Shown here piece after piece: positions 1 to 64,000 of a DNA stretch of 64,000 nucleotides. Each line of letters starts with the position of its first letter. The stretch's first letter is position 1. The DNA is from Eledone cirrhosa (taxonomy: Eukaryota). The translations under genes and the position numbers were made by a program. The notes beneath the pieces were generated by a model that was not told the DNA's origin, made no database searches, and saw only the letters and a program-made list of their open reading frames with translations. Where the stretch lies: the NCBI GenBank assembly GCA_964016885.1, contig OZ024758.1:18414001-18478000 (forward strand), read 5' to 3'.

Positions 1-466
1 TTAACCCTAGGTAGGCCCTACAGGACGTGGGTGTCTCAACCTCACATTCGTAGACAATGTTACTAGAGAGGCATTTGTCGGATAGAGGGAAATTCAACCC
101 GATTCCTACAATTACAGTTAGTACTAGGTACAGGGTTGCACGTATTCCTACGACTAGGTAATTTAGTTAAATTTGAAGCAGTGATGTTACGTGCAAAGTT
201 AGGAGTCGTAGAGTAAGACATTTTAATGGTATTTCTATTAAAAATGTTATATATTTATTCGCTGGGGGGAAAGGCTTCAAAATCTTAGCTAATGGTGTGG
301 CCACCTCCATATTATATGGTTGGTTATACCATATAATACGTCGGGATCTATTTTTCCTAGGTCTATTCTCATACTCAATATATGCTACATTATCGATAAA
401 TCCACTCCGAGCAAGAGCTTCATTGTAATATGTGGAATGGTCGGTGAAAATGTGCTCGTTTGTGGA
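1..466 (-). pseudogene. Penelope-like retroelement ORF fragment (thumb-linker-GIY-YIG endonuclease), probably Naiad clade; 5'-truncated, 2 frameshifts, runs off the window
   Basis: Manual minus-strand translation: STNEHIFTDHSTYYNEALARSGF...KNRSRRIIWYNQPYNMEV...FPPANK / NIFNRNTIKMSYSTTPNFARNI...CNCRNRVE / FPLSDKCLSSNIVYECEVETPTSCRAYLGL. IIWYN-P, SYS--PN, a CxCx5(C)PL-x2-C zinc motif and IVY...YLG (GIY-YIG) are PLE hallmarks. Missing from the ORF track. Confidence 0.88.
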
Positions 467-550
467 TTTTTTTTAGTTTCAGAAGATCCCGTTAAGGGTG
501 AAAGCAGCGATTCTTTGCTTAAACTTTAATCTGTTATTTTAATAAATAAT
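467..550 (+). mobile_element. Family A pLTR-like segment, inverted relative to the PLE ORF, ending in (TA)n
   Basis: Abuts the truncated 5' end of the ORF; near-identical sequence at 20353-20430 and the tail only at 18877-18900. Confidence 0.75.
475..525 (+). ncRNA. Type I hammerhead-like motif, family A (CAGAAGA core)
   Basis: AGTTT-CAGAAGA-T.CCC gttaa GGG.T-GAA-AGCAG cgattct TTGCT-T-AAACT: stems I, II and III all pair. Confidence 0.65.
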
Positions 551-3500
551 TTATATATATATATATATATATATATATGCAGACATGCATACACACATAA
601 TGCTCCAGCATTTTTAGGAATCAGCAATCTATGTTAATCAGAGAAGAGATCGAAGCACGCATTCAATCTCAGGGTATAATCAAGACGTACATTCAAAGAT
701 TGCGACTCAAAATTTATCGTACGAATATGACGAGATTTAACTAAAGAATTGCTCACATTATTTGCTACTCATTAAAACGTATTACCGGCAAGAAAGAATT
801 TCACATATTCAGCTATTTCGCTTTTGTTATATGTTTATTTTACCACGCATGCCTTGCCGAACACAGTGGCTAATTGCTTGCACGGTCTCAGCATTTTGCT
901 TGATATATACTAAGATAATTACCGACCATCACGATAAGAGAAGATGCTTATCCAAGTATATCGTGCAATGTGCTTAACCCTGAACGTCATGCATATAAAG
1001 CAAAGCACTTAAATATAGTTTCGTATACGAAATGTTTATTGTAATTCGTAATTATGCTTATTTAAACACATTAACTAGAGATCTCCTAAAACAGATTCAG
1101 TGGTGTAAATTTAAAGCGAAGTTGATTGTGAGTTGTAAAGTTCGACGTCACTTAAATAACTTCCGTTAGTTCTGTGTACGATTTATAACCGTATATTTTG
1201 TCAAGGTTTTGTTGTATCCATCACATATATTGGGTTTTGTTCTTTAAATTGAAACAGTTTTCCAGCAGGTACAAAGTGTATATTAAGATTAAAAGAGAGT
1301 TTTTCTTGCTAGGTTTAGATTGCCAACATATAGTGAATACAACCATTTGCCAAACAAATTCAGGGAACATATAGTAAAGCATTTAGAACTCATTAATCGC
1401 ATATGGAAAGAAAGATTCAGTGGACACAACCTATGGTCTAATGACACATAATGCACATAAAGAGAGATTGATTACAATTTATAGTACAGCAAATATCGGT
1501 CAACGTACAGCAGACATGAATATATTGCGAAATACTACACCCGCAAAAACACTTAAAAGCTACTTGTATATTATTAGACAATGATACACTGAATACAACT
1601 AAGAATAGAAATAATTTTATTTAAATTACAACGGATATATTAATAGCGATTCAAGCAGAATTAATTTTTGATTGAAGAGATTTAGGTGATATAACTTATA
1701 GATATGTGATATTCAATAAAACAATTTACATTTAATTGAAATGTCCACAAGCTATACGGTATTTTACTGTTTTGATGAAATTCGCGATAATGTTTGGAAA
1801 TAAAGAATTTTACTATATTTGGTATTCACCAGGATTTTCAGGAACGGACAGCAATAAAAGTCAATGTTTGTTCCAGTATTTAAATCCTGTATGTTAGCTT
1901 ATTCGAACATTCAAATGAAGAATTATTTTCAGTCGTAGGTTAATATGTTGCTTTATATACTTAAGGTTTTAAAAACATGATTTATAAATGACAAAAAGAG
2001 AAAAAATGAAGAAATGGAAAGAGAATGAGGTAAGTGTGAGGAGTGGTGGTGCGGAATCTATGCCTTTGGACAGAATACGTCAACTATGCCACCGGAAACA
2101 ACCAGTGACCTCCACTGTATTCAGCTATTTAACATTGCTCAGCTGCTTCGCCAATCGGGATAAGCTCGTTCTAACTTGAAAGACAGCCATCCTGAGACCG
2201 AATACACTAATTTTTTAAAGGTGATCGGTATAAAAGTGACTCGATTAAACAATGAACGGTATTCAGTCTTCTTCCCCCTCTTCTAACTAACAGGCGCCAG
2301 GGTTTTGTAGCCAAATCGGTGAGATTGATAGCGGATAATGAGCTTTTAGCTCTATTATTTTTCAAGGAGGACCAGATGTTCCCTGCTAATTATATTCTAT
2401 TTTCATTTGTTTGATTTTGTTTTTTCCTGGTGTTCTACAGAACAATATTCGATGCTTTCCTAAATCTAATCAATTTGAAAATCCATGTGAGCTTTTGTAG
2501 CTACACGTTTTAAACACAGAAAGTATTTTTGTGCATATCATGCTTATCAGGGTACATGATTCTAATGTCTGTACATCCTCGGTAACCTAGGAGATATTTT
2601 GTTTGTCAATGTTTTCTTTCCTCTTAAAGAGATGTTTCCACATTATTATTTCATCTGCTACAAACTTGAACGTTCGAGGCATTTTATTTGATGCACGTTG
2701 TTACTGTTAAATGATGTTTCCAGTTGGTATGAGGAGTGTTTGTCATATTAAATGAAAATCATATGATAATAATAGAGTGGTTCTCTAAGAGATATTGATC
2801 CTGCTCATTATTTTCTTTATATCTTTACCGCTTGTCTATCTCTCTGTGACTGTAAATATTCTAGGGTGTACAGTTTATGTGATGGGATAGGTATTAACAT
2901 GTATATAAAGTGATATGTTTGTGTTTATTTCGTAACGTTCTATGTAGCAGTTTATTGTTTACTGTGTCAATCTTCGAGCATAATATGCAGGCACAATACC
3001 GAATAACTATGTTGCAAATCAACAAAATAATTTCCTAGAATAGAATTACGAAATCGGAAACAGTCTCGCTTTGTCTCTTGTACCTACACACAAAGGAAAG
3101 CAGTAAATATTTAAAATTAAATCAAGTCTCGCGGCAAGTTCCTGACACAAATTACCGATTCTTGTGGGCCATAGTAAATTCAAGTGTCAACCCATAATTT
3201 GATACCGATATAAAAAATGTGCTTGGGCGATCTGTTGCCAGAGGAACAGTGTTGTACGTCTAGCAGTATTTTAAACATACCACTGATCTTCCGAATGCTA
3301 TTCAGTTAAGTCCGAGAATTAACTAGGTAACGACAAATAATAACATGGTTTAATACGTGGCACTGGAATCAATGTAAATAACATGGTGAATGGTCTTCTT
3401 ATAAATCACCTCATAATTCCTGACGATACATACAGCAACAGTAAATCACGTGAACCACTTGATTTATAGTTTCTTTCATTATGTGTTTTGCTATGTTGTG

Positions 3501-4469
3501 CGTTTTGTTGTTTAATTTAAGCTGCTGTTGTTGGAATCGTTTGCAGAAAAAAGAATAGTGATATGCATTTTGTTGTACTTTATTTCATGGTGATTTGAAG
3601 TGAGTTTAAATGAAGTTTTATTTCTATTTGCTAGATTTGTAGCTATGTTTAAGTATGATAGTGTTACTTGACAGTATGTGTGTTAGCTTTGCTTAGATGT
3701 GCCACTATATAGACAATGCAGTGACAAAGACAGTTGCGGTAACAATAGACGGAGCAGATAATGGAAATACATCAATGAGTGACAAGTGGTTTGTATCGAA
3801 TAACATTTATCGTGTCATTTCAATACTGTTGAAATCCAAGCCATTATGCTATATAAATGTATTGAAAAGCTAGTACTGTGGGAATACTTTTACTGGTGCT
3901 ATGATCACATGTGAAGCAACATTGGAAGGCAGTAAAATAGAGGTTTTGAAGTAGTTCTGAGATCTATTATTCAGTTACGAGAAGTGAGCTGAAATGGTAA
4001 TTTCTATAGTCATGAAAATGATCATTCTTTTTAAAAAAGAAAAAAAGAAAGACGCAAAAGGGAAGAAAGAATAGAAGATATAAATTTAAAAGGCAGGAAA
4101 GGGAAAAAAAAGGAGAAACTTGCATTACACTTTTGTGAAAACAAACACTATAGTCAGAGTTTATCTGAAGATTTAAATTTGATCGAGTAAGGTGAGGACG
4201 TTCTGTAAATTTGTCCAGAGAGGCGAAAGTAGAAACGGGAAATTAAGAATGTTTCTTCATAACGACGAGGTTCAATATTTGTTCTCGCTGCTCAGTACTT
4301 TGAGAGTGCATTTGCAACTATAGTCTCCGGCAGTCAATGCCTGTTTAGGATCATTTCGGAGTCGAAAACTATGTTTCCACTCACACTTTAACACTTAGAT
4401 GCCGATAATACTTACAAAGATAACAAGAAAAATACTGTCACTACCACGATCATTGTAAATAAATGTACC

Positions 4470-4555
4470 GCTGGTACTACTACTAATACTACTACTACTA
4501 GTACTACTACCACAACCACCACCGGAACCACTACTATTACTTCAACTACCACTGC
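4470..4555. repeat. (ACT)n/(ACC)n trinucleotide repeat
   Basis: Directly visible. Confidence 0.85.
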
Positions 4556-4638
4556 ATTAGCAACAAAGCCAACATACTAAATTCAGCACAAATAATTGTT
4601 TCTACTGTTTAGCAAAAGGCCATCAATTATACTAGTGA

Positions 4639-4819
4639 GGACCATAACGCAACATAGTACTCAATACTTAGTGTAGTCGAGTCCAGAAATAGCCGTTGAA
4701 ACGGCTTAAGCTCTGGCGTCGGGGTCCTACTTTTTCCTATTTTCCACTCTACTACACTAAGTATTGAGTACTCTGGTGCGTAATGGTCCATCTGGATCCT
4801 TACCGCAATTCCTTCGTTA
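4639..4819 (+). mobile_element. Family C unit with inverted 5' part, ends CCTTCGTTA-(TA)n
   Basis: 4639-4680 is the reverse complement of about 4748-4790; the family recurs at 8.3, 11.0, 19.2, 25.3, 37.0-37.7 and 61.4 kb. Confidence 0.8.
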
Positions 4820-4873
4820 TATATATATATATATATATATATAAGATCAAAAGATAGTTAAAAGTGTTCCATG

Positions 4874-4945
4874 TATTTTATTGTGCGCATTTCAAAAAAC
4901 AAATATCAACATGCTGTGACATTTGAGTTTTCGTCAGATAAAATA
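4874..4945 (-). ncRNA. Hammerhead motif, family B variant
   Basis: TATTTTAT-CTGACGA-AAA ct CAAATGTCA cagcatgt TGATATTTG ttt TTT-GAA-ATGCGCA(C)-A-ATAAAATA; U16.1 mutated to C. Confidence 0.7.
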
Positions 4946-5183
4946 GGGACACATGATATTAAGGTTAAAAAACACTTGTGAATAGTGCAGTTTTAAATCA
5001 ACATATGAACAGTTGTTTTAGATTGATGTGTGATATTGGGAAACAAATTTGAGGGTGAGGGTTAGAAAGGATGAAAAAGAGTAGGAGAACGGAGGTGGAG
5101 GAGTATAATAAGGAAGGATGAGATAGGAGGAGAGATGGGTAATAGAGAGAGAGAGATAGCTTTTATAACTGAGAAAAATATAT

Positions 5184-5295
5184 TTGTTTCAACTTTAGGC
5201 ACAAGGCCAGCAATTATCCAGTGCATTACTGGTACTTTATTTTATCGACCCAGTAAGGATGAAAGGGAAAGTCAACCTCGGCGGGATTTGAATTC
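5184..5295 (-). mobile_element. tRNA-derived SINE, 3' part
   Basis: Matches the recurring SINE (GATGAAAGG-AAAGTCAACCTCGGCGGGATTTGAA). Confidence 0.85.
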
Positions 5296-5386
5296 AGATC
5301 GTATAATGATTGCTAATAATGAGGACTACATATCGAAGATTGCGTTGCGATTTGTTTTTGGCCCCCGCCGAAATACGAACTCGCAG

Positions 5387-5459
<73 letters not shown>

Positions 5460-5564
5460 ATATAACATAATTCAATTTAATAGAGATAAACACACATATT
5501 TATACATATATGTGTTCAAATCATTAGGGACCATATTGTAAGGGACTAACTCAATTTATACTTT

Positions 5565-5612
<48 letters not shown>

Positions 5613-5616
<4 letters not shown>

Positions 5617-6613
5617 CGGGTAAAATTCCCGAGATCCATGGACGAGTTTTCTCCAGCGGTCTCTGTCCCTCATTATCGCTGCCATGTCCTGCGTCTCCAA
5701 CAGACCAGTGTCTGTCCTTAGGGCATAAACATACGTTAACATTGGTATTCCTCTTTCAGTGTGTCCATGTAGGGACTCCCACAGAAGCACTGAGTGCAAT
5801 GTCAACTCTGGATGTCGGTGAGCATGTTCAGCTAACCTCAGTCTCCTCTGTGTTACCTTTGAGCTGACTTTTGGGATACTCCCATACAGCTCTGAGTCTT
5901 TCATCGTCAGTGTATACTGATTAATGTTCAGAGCCATCCTCAGCATTCTCGTGTAGCACCCATCCACCATCTGAGTGAGTTTCTTGGCCAGTGTCCAAGT
6001 CTCAGACCCGTACAGCAGAACATACACCACTACAGCAATGAAGAGACGACTTCCACACCGATCTCAAGCTGTGGAACGCCGCCCAGTCTTTGCTCTTCCT
6101 CTCAACTACATCATCTTCCGTATTCCCATTCTTTGCTCCCAAATACAGGAAGCCCCCAACCAATTCTAGCGGCTTCCCGCCTACATTAGTGATACCCCTG
6201 GCTTCTCAACATTCTCTACCAGATATTTTGTTTTAGTCTCATTCATTCTCAGCCTCACGCTCATCGACACAGTCTCAACTTCCTGCATCAAATCCTCTGC
6301 CTCCTTCACTGTATTTGTCACCTAAACTATGTCGTCGGCAACTTCAGCATCCGATATCTTTTTCGCTTTAACTCTCCTGCTCTGAGCCTGTGCTACAGTA
6401 AAGCCTGAGTCCTGGTGTTTCGCCAGTGCAAGGCGCATACAATAGTCGACTACGATAATAAAAAGGTAGGGAGCCAATGTATCTCCCTGGAGCACTCATT
6501 TCCAGTATCTGGAAGTACTCTGTCATCCTATCAGGTGTAATGACTTGGGCTTTGGTGTTGGTGTAGAGCACTGATATCTGGTCCACTATCTTCTTGGGTA
6601 TTCCATAAGCCAT
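5613..6613 (-). pseudogene. RTE-clade LINE ORF2 fragment (reverse transcriptase to C-terminus), frameshifted, 5'-truncated, ends in (TA)n
   Basis: AYGIPKKIVDQISVLY..., QGDTLAPYLFII, VADDIV (YADD-like), LLYGSETWTL, DGCYTRMLRMALNI, DRDRWR. Confidence 0.92.
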
Positions 6614-7922
6614 TGTAAGATCTATATACTTACAATAAAGCGTTTGTTTTATTTCATAATTATCTTCGTGTGTAAATTGAAAATATGGAAATTATTTTAA
6701 AATTTAAATCATTTTACATAGATATGATGATAATTATTATAATCAAATTTGTCTAGTTAGTTTCTTTATAATTTCCAGTAATCACGGATTTGGAGTCATT
6801 CAATGAACAAAACATACTGATAACGATGAAAATATTTATTTATTTTACTACATATATATGTAAATATTTAGATATTTTCCAGTATTTTGCAAAGATGTTT
6901 TTTTAAGCTGAATTTAATAACTAATATATATTTGTCTATGTATGTATTTAATAATGACGTGAACGAAAATTGATAAAATTGACAGTAAACAAACTTAATG
7001 ACAAATAGACTCTTATTCATGTAGATATTTATATCACACCACCGAATATTAGTTTAAGCATAGAAATATGTTGCTTCCTTAAATACTACTTCATAGTCTA
7101 TGTGATATGATACATTTTACTACGTATAATCGCCTCATAGTTATTGTAAATGACATTGTTTTTATGCCACTATTACAAAGTAGGATTTGTGATTTTCTCT
7201 CAACTTGTGCCATATCATTACAATGTGTTAGTAGTAGTGCAAATTTAGGCCAACATTTAAAAAAAAATATATGAAACTTGGAAATGGGCTAAAATCACAG
7301 AAAACAACTTATTTTGATCCAAAAATTAAAATTAAATACTTGCATACATGCATGTTTGAACGTTCCAATACGGCTATTGTGCGTTTATATAGATGTATGT
7401 GCCTGTATTTGTGTATGAATGTGAATGCTTATAAATACTTGCATGTATCTATCTATATGCTCGGCTAACAGAAACCGATTTCAGATAGAACATAACACCA
7501 CGCTGTTCGTACTGCACTCTTTGTTGTTTTTGTTTTTAGCGTTTTACTTCTCTCTCTCTATCTATCTATCTATATATATATATATAGAGAGAGAGAGAGT
7601 TTGTCGATCTCGGATTTACAGAAACCTAGCGTGGATGTTGTATGTTATATGTGATCTATATTATGTGCTATACGTGATGCGTTATGTATTGCATTCGATG
7701 TCCACTTGATTGTCCAGGTCAGTGAAAATCTTTTGTTGAGTTCAGTTTTTTCGTTGCTAAGGCAGTCGGCTAGACTGTCGGTCGCTATATTTGATTTGCA
7801 AAGCTGTCTAAACGTATTGTTATAACTCTGGGGTATTATTCTCCATCGAGTACTAAGCTGCATTCCGAATCTTCATTCGTTAGCTTGGTCGCAGCCAAAA
7901 GCTTCGTTAATGCTGTACTAAA

Positions 7923-7966
<44 letters not shown>

Positions 7967-8032
7967 GCGTGTGAGTGTATGTGTGTGTGTGTATATGTGT
8001 GTGTGTGCGTGTGAGTGAGTGTTTGTGTGAGT

Positions 8033-8234
8033 GTATCTCGGGTTCAATCGAGTGTAACCACAGTACGTAAGGTACACAATACATACCAGAGTATACATAT
8101 TTAATATAGAAATGGCTCCTTCGGGAGTAGAATAGTATCATTCAAAGGAAATCCTCAGCAAATCACTGATAAAGGGCCTTCCTGATGATTTCCTTCGAAC
8201 GAAACAGTCCTAGTCCTGTAGAAGCCATTTCTAT

Positions 8235-8236
<2 letters not shown>
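8033..8236. mobile_element. Family D fold-back pair (diverged minus arm 8033-8163, plus arm 8175-8236)
   Basis: The minus arm is homologous to the family D units at 9.8 kb and 21.7 kb. Confidence 0.7.
8178..8224 (+). ncRNA. Hammerhead motif, family D
   Basis: CTTC-CTGATGA-T.TTC cttc GAA.C-GAA-ACAG tcctagtc CTGT-A-GAAG; GUA cleavage triplet. Confidence 0.75.
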
Positions 8237-8282
<46 letters not shown>

Positions 8283-8285
<3 letters not shown>

Positions 8286-8476
8286 CGAAGGAAATGTGGT
8301 AAGGAACCAGGTGGACCATAACGCACCAAAGTACTCAATACTTAGGGTGGTAGAGTGGGTAATAGGAACAAGTAAGACCCCGACGGCTTAGCTCAAGCCG
8401 TTTCGACAGCTAATTCTGGACAGAATTAGCCGTCGAAACGGCTTGAGCTCAGCCGTCGGAGTCTTACTTGTTCCTA
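8283..8476. mobile_element. Family C fold-back pair between two (TA)n tracts
   Basis: Axis near 8419-8420 (AATTCTG-GA-CAGAATT); the plus arm carries GAA-ACGGCT tgagctc AGCCGT-C. Confidence 0.8.
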
Positions 8477-8604
8477 TATATATATATATATATATATATA
8501 TTCGTTGGCTTAGCTGCTGATCGAACTTCGAATATGCTGTACTATTGTATATATATATATATATATATGCAAAAGTTCCATTTATTAATATCGTATATAT
8601 ATAT

Positions 8605-8785
8605 ACAATATATTAATAAATGGAAACTATATTTATAAAACCATATTTATTTTATTATATATATTTCAAGGGCAACCAAGGACAATTATGGTGCGCTTTC
8701 ATCAGATAAAATACAGATTTGTTTTATAAATAAATGTTGACAAACCCTGAAAAAGACAACCTTAACGGTTGAGGCTTCCTGGATA
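8605..8785 (-). mobile_element. Family B unit
   Basis: Close to the reverse complement of about 48930-49110. Confidence 0.8.
8648..8713 (-). ncRNA. Hammerhead motif, family B
   Basis: TATTTTAT-CTGATGA-AAG c GCA CCA..TGG t TGC c CTT-GAA-ATATATAT-A-ATAAAATA: 8-bp stem I, intact core, palindromic stem III. Confidence 0.85.
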
Positions 8786-8794
8786 TAAATATAT

Positions 8795-8867
<73 letters not shown>

Positions 8868-9670
8868 TGTGTGGATGATTATATATATACGAGTGAGTGA
8901 CATATTTTAGTTAACCTGGAATATATACGAGAAGCTTATAAGTTTCGAAGCTACAATAACACGTTCATTAATTTGAAAATGTATTCATGAGAAGGAAATT
9001 AGTAAACCCTGATAAGATTTTGCATACGGTTTGCGTATATACATCGTTGTCGTGGGATCAGAAATTAGAAGAAAATTTCTATTGCAAATATCTGACTACC
9101 TGAAATCTATAGTCATTAGTCTTCTATGGGGAAATAGAATAACACATGAACTAGGTCAGCGATAGTGCCAATGATAATCTAAGTTTATTACGTTAACACT
9201 TCTTTTTCAAGAACCTATGTGGTGTTACGAGTAAGAGCTTTCGGCTCGAAACTCATTAACATGAAACAAAACTAATTATTTCCGACAGTTTTCTATGGTA
9301 ATTATTTTAAGTAATCAACGAAACACTAAAGTGTATTATACTTGGCTTATAGAGCAAGTAAATGAATTGAAACACTAATTCCCTCTCGGAGAAACGTGCA
9401 TATTATGCTTCATGACTGAATAGTATAAATTCAGTGAAAGAAACCTGAAAACAAGAAATGTTGAATTATTGCATTGCTTATATCTAAATAAAATCACTCT
9501 CAGAAAATTCACATCAAATATGTATATTCTTTACACATATCTTATGATTTTAGTCTATTCTCACTCTTTTACATTGCTAAGATGTTCATACAATATCCTG
9601 GTTTCTATCGAGCAAAGGGTGTAGATAATTCTATGCATAGAGCGTTTTCAAAAATCGCACCAAAACAATA

Positions 9671-9750
<80 letters not shown>

Positions 9751-9752
9751 GG

Positions 9753-9803
9753 AGCTTCTATAGGACTAGTACTGTTTCATTCAGATGAAATCTTCAGGAA
9801 GCT
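9753..9803 (-). ncRNA. Hammerhead motif, family D (minus arm)
   Basis: AGCTTC-CTGAAGA-T.TTC atct GAA.T-GAA-ACAG..CTAT-A-GAAGCT. Confidence 0.72.
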
Positions 9804-9850
9804 TCCTGAAGATATCATCTGAATGAAACAGTACTAGTCCTGTAGAAGCT
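9800..9850 (+). ncRNA. Hammerhead motif, family D (plus arm)
   Basis: AGCTTC-CTGAAGA-TATCATCTGAAT-GAA-ACAG tactagtc CTGT-A-GAAGCT. Confidence 0.78.
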
Positions 9851-9935
9851 CCTTCTATAAAATAAAACAATATTACTCTGCCATGTACTGAGTACCTTAC
9901 GTACTGTGGTTATCCCCGACTCAACCCGGGACCTA

Positions 9936-9978
<43 letters not shown>

Positions 9979-9990
9979 CTAATACTAATT

Positions 9991-10469
9991 TGACGGACCC
10001 AGCATAACTATCGATGTTATGACCGGTTGCATCTCAGCGAACTCAATAGGTAATATTAAATACGCTCCCAGAGTATACACATAATTGTTCTCTTCAATAC
10101 AACACACATACATGGGAACCTAGAGTAGTTCCCGAACTCGAGTTTCGCCACACTTAATGCAGCAGTAGAGTGCACCGCACCCCCTGTCCGCATATATTAT
10201 GCAACGATGCATATCGGCGCATGTGGCTTCATCAACGGGTTTCGCCTAATCAATAACCAATCGATCGCCAGAATTCGACTCCACTGCCGGGTATGCCTCC
10301 TTGTGACAGTCAAGAGAGTAAAGCGATTAGCAACTGGGATCTGATACAATGCTGTCTCCCGACCGGCCACAGATTAATACATTTACGTGATGGCAGGAGA
10401 CTAGAAAACAAATAGTCCTGCTCCCGTCATATATATATATAGTGATTTCAACAGATAGTTCTGCTCCCG

Positions 10470-10472
<3 letters not shown>
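9991..10472 (-). mobile_element. Family J unit with inverted terminal copies (ATAGT-CTGCTCCCGTCA at 10412-10429 and about 10455-10472)
   Basis: The TGACGG..AGCA..ACTAT motif at 9991 is roughly the reverse complement of the terminal copies; flanked by (TA)n. Confidence 0.6.
10131..10239 (-). ncRNA. Hammerhead motif, family J, with long stem II insertion
   Basis: CCCG-TTGATGA-A-GCCACA [about 70 nt] TGTGGC-GAA-ACTCGAGT-T-CGGG. Confidence 0.75.
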
Positions 10473-10560
<88 letters not shown>

Positions 10561-10967
10561 GTGATTTCAACATACAGGATTGCTCATATATACGTATATG
10601 TATAGCGTATTAAATATGATTTGGCTAAGCACAAATATATGGAAAATAGAAAAGAATATTGTAGAGACATTCTTAGTATTTCGTAAATTACTTCCTACAT
10701 CAGATACCAAATTACGTTTTTAATTATTCCGTAACTTCGTATCATGCGTCAATTTTAAAAGAATCGGAACAATCATAAGAACTGATCACTAATTAGTCAG
10801 TAAATGTTGAATTAGCAAAACTTAATCCTTATGCAAAGCTTATACTTAAAACAATAGAAGAGATTTGTTTTGAATACAGCACGACCTAATAATTGGTTAC
10901 TGTGCATATAGACATATATTTAAAGCATAGTACAACCGAGACTTTCGTCTTTTATTACCGACATCCG

Positions 10968-11004
<37 letters not shown>

Positions 11005-11020
11005 TAGATATAGATATATA

Positions 11021-11128
11021 GGAAAATGTCCAGGCACCCGACGACTATTTCTGGACTCTACTACCCAAAGTATCGAGTACACTGTTGCGTCATAATCCAC
11101 CTAGTTCCTTACCACACTTCCTTCGTTA
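11021..11128 (+). mobile_element. Family C fragment with inverted 5' part
   Basis: CTATTTCTGGAC-TCTACTACCC...CCTTCGTTA(TA)n. Confidence 0.7.
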
Positions 11129-11247
11129 TATATATATATATATACATATCTATATATATACATATCTATATATATATATATATATATGCAGAGGTTATAT
11201 TCAATTTGTTGGGATTCAACAAGCTTAAAATATATATATATATATAT

Positions 11248-11436
11248 CAATTGTTTCTACCTTTGGCACAAACCACCAATTATCCCAATGTATTACTGGT
11301 ACTCTATTTTATAGACCCCATAAGGATGAAAGGAAAGTTAACATCGGCGGGATTTGAACTCAGACCACAAAGGGCCGTAACTCTTTGCTGCAAACATTGT
11401 GTCCGACTCTATACTGATACTGCCAATCCACCACCC
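11248..11436 (-). mobile_element. tRNA-derived SINE, near full length
   Basis: A-box-like TGGCAGTATCAG, B-box GAGTTCAAATCC, conserved central CCTTTCATCCTT--GGGGTC-ATAAAATA-AGTACCAG, 3' GTAGAAACAATT. Confidence 0.9.
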
Positions 11437-11439
11437 TAG

Positions 11440-11865
<426 letters not shown>

Positions 11866-12739
11866 ATACATAGAGAGAAAGAGATTGGGAAAGACAGAGA
11901 GAGGGAGAGAGAGAGAGGTGGACGAGCCATATCGAGAGAGAGATAGAGGCAGAGAGACAGATCGATAAATTGAGAGATGAAGGCGAACATATTGAGAGGG
12001 GTAAAGTGAAAGAAAGAAATATATAGCGTGTTCTAGACGTCTATTGAAAATCAACACCATTTTCGGAAGATGCAAGTTATCATTATTTTCGTTTTTCGAA
12101 ATCGTTTGTGACAATGTATCCAAAGGAACCGTGCAAAAGCATTGTGTCAGCAAAGATATATAAATAACCAGTTTACTTCTATATAACTCCTATACTTATG
12201 AATTTACGTATACTTTGGTCATATGCATAGTAATTAGGATTTCCCTTCTACATCCTTTGATCGTATCTAGCTAAAAGACGAGTAATATTATTTTGCCATT
12301 TACTTGCAGACTGATTGTACATTAACCTTAACTTACAAATTTATTACTCCATTTTGTTTTCGCTTTCTAAGCTGATTTAATCAGAACATCTTCACACGAA
12401 GACGACGTTCAAGAACTGTGATTGTATTGAATTGATGATTTTCTTTCTCTCTGGTAAAAATTGAACATCATTTCGTATACAACTCAGATGTTATTAAATG
12501 CAATAAGCTGTGAAACATTCGATACGAAATATCTTTCAAGGTAAAGGTTTGCTGCATGATCTAAAATAGAAACGGCATTCTAAGAATATATTAAATAAGA
12601 ATGCGTACGATTATGCGTACGATTATGTTGCCATTACATATAACAATGTGATTATGAGATTTCATAGTCGGTGACTTCTAGAAGGAAACAAATATTCAAT
12701 CATAACATAGGAAACGAGTGAACATCCGTCTAAACTTAT

Positions 12740-12796
<57 letters not shown>

Positions 12797-14439
12797 TATA
12801 CATATATATATATACAAATGATAATATATATATATACATATGTGTGCATGTGTATGTGTATGTGTGTGTGTGTCCTGCGTGCGTATGTTTCTTTCTGTGT
12901 ACACGGGCACTAACGCAGACAGGCACGTTCACACACACGTAAACTTAAACACATACATACACCTCCACACACACACACATTCTTATATATGTATATATAT
13001 ATATATACACACATACATATATAATCATCTGCAGCCACGTATTCATTCTTAGATGATAATATGATATAACATAATCTAGTAAGTTTACTATTTTATTCTG
13101 ATGATGTCGACATTTCAAATGGAATATCTTAAATGTAGTTGTTTGCGTCATGTAATATATTATCATAGACAAAACCAGCTAACGCCGAAGAACTAACAAG
13201 AAACAAAGGTACACATATTTCTAGGAATTATATTTTAGCACTTCAATCATAATTTTACAAACGTGATAATCCCAGAAGAACCATAAACTGTTCCAAGATG
13301 AAAGAAACTAGCAAGGGAATGGGGATTATATAAAGTAGTTATTACATCAATGAAATTCTCAGCTCCCAGAGGAACGCAGCATTATTAAATTAACAATTGT
13401 ATCGAAAAGCAAAAACAAAACTAAATCAATAAAGGCGAAAAAGACAAGAATGGCGTCTATGTAACATTAGATAGATTAGTAAATTATAGCAAATATACAG
13501 TTGCTGGAGTGTCTTGATACAATAAACAATATGTAACGGTATTCAGCATATTTTTATGTGTTGTGTACAATGTTTGTTTTTATACATTTCCATTCACCTG
13601 CAAACATGTGAAAATGTTTGTCTGTCATACGTAAAAAAAAAAAAAAGATGTTGTCTAAACATGCGCCTTGAAGCTAAAGTTTTCAGGTGCAAATCCTTCC
13701 TCTTACATTTACTTTCTGTGGCGGTCGTGCAAACATTATAGATAAAGTACGTATCTAGTTGATAAAAGCCTGTCTGGAATATACACATTTCAGCAATTCT
13801 GAATTCCAGGTTAAGTTAGAAACCTATGCGAAAGCAAATTCTCTCTCTTAGAATAAACAAGATATTCACAAAATAAGTTGAATATGCATCGTTTCTGAAA
13901 TGATGTCTCACACTCTAAAGTTAGTGTATAGAAAATCAGTTTGAATTAGAAGACCTTTGTTAGATGATTGCTATTAATGTTATCTGTCGTTATCCGTGCT
14001 TTATAATCCTCTGTTGTTATTTATACGACGAAAATGTTGCTAGTTCTTGTAATACATTTTACACCTTGAATAAATATAAGCATGCGAAAATATCACAAAA
14101 CATTGAGCAAAATAGATAAAATACTGCCGGAGGATTTAATAGAAATATATAAAGATAATAAAATAAAACGAAAGATAAATTCCAAAAGAAACGACGTCAA
14201 GATTTAAATTCAGTTTTAATTCTTTACATTTTCGGTATGAGGATATTTGACAGATTAGCGTTGCAGACTTTTTATAATGAGGAAGAAGAATTTGTAAAAG
14301 TGCCACATTTTAGTCTAGTAATGAATTCGTAATGTTTTAGTTGTTGTTTTAGGCTAAGATTTAGACTGCCTGATATAAATGTGGTAACTCAAGATCTAGA
14401 ATAACTTATTCATGATGTACAGAGTTTAAGTTCCACATA

Positions 14440-14757
14440 GGTCATACCTATGGAACGAGGAGCAGATACAAACTATTCAGTGTGGGAATGCCTCAACAGA
14501 TTAAAATCTGGTGTTGGTCGTACAAAAGTAAATCTGGCAAAGTGGGGATATATAAAAGGATAGGGACGTTGTGCGTGACTGCCGCATCGCACCACAGACT
14601 ACGCAACACCTCCTGATATACCCCCTGCTGGAACACCCCTGGACAGCGTTGGACTTGGCAGAGTTTGATGAGAAAGGAAGCAATGTGTTCTGCTGTAGCG
14701 GAACCACATCTATCCAAGCATTGTAGCTGACACTGTTGTGGCCACGATAAGAAGAAT
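14440..14757 (+). pseudogene. Ingi/Vingi-like LINE 3' end (C-terminal zinc knuckle)
   Basis: WECLNRLKSGVGRTKVNLAKWGY / DVVRDCRIAPQTTQHLLIYP (degenerate CxC..QT..HLL.CP); ends CACGATAAGAAGAA. Confidence 0.75.
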
Positions 14758-15614
14758 TTGTGAACAAATCATTTGGCGTCATCTACGCTGTATTAACTTA
14801 ATTACTATAAATAATATGAGAGTCTAGTAATGTTTACGTCTAACAGTGCATCTTAAATGAATTATATTTGTTACATGTGGAATGACTTGAATCTACGCTA
14901 TATATATGTATCAATGAAATATTAAAGAATGCAATGCATATTTGAGACCAATAACCACAATGTTAAAACGTTGTATATATGTTTACATCATGTATAACAT
15001 CTCTTATTTGCTTCCTTATTTTAAAACCAATCGACTATATCTTCGATTTTGCATATATTTAAGGTTGTATACATCGAAACTCTTATACATGGATGTCTTG
15101 AAAAGCAATATAATACTAATTCAGTTGGTACATAAGAGAATTACATATATGTTTAATATCAATATATTTAACAGATAGACGGCGTAAATAGTTGGTTGCT
15201 ATTTTCAATATGTTGCTGTGCGTGTTTAAATATTTTAATTCTCTCATTTGACAGTCATCTTAGCTTTAATGAATGATACGAAGAATATTTGCACAGAATC
15301 TTGTATTATGGCGTGATAAGCAATGTATATTCACGTCAAATCTATATTCTACGATTATTTCATATTTAACGGCTCTTCTCTATAAGCAGATTAACATTAG
15401 ATTAGCTGAATTAGCAGTACGTCTTCATATATTTATAACTTGTATCGTAATGTAACGTTGCAGCAGCACATACAATTTTAAATTTACTTCAGGAAATAGT
15501 GACCATAGGCAGTAATTATTCTACCTATTATGACACAAGCTGAACAGATTCTACTTTATAATTGCATATCCTCCATGAAGGCACAGTTATAAACTATCGC
15601 TATAATATTTATAA

Positions 15615-16350
15615 TGCAAGGTTTCACTTGATAAGGGAAATCAGTGTGTACATGGAAGTGCTGTCTTCCAACCAGTTTGTTGAAAGGCGGGTAGGAGTAG
15701 CGTGCATGGTCTATGTGAATGGGCTTGCCTTGAGCATACATCTGTAGACTGGAGTAGAACAACTTGGAGAGGACACTCTGCCCTAGCCTAAAGGGTGACC
15801 GTGTTTTTTATGGGATTTCTACACAAGTGACTCATAGAGTCTCCTGACCTTTGGGGCATTGGTTATATTTGTTTTAAATGTTTATTTTCTTAGTTTCTGG
15901 TATGACAGCATCGCTGGACAGATTTTACATGCAAAACCAACCAGCAGGAAACCAAGATGGTTGAATAACATCCATGAGATCAGCTGGTCTCGATTGGGGA
16001 TCCAGCTGGATCAAATGGAGTTGGTTGCTGCTGGAATGTATGCTTCATGGTCCATGTGAATAGGCTTGCCTTGAGCATATACCTGTAAACTGGATTAGAA
16101 CAGCTTGGAGAGGACACTTTGCCCTAGCCTAAAGGGTGACCGTGGTTTTTATGGGATTTCTACACACGTGACTCTTAGAGACTCCTCACCTTTGGGGCAT
16201 TTGATATATTTGTTTTAAATGTATATTTTCTTAGTTTCTGTTATAAATATTTTTTTACACACAGACATACTACACTGTATCGTCTCGGAACGTCTCTAAT
16301 GTTTCCTTAATGTGAGCCCTCTATGGCTAATAAAGAAATTATTATTATTA
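15615..16350 (+). mobile_element. Probable L1/Tx1-like LINE 3' end with a 195-bp duplication (15705-15899, 16046-16240) around an RTE-like fragment
   Basis: RFHLIREISVYMEVLSSNQFVERRVGVACMVYVNGLALSIHL* then UTR, AATAAA and (ATT)n tail. The spacer reads IAGQILHAKPTSRKPRWLNNIHEISWSRLGI (RTE C-terminus-like). Confidence 0.55.
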
Positions 16351-16378
16351 ATATTGAACAATTCAAGTGGAATATAAC

Positions 16379-16728
16379 TATCGGTAGAGGGTCGGACGCC
16401 ATGCTTTGCAGTTACGGACATTTATGATCTCAGTTCAAATTCTGCCGAGGTTAACTTTGCCTTCCATCCTAAACGGGTTCGATAAAATAAAGTAATCGAT
16501 TTTCCCCTCCCCCAAAATTATTACTGATCCAGACCGGTGCATTGGAAGTATCGGTAGAGGGTCGGACGCCATGATTTAACGCATAGAGTTACGGCCCTTG
16601 CCATTCTGAGTTCAAATCTCACCGAGGTTACCTTTGCCTTTCATCTTTATGGAGTCGATACATTAAAGTACCAGTAATGCACTGGGTATTTGCTGGTCTT
16701 GTGGCAAAATTAAAAAAACAATTATTAT
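16379..16728 (+). mobile_element. Two tandem SINE copies
   Basis: Both begin TATCGGTAGAGGGTCGGACGCCATG. Confidence 0.85.
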
Positions 16729-17124
16729 TGAATAATCCAAATTCTAGAGAACTGACACCATTTGGTATTCGCTAGTAAGTCATAAGCAAACCGAATATGA
16801 GACTTAATTTCGAAATTCCATTCAACGCTTTTAATACTCTAATACTTTTAATACTTTAAGATGTAACATGTTCCGTCAATTCAATTTAATTAGATTATGC
16901 AGAAATTTAATCAAAACAATCTTCCGTAATTACAATGCATTTACGGAGATAAAATGTTTGATATATCAATTCTAATCCAGAGTGTTTATATAAAGGAGCG
17001 ATTCGTGAATACTTTTCAGACAAAAGTATTGCAGTCTTTTCACGTGTATATATCATATCTGTACATCGCAATACGACACTTATGACACAACTGTATAAAC
17101 ATGATACTATTTATTGTAACAAAG

Positions 17125-17528
17125 GGCTGTGGATTAGCAGCATGGGTCGAGAGTCGTAAGCCATGCTTTCCAGCAAAGAATTACGTCCCTTTACGAGCTG
17201 AGCTTAAATCCCGCCGAGGTTATCTTTGCCTTTAATCCTTATGGGGTCGATAAAATAAAGTACCAGTAATACACTGGGAAAATCTCTGGCATTGTCCCAA
17301 AAGTAGAAACAATTATTAACAGTAACAATAATAATAATTGTTTTTTTTCTTTTGGCACAAGGCCAGCTATTACCCATGTGTATTACTGGTACTTTATTTT
17401 ATTTGACTCCGTAAGAATGAAAGGCAAAGTTAACTTCGGCGGGATTTAAAACTCAGAATGGCAAGGGCCGTATCTCTATGCGTCAAAGCATGGCGTCCGA
17501 CCCTCTACCGATACTGCTAATCCACCAA
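17125..17528. mobile_element. Tail-to-tail inverted SINE pair (17125-17318 +, 17332-17528 -)
   Basis: Two full copies in opposite orientation separated by a short AAT-rich spacer. Confidence 0.88.
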
Positions 17529-17951
17529 TAATGACAACTATAATGACGGCAATAATAAAAAAAAGGGAAACAAAAGGAAAGAAAGAAAATGGAAATATAG
17601 AGATAAAAGAAAGAAAGAAAGAAAAAATAAAAAAGAACGAGGAGGGGATAGCAAGAGCTCTGGTCTCGCAGAGAGGGATGGGAGAAGGAGGAGGGTTATT
17701 GGCATTTGGGCCTAGGGCAAGGTGTCAGAAGTGCTGCGCCCCGCTGATAAGACGGCAAAAGTATTCCCCTGAAGATGGCGAGTGAGACCCGCTGCAACAA
17801 TCACCCAACATCGAGGGCTCCATCCTCAGACGGGAGGCGACGCTCTGATCTTGCGGAGGAGCCAGGCAGTATGGGGTCCAAGTACGCCTGAAAGTAACTG
17901 TGAGCTCGATAAATAAACTACAATTCTAGTCCCGGAATTAAATCTTCTTCA

Positions 17952-18040
<89 letters not shown>

Positions 18041-18898
18041 CTATCTCTCTCGCTCACACACACGCACAAACCCTTTCACACACACCATTTACTCTCACTA
18101 TTTCACACAAGCTAAAATTGTGTTTGAAGCCCGTCGCTATGACACCATTAGACTTTAAATGACCATACCTCTCCTTCATTTAATTATTTAGAAACATTAC
18201 AAAATTCCATTTTTAAAGAATTTCTAACTCTAAATGGATAGGAATATATGCAGATATCTGAAGCTGCACATTATTCAATTGAACTGACATTCTTATTATT
18301 GGCATTATGACAGTCTTATGTCCTTCCCAACATTACCAGGTGAAATATGATCTGTTCAATAATAAAATATATTCATGGAGAACATATTGTGTCAAAGACA
18401 AATCGTCTAGTCAAACAATTTAGTGCAGATGTACCAACGAGAGAGGTCAAATTTTAACACCAATATTTAGTGCATATGGCTGTTTAGGAGATTTAATATA
18501 GCTGTGTTTTATTTATTCAAAAGGAACCGATGATCTATGCTTAGTTTTGGAAATGTTGTTGTTCAATTTTATCTATCTATTCCAGTGACAGATACATGGA
18601 GGTAAATAATCATTGAAAATCACTTTTCTTTTCGCATTTTTTCTTGTTCAATTTTTTATAGTGTTTGTAATATTTTTTATTATAGTTATGAAATATAAAT
18701 AAGACAGTGTATAAATGTTATCTCGTAGCTCCAATGAATGTCACCATCACACTTCATTTCCGATGAATTGCAATATTTGGATTTATTTTGTTGGCAATAT
18801 TTTCTTGCCAAAAATACCAACAAGCATATTTTCATCAATTGCATTATACATTAAAACTGAGTTCGCCCTAAAATGATAAACTTTAATCTGTTATTTTA

Positions 18899-18930
<32 letters not shown>

Positions 18931-18934
18931 ATCA

Positions 18935-19105
18935 ATGAAATTAATAAATGGAAACTATATTTATGAAAGCATATTTATTCTATTATATATATTTCAAAGG
19001 TACCAAAACTATGGTACGTCCTCATCAGATAAAATACAAAGTTTGTTTTATAAATATTGACATTTCCAGGAATGAGACGTTAACGGTTCAAGTTTTACCT
19101 GGGTA
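18935..19105 (-). mobile_element. Family B unit
   Basis: TAATAAATGGAAACTATATTTAT...TAACGGTTCAAG, between (TA)n tracts. Confidence 0.8.
18976..19036 (-). ncRNA. Hammerhead motif, family B
   Basis: TATTTTAT-CTGATGA-GGA c GTACCA tagttt TGGTAC c TTT-GAA-ATATATAT-A-ATAGAATA. Confidence 0.82.
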
Positions 19106-19114
19106 GTCATATAT

Positions 19115-19423
<309 letters not shown>

Positions 19424-19451
19424 TATATATATATTAATATATATATATATA

Positions 19452-20100
19452 CATTTCCTCCAAGCGTGAACCTAACATAACTGTAATTATCTTCTCTATG
19501 TGCTGTAATATGAAGAGCCCGGTAACTAATCCTTGAGCTCATTAAATTACAGGGGATTTAACTCCGGTTTTTAATTTGATATTTTGGCTCCTAACTCATA
19601 TTTAAGTTGACTTACTTAATTTGAATTGTTATGGGCTGCAATTTTTCGTGGTCTTTTGCTCTATTGAAGCCACTATGTACTGTCTAGCTTGCATGTGTTC
19701 CTCTCTTTTCACCATGTGCAATATTTCAGTTGTCTGAATTATTTTTAGAAGTGTGGGTCCATGCTGTATTTACACCTACTGACGAGCCCTAAGTGGTACG
19801 GAATCGAGACGTTTTATGGCGAAACATACTCTTATTAGGGTTTTCCCAGATGTGATATAGTTATAAAAGGCTGTTCTGTTCATTTTGATTTACTCTTTTA
19901 ATTAATACGTTTTTTTCCACTCCTTTCGTCGATTTTACATTTTTCACTATATTGGTTCTCTACCCCTTGTAATTGAAAACATACCTTTTTGTGTTTTCCT
20001 CTCTATGTGCTGTATTATGAAGAGCCTGGTACCTATACCTTGAGCACAATAATTTACAGGGGTTTAACGTTAGTCTTTAACTCTGTTTTTTTTCATTTGA
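19452..20100 (+). mobile_element. Family K unit with about 70-bp terminal direct repeats (19493-19562, 20000-20068; period 507 bp)
   Basis: TCTCTATGTGCTGTA-TATGAAGAGCC-GGTA-CTA--CCTTGAGC..TTACAGGGG occurs twice; flanked by (TA)n. Confidence 0.7.
19775..19840 (+). ncRNA. Hammerhead-like motif, family K (cleavage site degenerate)
   Basis: CCTA-CTGACGA-GCC c TAAG..TTTA t GGC-GAAAC atactcttat-TAGG. Confidence 0.6.
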
Positions 20101-20110
20101 TATATATATA

Positions 20111-20352
20111 AGCAAAAGGGATATTCAATTTGTTGGTAATTTAACAAATATGAATGTTTATAACTTATTCAGAGCACTCAACAAGTTTTCTGGAGTATAA
20201 TATTCAATGATATTAAATAAATAAATAAATGGAAACTATTTTTATAAGGCACCAAAACTATGGTACGCCCTCATCAGATAAAATACGAAGTTTGTTTTAT
20301 AAATATTGACATAACCAAGGAAGGATACCTTAACAGTTCAAGTTTTTCCTGA
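20111..20352 (-). mobile_element. Family B unit with the long 3' extension; HHR partly deleted (GAAA/stem III lost)
   Basis: GGTACGCCC-TCATCAG-ATAAAATA retained; the 3' extension matches 63330-63416, 48593-48665 and 11187-11230. Confidence 0.75.
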
Positions 20353-20359
20353 CTTTTTT

Positions 20360-20410
20360 AGTTTCAGAAGATCCCGTTAAGGGTGAAAGTAGCGATTCTT
20401 TGCTTAAACT
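20360..20410 (+). ncRNA. Hammerhead-like motif, family A (second copy)
   Basis: Identical to 475-525 except a C>T change giving a U.G wobble in stem III. Confidence 0.65.
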
Positions 20411-20891
20411 TTAATCTGTTATTTTAATAAATATATATAATATAACTGACAATGTAAGAGATATGATCACAGATATAAGTATACATGGGTTCCAATTTCA
20501 AAGGATCAAGTTAACTAGTTTGAAGAAAATGCTAACTTAATACAACATGGTTTGCTTGACTCGATTTAAAGTAATAAATCAATAAAAGTAACAAAACTAT
20601 ATCGGGCAAAATCCTTTGATACCCAGACAGGCTTAAATCTGTTTCACAAGAATTATTAAGTGAAAGTCACTATTTCTGTGCTCTTCAGTAGATATCCAAC
20701 AATTAGCAGACCTTTCACTTCTAAGGATCTAAGAAGACTGAAAAATATGCTGATATAAAAGCACATGTTACAGCGCCTAGCGCGTCTCACATACTCATGC
20801 CGCTAGAAGTAGCAGCTGGGTTTATGAGACTAAAGTTAGGTCTACATATTGGAGCCGAGAATATAATTTATTGAGTTTCTAACTCAATGTA

Positions 20892-20938
<47 letters not shown>

Positions 20939-21477
20939 AGAATATACATCATGAATACAGCGGAAACCAGCATTCAATTATATCTGATTACATTCTTCTA
21001 GATTTTAAACCTTACGTCGCAACACTTTCTTGCTTTGGTACATATAAAAGTATCTCAATGAAGATTCGTTTCAGCAACGTCAACGAGTGAATTCATTGAT
21101 TCTATGGAATTATTTAATTCATATATTCCGCGAATCTCCCTGATATTCAAAGCAGTTATAAGGATAAATATATAATTGTTTCTACTTTAGGCACAAGGCC
21201 AGCAATTACCCAGTGCATTACTGGTACTTTATTTTATCGACCCTATATATAATGCTGACTAAACAGAATCCATTATCTTTCATTTGCTCTATAATGCAAG
21301 ACACACTAAATTTTCACTTCATTTCAGTCATTCTGTATAGGCTTTCATATTGACATATATCATGGTTAGTAGCAATTTCTGTGAATAATATATTCATTAT
21401 ATAATTCATAATGAAACATATATGAATTTAAGCATGCCGGAGGAAAAATGTGTATACAAACCGAAGTTAATAGTCAT

Positions 21478-21539
<62 letters not shown>

Positions 21540-21629
21540 CACTCTCAAGTGAACACCTAATACTAACACTATTTGTACTGCACTCTCCCTTATTGTTTTT
21601 GTCTTTTGTTTTAACTATATATATATATA

Positions 21630-21837
21630 ATATTTAATATAGAAAAAGGCTGCTAGAGGACTGGGACTGTTTCATTCGGGAGACATTTTCAGGGCTTCCT
21701 GATGATTTCTCCCGAATTAAACAGTTCTAATCCCGTAGAAGCATTTTCTACATTAAATATTAAATATTTATACTCTGCTTTGTATTGAGTACCTTACTTA
21801 CTGTGGTTACCCCCGATTGTACCCCGGATAAACTCAT
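21630..21837. mobile_element. Family D fold-back pair with HHR at 21694-21742 (+, G12 mutated)
   Basis: GCTTC-CTGATGA-T.TTC tccc GAA.T-TAAAC...GTA-GAAGC; the minus arm retains GAAAC. Confidence 0.75.
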
Positions 21838-21864
21838 GTATATATATATATATATATATATATA

Positions 21865-21990
21865 TCATCATCATCAACATCACGATCCGACGGCCTCAGT
21901 CAAAATGGACTCAACAATAGTTCTCCACGTGGGTCTGCCGTACATTGCCGTTGTCAAATCCTGGATTCCAACACCAATGTCACTTTATTG
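21865..21990 (-). pseudogene. RTE LINE extreme 3' end with (TGA)n tail
   Basis: SDIGVGIQDLTTAMYGRPTWRTIVESILTEAVGS*, similar to the C-terminus of the 5613-6613 element. Confidence 0.6.
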
Positions 21991-22024
21991 CGGACAGAAG
22001 ATCATACAAGCAAACATATATACA

Positions 22025-22124
22025 CAGGATGTCCCTAAATATGTATACACACTTTGATTAGCTTTAGAAGCTATATTTACTAGAATTATTTTGAAAAGTG
22101 TATATATCTCTGGGGTACACCCTG
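22025..22124. mobile_element. 100-bp Tc1/mariner-type MITE
   Basis: TIRs CAGGATGTCCCTAAATATGTATACACACTTT / AAAGTGTATATATCTCTGGGGTACACCCTG; second copy at 34085-34184. Confidence 0.7.
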
Positions 22125-22147
22125 TTTATGTATACGTATATAATATA

Positions 22148-22321
22148 ATAATTGTTTCTACTTTTGGCATAAGGCGTGTATTACTGGTACTTTATTTTAT
22201 CGACCCTGAAAGGATGAAAGGCAAAGTTAACCTTGACGGGATTTGAACTGAGAATGGCAAGGGCCGTAACTCTATGCGTCAAAGCATGGTGTTCGACCCT
22301 CTACCGATACTGCCAATCCAC

Positions 22322-22326
<5 letters not shown>
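22148..22326 (-). mobile_element. tRNA-derived SINE
   Basis: Family consensus match. Confidence 0.88.
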
Positions 22327-22420
<94 letters not shown>

Positions 22421-22429
22421 TAGATAGAT

Positions 22430-22716
22430 ACATTTCTGTATTAGCCATAAGGGCACAAAAGAAGGGGACAAATACAAATGGGGAGTTTAAATACAGGTAT
22501 ATGAAAATAAAATAACAAATAACAATTGAAATCGTCAATAGGGGGAGGCGTTACACAGGGTTTGTACACACCCCGAAAAAATGTACAACCCTTATCTCCA
22601 GGAGTACCAAGAGTGAGTATTCCCTTCCTCTCTTCCTCTTTTTTCTCAACCTACAAGCTTATATAGAGAAGAGGCCCAACCACTCGGGCCATCTTTGCCA
22701 CATTCACCCACCTAGG
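22430..22716 (-). mobile_element. LINE 3' end related to the 15615-16350 element
   Basis: Minus strand reads RWVNVAKMARV and ends GTGCCCTTATGGCTAATACAGAAAT. Confidence 0.5.
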
Positions 22717-22840
22717 TAGATAGATAGATAGATAGATATATGCGTGAGTGTGTGTGAAATGTTGTGGGATGTGTGTGCGTGTGTAGGTAACGGTGTATGT
22801 TTGTATACCAATATGTTCATGAGTATGTATGAATATACGA

Positions 22841-22992
22841 TAATAATTGTTTCTACTTTGGGCACAGGGCCAGCAATTACCTCAGTGCATTACTGGTGTA
22901 TTTCTTTATCGACCCCGTATGGATGGAAGACAAAGTCAACCTCGGCTATCCTGAAAAGCATGGCGTCCGTCCCTCTACCGATACTGCCAATC
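22841..22992 (-). mobile_element. tRNA-derived SINE, internally deleted
   Basis: Family consensus match. Confidence 0.8.
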
Positions 22993-23171
22993 GACTATGA
23001 CGACAGCTTGTGAAATACGAGAACGGAGCTCTAATACAACACGGTACATTGCGTTTTCTCTATGGAAACCCATTAAATACCATATTTATAGATACATTCC
23101 TGGTATCAGTTACTTCCTCTACTATAGCAGAAATAGATAATATAGTGTATATAAATATATATATATGTATA

Positions 23172-23264
<93 letters not shown>

Positions 23265-24177
23265 CTGCCAATATGTGTATGTACAGGTACTATTTATTCG
23301 CGTTTATCAGCACTGAAATGCAATATCACACGCAATGGTCAATGTTCTGAAGTTAGGTTATTGCTTAATATTGATATCAACATATCAGACACTGGTCAAA
23401 AATAATACAGCATTAATATAACTTGAAAGAGGTTAAGTTAACATAAATAATTGGAAAACTCAATGATGTCACTTTAGAACTATGTTGCCAACCAATTTGA
23501 AATAAAGTATATATACAGAAAATCTACAATGTAACAGTCATTACTTTGACAATCCATTGATGATAACACCAAGTGCTAGTTTATAAGACAACTCTAAATT
23601 GTCATGTCTCTAAAAGAAAATATTCCACCTTTCCTGAATTAAATTACAATCTGCCGTTAATTCTTTAGTAAATTTCCGACCAAATTTATTTTCCATTAAG
23701 ATTAGATGGAGCAAAGTATAACTTGAATAGCAAGGTACACACGCCGAAATAAGAACATTTATCTTTCGCTAAAGTGGATTATCATAATAGGAATTCTTAA
23801 CATGGTATTCTCTTACTTACAGGATAATAGTCGTTAATAGCTTTTGAAAATAGGCAATATTGGTCTATTCAATAATACGGTAATTTTGTTAGCTGCAATA
23901 ATAATCTACATTCGCCATCAGTGAACGCCTCAACGAGCTGTTGTAATCAGCATAAGTACATTATTACGAGTGTTCTCTAGGTGAATGATTATGATAACAC
24001 TTGATTGAATTTGCTTCTGTGTAGATGGCATTCAAATGCAAAACAAAAGAAATATTTATATATAAATACGTAGGCACCTCAGTAAAAAAATTACTATTAT
24101 ATATATAATTGTATTTTTTATTGAGCTGCCCATGACTATCTAACTCTCACTCTCTCTCATATATCTGTATATATATA

Positions 24178-24621
<444 letters not shown>

Positions 24622-24660
24622 CTATATATATACACATACACACACACACACAAACACACC

Positions 24661-24713
<53 letters not shown>

Positions 24714-24941
24714 GAAAGGTATAGAAAATATTGTAACAAAAAGCCAACAGTATTCCATAATATATAAATGACTATAACGTCAAAATGGGAAAAATAATTA
24801 ACGTAAGATGTGGGAAAAAATAATTCAAACTCAACTCAAAAAGAATCAGGATATAGATTCATCCTACAGAATTTAGTGAAATCTAGGGACGAATCAATAG
24901 AGCCTTAACTCATGAGTGAAAACTGGAACGATACACACACA

Positions 24942-25047
<106 letters not shown>

Positions 25048-25340
25048 CACGTTAATGTTATGTTAATTTCTGACCCTGTCTATACTGACACACTACGTGC
25101 TTAGTATATATGAGTACGTAAGATACTTTCTTTTAATTTGTCACCATATTAAAATTGTGACCTCGATAAATATAAGGCTTTGTTTGATCAGATGCTAAAC
25201 ACCTGATCCTGGAATGAATTTTCATCGTAAAGACTTGGGCAGCGATGATACTGAGTATATGTGTGTTTCTGTTGAGTGCGTGTTTATATATGTAGATATA
25301 GTATGTATATTTTATATATTGAAATATATATATATATATA

Positions 25341-25459
25341 TAGGAAAAATTATAGCCCCTGATGTTAAACTTTTTCCTATTACCCACTCTACTAACCTAA
25401 GTATTGAGATACGCTGGTGCGTTATGGCCCATCTGGTTCGTTTCCACACTCCTTCGTTA
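25341..25459 (+). mobile_element. Family C 3' fragment with a short inverted head
   Basis: TTCCTATTACCCACTCTACT...CCTTCGTTA(TA)n. Confidence 0.72.
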
Positions 25460-26499
25460 TATATATATATATATATAATGTGTATATATATATATATATA
25501 TCAACAATTCTTACAGCATAGCAATTAAGGAAAGTTGTTGCACTCATTATTGTCAGCTGATTTATAAATTGCGTGCCATAATGAGTGGAATAGAGTATTT
25601 CTTACCAATATTGGAAATAATTGTTAGCACGAGAAACAATACTGTATCATTTCACGAAAAGGTGTGTTTGAAAAGAAAAGAAAAAATGCAGCAATCCACG
25701 ATTTATTATAATTACTACAAGATTTAAAATGTGCAAATTACCACGGTGTTTCCTAGTACGGAAATGTCAGATAGTGTACGAGAATATTAAAATGAACTCA
25801 AGGAATTCTTTTACAAAATTGCAGTAATTCAATAGCTATAATTCTTCACAAAATATATATATCTTCTTTGTTTGGAAAAAAATAAGAGGAAAAATAATTG
25901 TTCAATAATATGTCTTATAATGTTGTTAAGTCTTTACGTACATATACAAATAATGGATATGATTTAGAAAATATTTTATTCCCAATTATTGTTTCTTAAC
26001 ATTTCGATAAATAATAAATTCATATATAAATATATAAGAGCTGTATTCATATACACAGATGCATACATACAAACAAATATATATACATGCTTACATAAAT
26101 ATATACATACATGCATTCAGACTACATGCATGCATTCATATTTACATGCATGTATTCGTACATACATACGTACACCCAAATATATTAATATAAATGTAAA
26201 TATATATACATATACATACACACACATACATAAAATATATCTATATATCTATATTATATATATATATATCTATAGATTATGGATATATACATATAATATT
26301 TTATATATATATATATATATACATATATATGTATATTATATATATATATAATATGGATATATACATAAAACAAAAAAATATATATATATATACATCTATA
26401 CACATCCACATACATCTATATATATATCTATATACATCTATATATAACTACATACGTCTATGTATATCTATATACATCTCTCTCTCTCTCTCTCTCTCG

Positions 26500-26533
<34 letters not shown>

Positions 26534-27045
26534 ATACATATATATATATATATATATAAACATACATATATATATATATAAACATATATATATATATATA
26601 TATATATACCTATACACGTATATACATACACACACACACACACATATACATGTATATTTTACGTGTATGTGTACTTATTACCGCAACACTGATATCCCAG
26701 CAGATAATGTTACTCTATTCCGTTCTATTTCTATAGTTAATGGACATTTCTGAAACCTGCTGGTAAACTGTGGAAGAGCCTTTATTTCTTTAACATCTCA
26801 TCAAGTTGCTATCTTATTTATATAATTGCGCTGGACTCTATTGGCGGAAATACGAAATCCTCTAATTTTCCTTCAAATTTCTGAAATATGTGTGTATGTT
26901 AATGATATACTTCCGAGTGATATATTTTAATATATTACAGAAGTTTAATATAAGACTTCTTATTTTAACCTTAGAAAACAAAATTTGTTTTTCACTTAAC
27001 GGTGTGCATACCTATATGTATTCGGGGATGAATAATAATATTTAT

Positions 27046-28170
27046 AATCATTGTTTCTACTTTTGGTACACGGCCAGCAATTACCCCAGTGCATTACTGG
27101 CACTTTATTTTATCGACCCCGCAAGGATGAACGGCAGAGTCAACCTCGGCGGGATTTGAACTCAGACCGTAAAAGCCATAACTCTTAGTTACAAAGCATG
27201 GTGACTGACCCTCTACCGATACTGCCAATCCACCGCTCTTATTATAGTAATAACATCACATTATTAATATTCGATTTGTTTATGAGGTAGTAAATAAACT
27301 GTATATTTATATTGTTACGATATTAATATAATAATATTTTTATTTACGCACGAATATATTTTAACCTTATTAAATCCTCAAGTAACAAACAAGTGTTGCA
27401 GATGGCAGCATATACCTTCAGATGTCTTTATTAACTGGAAGAAATGAAAACTAAACTTTCTAAAATATAGAAAAAATACTCATGTGATATATTCTCCACA
27501 CCTAGTTTTATAAACATATACTCGTGGTGTAGCTTTGTTGATATTTCCTCTCCTGTAAATATTCCTTGTCAGTCAGCAATGTTTATAATTTAAAATCCTT
27601 TGTTATGATGATTATTAAAAGTAGTGGATTGGCAGTATCCTTAGAGTGTCGGACGACATGCTTTGCAGCATGGAGTTACGGGCCTTTCCGATATGAGGTC
27701 AAATCCCGCCGAGGTTAACTCTGCCTTTAATCCTTACGGGGTTGATAAAATAAAGTACCAGTTGTGCACTGGGATAATTGCTGGCCTTGTGCCAAAAGTA
27801 GAAACAATTATTGCAAAATGAATACAGTATGTAGGCTGAATGAGTCGACGATTCATAAATAGTAATGTAAAATATATATGCACATTGGATATGCGTCATG
27901 GCTCTTAATTATCCATAGTTCATGCGTTTCTTTTTAATACTAATTTTTTAAGGACGATGAATTTGCAGTATCGTTAGAGCGTCGGACAGCATTTTTGTGG
28001 CATACGGTTTACGACCTTTTACATTATGATTTCAGATCCCACCGAGGTTAGCTTTGCCTTTTGTCCTTACAGGATCGATAATATAAAGTACCTGTAATGC
28101 ACTAGATTCGATTTAATCGACTTTCCACTCTCCCAAATTTGTGGGGCTTGTACCTAAATCAGAAAAAATA
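27046..28170. mobile_element. Three SINE copies (27046-27236 -, 27621-27810 +, 27955-28170 +)
   Basis: Family consensus matches. Confidence 0.85.
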
Positions 28171-28667
28171 ATAGGGTTTCTAGCCACCGAATGTTTGTGT
28201 GGCTTTACGTTTAACATGTATTCGACTGAATGGAGGTTCAACCTAGGTAAGATAACTAAAGATCAAATATACTAGTAGATAATATGTTCTTAAAAACCAA
28301 AAACATAGCATTACCAGACATAACATGGCAAATAATTTATGATGAGCATTTACCCAATGGGAATAGCGATGGTAAAGTACACAGGATTTCACATAACTGC
28401 AGTTTCTATGTGAATAATTTCATCAATACTAAACTTAATATCAAAATATTATATATAGTATATTATATAATATTATATAGAACAGACATTAATTGAAAAT
28501 AGATTCAGTTAAAATTTTCTTATATTGTGAAGTTAAAACATGAAAAAAGTAAGTAACTTTCTTAATTATTGTTTTCATTATCTGATCACAACATGATTTT
28601 ACACAAATGGAATGCACTGACACATACACTCACACACACATACACACACCCAGACACACACATATTT

Positions 28668-28727
<60 letters not shown>

Positions 28728-28816
28728 GTATGTATATATGTGTGTGGGTGTATGCGTGCGTGCGTGTGTAGAGTTATGTATTTATCTGTGTATATATTGA
28801 TATATATGTGTGTATT

Positions 28817-28883
<67 letters not shown>

Positions 28884-28904
28884 ATATGTATATATATATA
28901 TATC

Positions 28905-29473
28905 CCAGTACAACCTGTCTCATGGTCGGGTCGTTGGCGACTAAACTGGCAACCCCACCAAGGTTTCTTGGTGAGGAGGGTGACTTTGGACATCCTGCAG
29001 GACTAAAAACAAAACCTGTCAAAGGGCAATGGAGTTCTTAAGAGTCAATGGCCATCCAAAATCACCGGGAGAGATGACCCCTTAGCCTTTGTCAAGGCAG
29101 AATTCTAAGAGAAGGAAAACTCTGATATAACACCTGCAACCCTGATGGTATCCAATGATGTTGACTTGTTCTTCTTTTTGGTAAATATCATCTTGGTTAA
29201 GAGAGTGGGACTGGCTTTGTGCAGTGCCTTTGCTCACTATAAAAGCTTCACGGCACAGGCATTGCTTTATATCTGCAGATCTCTCTGCACTTGTCGTCAC
29301 ATGGTACCATGGGCCCAGCACTATGTGTCAATAATTGTCACAAGTTTAGTGTTTGTACCAGAGTTTTCAAGTCGCTGGCTGGACTAAAAAGTCACACTCG
29401 TTCAGCGCATCGGTAGGGGTTCTCCTACATGGATATAAAGTAGTGGCCGTACTCGAAAACGAGTTGGCAGCCA

Positions 29474-29477
<4 letters not shown>
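28905..29477 (+). mobile_element. Interspersed repeat, possibly a non-autonomous RTE derivative
   Basis: 29070-29477 is near-identical to 53190-53597; contains GAGAAGGAAAACTCTGA, reminiscent of RTE 5' regions. Confidence 0.65.
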
Positions 29478-29521
<44 letters not shown>

Positions 29522-29854
29522 TATTATATATATATGTGCGTGTGTGTGTCTGTGCGTGTGTGTGTGTGTGTGAGCTTGTGTATGCATTATCAATAATTTT
29601 GGAATATATGCAGTTAAGTGAGGTAGAGCGTAAATGTATTGAGAGTAATTGTATTTCAATGAATTGAAAAGATAACAGTAAAAATATGGAAAAGAAATAA
29701 GTGCACTTAATATAAGTAAAATCTGATGTATGGTGAGAGGAGAGAACCTCCAGTAACTTAACAAAGGGGAATAATTAGAATGTCGATCATCAGCAGACTA
29801 TAGTCACCCTGAGTCCTCTTTGTCAATTCCTACACACACACACACACACACATG

Positions 29855-29947
<93 letters not shown>

Positions 29948-29948
29948 G

Positions 29949-30048
<100 letters not shown>

Positions 30049-30174
30049 TTAAAAACACCAGCATCAACAGTTTTCAAAGAGATGACAACATAAATAGATT
30101 TTTTTTTCTCGAAAAACATTTTTTTTCCGTTTCTGCCCCAGTCGGCCCTTTATTTCTTCCAATTTTCAATTATT

Positions 30175-30210
30175 TCTTCTGATGAAGGACTACTGTCCGA
30201 AACGTTAAGA
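30175..30210 (+). ncRNA. Minimal 36-nt hammerhead, family I (in unit 30047-30291)
   Basis: TCTT-CTGATGA-A-GGAC tact GTCC-GAA-ACGT-T-AAGA. Confidence 0.85.
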
Positions 30211-30289
30211 CACACCTCCTGCTATTTCAAGGGTTAAACTAATATATTCCTACCAAATACTGTACCCCTTGTCTTGTTATTTCTGTTTA

Positions 30290-30349
<60 letters not shown>

Positions 30350-30532
30350 ACAGGGATAAAAGACGATTATTAAGAAGAACATTTTTTTTCCCTTTTTATT
30401 CATTTCTCTCTTTTTTTCTGGGTTAGAAAATGATTAAAACGAAATATTTTACTTCGTGTGAAGTGTTAAGGTATTAGTTTATTTATTTATTAATTAACAA
30501 TGACATTTATTTATATATGTATATATTTAATA

Positions 30533-30580
30533 ATTGTCTATTACCGGTTTCAGCATGTTTATGCATTATCAAATGATAAT
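30533..30580 (-). ncRNA. Hammerhead motif, family E, U3-A8 core
   Basis: ATTATCAT-TTGATAA-T.GCAT aaac ATGC.T-GAA-ACCGGT-A-ATAGACAAT. Confidence 0.68.
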
Positions 30581-30870
30581 AATATGTATTGGTGTAGAAT
30601 GGTGGTGGTGGACAGGCATCCACCATTTGCCTCCATCATGGATCAACTAAGCACTCTTTCTATATTAAGACATTATGATCTGCTTATTTTCATTAACTAT
30701 GTCTGTAAATAACATTATTTTTTCTTTCACATTGCTTTATTATGCTCCACATTACGACCTTTTTTTTCTTTTTTCTTTTCACTTCATAAACCTTGTTTGT
30801 AAATAACATTATTCTTTCTGCACCATTTCTTTAACATGTCCCACACCATCATTTTACACCAATACATATT

Positions 30871-30918
30871 ATTATCATTTGATAATGCAAACAAATGCTG
30901 AAACCGGTAGTAGACAAT
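30871..30918 (+). ncRNA. Hammerhead motif, family E, U3-A8 core
   Basis: ATTATCAT-TTGATAA-T.GCA aacaaa TGC.T-GAA-ACCGGT-A-GTAGACAAT. Confidence 0.65.
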
Positions 30919-31402
30919 TATTAAATATATAAATAAATAAATAAATGCCATTGTTAATTAATAAATAATTCAACTAATACCTTAACACTTCACACGAAGT
31001 AAAATATTTCGTTTTAATCATTTTCTAACCCAGAAAAAAGAGAGAAATAAATAAAAAAGGAAAACAATATATTTTTCTTCCAAATAAACGTCTTTTTCTC
31101 CCTGTTTTCATGTATATATATATGAAAACAGAACAAACGATGCATACAAACAAATAAAATAATCCCAGTCACTGAAGAGGTCACAGAATGTGACAATGTA
31201 TAAACAACCATCTGGTTGTGGAACCAACCAACCAACCGAAAATTTATAAATTCCTAAATTTATAAATTTATTATGATAAATTGAAGTGAAAGCAACTGGT
31301 GCGTGCGTTTCTTATTGGCAACATGATCCTCCCAAAGTATAATAATATCGGTTTCAACACACGTTTTCAGATAAAGAATCTTGCTTAACAAATTCAGAAA
31401 CG

Positions 31403-31466
<64 letters not shown>

Positions 31467-31814
31467 AATGTAATCTGAGTTTTTCGAATATTAATAATAA
31501 CATTCGTTTCATTTACAATCATGCAAACACGTCTAAATTGTATAGCCATATCAGTAGAATGAACACTTCATTCTTGCTCTTATGTTGGCATGCGAACGTA
31601 TATATAGATGCACTAAAGAAACGCCAGCCTACCGGTCATCTCGACAGGAATTTCTTTGACATAACCCTGATGAAAGATGGAATGTTTGAAATATATGTAT
31701 AACATTTAGTGTAATACCTACTATATATTGGTTCCCAAATGCATTAACGACAACGTCCATGATATAAATTCCGCTACATTACATCCTATCTTATTATATG
31801 TATTAAGGACGTTG

Positions 31815-31984
31815 GCTTGGCAGTATCGGTAGAGGGTCGGATGCCATGCTTTGTAGCATGGGGTTAAGGCCCTTTAACGTATGAGTTCAAATCCCGCCGA
31901 GGTTAACTTTTACTATTTCATCGTTATAAAGTACCAGCAATGCACTGTTAATTGCTAGCCTTGTGCCAAATGTATAAACTATTA
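31815..31984 (+). mobile_element. tRNA-derived SINE
   Basis: Family consensus match. Confidence 0.82.
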
Positions 31985-32662
31985 TATGTATTAAGGATAT
32001 AGTCCCATCTATATGTATGAACATTTTAATAAGGAAGTATAGATAATAGACTACAATAAGCCTTACGTAATTCCTTGTTTTAGACGTGTAATATTCGCGG
32101 CTTTCATATCCTGTAGGTATAGACACATTTGTGTTCGTTAATGAGTGTGTTTTACGTGATTATACAATCTGGCGATGCTAAAGCGAAACAAAATATAGAA
32201 TTGTGACTACATATTCACATTATTACGTGTTGGAATGTATATATGAAATGCATTGCTTCTGGAATAGCTTTATGTTCGGATGAGTTCATTAGAGAATATA
32301 TATAATTAAGAGGGTAACAAGTTCAATACAACTGCGAACATATTTGATTTAATTCCAGCATTAATGTATATAATAGCTACGAATATTTATTCTTCATTTA
32401 ATTACTATTTAAATGATCCTAGTTCAAATTTATTTCATTGCATTTTACTTTCATTCCTTTTAGATAATATTATATTTCTCTTATGATTGTGATAGGAAAA
32501 GCCGACAGATATAATTATATAATTATGCAACACTAAGCACGGAACATAAGTTATTTTCCGATGTAGATTTGAGTACAATATACGATATTGTAATATATAG
32601 TATTATATACCAGGGGCATAGTGCATCACACACAATCCCATAGATCCCCCCACACAGCCTTA

Positions 32663-32707
<45 letters not shown>

Positions 32708-32784
32708 AATGTGAAAATTAAAACCCGAAGAGGGCTCGATAAGGATAATCTGTTATGTTGATAAATTAACACACACACACACAC

Positions 32785-32843
<59 letters not shown>

Positions 32844-33017
32844 CAATGGCATATAGTTTAATCCAAAAACAAAATGCCAAATCTCACCAACTGATTTGTA
32901 TAATTAATTATGTATGTCAGCATAGCTTTGTTTAATGCCACCAAGTCTATGACTGCAGTTTTCTGCAACAATTAAGCACAAGTAAGCGCCAAAATAGTGT
33001 CATTATTTCCAGATGAG

Positions 33018-33398
33018 GGTGGTCGATTGGCAGTATCGGTAGAGAGTCGGACGCCATGCTTTCCAGCATAGTTACGTCCCTTTACGATCTGAGTTCAAAT
33101 CCCGCCGAGGTTGACTTTCCCTTTCATCCTTACGTGGTCGATAAAATAAAGTACCAGTAATGCACTGGTTAATTCCTGGCCTTGTGCCTAAAGTAGAAAC
33201 ATTTATTTCCAGTTGATTGGCAGTTTCAGTAGAGGGTCGGCCGCCATGCTCTCCAGAATAGTTACGTCTCTTTACGATCTGAATTCAAATCCCGCTGAGG
33301 TTGACATTGCCTTTCATCCTTACGAGGTCGATAAAATAAAGTAACAGTAATGCACTGGGTAATTTCTGGCCTTGTGCCTAAAGTAGAAACAATTATTT
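33018..33398 (+). mobile_element. Head-to-tail SINE dimer
   Basis: Two copies of about 190 bp, each preceded by ATTTCCAG. Confidence 0.9.
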
Positions 33399-34084
33399 CC
33401 ATTAATTAATATTCAATGCTATTCACTGCAGCATCATATCATCGGTCATCGGCATGTTTATATTGATAATAGTTTACATTGACAATGGTACACACTGGAT
33501 TGGTTAAAACATAATTGAACTTTAGTTGGTTTGCATATGTTTTAAGGGAACACATTGTATTTTCTATGAATGGGCTACACGGAGAGTAAACATGAAAATA
33601 AAGATATCGTTGCTACTTTTGAAAACAAAACGTAACCTATGATACAGAGGGTATTTAGATACAAATCAACCATCTCCAAGAAAGAAACCAATATCAAATT
33701 TAAACATGTCATCGTGTGTAAGAACAGAAAAAAAGACTACAACATACAATGTAGAGAAACGTGGAGAAAGCAGACGTATAACTATTAAAACAATTATTAT
33801 TACGATCTACTAGAAAATATTCTAAAATTTTAACAATCTTTCCTGATTTTACACTACGCATCTACGTATATATATATATATATTGAGAGAGAGAGAGTGA
33901 GGCAGGGAGAGAGTGAGAGAGAGAGAAAGAGGGAGAGATTGGGTGTTTAGGTAGATTCTTGGTTTACAGTAGTATACATTAATTTGGACCCTCAGCCAGC
34001 CATCGGTGAAACAGTCGTAACTGTGCATATTCAGTAAAATCCTTAATGTGAAATCTCGTTTTTTTCTTAATACACATATACATA

Positions 34085-34184
34085 CATGATGTCCCGAAGA
34101 AATGTATACACACTTCAACAGCATTCTAATAAATATCGCTTGTACAGTTAATCAAAATGTGTAAACATATTTTGGGACAACCTC
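34085..34184. mobile_element. 100-bp Tc1/mariner-type MITE (opposite orientation to 22025-22124)
   Basis: TA-CATGATGTCCCGAAGAAATGTATACACACTT...ATGTGTAAACATATTTTGGGACAACCTC-TA. Confidence 0.68.
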
Positions 34185-34188
34185 TATG

Positions 34189-34233
<45 letters not shown>

Positions 34234-35691
34234 GCTATATACGAACACGCATGAAAGTATAGAATATTTATGTGTATAACATAATACCTTTGTGAGCAAA
34301 TATATTAGTTCTTCGACATTAAGTACATCACATCTAATTCAATGCATACGTGAAGTTACTATGAATGCATATTTACGTGGAATGTTAAAAACATCTTTTG
34401 TGGGAATTCCTAAAGTAAAGCCAGTAGAATGAACTTCATATTTCATCGTATCTCATAGCTCTGGGCATTGTTAATCTCAGCAGAAAATATGTAAATCATA
34501 ATATAAGATATGTTAGATGTTTCAAAGCGTTTAATCATTCTTATTAATATAGCATGTTACTCCAGGCATAAAAGCAGAATTTACATCGTCTCTTTTTTTA
34601 ATTAAATGCACGCTTTAAGTATATTCCTGCTTTTAAATTCATTTGCCTTTATTTCGTTGTATAGAATCAGCAGAGCTACATTCTTCATAACAAAATTACG
34701 ATATGCCAGTTTTCTTTATAAATGACATGTCTTGATGTATGTTACATACGCCCATAATATGTATATTTATATATAATTAAATACATACATGCATGCATTC
34801 ATATATATACACATACATGCATAACAATAATTACGTTAAGCTGAACTTCTATATAAATGGAACTCCTCGATGTATATTACATAAAATCACCCAAAAAGTT
34901 ACTGGAATAAATACCCATTGAAAATCTTTAGGTTATGAGCCACACTGCGGAAGTAGGCGAAGCAAAGTCGTAACGTGATCCGCCACATCATCGTGGGCAT
35001 TTGAGTTGACAGGGTACGTGCTTGTGATTGGTGAACCCTGTGATTATTGACCATCAATGTATTTCATAAGATCATAGACGCCCGTCAATTAACATCAAAC
35101 TCCCTTGTGGAAACAGGACCTCTAGTTTTGTCTATATGTACAGGTGAAGTCGCTACTACTGTTACTTAAGCTACACATCATATATCCATACAGATATAAG
35201 TTACATTGTTTCCATCGATGAAATTAATAGTAAACTAATACCCATCATTTCCGTTAAAGTGGCTATTTCATTTAAGTTAAATTTTGAAATTGATCAAAAT
35301 AGCGTTTGTCACTATCGACGTTTGTAGACATAAGGAATAGTGGAATATTTACCAAGAAACTGCAGAACGCGTTTAGATAATATGGTATATCATTGTATGT
35401 ACATAGGAAATAACTAAAGATCGTTCATGTTTGTGAACATTTCCACAGCATGATATATATATATATATTGCTATTTTTATCTAGTTTAAATATATCCTAT
35501 ATTTTTCAAATTCGTCTTGTGATGTATGAATATTCATTTTATTAATACGCCTTTTGAATATCAATTATTCAACTTTGATTTGTTCATATGAAATTTATTG
35601 AATTAGATGAAGAATAAGGTTTCAAATACAACATTCGTATAAATACCAGCGTAGAGCGTCACAAAGCGTGTTTACATATTGACATAACTTC

Positions 35692-35774
<83 letters not shown>

Positions 35775-36908
35775 CATAGTATCCTAGAAACATGTATAAT
35801 AAAATAAATATGATGCTATAGTGATATTTTTCATGTATTACTATATATATATATATATATATATAATTATGTATGTATATATATATATATATATAATTAT
35901 GTATGTATATATATATATATATATATATACATATATATGTATATATACATATATATGTGTGTGTGTGTGTGTGTGTTTATATGCTTGGGAGTCAACTCTT
36001 AATGGAAACTATTCAGTAATGTTGATAGTATTGACTCTGCATGATTGTAACGTTTATCAATTGTACCAGAAATAAATATATTTAAACCGTCTGTTATATT
36101 ATGGTTAAAAGAATGGAACATATCAAATATCATCGTTATCGAAATTCCCAAGGTTACAGCTATTCAAACTTCCTCAGTAAACAGGCAACCATCAAGTACT
36201 GATTACATTTATCTGATATCATGAAGAATTCATTATTTATTTTACTGTTTTCAATTCTCTTATGCTGGTTGTAAAGTATTTCATCTTCGAAGTATTTGAC
36301 ATTCCATTAAAGCCACATTGTGAAATGTTTTCTATATCATTACCCTGTGAGAGAAATACCACAGCTTTCTCTTCTAGAAATTCTTATTCATTTAGCTTTT
36401 GAATTTGTCAAGATCCCATGTTTAGTTTTCACTTTCTTACACGTTCTCTCGATTAACTTTCTTAGATATGCAAATATTTCTGTTGAGAATTAAACAAGTT
36501 ATCAAAAGCAGCTAAAACTAAACAACTTAACCCTGATTTATAAGATGTTGGAATTGTGAGTTAAATATTTGTTAGTGAATTATCTATTTTATATAAATAC
36601 TCTTTAACGTCTAGCGGAATATCAGAATATGTATGGAGCCATTACATATGTCACGCTTGATGCATATATATATATATATATATATATGAATATAAAAACG
36701 AAACAACGCAGGAGTACAAGTTACAAATGGTATTAGGTTCACAGTACGGCCATACTGATAGTTTTCTATTTACCATTTCTTAGAGGGTTCTAAACCCCAC
36801 TATCGGGCTGACATTTCTTTAGCAAAAAAAATAGGGCGAAAGATTTTTTTTTTTTTTCACGCTCACTCGCTGTTCAAAACAAACATATACACATATACAC
36901 ATATACAA

Positions 36909-37747
<839 letters not shown>

Positions 37748-37749
<2 letters not shown>

Positions 37750-38255
37750 GTTGTTATACTTGGGGTGGGTCATATTGTTGTAATAATATTGCCAGAAATA
37801 ATAACAGAACACACTCACTGTTTGGTTGGTTTTCACTTCTGTATCTTTCATATCTCCACAGTTAATTCATTCCGTCCTCAATATTTAGCATCGACTGACC
37901 AACGGTCAAAAATACAGATATAATATAGATATAAACACATACATATAGTCTAAGAATTATGGAACATAATAGTACCACTGATGATGTTGAAGATGTGCAA
38001 CGAAATAAGTTTGTTAGACTATATATATATATATATGTGTTTATATCTATATCTGTGACCGTTGGTAAACATTGAGGATCGAATGAATTAACTGTGGTGA
38101 TATAATAGATACAGAAGCGAAAACCAACAAAACAGTGAGTGTGTTCTGTTATTATTTCTGGCAATGTTATTAGAACAATATGACCCTCCCCATGTATAAC
38201 AATATGTGTTTCCACACACGATTTCATATCAAAAACTTCGCAAAATAAATACGTA
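37748..38255. mobile_element. Family H fold-back pair (minus arm about 37748-37957, plus arm about 37971-38255)
   Basis: The arms are diverged reverse complements; homologous solo copy at about 57560-57836. Confidence 0.8.
37971..38020 (+). ncRNA. Hammerhead motif, family H (stem I decayed)
   Basis: CTGATGA-T-GTTG aagatgtg CAAC-GAA-ATAAGTTTGT-T-AGACT. Confidence 0.65.
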
Positions 38256-38262
38256 TATATAA

Positions 38263-38366
<104 letters not shown>

Positions 38367-38842
38367 TTGTATATCTACAGAACTACAGATATTAGTTTGT
38401 ATGTATGTATTTGACAACACATTGTAGTTATTTCTGATTAGTATTATATATATAGTAGTCATTAATATATTTCTCCCTGCTATATTATATAATGATGTAT
38501 TCTTTTTACAGCAACTTTAATTAAGAAATTACATGTAACACCTGACTATGGAAATAATTACATCTTCTCTACGAGTATATCGTGAAAGTTAAAAGAATAA
38601 ATATTCTTGTGAATCACATTTATTGGTTAGGTACGCCATGTAGCTATGACATATATTATATGAATACAATCAAATATGATCGAATATTCCATCGTGTTGT
38701 AAAGCTCTATCGTAAAATATCACCTATTATTTTATGTTCAAATATATTTGGCATGGATTTATGCTATATATATATATATAGTTGTTATATAGTAAGGTGT
38801 ATTATTGGTTGTGCAAAACCTTGCCTTCGGATTTTCATTTTG

Positions 38843-38873
<31 letters not shown>

Positions 38874-39625
38874 CCGAGAATCGTATTTCGGCTGATAGAA
38901 AAAGCGAAACGAAACGCAAAATCGTAGAAATGGTGGCAAGCGCTCCAATAGTTAAGAAAAACTAGAGCTAAACAATATGTTAAAACGCCATACAAACTGA
39001 AAAGTGGTCAAGACGGCATTAACCACCTAAGCCAAAAGACAAGACAAGCTAAACAGGTCAAACAAAATAAATGATATAAACAGACCTGGAACCAAGTGGA
39101 ATTTATTTTGTAGCCTTTTAGAGAATTTGATGACAAACAAAATATAATGGTCGAGAGAAATGGGATGTGGAGAATTGTTCTGGTTCAGTGAATATGGCAG
39201 GTTGGTTTCTTCATATATGAGTGAAGTTTGGTTGGTTGATTCAGTTACGTGAATGAACACATAACCGCCAGTTTGTTTGAATTTCTTTTTACTTTATATA
39301 TATGTATATATGTATATATATATATTTCTTAGAGATAGATGGAAATAAGGCAAATCCCATGTGTCGGTAAATGCAAAAAATATAATGCAAGAACATTTAT
39401 AAATACATCTCAGAATAAAAATTAGTATCGATCTCTCCTTTTATGCATTACGCCCCTCTGATTTTTTAAAATTCTGTGATTTCTTTATATATTCCGTTTA
39501 ATTGCGTTTCTATTTATTTTAACTTCATGTTTTATATGTATTTCTATTTCTATTTTCCCCGAGTCCTTTCATGTTTTTTCCTGATAACTCACCCCTCACT
39601 GACTATTGGGGATCCCCGCCCCCCA

Positions 39626-39663
39626 CTCTCCTGATGAAGGACTTATGTCCGAAACGTCGTCAA
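39626..39663 (+). ncRNA. Minimal hammerhead, family I-like (stem I not paired)
   Basis: CTGATGA-A-GGAC ttat GTCC-GAA-ACGT-C; the unit runs on to (TA)n at about 39770. Confidence 0.68.
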
Positions 39664-39749
39664 TAATACCGCCATTCTCACCATGCGTTAAGTGAACAGC
39701 AGCATATAACATTTACTCCTGCGTTTGTTTATTTTTTTGTTACTTTGAA

Positions 39750-39842
<93 letters not shown>

Positions 39843-40247
39843 TAGAGAGAGGGGACTCATCCTTTCTATTTATAGGTAGCATCATCATAAATATTTTATT
39901 TACCATCATGATAAACACCAACAAATACCTAGAGATCTTTTCAGCTGATCATTTCTGGTTGTTTATTTGTCGTTCCTTGGACCCCTTCAATCATTTACCT
40001 ACGTTTTTCCACGCCATCCTCTCCCTTCCCCTCCCTTTACATTTCCCCCTCTAAATCAGCGGTTTCTGTACTTCTACTGAAGCCATAAGTAACCATTCAG
40101 AAAAATGCCCTCTGTGAATAAATTGTACCAACCGATATTTTAAATTCAACTTACATTAGATGCATTATATTTTACTAACTTTTAATATAACAACAAATAT
40201 TACTCATCTGAAGTAAATTTCTTCGCAGTTCCACATAAACTCCCATT

Positions 40248-40432
40248 AGTGGATTGGCAGTATTTGGTAGAGAGTCGGACGCCAATCTTTGACGCATAGA
40301 GTTACGGCCCTTGCCATTCTGAGTTCAGATCCCGCCGAGGTTAACTTTTCCTTTCATCCTTATGTCGGTAAAATAAAGTACCAGTAATACACTGGGTATA
40401 TGCTGGCCTTGTGCTAAAAGTAGAAACAATTA
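40248..40432 (+). mobile_element. tRNA-derived SINE
   Basis: Family consensus match. Confidence 0.88.
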
Positions 40433-41121
40433 TATTATAGACATGTGGTCATGATAATATATACTGTAAATAATAACACTCAGATGTCGTCGTACCATAC
40501 TACTGCATAATATAGTGAATTCTCTGACCTTGTCATAGCAATGAACTATGAATAAACAGTAGTAAACCGGAGAGAGAATATGAGACAAATATAGTTGTCG
40601 TTCATACGTTTATTAGAGAGAGCTAGAAATATGAAACACATGTTATTTTCATGTCATGGAAGCGTAAATCTCTTACAACTTTCCTATTCGATAAAACATT
40701 AATCATGCTTCAAGCTGAAACATTACTTGCATTATCAGAAATATTTGGTTATATAATGACATCATTATCAAAGAATGTTTGTATTAGTTATTTCCTAACG
40801 AATTCCCTTTTAGAACGCCGATCGATACACGTTTGAATATTATTGTAGTGATTATCTCATAACCATTTCAGCTATACCGCTAAACGCTATCTTTCACTTA
40901 TTTGGTCATAATAACTACGACATATCTCTGGAAGTGTTTCAATAATACATGAACATATTATTAGTTATTTAATCATGTAAATGTTTTCAATCGTCATATA
41001 AATATATATAACTTGCTATACCTGGAACACACCAAAATGCATAGTAATTTTAAATTCTATATTCTGTAAATAAAGAAAGCGACAATGAACTAGGTAACCT
41101 CTGATAGGGTACAACTGTATA

Positions 41122-41347
41122 TAATTTGTTTATGCTTTTAGCACAAGGCCAACAATTTTAGTGGGAGGCACAAGTCGATTAAATCGACTCTAGTGTATTA
41201 CTGGTGCGTGCTTTATATTATCGACCACATAAGGATGAAAGCGAAAGTTAATATCGGCGTGATTTGAACTCAAATGAAAAAAAACGTAACTCTATGCCTT
41301 AAAGCTCGTTGTCCGATGCTCTACAGACTTTGCCGATGTGCTGCCTT
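41122..41347 (-). mobile_element. tRNA-derived SINE, older longer subfamily
   Basis: Has the extra GTCGATTAAATCGAC hairpin segment, also seen in the 27955-28170 copy. Confidence 0.75.
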
Positions 41348-42081
41348 TTATAACTTACAAATGTTACGAGATCAAATACAGACGTTTGGTCATACAACGA
41401 TGGATTTGATGACACAAACTACTAAGCCAATTCGTTAGAGGAACATCGCATAAACAGATATATCTCATTGGAATGATGCTTTGTTGTTTAACTTAGAAAC
41501 GCCTAATCTATGTAAGGGCTCATCTACAAGGTTTAAGTTTCATTAGATAGCTTATGATTTACATACAATACGGCAGCAGAATATGTATCAATTATATTCA
41601 GAATTTGTGTAAAGAAATCATGATATATGAGGTAAATAGAAGACTCTAATTAGGCTTTCTGATAGCATATAAGAATAAGACCGTATAAAAATATCTGATC
41701 ATAAAAATGTTTTTTTCTATTTTAACACAGTTACGATTAAAGGTAGATTAATGAAATTTATTCCACTTAAGATGTGTAACATAGTTCCTTTGTTGTAAAG
41801 TTTATGACTAATAAAAATGTCTTAAATGCTCTCATATATTATGTATTTATTATCTAATTGCTCTTTACTCTCACATCCATAGAAAAGTCTGTTTTTTGTT
41901 ACAAAAATGTTAATTCCAGATTTCATGTGGACTACAATTTGATTTAATAGATTCGTTTTAATTATTGATTATAAACAAGTATTATGGTTCAATTTTGCTA
42001 AAACGAATTTTCCAGCAACATTTACTTCTAAAACTGCTGTAAATTCTTATCCGGGTTAGGTAGAACACACATGGGTGTGTG

Positions 42082-42143
<62 letters not shown>

Positions 42144-42175
42144 GATCAATATAGAGTAAGTCGCTTTTAATATTT

Positions 42176-42221
<46 letters not shown>

Positions 42222-42272
42222 TAGATATAGATAGATAGATCAATATAGAGTAAGTCGCTTTTAATGTTTTGC

Positions 42273-43165
<893 letters not shown>

Positions 43166-43619
43166 AGTATGTATGCGTATGTGTGGGTGTGTGAGCGTTT
43201 ATATAAAGCAAGTCTACTTTTCGGTTTTCACGTTAAATCTAAAGGTATTTTTTCCATATTTTCATATTAATCATTTATATTTAGTTTAGAAATATAATCT
43301 TTCTTTAATCCATGACTACCTTAATATGTAAAATCCTAAACGCAGATGATTATACTCAAACACTTCCTTGTTTATACAAAATAAGTTTGAAACTTAAGCT
43401 GTTCCCTGTAATACATCATCATACACCCTCATGCACACAAACACTTATACACATAAGCGCACACGAATACACGCACATATACGTGTTTTTGTTTGTATGT
43501 TTATATGTTGATGTGTTTCTGTGTATGTTTGTGTGTGTGTGTGTTTCTGTTTATGTGTGTTCATGTACGTCTGTTTCTATCTGTGATTGTTTTGTGCATT
43601 TGTGTGTATTTATGTGCAT

Positions 43620-43682
43620 GTGTGTGTGTGCACTCGTGTACGTCTATGTCCATGTGCATGTGTGTGTGTGTGTGTGTGTGTG

Positions 43683-43761
<79 letters not shown>

Positions 43762-43765
43762 CGTG
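43620..43765. repeat. (TG)n microsatellite
   Basis: Directly visible. Confidence 0.95.
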
Positions 43766-44861
43766 TTATAGTGTGTATTGTTGTTTATTTCTTCTCGATA
43801 GAACGTCACAAAAATATGCGGTTCCATGGAAAGCCTCTTTGTAGTGGAATTTATCAAAATAATTTACAATTGAACTTAATAATAAACGGTAGGAGGGCAT
43901 GCTGCAGAACTTATCGCTCCTATATTCTAACGATTCTATAAGGGTGAGATGGATATCTCATGGACTGATTATGAAGGAGGTATGCTAGACATGTGAAATC
44001 TTGCATGCGCTAATTTCAAATCTTCCTATTAATAACCACATTGTTTTCTACCAGAGTCTATGTTGAAAAACAAACTTCATTTGGTCATTCCATGCATAAT
44101 TCAGCTAATGAACCTTTTAGCTAAACCTCGTTCAAATCACCTAGATAAAACACCTCTCTACATAAATCTGTTATTTTCAACGTAATCGAAACTTTGCCAA
44201 ATATAAGACGTGCAGATGCAACTATTTCCTGTCTTTAAAAGTAAATCTTGAGTTAAATGTTCATAATTTTCTATTCATTAAATATTAACAGGCGTTTATC
44301 CTTTTTCAAAATGATAGTTGACGTACGTAATAATCGCCACTGTCTATATTGCGGCTGTTTTTGTTTATAACAATCGTAGTTCCCAGATATATCAATACAC
44401 TTTCGTTGTGAAGAGCTAAAGGGGTCGAATGCTTTCCAGGCTAACATATACGATACGAATCTTATATCCATGACCGTGAATTTGTACTTTAACTCCCGCG
44501 TAATATATATATAGAGAGAGAGAGATAGAGATAGAGAGATAGAGAGAGATGTGAGAAAACCCACAGACCCTCCATCTCAATTCTACTTTTGAAAAGCAGA
44601 AGAACTGTGAAACCGGTAAAGGAACTAAATAAATATATTTAAAAAAAAATACTCTAGTTGCATTTTCGATTTCACCTTTTTTCCTTATACTTTCACTCAT
44701 GTAGGACACCTCCTTTTTTTTTCAATTCGTAAAAAAACCTCACTTTCTAATAATATATATATATATGAAGTATTTCCTTAGGAAATGTAAATGAAAAGAG
44801 AGTGCTCTATGTAGACTACAGAGCGTTTTAGTTATGTAATAAACAGCATAAGATAATTATT

Positions 44862-44921
44862 ACATTTACCAATGGTTTCTTGAAGACATATATTTATGTC
44901 TGTCTTCATTCATCAGAATAT
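44862..44921 (-). ncRNA. Hammerhead motif, family F (minus arm)
   Basis: ATATT-CTGATGA-A.TGAAGACA..TGTCTTCA.A-GAA-ACC att GGT-A-AATGT. Confidence 0.8.
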
Positions 44922-44937
44922 TATTATCATAAATAAG

Positions 44938-44995
44938 TTTTCTGATGAATGAAGGCAGACATAAATATCTGTCTTCAAGAAACCATTGGTAAATG
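44938..44995 (+). ncRNA. Hammerhead motif, family F (plus arm)
   Basis: TT-CTGATGA-A.TGAAGGCAGA cataaata TCTGTCTTCA.A-GAA-ACC att GGT-A-AA. Confidence 0.75.
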
Positions 44996-45044
44996 AAATA
45001 ATTATCTGATGCTGTTTATTATATATATATATATATATATATAT

Positions 45045-45125
45045 AATAACATCATACAATCGTCTTTCTAACAATGTATATATGTATGCACCCATAGCTA
45101 CACTATTTCTACCAATCTCTCACCC

Positions 45126-45209
<84 letters not shown>

Positions 45210-45231
45210 GGGTGAGAGATTGGATGTATAT

Positions 45232-45263
<32 letters not shown>

Positions 45264-45346
45264 GGGGGTGAGAGTTTGGAAGAAAGATTGCAGCTATGGG
45301 TGCATACATAGATACATTGTTAGAAATACGATTGTATGATGTTATT
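45045..45346. repeat. About 85-bp inverted repeat enclosing a (TA)n tract and a third partial copy
   Basis: ...CTCTCACCCCCA(TA)nTGGGGGTGAGAG... occurs twice on the right side. Confidence 0.85.
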
Positions 45347-46212
45347 TTATAGGCTACACTAAACACATATAATTCATATATCTGTTAGTTGCTTCTATTT
45401 CAATTACTCATTTTGCAGAATTCATTTTTCCCAAATCAATCTAGTCATGAGGTAATTAAGTTATAGTTAAATTTATTTTTCTTGTTTATGATTATACATA
45501 TCTAAGCATATGTATTATAATAATAGTTTCTTTTGTGTGTATCTACAGCTGTAATGAATCATACACCGTGTTGAACTTTATATTATTGAAAACACTACTC
45601 TTTTTAACAATTTCTAAAACCTAATTGGATTAGAATACTAATATCATATTTCTCTTCGTGTGTATATCTATATGTGAAATTATAACAAACTGTCCTCTTT
45701 TTAATTATTTCAAATTTAAATAATAGATAGGAATTGATGTATTTTCAATCCTTTAGGATTGGATTCTCTGCTTTCTTTTAGTCAGAGGTTAAAATGTATA
45801 TCATATTCGTAGAAATAATTGAAGATGTATATATGAAGTCATTCTAAAAGAAGTAGTCTACTTATTTATTCGATACCAACAACGAAATAATTATAATTAC
45901 TTCCATTTACTTTCGGTCTTTATTATTCTTGCATTGTGATTCTGAATAGTCAATTTAAATGAATTTATGTAATTATTTTGTTACTGAGGGTTCTCACTTC
46001 AGAATGATGTCGATGTGTGGGGACAGCATAAACACACATCCATACACACATACACACATACATATATATATATATATAAACACACACACATATATATACA
46101 CATACACACACACATATATATATATATCACACACACACACACATACACACACACACATATATATATACACACACACACATATATATATATACACACGCAG
46201 ATATATACGCAT

Positions 46213-46273
<61 letters not shown>

Positions 46274-46334
46274 AATACACAGACGTATACATTTATTCAG
46301 ACACAAATGCACATATCTCTCTATATATATATAC

Positions 46335-46391
<57 letters not shown>

Positions 46392-46800
46392 AGAGAGAGA
46401 TACGCTATTACTCGTATGCTTCAAAATACTACAATTTCAAGAGCCATTTATGGTAAGTACACGGCTTCTCCATTAAATAAATTAAACAAGAATAATATAT
46501 ATATTTATCATATAATTTGATTTAGTAATATACTTATTAAATCGAGTGCCATGTTTTGAATATGTGCATTTGAAACAGGGCTTGCCCTTGCGAAATCTAG
46601 CAGAATCCTACGCATGTGCAGTCGATTCAGGACCCGTAAGTGTACAGTCTAATCGCGGTTTGCAAAAGTTCCCTGAAATCGATTGCACAAGTGTATTAAA
46701 ATTCCGGTTTGTGCATCCACAATATCCCTGTTTTATTGATTTTAAAAGTTGTCATATATCAGGTATGGCCTGGGACCCAGTGATTCCAGGAGTAAGGAGA

Positions 46801-47010
46801 AATAATTGTTTCAGATTTAGGCAGAACGCCAGCATCATTTGATAGGAGAGGAAAGACAAATGTTCGACCTCAGTACATTACTGGCCCTCTGTTTATCAAT
46901 GACGTAAGGATGAAAGATAAAGCCGTGTTTGACTTCACAGTTTAAAGGAACGAAACGTAACTATACGCCGGAAATTATATCATTCCATGATCTACCAATA
47001 CTGCCGATCT
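46801..47010 (-). mobile_element. Highly diverged SINE copy
   Basis: AATAATTGTTTC..GTACATTACTGG..GTAAGGATGAAAG..CTACCAATACTGCC. Confidence 0.65.
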
Positions 47011-47216
47011 CCAATACACTGTTAAGGAAATCTAATATATATAGAAAAGCTTCTAAATCTAAATGTACTGGTGTTCGTATGATCACGTGAAAACAATGTC
47101 GGTGACCAATTTGACCAGGTTTTACTTGATTCCATTAAACCAAAAGAAAATAAATAGCAGTTAATAACATACCACCTAACATTGTTATACGCGCCACACA
47201 CACGCACACACATATA

Positions 47217-47304
<88 letters not shown>

Positions 47305-47345
47305 CGATATTAAACAAATGGAAACTATATTTATAAAACCCTATT

Positions 47346-47411
47346 TATTTCATTATACATATTTCAGTGATACCATATTAAAAATATGGCATGCCTTCGT
47401 CAGATAAAATA
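47346..47411 (-). ncRNA. Hammerhead motif, family B (minus arm)
   Basis: Mirror of 47566-47631 with one stem II change. Confidence 0.8.
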
Positions 47412-47565
47412 CAATATATAAACAGTTTTATAAATAATTTTGACGTACTATGTTATAAGCGACCGTTATATTAGGAAGCTGTCTGGATATACAAACAGCT
47501 TCCTAATATAGCGGTCGCTTATAATATGGTACGTCAACATTATTTATAAAACTGTTTATATATTG

Positions 47566-47631
47566 TATTTTATCTGACGAAGGCATGCCATATTTTTAAT
47601 ATGGTATCCCTGAAATATGTATAATGAAATA
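47566..47631 (+). ncRNA. Hammerhead motif, family B (plus arm)
   Basis: TATTTTAT-CTGACGA-AGG c ATGCCATATT ttt AATATGGTAT c CCT-GAA-ATATGTAT-A-ATGAAATA. Confidence 0.85.
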
Positions 47632-47751
47632 AATATGGTTTTATGAATATAGTTTCCATTTGTTTAATATCGTATATCTAATAAAGCAAGATATCTCTCT
47701 ATATATATATAAGCAAATATATATATCTATATCTATCTATCTATATATGCA

Positions 47752-47825
<74 letters not shown>

Positions 47826-48520
47826 TATAGATATATATAGATATATAGCTTGTTCTCAATCACTCCAATCAAGATCTTTGAAATGAAAATCAAAAGTTCT
47901 TTAAACAGTCAGACATATTATGTCTAATCATCGAAGCTTGTTGTTAACAATGATTTCTTTACGTTTTAACATTTTTAGACAATGAGATAATACAATAAAA
48001 TGCAGACTATACCACACCGCACAATTATTCTTGCTGTAGATAATTATGCTTCACATTCGAATAGAAATGTTTTTATTATTTTCGTTTCTATTGTAAGCTC
48101 TCTTTACGTAATGTTTCTATGAGCATCTTATGTATATACATATACACAATCTCTCGGTATTACAATGGCGATTGTTTCTCTATAGCTAAATGTAGTCATA
48201 TGTACCTAATACTACTCTGTTCATATGTGAAATCATAATATACTTTACTTTAACATTCTGAAAAAACAAAATATATATATATTTTAATGAAAAATATATG
48301 CTTATAGATGACACTTATATACAAACATTATGAACTAGATATTATTGATTAATTCATATATGCTATTGGGTTGTTTAGTGATGTTATACAATATATATAT
48401 ATACATTATTAATATTAGTATTATTATTCGTTACATTCCTTAAATTAAACTAAAACTATGTTGACAATGTTTTAATAATGTCTTCCTTGTGAAATTTGTG
48501 GTCTCGTTTTGCTTAACTAA

Positions 48521-48592
<72 letters not shown>

Positions 48593-48593
<1 letters not shown>

Positions 48594-49110
48594 GCAGAGG
48601 TTATATTTAATTTGTTGGGATTCAACAAGCTTAAAAATGTTATAACTGATATAAAGCACTAACGGTTCTCCTCACTATCACTATGCATAATCTTGTTTTT
48701 CTCTCTCTTTCTTCTTCTCTATTTCTCTTTCTCTTTTCTTCTCTCTCCCTTTCACTATTCTTTCTCTCTCCCTTTCAATATTTGTTGTCTCTCCTTTTTA
48801 TATCTCCTGTTCACTACTTTCTTCCAACATTTTAATTTAAATAAACCGTTGTTTTTTCATTTTTTTTTACACTCATTTGCATACTCACTCATAACTTTGA
48901 ATCACCCTCAATAAAATATTATTTACACTATCCAGCGAGCCTCAACCGTTAAGGTGGTCTTTAGGCGCGTATGTCAATATTTGTTTATAAAAAAAATGTG
49001 TATTTTATCTGATGAAAGCGCACCATAATCTGCCTTGGTTGCCCTTGAAATATATATAATAAAATAATTATGGTTTTATAAATATATTTTCCTTTTATTA
49101 ATATATTGTA
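48593..49110 (+). mobile_element. Family B unit with longer upstream sequence and an inverted 3'-tail piece (48593-48665)
   Basis: Homology to 8605-8785 and 20111-20200; flanked by (TA)n. Confidence 0.72.
49001..49066 (+). ncRNA. Hammerhead motif, family B
   Basis: TATTTTAT-CTGATGA-AAGCGCACCA taatctgcct TGGTTGCCCTT-GAA-ATATATAT-A-ATAAAATA. Confidence 0.85.
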
Positions 49111-49249
49111 TATATATATAAAGGTAAACGTTTCTAATGGCAGTCCTCAATGTAGAAAAGATGTTATATTAAAATATGTGACATTTAGAAATGTATAACC
49201 AACCCAGTATAACGTGATTATGTATGACCATCCCTGTAGCATTTTATAT

Positions 49250-49326
<77 letters not shown>

Positions 49327-51193
49327 GAAAGAGAGTTAAAAACCTAATTTGGTTATGCTTTTACCTACCTTGATCAATGGTGATGTTATTATTTCTTTCA
49401 CTCAAAAATGTATTAACTAAAATATTCAACAGTAATAGAATAATAAATAGCACTAATACGAAGAATATTCAAAATCAATTCCTGAAAATTACTCATAAAA
49501 TGTTAAAAATAATCAGTTTTGTCAATTATGGTTGTACATTAAACATTAAACTCTGAAGCTTATTGCGCTGACTAAGTGATATTTAACTGAATTGAATAAA
49601 CTCAGTCAAACGTGCATGTAAATGAATGAACTTCTAGTGAAAATTTCCACCATCTAAATGTTCTGGAAAATGTCTCTCAGCCAATTTGATCTGAATCTCA
49701 TGAATTTTAAAATCAGCGTCGTCAATATATTTATAAAATAAAAAAACGTATTGGAAAAGAAAGTACGCTGGCAACGATGAATTTGTAGATTAGTAGATTC
49801 CAGCATTGCGTAGTATAAGTTTTAAAACAATAAAGATAAACAGCAACGAAATTAAAATAGACATCAGAATACAGAATATCATTTAGACTGCAAAATCAAC
49901 GTCAATAGAAGAATTGAGTTGAACCGCTACAATGAGTAAAAGAAATTGTGTGGTTTTGTCAGAATCTATTATTACGCAAACATTATATGTGATGTCAGTT
50001 AACAAGCTCTTTCAAGCAGTCTTATTTGCTAATTCGAATGTTATCCTTCAGTGAGTTTGAAACTTTATAAAAAACCACGGATAAAACATCATTATATTTA
50101 TATATTTGGTTTCTTTTTGAACATATATTAATCCATATCCTTATGTAATATGATCAGGTAATATGACAATATATGCTAATCTATCATCTATAGGACTTGT
50201 AATACCTAGCATAGATATGAATGGTGAGAGATAAATACATTTTGTATAGATAGACTTATCAAAAGCAGTTTAGTGTATTGATGAATGAGTGTGTGGTGCG
50301 GTAAAACATATATACATATACACTAGGTCCGAACACAAAGGAACGAAACTACATCTGACTTCACCTCCGTCTCTTCCGCTCTCCCCAATTCTCACTATGG
50401 GGGACCATGCGCTAGTTATTTGTTAATTTACTCATACATACCCTGCCATGCAAAAGGAGGTTAACAATTATGATTAGCGAACTACATAAAGGACAAATAA
50501 CTACAGATAGAAATTAGAATTTCGACAAGACAATTTACACCCTGCGATTTCGAATGAAATTATTCCTGACAGGCTATCACTTTAACGAACATATATTTAT
50601 ATTAACATTTGCAGCAAGTGCCAATAGAATCAAGGTGGACGTCTCTCAAAGCAGTGACAATAATAGCTTAATGACTCAAGGTACGATGTATCAAGCAATG
50701 TAGATAATTCGTTCCTTCCAATGTTGTATGCATTGCATACTGAACGTAATGATATAAGAAGTAAATAGAGAACACATCTACATCTGAGGGAAGAGAACAT
50801 TTCTTGGCACGAATCTTGATTTCTTAATGAAGACAATGTCATTCATTTACAACTAGAAATGAGTAATGCAGTTAAGTAGGCATCGTTTAATTACCCAAGG
50901 GGATGGAATAGATAGCTATAACTAAATAATTAAATATAAATGCATTAGCGAAAATAAAAGGAAATATAGGGAACCAAAAATACACATAGGGCACACGCAC
51001 ACACTCACCCACTCCCTCTCTCTCAAATTCTATTCCAATCTATCTATCTATATAAATATATATCTACGTTATATATATATAATTACAACAGTGACACAAA
51101 CAGGTTATGTGTTTCGTTGAGTTCTGGATCCCAAATAATTCCTATGGACTAAATGCTCTTACCCTTGGATATTTCAACCAAGCTTTTACTACA

Positions 51194-51278
<85 letters not shown>

Positions 51279-51291
51279 TATATACATATAT

Positions 51292-51343
<52 letters not shown>

Positions 51344-51497
51344 TAGCAAGTGAGAGATGAAAGACAGAAAAATTAGAAAAGCCGGACAAACATTGTAATC
51401 TCTCCGGTCATTCATCTGTCTACCAGCCTTTGTGTAAAACAGGATACTTTAAAAGGCACTGCTACACTTACTACTGCTCCAATATTCACTATATATA

Positions 51498-51589
<92 letters not shown>

Positions 51590-52239
51590 AGTGAGGGAGA
51601 GAGAGAGATAGAGCGAGAGGCAGGGAGTGACCGATTGGTTGATTTATTCGTCATGAAATCAATGGATACTGGACAACGTCCAATGTACAAATGGTTGAGT
51701 AAAAGCGAGAATTGAAAGCTTGTAGGACAACATGTAGTAAATTATGAGGTACAGGAGGAAAGTAAAAGAGTGAGAGATAGATAGAACATTGTGAAAGAAA
51801 TAGATAAAAGGGCGAAAGAGAAAAGGTATCATGGCAGTTAATGTCTGAAAGAGAGAGCAAGTTGCTTACGAGAATGGTACCAATAAACAATTATAACCTC
51901 GAAATGAAGGTACACATAACATATATAGATAGTTAAATATATATATATTCATATTTGTAGTGGAGATCTGCGATATACATATGAATGTGCGTATTGTATA
52001 TTTAATAATATAAAGTATGTTTATTTAAAAACATTTTGAAGGCATTTCAATATGGATTTAAGGCCGTGACAATAGTGTCATAGTCAGCTTTAGCAAAAAC
52101 AAAGGTAAATAACCGACGATCGTTACTCGATTTTTAGCTTTTGTGAACGTTATATATCCCTTTTGTGTTTGCTGGGAGCGGTGGATACTGGATTATTATA
52201 GAATACCAAATATATTCACGAGCTGTTTAAATTCAGTAA

Positions 52240-52240
52240 T

Positions 52241-52274
<34 letters not shown>

Positions 52275-52291
52275 GTATATATATATATATA

Positions 52292-52326
<35 letters not shown>

Positions 52327-52434
52327 TATATTATATATGTATATTTATATATACATACATATACACATATATACATATATACACACACATATACACACAC
52401 ACATATACACACATGTATATATACACATATACAT

Positions 52435-52507
<73 letters not shown>

Positions 52508-52520
52508 CATATATATACAT

Positions 52521-52562
<42 letters not shown>

Positions 52563-52581
52563 TATATACATATATATACAT

Positions 52582-52668
<87 letters not shown>

Positions 52669-52675
52669 ATATGTA

Positions 52676-52758
<83 letters not shown>

Positions 52759-52765
52759 ATATGTA

Positions 52766-52847
<82 letters not shown>

Positions 52848-52865
52848 TATATAGATATATATACA
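52240..52865. repeat. Compound (TA)/(CA)/(TATG) microsatellite
   Basis: Directly visible. Confidence 0.95.
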
Positions 52866-52886
52866 TATGTACTCTCTATATATTCT

Positions 52887-53170
52887 CTGATGTACTCTCC
52901 AGCCTTCATCAGGTGTCCCAGTGATGTTCTTATTAATGTTTGTTCAGGTCACTACCAAGAAGAGTACAGTTCTAGGGAACGACCTGTAGAAACGTTAATA
53001 ATAACATCACTGGGACACCTGATGAAGGCTGGAGAGTATATCAGCCGAAACCTTGTGTAACAACAAAACGGGATGAGGACACAGAGAGAATCCCATTTTC
53101 GGCGGGCAGGAAAAGCAGCAAATGTTATCCTCAAAATATGTATCACCGCGCTATCAATAAACTACGTTAT
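52887..53170. mobile_element. Family G fold-back (arms 52887-52950, 52981-53044) with 3' extension
   Basis: Inverted arms of about 64 bp. Confidence 0.82.
53015..53058 (+). ncRNA. Minimal hammerhead, family G
   Basis: ACAC-CTGATGA-A-GGCTG gagagtatat CAGCC-GAA-AC(C)T-T-GTGT; one change from an ACGT palindrome. Confidence 0.78.
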
Positions 53171-53189
53171 TATATGTACATATATATGT

Positions 53190-53597
53190 AGAGATGACCC
53201 CTTAGCCTTTGTCAAGGCAGAATTCTAGGAGAAGGAAAACTCTGATATAACACCTGCAACCCTGATGGTATCCAATGATGTTCACTTGTTCTTCTTTTTG
53301 GTAAATATCATCTTGGTTAAGAGAGTGGGACTGGCTTTGTGCAGTGCCTTTGCTCACTATAAAAGCTTCACGGCACAGGCATTGCTTTATATCTGGAGAT
53401 CTCTCTGCACTTGTCGTCACATGGTACCATGGGCCCAGCACTATGTGTCGATAATTGTCACAAGTGAAGTGTTTCTACCAGAGTTTTCAAGTCGCTGGCT
53501 GGACTAAAAAGTCACATTCGTTCAGCGCATCGGTAGGGGTTCTCCTACATGGATATAAGGTAGTGGCCGTACTCGAAAACGAGTTGGCAGCCGCCAT
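53190..53597 (+). mobile_element. Second copy of the 29070-29477 repeat
   Basis: Near-identical, offset 24120 bp. Confidence 0.85.
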
Positions 53598-53894
53598 GTT
53601 ATATATATATATATATATATATGTAATTAACCTGATTGTCACGATTGAGTCTATTGAGAAGGGAGCACCGCTTTGTACAATATCTAAATCATACTGAACA
53701 TTATTGAGTCAGCATACATTCTCTGGTGTGTAGAGGATAAGGTCTTTCAGATTTGTTACATGGTTGAACCAAAAGTATTATCAGGTCATGAGTACTCATA
53801 TCAATATCAATATTAACATTGATGAGGAATACTTCGTGGCTACCTATTTTACAATAGCCCATACATACTAAATAAACGTTATTATGATTAGTTT

Positions 53895-54075
53895 AATTCC
53901 TGCCGAGATCAAATTTGCCAATCATCTTTACGGGGTCGATAAAATCGAGTTCCAGTAATACACTCGGTTATTGCTGGCCTTATGCTAAATGTAGAAAGAA
54001 TTATGATTAGTCTAAAATAATTGTTTCTACTTTAGGCACAAGGCCAGCAATTACCCAGTTCATTACTGGTACTTT
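53895..54075. mobile_element. Tail-to-tail SINE fragments
   Basis: Plus-strand 3' half followed by a minus-strand 3' tail. Confidence 0.75.
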
Positions 54076-54121
54076 TAAAATAATATGTACGAATTATATA
54101 GATAAGTTTGTGCGTGTTCTA

Positions 54122-54153
<32 letters not shown>

Positions 54154-54217
54154 AATAAATACACACACACACACACCCATATGCACACATACACACACAC
54201 ACATACACACACACACA

Positions 54218-54284
<67 letters not shown>

Positions 54285-55017
54285 GTAAAATCTCGCAAAC
54301 AAAATTCAAAAACGAATTTTATATATATTTTCCTTTCATTACTCCTTGAATAGACAACTATATTTATTACAAGATATCTCGATAATCTTTGATCCACATC
54401 AGTTGGTTCCACAATGATTGACCGATGTTATATCAAACGAACAAGATGTATAGATGTAGTATTAATTGTACTGAAACCATAAATAGATTGTTTAACAGTT
54501 CTCGGTGAAAATAGATTATTTTACATTGAACGCAAAACCTATTTATCAACTGGACTATCTCTATATAGCCATTAACAGCATTTCCAAAATCATAAAATTC
54601 CAATCTGGTAATCTAATATGTACAAAGCAGAACATTGTATCTCTATCGAATGCGTATTCTAATATACATATATTACTTTTAATATAAGTTCTTTTAAATG
54701 TAATTTTTTTATAGATTTACATACAAGATAGATGTAAATATGGTTGCCTCACGATCAGAAACAGAGAGTACTGAGCACGAATTGACGCCAAGTTACTGGA
54801 AGTGCTGTCTTCAGTTCGTATCTGTAATACATAATACAAGAACATGGTGACATCATCAGGTGTTGCTAAATGTATCTAATAAAGAAAAATAATAAGTGTA
54901 AATACAATCCAAAGAGCTGAAAAATAGAGAGAAATGTTTAAGCCCTGATGCGACCAGCGCAAGCAGATTCCAGCCTTGGTAATCGCCTTCAAGTTATACT
55001 AACACACAGACACACAG

Positions 55018-55056
<39 letters not shown>

Positions 55057-55717
55057 ACCCCTTTTTCTTATGTCCTCTATCAACATTAACATTGAATGCA
55101 ATTTTAACATTTAATTATTTTTTTACATTTATAACATTATTCTTTCTTCGGGCCTAATTTTGTTTGAAGACTTTCTCCATTATTTCACTATATCAGCTTT
55201 TCCTTCTTTTGACTAAATCTTATACACGCATACCTAAGCCATTATGCATCACACTGTCTAACTATATTCCTTTCTTCTTCAATCTTATAATTTACATCCA
55301 CCACTTATACCGAAATCACTATTTCGGTTGTCTTTCTATGTAATATGCATCTAGGCTCAAACATTTTATACATTTTCCACAACACATGTGAATATAATAT
55401 AAACCTGCACACATATGTGAATGTCAATCTATATTTTTATTGTACATATATGTATTACCATAAGTATGTAAGATATCGTCATGCTATCTGATTGATGGTC
55501 TCATAGATTATCTAATTCCATTGTTTAATAAAGTATTTAGAGATGCAATACAAATCTGTGCATTATGAAAGTGTTACAGTAGAATGGTATGATCATTGTG
55601 TTGTGCTGCATCGTAAAATATAGGAAGTAAAATATACGATGCTTTTACATGTTGCAGCGATTTAATGTGTTCGACTGAGGTCCTCGTCAGAGGAGGGAGA
55701 CAAAACGTCAAAAATGA

Positions 55718-56291
55718 AATAATGGTTTTTGATATGGGCACAAGGCCAACAGATTTGGCGGAGGGGAAAGTCGATTCCATCAACCCCAGCGCATTACTGG
55801 TGTTTTATTTTATCGAACACGTAAGGATGAAAGGCAAATCTAACCTCGACACGATGTGAACTCAGCCTATAAATGACCGTAACTTTATGTCACAAAGAAT
55901 GATCTCCAACGCTTTACCGTTTGTGCGAATCCATCAAATAATTGTTTCTACTTTTGACACAATGTTAGCAATTACCACAGTGCATTACTGGTACTTTATT
56001 TTATCAACCCCGTTAGGATAATAGGTAAAGTTAACCTCGGCGGGATTTGAACTAAGACCGTAAACGGCTGTAACACTATACCACAAAGCATGAAGTCCAA
56101 GTCTTTACCGATTCTCCCAATTCATCAAATAATTGTTTCTACTTTTTACGCAAGGCTAACAATTATCCCAGTGCATTACTGGTACTTTTTTTATCAACCC
56201 CATAAGGATGAAAGACAAAGTTAACCTCGGTGGGATTTGAACTAAGACCATAAAGCATGATTCCAACGCTTTACTGATTCTGCCAATCCAC
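55718..56291 (-). mobile_element. Head-to-tail SINE trimer
   Basis: Three copies joined by CATCAAATAATTGTTTCTAC. Confidence 0.88.
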
Positions 56292-57182
56292 GAACTGCAG
56301 TCTGCAACTAACCCAGGTTCTGCTGCACGTCGGGCTGAGGAAGCCGAACTCTCCAAATGCTGGCCGCTCTCCGACAGGTTTGCGGTCGAACTCTTGGCGG
56401 TGGAGACCTCTTGTGTACTCGGCCCTAAGGTTACCTTCCTACTCACCATCATAGGCGGTGAGCTGGCGAGCCGCAGGTGTGACCCTCGCGAGTTGGAATG
56501 GCTCTTCAACAGTCTCCCTTGCCGTCCTCCGGAGCTGTTGGGAGGCCATTGACTAATCCTGTTTACCATCTTTGGTTATGAACTCCTTCATAAACCCCAA
56601 TTATTTGCAATCATCTCAATTAACACAGTTATGAGAAATTTGTCAAACTCCCGCAGAGGCTAATTATTTCCATAATACAACAAACAAAAAGAAAAAGAAA
56701 ACACCAGAGCACTGCGAAGAGAAGGACAGACAATGTGTGTGTGTGCCTGTTTGTATGTGTGTGTGTGGGGGGGGGGGGTATGTGTGTGTGTGTGTGTGTG
56801 TATGTGTGTGTGAGTGTGTGAGAGAGGGAGAGTGATAGAGAGAGTGAGAGAAAAGAGAGCGAGAGAGAAATAGAAAGGGTAAGAGGAAAGGAAAGAGAAA
56901 GAGACAGATTGCGTATATAAGAGAGAGATATTACTTATACGTACACGGGAGACAGAGAGAGATGTTACTTATACGTACAAGGGGGAGATAGAGGGATAAA
57001 TGCAGAGAGGGAGATAGAGGAAGATAGAGGGAGGGACAGTGGGAGATAGAGAGAGGGAGAGATGTAGACAGAGAGAGGGAGAATGGAGGGGAGAGAGAGA
57101 GGCAGAGTTGGAGAAATTAAGCCGGGAAGATGATAAACAGGTTGATAAATACCTATACAGATAAATGGGCTGATGTCAAATT

Positions 57183-57330
57183 TAATTGTTTCTACTATTG
57201 GCACAAGGCCAGCAATAACCCAGTACATTACTGGTACTTTATTTTATCGACCCCGTAAGGATGAAAGGCAAAGTTAACCTTGGCGGGATTTGAAGTCAGA
57301 ATGGCAAGGGCCGTAACTCTATGCGTCAAA
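57183..57330 (-). mobile_element. tRNA-derived SINE, 5'-truncated
   Basis: Family consensus match. Confidence 0.85.
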
Positions 57331-57568
57331 GTCAAATTTAATGAGGGAGAATTAGTGTTATATTTGTATTTCATATTTTCCTATTTATTGAAATATATAT
57401 CTAATAGTATTAATATATACTCAGATATTGACAGACATAAATCCTATCTGGCAATTAGTGAATTCAAACAGTAGAATAAAAAAAAAAAACTAGTATCTGT
57501 CTGAGGAATCAAATGAGAAATATATTCCGTTAACACAACAGGAATATAACGGGGGGAACATAGAAACA

Positions 57569-57610
57569 TCACTGATAATGTCACATTTCTGTGACGAAAG
57601 AATTCTTTGA
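57569..57610 (+). ncRNA. Hammerhead motif, family H (G8>A), in unit about 57560-57836
   Basis: TCA-CTGATAA-T-GTCACA tttc TGTGAC-GAA-AGAATTCT-T-TGA. Confidence 0.7.
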
Positions 57611-59229
57611 AACTATATTCATATTCTTAACAGTTGGTCAATCAATGTTAAACATTGAGTGCCAGCTGAATTATTTATATAAATATAAATATACAGAAGC
57701 AAAAAGCAAATCAGATAGTGAGTGTGATTTACTATATATATTTGGCAATGTTATAACAACATGACCCTCCTCAAATGTAACAATATCTGTTTCAACACAC
57801 GATTTAATATTAAAAAAATATTGCCAAACAAATATATCCCTTGAATTTAGAGGTGGTTTGGGTCGATTCCTTCATGGAATACAGCATAATCATCTAAAGT
57901 TAATTATACATAGAATCATAAAAGTGGTAATAAAAGGGTGTAGAACAAGAGGGTTAGTTAAGTATGTCGTTAATACTGTAATTGTTCCCCTTTCCAGGTC
58001 CAGATGTAATAGACAGATCTTTATATTACTGTAATTCACTAGGTAACTAGTGTGTCTTTGTATATGTTAATCTTCAACCAATCAGAAACCTTTTAACAAC
58101 ATTTATCTGACTGGTCTCGGATGGTCTTTGAATCCATGGCATTTTTCTTTATTCTAGAATGGAGTATTATGAAAACTTACTACAATTTTCATTCTCAATA
58201 ATTTAGCATTCAACGTCAGAAGATGTTGAAAGAGATAAGTTTTCATACACCACAATATCTTCCCGCACAGACAAATTATGACTGCATAGATAAACTATAT
58301 TCTTTTGCTGAATATTCTCTTCATGTTATTTTCTAGTTAGATTTAAATACTTAGATACTATCTATCACTATCAAAGTAATATTTCGCATGACATTCTTTT
58401 GAAAAAAGGAACATTATTTAGAGTAAATTGCGTTTACTGACATTCGAAAACAGGAAGATATGTCTGGATGCTATGAAGGTAAATGAAAACTAATGACGTA
58501 AACACGAAATGGAATAGAAATATATTCCAATAAGTTGTACAGACGTATTTCTGCTGTCTAGATGTTACTATGTCAGTAAATCTAAGTATTTTGAATACAA
58601 TATAAAACATGTCTGATAAATTCATGAGGTCTGTTGACAAAGAAAAAATAATAATAAAGTATCATGAATACATAAACACTAGAATGCTACCACAATAACG
58701 AAATATATATGAAATACATTGCCAATACCGACTGAAGAAGATTTTATGAAGAGAAGACAGTGTACGATATGTGTGCTTCTTTTTCGATTTTGCACGCATG
58801 ATTATTTTCTTTTCGTGTTGTTCTCTTCACCGATTTGCGCTTAATTTTGTATATGATTTCTTTCTTCAAACTTTCTCGATTTGTATGGGTTTTCTTTTCA
58901 TATATATTCTCTGGTAGTAATTCGAAAGTTTATCGCCACATAATTCTTTAGTTCTTTACTTACACCACTCGATTTCGTTTGGAAAGAAAACCTTCTTTGT
59001 GTGTGAATCGATGTTCATTATTTTGCATCTATAGATTCGCAGATCTTATTTATATCGTTGCTTCTTAAACACAAATGATATGAACAAACAATTCTGAGGC
59101 TTACACAATTAAGAGCAGATGCTTTTTATGATTGTATACAAAATACTAAGACAATGTCATGGTTTAATATTGAGAAAACAAATTACACAAGAACTGTTGA
59201 GTATTATCAATGTTATACTTTCTACATAC

Positions 59230-59328
<99 letters not shown>

Positions 59329-59437
59329 TCATATGTATATACATACATTTACACGCATATATATACACACACATAACCACATTTATATATATATATATAT
59401 CTATATATATATATGCACACATACATATATACGTATT

Positions 59438-59481
<44 letters not shown>

Positions 59482-59934
59482 CGAACATATATATATACGT
59501 ACACACACATACACAAACATATATATAATTCAAAAGCTTAGGTATTGAACTGCATGGATAACAACTGTTAGTACATTACGTCAAAGAGTTGTTTTCATAT
59601 GAAACGACACATTAGCGAATCATTACAACGTATAAAACGAGTCTAATACGAAGATAACGGTCCACAATAAAATGAAACACGTCCATATCAGAACGTTTTA
59701 GAAACTCTAAAGTATATTGATTTTCATTTGCCAACTTCAAGCATGCGTATAATACACAGCATACAATTATACACACGCAACTATACATAAACACACTTGC
59801 ACATGCATATAGACACAACTGCATACAACACAATTGCACACTTACACATACACAGATGCATAGAACAGAGTCACAAAGGATATATGTGTATTATATACAC
59901 ACACACAAATATACATATATACATATATATATAT

Positions 59935-60260
59935 ATATAGAGAGAGAGAGGGTAAGAGAGAGAGAGAAGGGGAGAGGTAGAGATGGAGAGATGAAGAGAT
60001 AGAGAGATAGAGAGAGTGAGAGACTGGCAGAAAGCGAGATTGATGGAGGTAGAGAGAAAGGGGGAGAGAGCGAGAAAGGAGGCAAGCGAGAGAGATAAAG
60101 AGCGAGAAAGAGGATGGGAGAGAAAGCGAGAGGTTGGTAGAGGTGGGGAGAAAGAGAGAAATGGAGCCGTGGTTGGAGAGAGAGAAATGGAGAGGTGGGG
60201 AGAGAGCGAGACTTACAGATAGCGAGAAAGAAGTCGAGAAGGAGGGAGAGAGAAAAAGAT
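59935..60260. repeat. Degenerate (GA)n polypurine tract
   Basis: Directly visible; a similar tract lies at 56820-57105. Confidence 0.85.
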
Positions 60261-60694
60261 AATGTGTGGAGCACGAGAAGTACCGAGAGTGAAACAACTT
60301 AATTTTCTTTTGCTGACGTTTAAATAATCGAATATTCATAACATAATACATTCTATAATCTATTCAAGCTCTTTATCCTATAACAAGCTTCATTATATTT
60401 CTGATCCATTTTTACATCGAAGCAGGATCGTGTTGTCTGGTGTATATAGTTATCAAAGTGAAGTTGTCTGGTGTATATAGTTATCAAGGTGAAGCTGGAA
60501 GAGGGGTTATATTATACTCGTCGCCTTATCCCCTCTCGACGACGATACCTCTACACAAACTTGACAAAGGGCAATAACTCAGAAACAACATTGTCGACTG
60601 TTTCTTTGTGCAACCGCTAGAAAAAAGGATGACGATGGTCATCCAAAAATTGAGCGTGATGAGGATGTATTGCTTACAAACGAATAAAACATCA

Positions 60695-61081
60695 GTGGTG
60701 GATTGGCAGTATCGGTAGAGGGTCTGACGCCATGCTTTTCAGCGAAGAGTTACGGCCATTTAAGGACTGAATTCAATTTCCAACGAGGTTAACTTTGCCG
60801 TTCATCCTTACGGGGGTCGATAAAATAAAGTAGCAGTAATCCACTGAGTAATTTCTGTAGAAACAATTATGACTACTATTCGATAAAGGTGGTGAATTGG
60901 CGGTATCAGTAGAGGGTCGGACACTATTCTTTGCAGCATAGAGTTATGCCCCTTTATGGTCTGAGTTCAAATCCCGCCGAGGTTAACTTTGACTTTCATC
61001 TTTCCGGGTGCCGATAAGATAAGGTACCGGTAATATACCAGGTTATTTGCTGGCCTTGTGCCTAAAGTAGAAACAATTATT
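60695..61081 (+). mobile_element. Head-to-tail SINE dimer
   Basis: Two consensus copies. Confidence 0.88.
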
Positions 61082-61299
61082 TCTATTCGATATAAAACAT
61101 GAGAATATATATATATAATATAACAAGGTATCGTTTAAGGTAATCCGAGTATCCTGATCATTTGGTAGGGTATCGACTATGATTAAAATCGAGTGGCCTA
61201 ACTTCTAACGATCAGCGATTCAGACACACTGGACTAATGAAACAATTGTTAATACATTAAATAAACCCTATATTGCAGCCGACTGCGTATTCTTCACTC

Positions 61300-61399
<100 letters not shown>

Positions 61400-61402
61400 A
61401 TA

Positions 61403-61480
61403 TAACAAAGGAATTGTGGGAAGGAACCAGATGGAACATAACGCAGCAGAGTACTCAATATATAGGGTAGTAGAGTGCGA
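61403..61480 (-). mobile_element. Family C 3' fragment
   Basis: TAACAAAGGAATTGTGGGAAGGAACCAGATGG..GTACTCAATA..GGGTAGTAGAGTG. Confidence 0.72.
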
Positions 61481-61511
<31 letters not shown>

Positions 61512-61705
61512 TTTAGTACAGCATTGACGAGGGTTTAGAATACAGCCGAGCTAGCGTATATGCATAATCGGTCTGTAGCTTGAGCACTCAGATGAGGAAA
61601 GACCCCAGAGTAATAACATTACGTTCAGGCAGCTTAGCAAATCAGATATAGCGGTCGGCAGTCCAGCCGCATCACTAGAGCAACGAAAATACAGGACCCA
61701 GGAAA

Positions 61706-61763
<58 letters not shown>

Positions 61764-61771
<8 letters not shown>

Positions 61772-61880
61772 TAAATGGAAAATATCTGTATAACAACATG
61801 TTTATTTCATAATTATTTTGTTATAAAGATATTTTCTATTTATTAATATTTTTAATATTAATATTGTAATACTCCAGATA
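61764..61880. mobile_element. Short family B fold-back (3' part only, no HHR)
   Basis: AATATTAATAAATGGAAAATATC..GATATTTTCTATTTATTAATATT followed by ATACTCCAGA. Confidence 0.6.
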
Positions 61881-62522
61881 AATACATGCATAATGCTTCA
61901 TATATGTTATACATTTAACTCTTTTTAATATTCATCAGCAAAGCATTAACTCATTGTTTATATATAGATATATATATATATATATATAGATATATATTCG
62001 CGTATGTGCGTGTGTGAGTGTGTGTGTGTGCGCGTGTGCGTGTGCGTGTGTGTTTGTGATTGTGCGCGTGTGTGCGTGTGTGTGTGTGTTTATCTAGATC
62101 ACAGCCTGTAATAGAATATCTAACTGCACATTTAACGTAGAATTAATGAAATAATTACATATATATTTTATATAACACTTTTCAGATATTTCCTTTTCCT
62201 AAAATTATAAATAATTTACACGATTTTTTAGATTTTTGAATCTGCTTCCGAAAATAGCTAGTCTTATGAAATACCATAGAGTATCGTATTCACAATACAG
62301 TGTATATTGAAAAAAGCTTATATGTACAATCTACTTTTATGACATGCTTTCCTTGTGCACCTAATTCCTTAAATATGTAATATTAATTCAGAACGCAGCG
62401 TATATTAGAAGATTTTCGATTCATAGAACATGAATATTATTACTATATAACTATTTAATTAGAACCTCGGTGTCAAGAGAAAGAAAAATGAACAATTTTA
62501 ATAGCATTACTTCTGTATGTAA

Positions 62523-62712
62523 GGGCGGTGGATTGGCAGTATCGGTAGAGGGTCGGACGCCATGCTTTGCAGCACAGTTACGTCCCTTTACGGACGGAGT
62601 TCAAATCCCGCCGAGGTTAACTTTGCCTCTCATCCTTAAGGGGTCGATAAAATAAAGTACCAGTAATACATGGGGTGATGGATAGCCTTGTGACAAATGT
62701 AGAAACAATTAT
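62523..62712 (+). mobile_element. tRNA-derived SINE, full length
   Basis: GGCGGTGGATTGGCAGTATCGGTAGAG..GAGTTCAAATCCCGCC..GTAGAAACAATTATT. Confidence 0.9.
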
Positions 62713-62852
62713 TTCTGTATGTAGGAAAACATGCAAAACGTTCTCATATTAACGTCCATATGTAAGTACACATCACATACACGCACACGTACTCGCTCAT
62801 ACACACACACATACAAACGCCCACCCATACACACATACATACCAGGTATTTA

Positions 62853-62894
<42 letters not shown>

Positions 62895-63007
62895 TAAATA
62901 TATATAAATATATACATATATAAAAATATATATATATATACATATATAAATATATATATATATTTACGATATTAAATAAATGGAAACTATATTTATAAAA
63001 ACATATT

Positions 63008-63073
63008 TATTTCATTATATATATTTCAGGGATATCATATTAAAAATATGGTTTGCCTTCATCAGACAAACTA
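63008..63073 (-). ncRNA. Hammerhead motif, family B (minus arm)
   Basis: Mirror of 63221-63286. Confidence 0.75.
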
Positions 63074-63220
63074 CGATATAAACAGTCTTATAAATAGATA
63101 GATTTGACATACCTTACGACTTCAACATCCATTTAAAGTTGATTTGGAATTTGAAGTTGATTTGGAATTTGAAGTTGTAAGGTATGTCAAATCTTTCTAT
63201 TTATAAGACTGTTTATATTG

Positions 63221-63286
63221 TATTTTGTCTGATGAAGGCATACCATATTTTTAATATGATATCCCTGAAATATATATAATGAAATA
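63221..63286 (+). ncRNA. Hammerhead motif, family B (plus arm)
   Basis: TATTTTGT-CTGATGA-AGG c ATACCATATT ttt AATATGATAT c CCT-GAA-ATATATAT-A-ATGAAATA. Confidence 0.82.
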
Positions 63287-63413
63287 AATATGTTTTTATA
63301 AATATAGTTTCCATTTATTTAATATCGTAAATATACTCCAAATACTTGTTGAGTGCTTTTATAATCAGTTATAAATATTTACTCGTTGTAACACAACAAT
63401 TTAAATAAAACTT

Positions 63414-63480
<67 letters not shown>

Positions 63481-63950
63481 CAGATTACAATCACATTTCT
63501 GTTTAATGCATTTAATTGCTAGTCGTTTCTTCCAGACATATTTTCTTACTAGTAATTGGATAACACAACATGTTACCCTTGTCCTATCTATAATTATATA
63601 TAGATGATATACAAGTATAATAATAATAATAATAATAATTATTATTATTATTATATATGCTTACATGTTTATAAATATGTTATGTAAATATATATATAGA
63701 TATATATATATATATATATATATTACACTCTCGTGTCCCCTTTATTTACGTGTCCCAACGACTTTTTTTAGCCGTTGCTCGCACCAACCGGAGGTATATG
63801 GTCTTTAAAGCGATGAAATACCAATGATGGTTGGAAGATCACTGATAAAGGATTAACTTTATTTATATATATATATATATACACATATACATATATATAT
63901 ATATATATATACATAGACACATACCCCACACACACACATACACACACATA

Positions 63951-63997
<47 letters not shown>

Positions 63998-64000
63998 GTA

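What the first reader, a model, noticed from the sequence alone, without database searches (positions are those of the whole stretch)
1..550. Naiad-like PLE endonuclease fragment joined to an inverted hammerhead unit: candidate driver of the system
Seen: a frameshifted GIY-YIG-containing ORF on the minus strand, absent from the ORF track, whose truncated 5' end (466) directly abuts a plus-strand HHR segment ending in (TA)n. Established: 5' truncation with an inverted pLTR is a typical PLE insertion structure. The CxCx5C linker motif marks the Naiad/Chlamys group, and some Naiads encode selenoproteins. Inference: family A is the pLTR of this autonomous element. No in-frame UGA is visible in this fragment.
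Basis: partly seen in the sequence, partly recalled or inferred. Interest (0 to 1): 0.72.

Follow-up and report, generated by a model that had tools for sequence, protein, structure and literature searches.

The report
Hydra-type Penelope copy, altered hammerhead
This is a broken, cut-short copy of a very abundant jumping gene of the known Hydra group of Penelope-like elements (not a Naiad, no selenocysteine), capped by a mirror-image piece of its own end repeat whose hammerhead-shaped RNA carries an A for a normally fixed U in 99% of copies and so likely cuts poorly or not at all.

Summary
Window 1-467 (minus strand) is a frameshifted piece of a Penelope-like ORF, joined at 465-467 to an inverted copy of the element's own 3' end (465-547) that runs into (TA)n. 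The insertion continues left of the window and ends in the same repeat. The clade call is wrong. Sister copies encode a 709-aa protein with the RT first and the GIY-YIG last, plus RWR, DKT and CxCx5C: these are Hydra-clade marks in Craig et al. 2021, whereas Naiads have an N-terminal endonuclease. TGA stands at 2 of 692 cysteine-column codons, so there is no selenoprotein. The hammerhead unit is this family's pLTR end. The family is not the driver of the window's other hammerhead repeats: two of them lead back to their own Hydra-type ORFs. The family has at least 19,964 ends and young intact ORFs. Two side results: the hammerhead core is U4A in 99% of ends (cutting untested; noted before in this scan), and inverted insertions carry one long and one short end in 34 of 35 classifiable pairs. 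Verdict: a new variant of a known kind, modest interest.

The parts
1..467 (-). ORF remnant of a Hydra-type PLE (aa 442-601 of the 709-aa family protein): end of the RT region, linker and start of the GIY-YIG endonuclease. The insertion continues about 1,480 nt left of the window through the rest of the ORF, the 3' UTR, the pLTR end and an 87-nt tail to (TA)n.
89..116 (-). CxCx5C linker; broken here by a 1-nt insertion, third Cys codon reads TTC
   Evidence: motif conserved in 113-114 of 115 aligned homologues
5..58 (-). GIY-YIG signature (IVY...YLG)
   Evidence: Y585, Y598 and G600 conserved in 114 of 115; homologue P0101 passes Pfam GIY-YIG at 599-639
465..467 (.). inversion junction; 3-nt overlap shared by the ORF piece and the pLTR piece, no (TA)n at the joint
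465..547 (+). inverted 3' end of the element's pLTR, short (no-tail) form
   Evidence: 96% to the pLTR end of full-length copy L050; 88% to the insertion's own 3' end
475..525 (+). type I hammerhead-shaped motif, core CAGAAGA (U4A), predicted cleavage triplet CUU at 518-520; the outer part of stem I is cut off in this copy
552..578 (.). (TA)n target microsatellite; its other half lies at the far end of the insertion (L001 1-20)
20350..20434 (+). second pLTR end of the same family, fused directly to an inverted, tailed end of another hammerhead family (20109-20350, minus strand)
18877..18906 (+). last 30 nt of the same pLTR before (TA)n
32676..32766 (.). small remnant: tail piece (minus strand, 89%, E 1e-9) next to a weak pLTR-end match (plus strand, E 0.2)

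Best explanation
Window 1-551 is the 5' half of one decayed, 5'-truncated insertion of an abundant Hydra-type Penelope-like retrotransposon, capped by an inverted copy of the element's own hammerhead-shaped pLTR end and likely made in one event by two target-primed copying steps in a (TA)n tract. SHOWN: the family protein (709 aa) has the RT before the GIY-YIG endonuclease; the unit is about 3.25 kb; copies stop at one of two fixed points 87 nt apart and run into (TA)n; inverted insertions have one end of each kind; and the hammerhead core has A at position 4 in 99% of ends. INFERRED (from Frangieh et al. 2024 on a Poseidon element): the protein, probably as a dimer, nicks both strands of (TA)n and starts reverse transcription inside the RNA at two sites, one per strand. 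Here the strand primed at the tail site was copied about 1.95 kb into the ORF, the strand primed at the pLTR-end site only about 83 nt, and the two were joined through 3 nt of microhomology. INFERRED: the template is uncut RNA, because copies end 27 or 114 nt past the predicted cleavage site, and the U4A hammerhead is likely weak or inactive and dispensable for spreading. The family mobilises its own ends; other hammerhead repeats in the window have their own parents.
For: Domain order and motifs: (RWR37, DKT115, YRDD346, CxCx5C564, IVY/YIG, R609, H613, CxxC..E668, N681..CxH). An AlphaFold model (pLDDT 93.8) has telomerase RT as its best Foldseek hit (3du5, E 4.8e-9). Hydra definition: PMC8557442 section 11 and supplement. 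Intact frames of 712-714 aa in 22 of the 87 best-scoring matches; five full ORFs are 96.5-98.1% identical. Core: 19,964 ends with A4 against 209 with another letter, 90 of them T; 71 of 74 cores in 50 loci have A4 and none has T. Ends: 34 of 35 classifiable outward pairs are tail plus no-tail (41 pairs in 67 loci, 6 unclassifiable; binomial p 1e-9 against 50%). 16 of 20 close neighbours among the first 100 matches on C1 face outward. Other families. Mechanism precedent: PMC11167929: two internal start sites define the tail, both strands are cut and extended, and ribozyme mutants still insert in vitro.
Against: No tree with named reference PLEs was built, so the clade rests on motifs compared by eye with the paper's text and alignment. 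The core is not canonical, whereas the paper calls canonical hammerheads universal in Hydra. The unit (3.25 kb) is longer than the paper's 'generally <3 kb'. The inverted piece is less diverged than the insertion's own 3' end (1 of 82 against 7 of 79, Fisher p 0.03), which one event does not predict. In vitro, the Poseidon enzyme showed no difference in start site between strands, so the one-of-each rule is not explained by that work. One pair (L121) is tail plus tail. Loci were chosen by similarity or by a T4 core, not at random. Ribozyme activity was not tested.
Confidence: 0.88

Rival explanations
1. A Naiad/Chlamys element, possibly a selenoprotein.
For: (TA)n targeting and inverted 5' pieces also occur in Naiads, and Naiads are listed for Octopus species (PMC8557442).
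Against: The endonuclease is C-terminal, and only 36 residues precede the RWK-type motif (median of 115 homologues 36, maximum 80). DKT, not DKA. CxCX5C is the Hydra linker. TGA at 2 of 692 Cys-column codons, each a single copy; no codon column has more than 2 TGA.
Confidence: 0.01
2. Two events: a younger short pLTR-end copy landed at, or was converted onto, the 5' end of an older truncated copy.
For: The body differs by 7% from the older-subfamily majority (81 of 1,155), the inverted piece by 1 of 82; own end 7 of 79 (p 0.03). The family clusters in TA-rich spots.
Against: No (TA)n at the junction, although 100 of 110 family ends run into TA by a lenient test. 3-nt microhomology. Both parts carry older-subfamily letters (25 of 34 diagnostic ORF sites; T-run before the core). 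The pair obeys the tail plus no-tail rule. The p value is one unplanned comparison.
Confidence: 0.12
3. This family's protein is the trans-acting driver of all hammerhead repeats in the window.
For: Cross-family fusions exist: window 20109-20434 and L166 each join a tailed end of the second family to a no-tail end of this one inside (TA)n, and L031 joins this family to the third. All three families share end architecture.
Against: The 48920 family continues without a break into its own ORF (about 40% aa identity) in 4 of 18 extended loci (L098, L100, L108, L110; likely also L112). The 8285 family does so in 1 of 30 loci (L150; the palindromic query favoured fold-backs). There is no DNA similarity beyond chance to this element. 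Three further window families were not traced.
Confidence: 0.12
4. The U4A hammerhead still cuts usefully (protein-assisted or as a dimer) and is kept for that.
For: Helices and all other core letters are kept across copies. A U4C variant supports viroid infectivity (PMC3088659). The Poseidon hammerhead cuts only with its protein. PLE hammerheads are weak as monomers (PMC4209133).
Against: Sameness among young copies reflects recent copying, not selection. Copy ends do not map to the cleavage site. The hammerhead fold scores -11.7 against -15.6 kcal/mol for the best fold. CUU is a poor triplet (recalled). The sister family at 48920 keeps CUGAUGA.
Confidence: 0.3

Closest known systems
Hydra clade of C-terminal EN+ Penelope-like elements (Craig et al. 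2021, PMC8557442), e.g. Hydra-1_Obim, Hydra-1_Ajap, Hydra-2_Amil
   Same: Single ORF of about 700 aa, RT then GIY-YIG; RWK-type motif, DKT, CxCX5C linker, CxxC and CxH around E and N, no CCHH; (TA)n targets; type I hammerhead with T between core and stem II near the 3' end.
   Different: A different family from Hydra-1_Obim (N-terminus and hammerhead differ by eye; two peptide motifs of this family were absent from the supplement). Core U4A. Unit 3.25 kb with a 3' UTR of about 1 kb. Clear pLTRs and an 87-nt tail. At least 19,964 ends.
Poseidon_Ac / PAc (Frangieh et al. 2024, PMC11167929)
   Same: Two fixed end points that define a tail, AT-rich targets, a hammerhead upstream of the ends, insertion from uncut RNA.
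   Different: Different clade. The PAc tail is 30-40 nt and its start sites lie inside the ORF; here both lie in the 5' UTR. A strict one-of-each pairing per insertion is not reported in the parts I read.
Naiad / Chlamys (PMC8557442)
   Same: PLE insertion architecture, (TA)n bias.
   Different: N-terminal endonuclease, CxC motif before the RT, DKA, IFD, no canonical hammerhead, selenocysteine in four families: none of these applies here.
Non-LTR retrozymes (bioRxiv 10.64898/2026.07.22.740005, parts 1-2 of 5 read)
   Same: Short hammerhead-bearing repeats derived from PLE pLTRs.
   Different: The short copies here are truncated or folded-back ends of coding elements, not head-to-tail tandem units.

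Membership tests
Hydra clade PLE | single ORF, C-terminal GIY-YIG after the RT | tested here: met
   YRDD at 346, IVY/YIG at 583/598 of 709 aa; fold hit TERT; homologue P0101 GIY-YIG at 599-639
Hydra clade PLE | CxCX5C linker | tested here: met
   C564, C566, C572 in sister copies and in 113-114 of 115 homologues; third Cys lost in the window copy
Hydra clade PLE | RWK present, GxKF/Y absent, DKG changed to DKT | tested here: met
   RWR37 (K in 86, R in 26 of 115), DKT115, no GxKF/Y match in L044
Hydra clade PLE | CCHH absent; CxxC and CxH beside the catalytic E and N | tested here: met
   C662xxC665..E668; N681..C690xH692; one Cys only between IVY and YIG
Hydra clade PLE | no IFD | tested here: met
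   FDI(251) to MG(314) spacing of 63 aa, against about 64 counted by eye in Hydra-1_Obim
Hydra clade PLE | insertion into (TA)n | tested here: met
   100 of 110 ends by a lenient test
Hydra clade PLE | canonical hammerhead near the 3' end | tested here: not met
   The motif is in the expected place with three helices, but the core is CAGAAGA in 99% of ends. Hence filed as a variant, not a plain member.
Hydra clade PLE | groups with Hydra elements in an RT phylogeny | not tested
   No named reference sequences were available as tool input; compared by eye with the supplement alignment only
Naiad/Chlamys | N-terminal GIY-YIG linked to the RT by a CxC domain | tested here: not met
   The ORF starts 36 aa before RWR; the endonuclease is last
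Naiad/Chlamys | DKA motif and IFD | tested here: not met
   DKT; spacing as in Hydra
Naiad selenoproteins | in-frame UGA at conserved cysteines | tested here: not met
   2 of 692 codons at 15 Cys columns; 22 of 87 matches have stop-free full frames
Naiad selenoproteins | SECIS in the 3' UTR | tested here: inconclusive
   No SECIS-specific search was available and the 3' UTR (left of the window) was not scanned; the question is moot without UGA
Hammerhead ribozyme (type I) | self-cleavage | not testable with these tools
   No RNA run was listed; needs an assay

The most novel reading that the evidence does not exclude
A young Hydra-type family spread to at least about 10,000 insertions with a hammerhead that lost a core uridine before the burst. 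Each inverted insertion is built by two obligately different priming events, one at each of two RNA start sites 87 nt apart, on opposite target strands, sometimes using RNAs of two different families. This would be direct genomic evidence for an asymmetric dimer mechanism that does not need ribozyme cutting.
Probability: 0.35. Interest if true: 0.6.

Novelty: new variant of a known kind. Interest (0 to 1): 0.33.

Why it matters
The locus itself is an ordinary dead transposon copy. The family matters a little more. What hammerheads do in Penelope-like elements is stated as unclear in PMC8557442, and a high-copy family with intact ORFs and a fixed core change, beside a sister family with the canonical core, is a ready natural comparison. 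The one-long-one-short rule and the cross-family fusions constrain how the second strand of a PLE insertion is made, a step that PMC11167929 leaves unvalidated. The result also corrects a likely recurring misreading: CxCx5C marks Hydra, not Naiad.

Tried and rejected
Rfam at gathering score over the window: 0 hits. Pfam on the family protein and window pieces: nothing above cut-off; 1 of 15 homologues passed GIY-YIG. PDB by sequence: nothing, singly or as a profile. Minimum-energy folds do not give the hammerhead. A canonical-core (T4) subfamily: rejected, since T is 90 of 20,173 ends against 119 for C plus G, and many T4 cases sit at fold-back joints where the reverse complement supplies the letter. 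The ~190-bp high-copy repeat as pLTR: rejected, no match to the element. Expression: no RNA holder listed, which is no evidence either way. Contigs of four runs laid on L050 showed loose ends at 881 and 970 in 136 and 139 contigs of X1; X1 may be the assembly's own sample, so I do not count it as independent. Shared rare variants between the two ends of one insertion: 2 in 19 pairs against a shuffled mean of 0.21 (28 of 2,000 shuffles reach it), weak only. The first F3 locus with an ORF nearby (L160) was rejected as a link because a long TA run separates the two. Earlier findings near the window and by sequence: none shown. Not in print: searches for U4A hammerheads and for octopus Penelope/hammerhead papers gave no description of this family or core. 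The library lacks most subscription papers and Repbase, and Figures 5, S6 and S7 of PMC3088659, which list core variants, were not visible.

Full report
What is there. The minus strand of 1-467 carries three consecutive frames of one gene: RT-end sequence, a cysteine linker and the start of a GIY-YIG domain. A search of the own genome (3.0 Gb) scored 40 of 2,750 candidates; all cover essentially 1-467, the 39 other than the window at 87-90%. The window's left flank (L001) continues the gene to its stop, then a 3' UTR, a repeat end identical in kind to 465-547, an 87-nt extension and (TA)n. So one unit of about 2.05 kb sits between two TA runs with both 3' ends facing outward. Against intact copy L062 the insertion covers aa 442-709 with five indels and a premature stop: it is dead. 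The host is an animal, probably an octopod; that is my recollection of the repeat landscape and comes from no call.

The family. A 493-aa piece found 83,391 candidates; 22 of the 87 scored have stop-free frames of 712-714 codons (these are the best scorers, so enriched for intact copies). The protein is 709 aa from the first Met. Five full ORFs are 96.5-98.1% identical, and 29 ORF-selected loci differ from the column majority by a median 1.7%. An older subfamily differs at 87 of 2,130 ORF columns, and the window copy sides with it at 25 of 34 sites. The repeat unit is 3,243-3,270 nt in six copies with two same-sense pLTRs. The structure model (pLDDT 93.8) is closest to telomerase RT, as expected of a PLE. 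483 homologues were found; the best 120 listed are 38-57% identical and unnamed.

Clade. Craig et al. 2021 (PMC8557442; I read the abstract, full-text parts 2 and 4 of 10, section 8, passages, and supplement sheets S1 Hydra and S2 plus passages of the protein file and alignment) define Naiad/Chlamys by an N-terminal endonuclease and give CxCX5C, RWK, DKT, loss of CCHH, CxxC/CxH, hammerheads and (TA)n targets as Hydra features. The family has all of the protein features, conserved across 115 aligned sequences (the query plus 114 of the 120 listed homologues; six short, long or partial ones were left out). It is not Hydra-1_Obim (by eye). TGA occurs at 2 of 692 cysteine-column codons. No reference tree was built.

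The hammerhead. The motif has type I geometry like the published Hydra motifs, but position 4 is A: 71 of 74 cores in 50 loci, and genome-wide 19,964 against 209, of which 90 are T. These counts are ends, not insertions, and exact matches only. I found this before consulting earlier notes; four earlier AI reports on this genome say the same and are not independent support. Against a working ribozyme: no Rfam hit, the fold is 3.9 kcal/mol above the minimum, and copies end 27 or 114 nt beyond the predicted cut. For it: helices and other core letters are intact, a U4C variant works in a viroid (PMC3088659, passages and section 8), and PLE hammerheads are weak alone or protein-assisted (PMC4209133 passages; PMC11167929 parts 1-2 of 4).

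How it was made. Ends fall at two points 87 nt apart (59 short, 51 tailed, 1 partial). Pairing each minus end with the next plus end within 5.2 kb in 67 loci gave 41 pairs: 34 tail plus no-tail, 1 tail plus tail, 6 unclassifiable. L039, L042, L119 and L129 were dropped as duplicates, L002-L021 as overlapping others, and 18 of the 67 loci were chosen for a T4 core. Either kind of end can carry the ORF. A one-sided tail is in print qualitatively (PMC8557442 Fig. 2 legend), and PMC11167929 shows for a Poseidon element that the tail is the stretch between two internal reverse-transcription starts and that both target strands are extended. I infer two priming events, one per strand and one per site, joined by microhomology (3 nt at 465-467). 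Both sites lie a few bases before a GCTC..GAGC hairpin, and the second family has like hairpins; this lead came from earlier notes, and I checked only the folds in single copies. One result against a single event at this locus: the inverted piece has 1 difference in 82, the insertion's own end 7 in 79 (p 0.03).

Driver of the system? The window holds several TA-flanked hammerhead-like families. Only 465-547, 20350-20434, 18877-18906 and about 32676-32766 match this element. The eight-locus family of 48920 continues into a separate Hydra-type ORF of about 40% identity in 4 of 18 extended loci, and likely in L112; it keeps CUGAUGA. The nine-locus family of 8285 continues into a third ORF in 1 of 30 loci. 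Three smaller families were not traced. Direct fusions between families exist (window 20109-20434, L166, L031), so occasional cross-family template use is not excluded.

Verdict. Observation confirmed; interpretation partly supported. It is a Hydra-type PLE, a variant by its hammerhead core, and ordinary as a locus. Penelope-like elements are already reported as abundant and recently active in Octopus vulgaris (PMC13282606, passages). Interest 0.33.

Noticed in passing
window 20109-20434; L166:1501-1820; L031:3255-3408: Direct fusions of ends from two different Hydra-type families inside (TA)n. The first two are tail plus no-tail; L031 is tail plus tail. Possible cross-family template switching.
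   Followed up: partly
window 8606-8791, 18940-19101, 20153-20351, 35780-35840, 47299-47680, 48672-49108, 61764-61850, 62964-63379: Second family: pLTR ends with a canonical CUGAUGA core, linked to its own Hydra-type ORF about 1.4 kb upstream (L098, L100, L108, L110).
   Followed up: yes
window 8285-8474, 4681-4817, 11041-11126, 19226-19421, 25365-25457, 36987-37698, 61405-61477; L150: Third family, mostly ~190-bp fold-backs with one tailed arm; in L150 it follows a Hydra-type ORF end and shows a U3-A8-type core with a long stem II (by eye).
   Followed up: partly
window 8028-8234, 9747-9931, 21630-21836; 44839-45019; 30346-31109; 7730-7924 and 61510-61707; 19779: Further TA-flanked fold-back or hammerhead-like repeats with no match to this element; parents not traced.
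   Followed up: no
window, about 20 or more copies, e.g. 33001-33415, 55716-56262: ~190-bp high-copy SINE-like repeat, sometimes in tandem; unrelated to this element.
   Followed up: no
L044 and L098, just past both end points: A GCTC..GAGC or ACTC..GAGT hairpin 4-6 nt after each of the two end sites in two families.
   Followed up: partly
L033:4686-8335 (minus), L038/L039, L030, L156/L157, L160: Other PLE ORFs beside the fetched copies, including a 1,216-codon open frame in L033 and further Hydra-type families.
   Followed up: no
L001:256-538 (left of the window): The pLTR holds an internal direct repeat of about 140 nt (84% alike).
   Followed up: no
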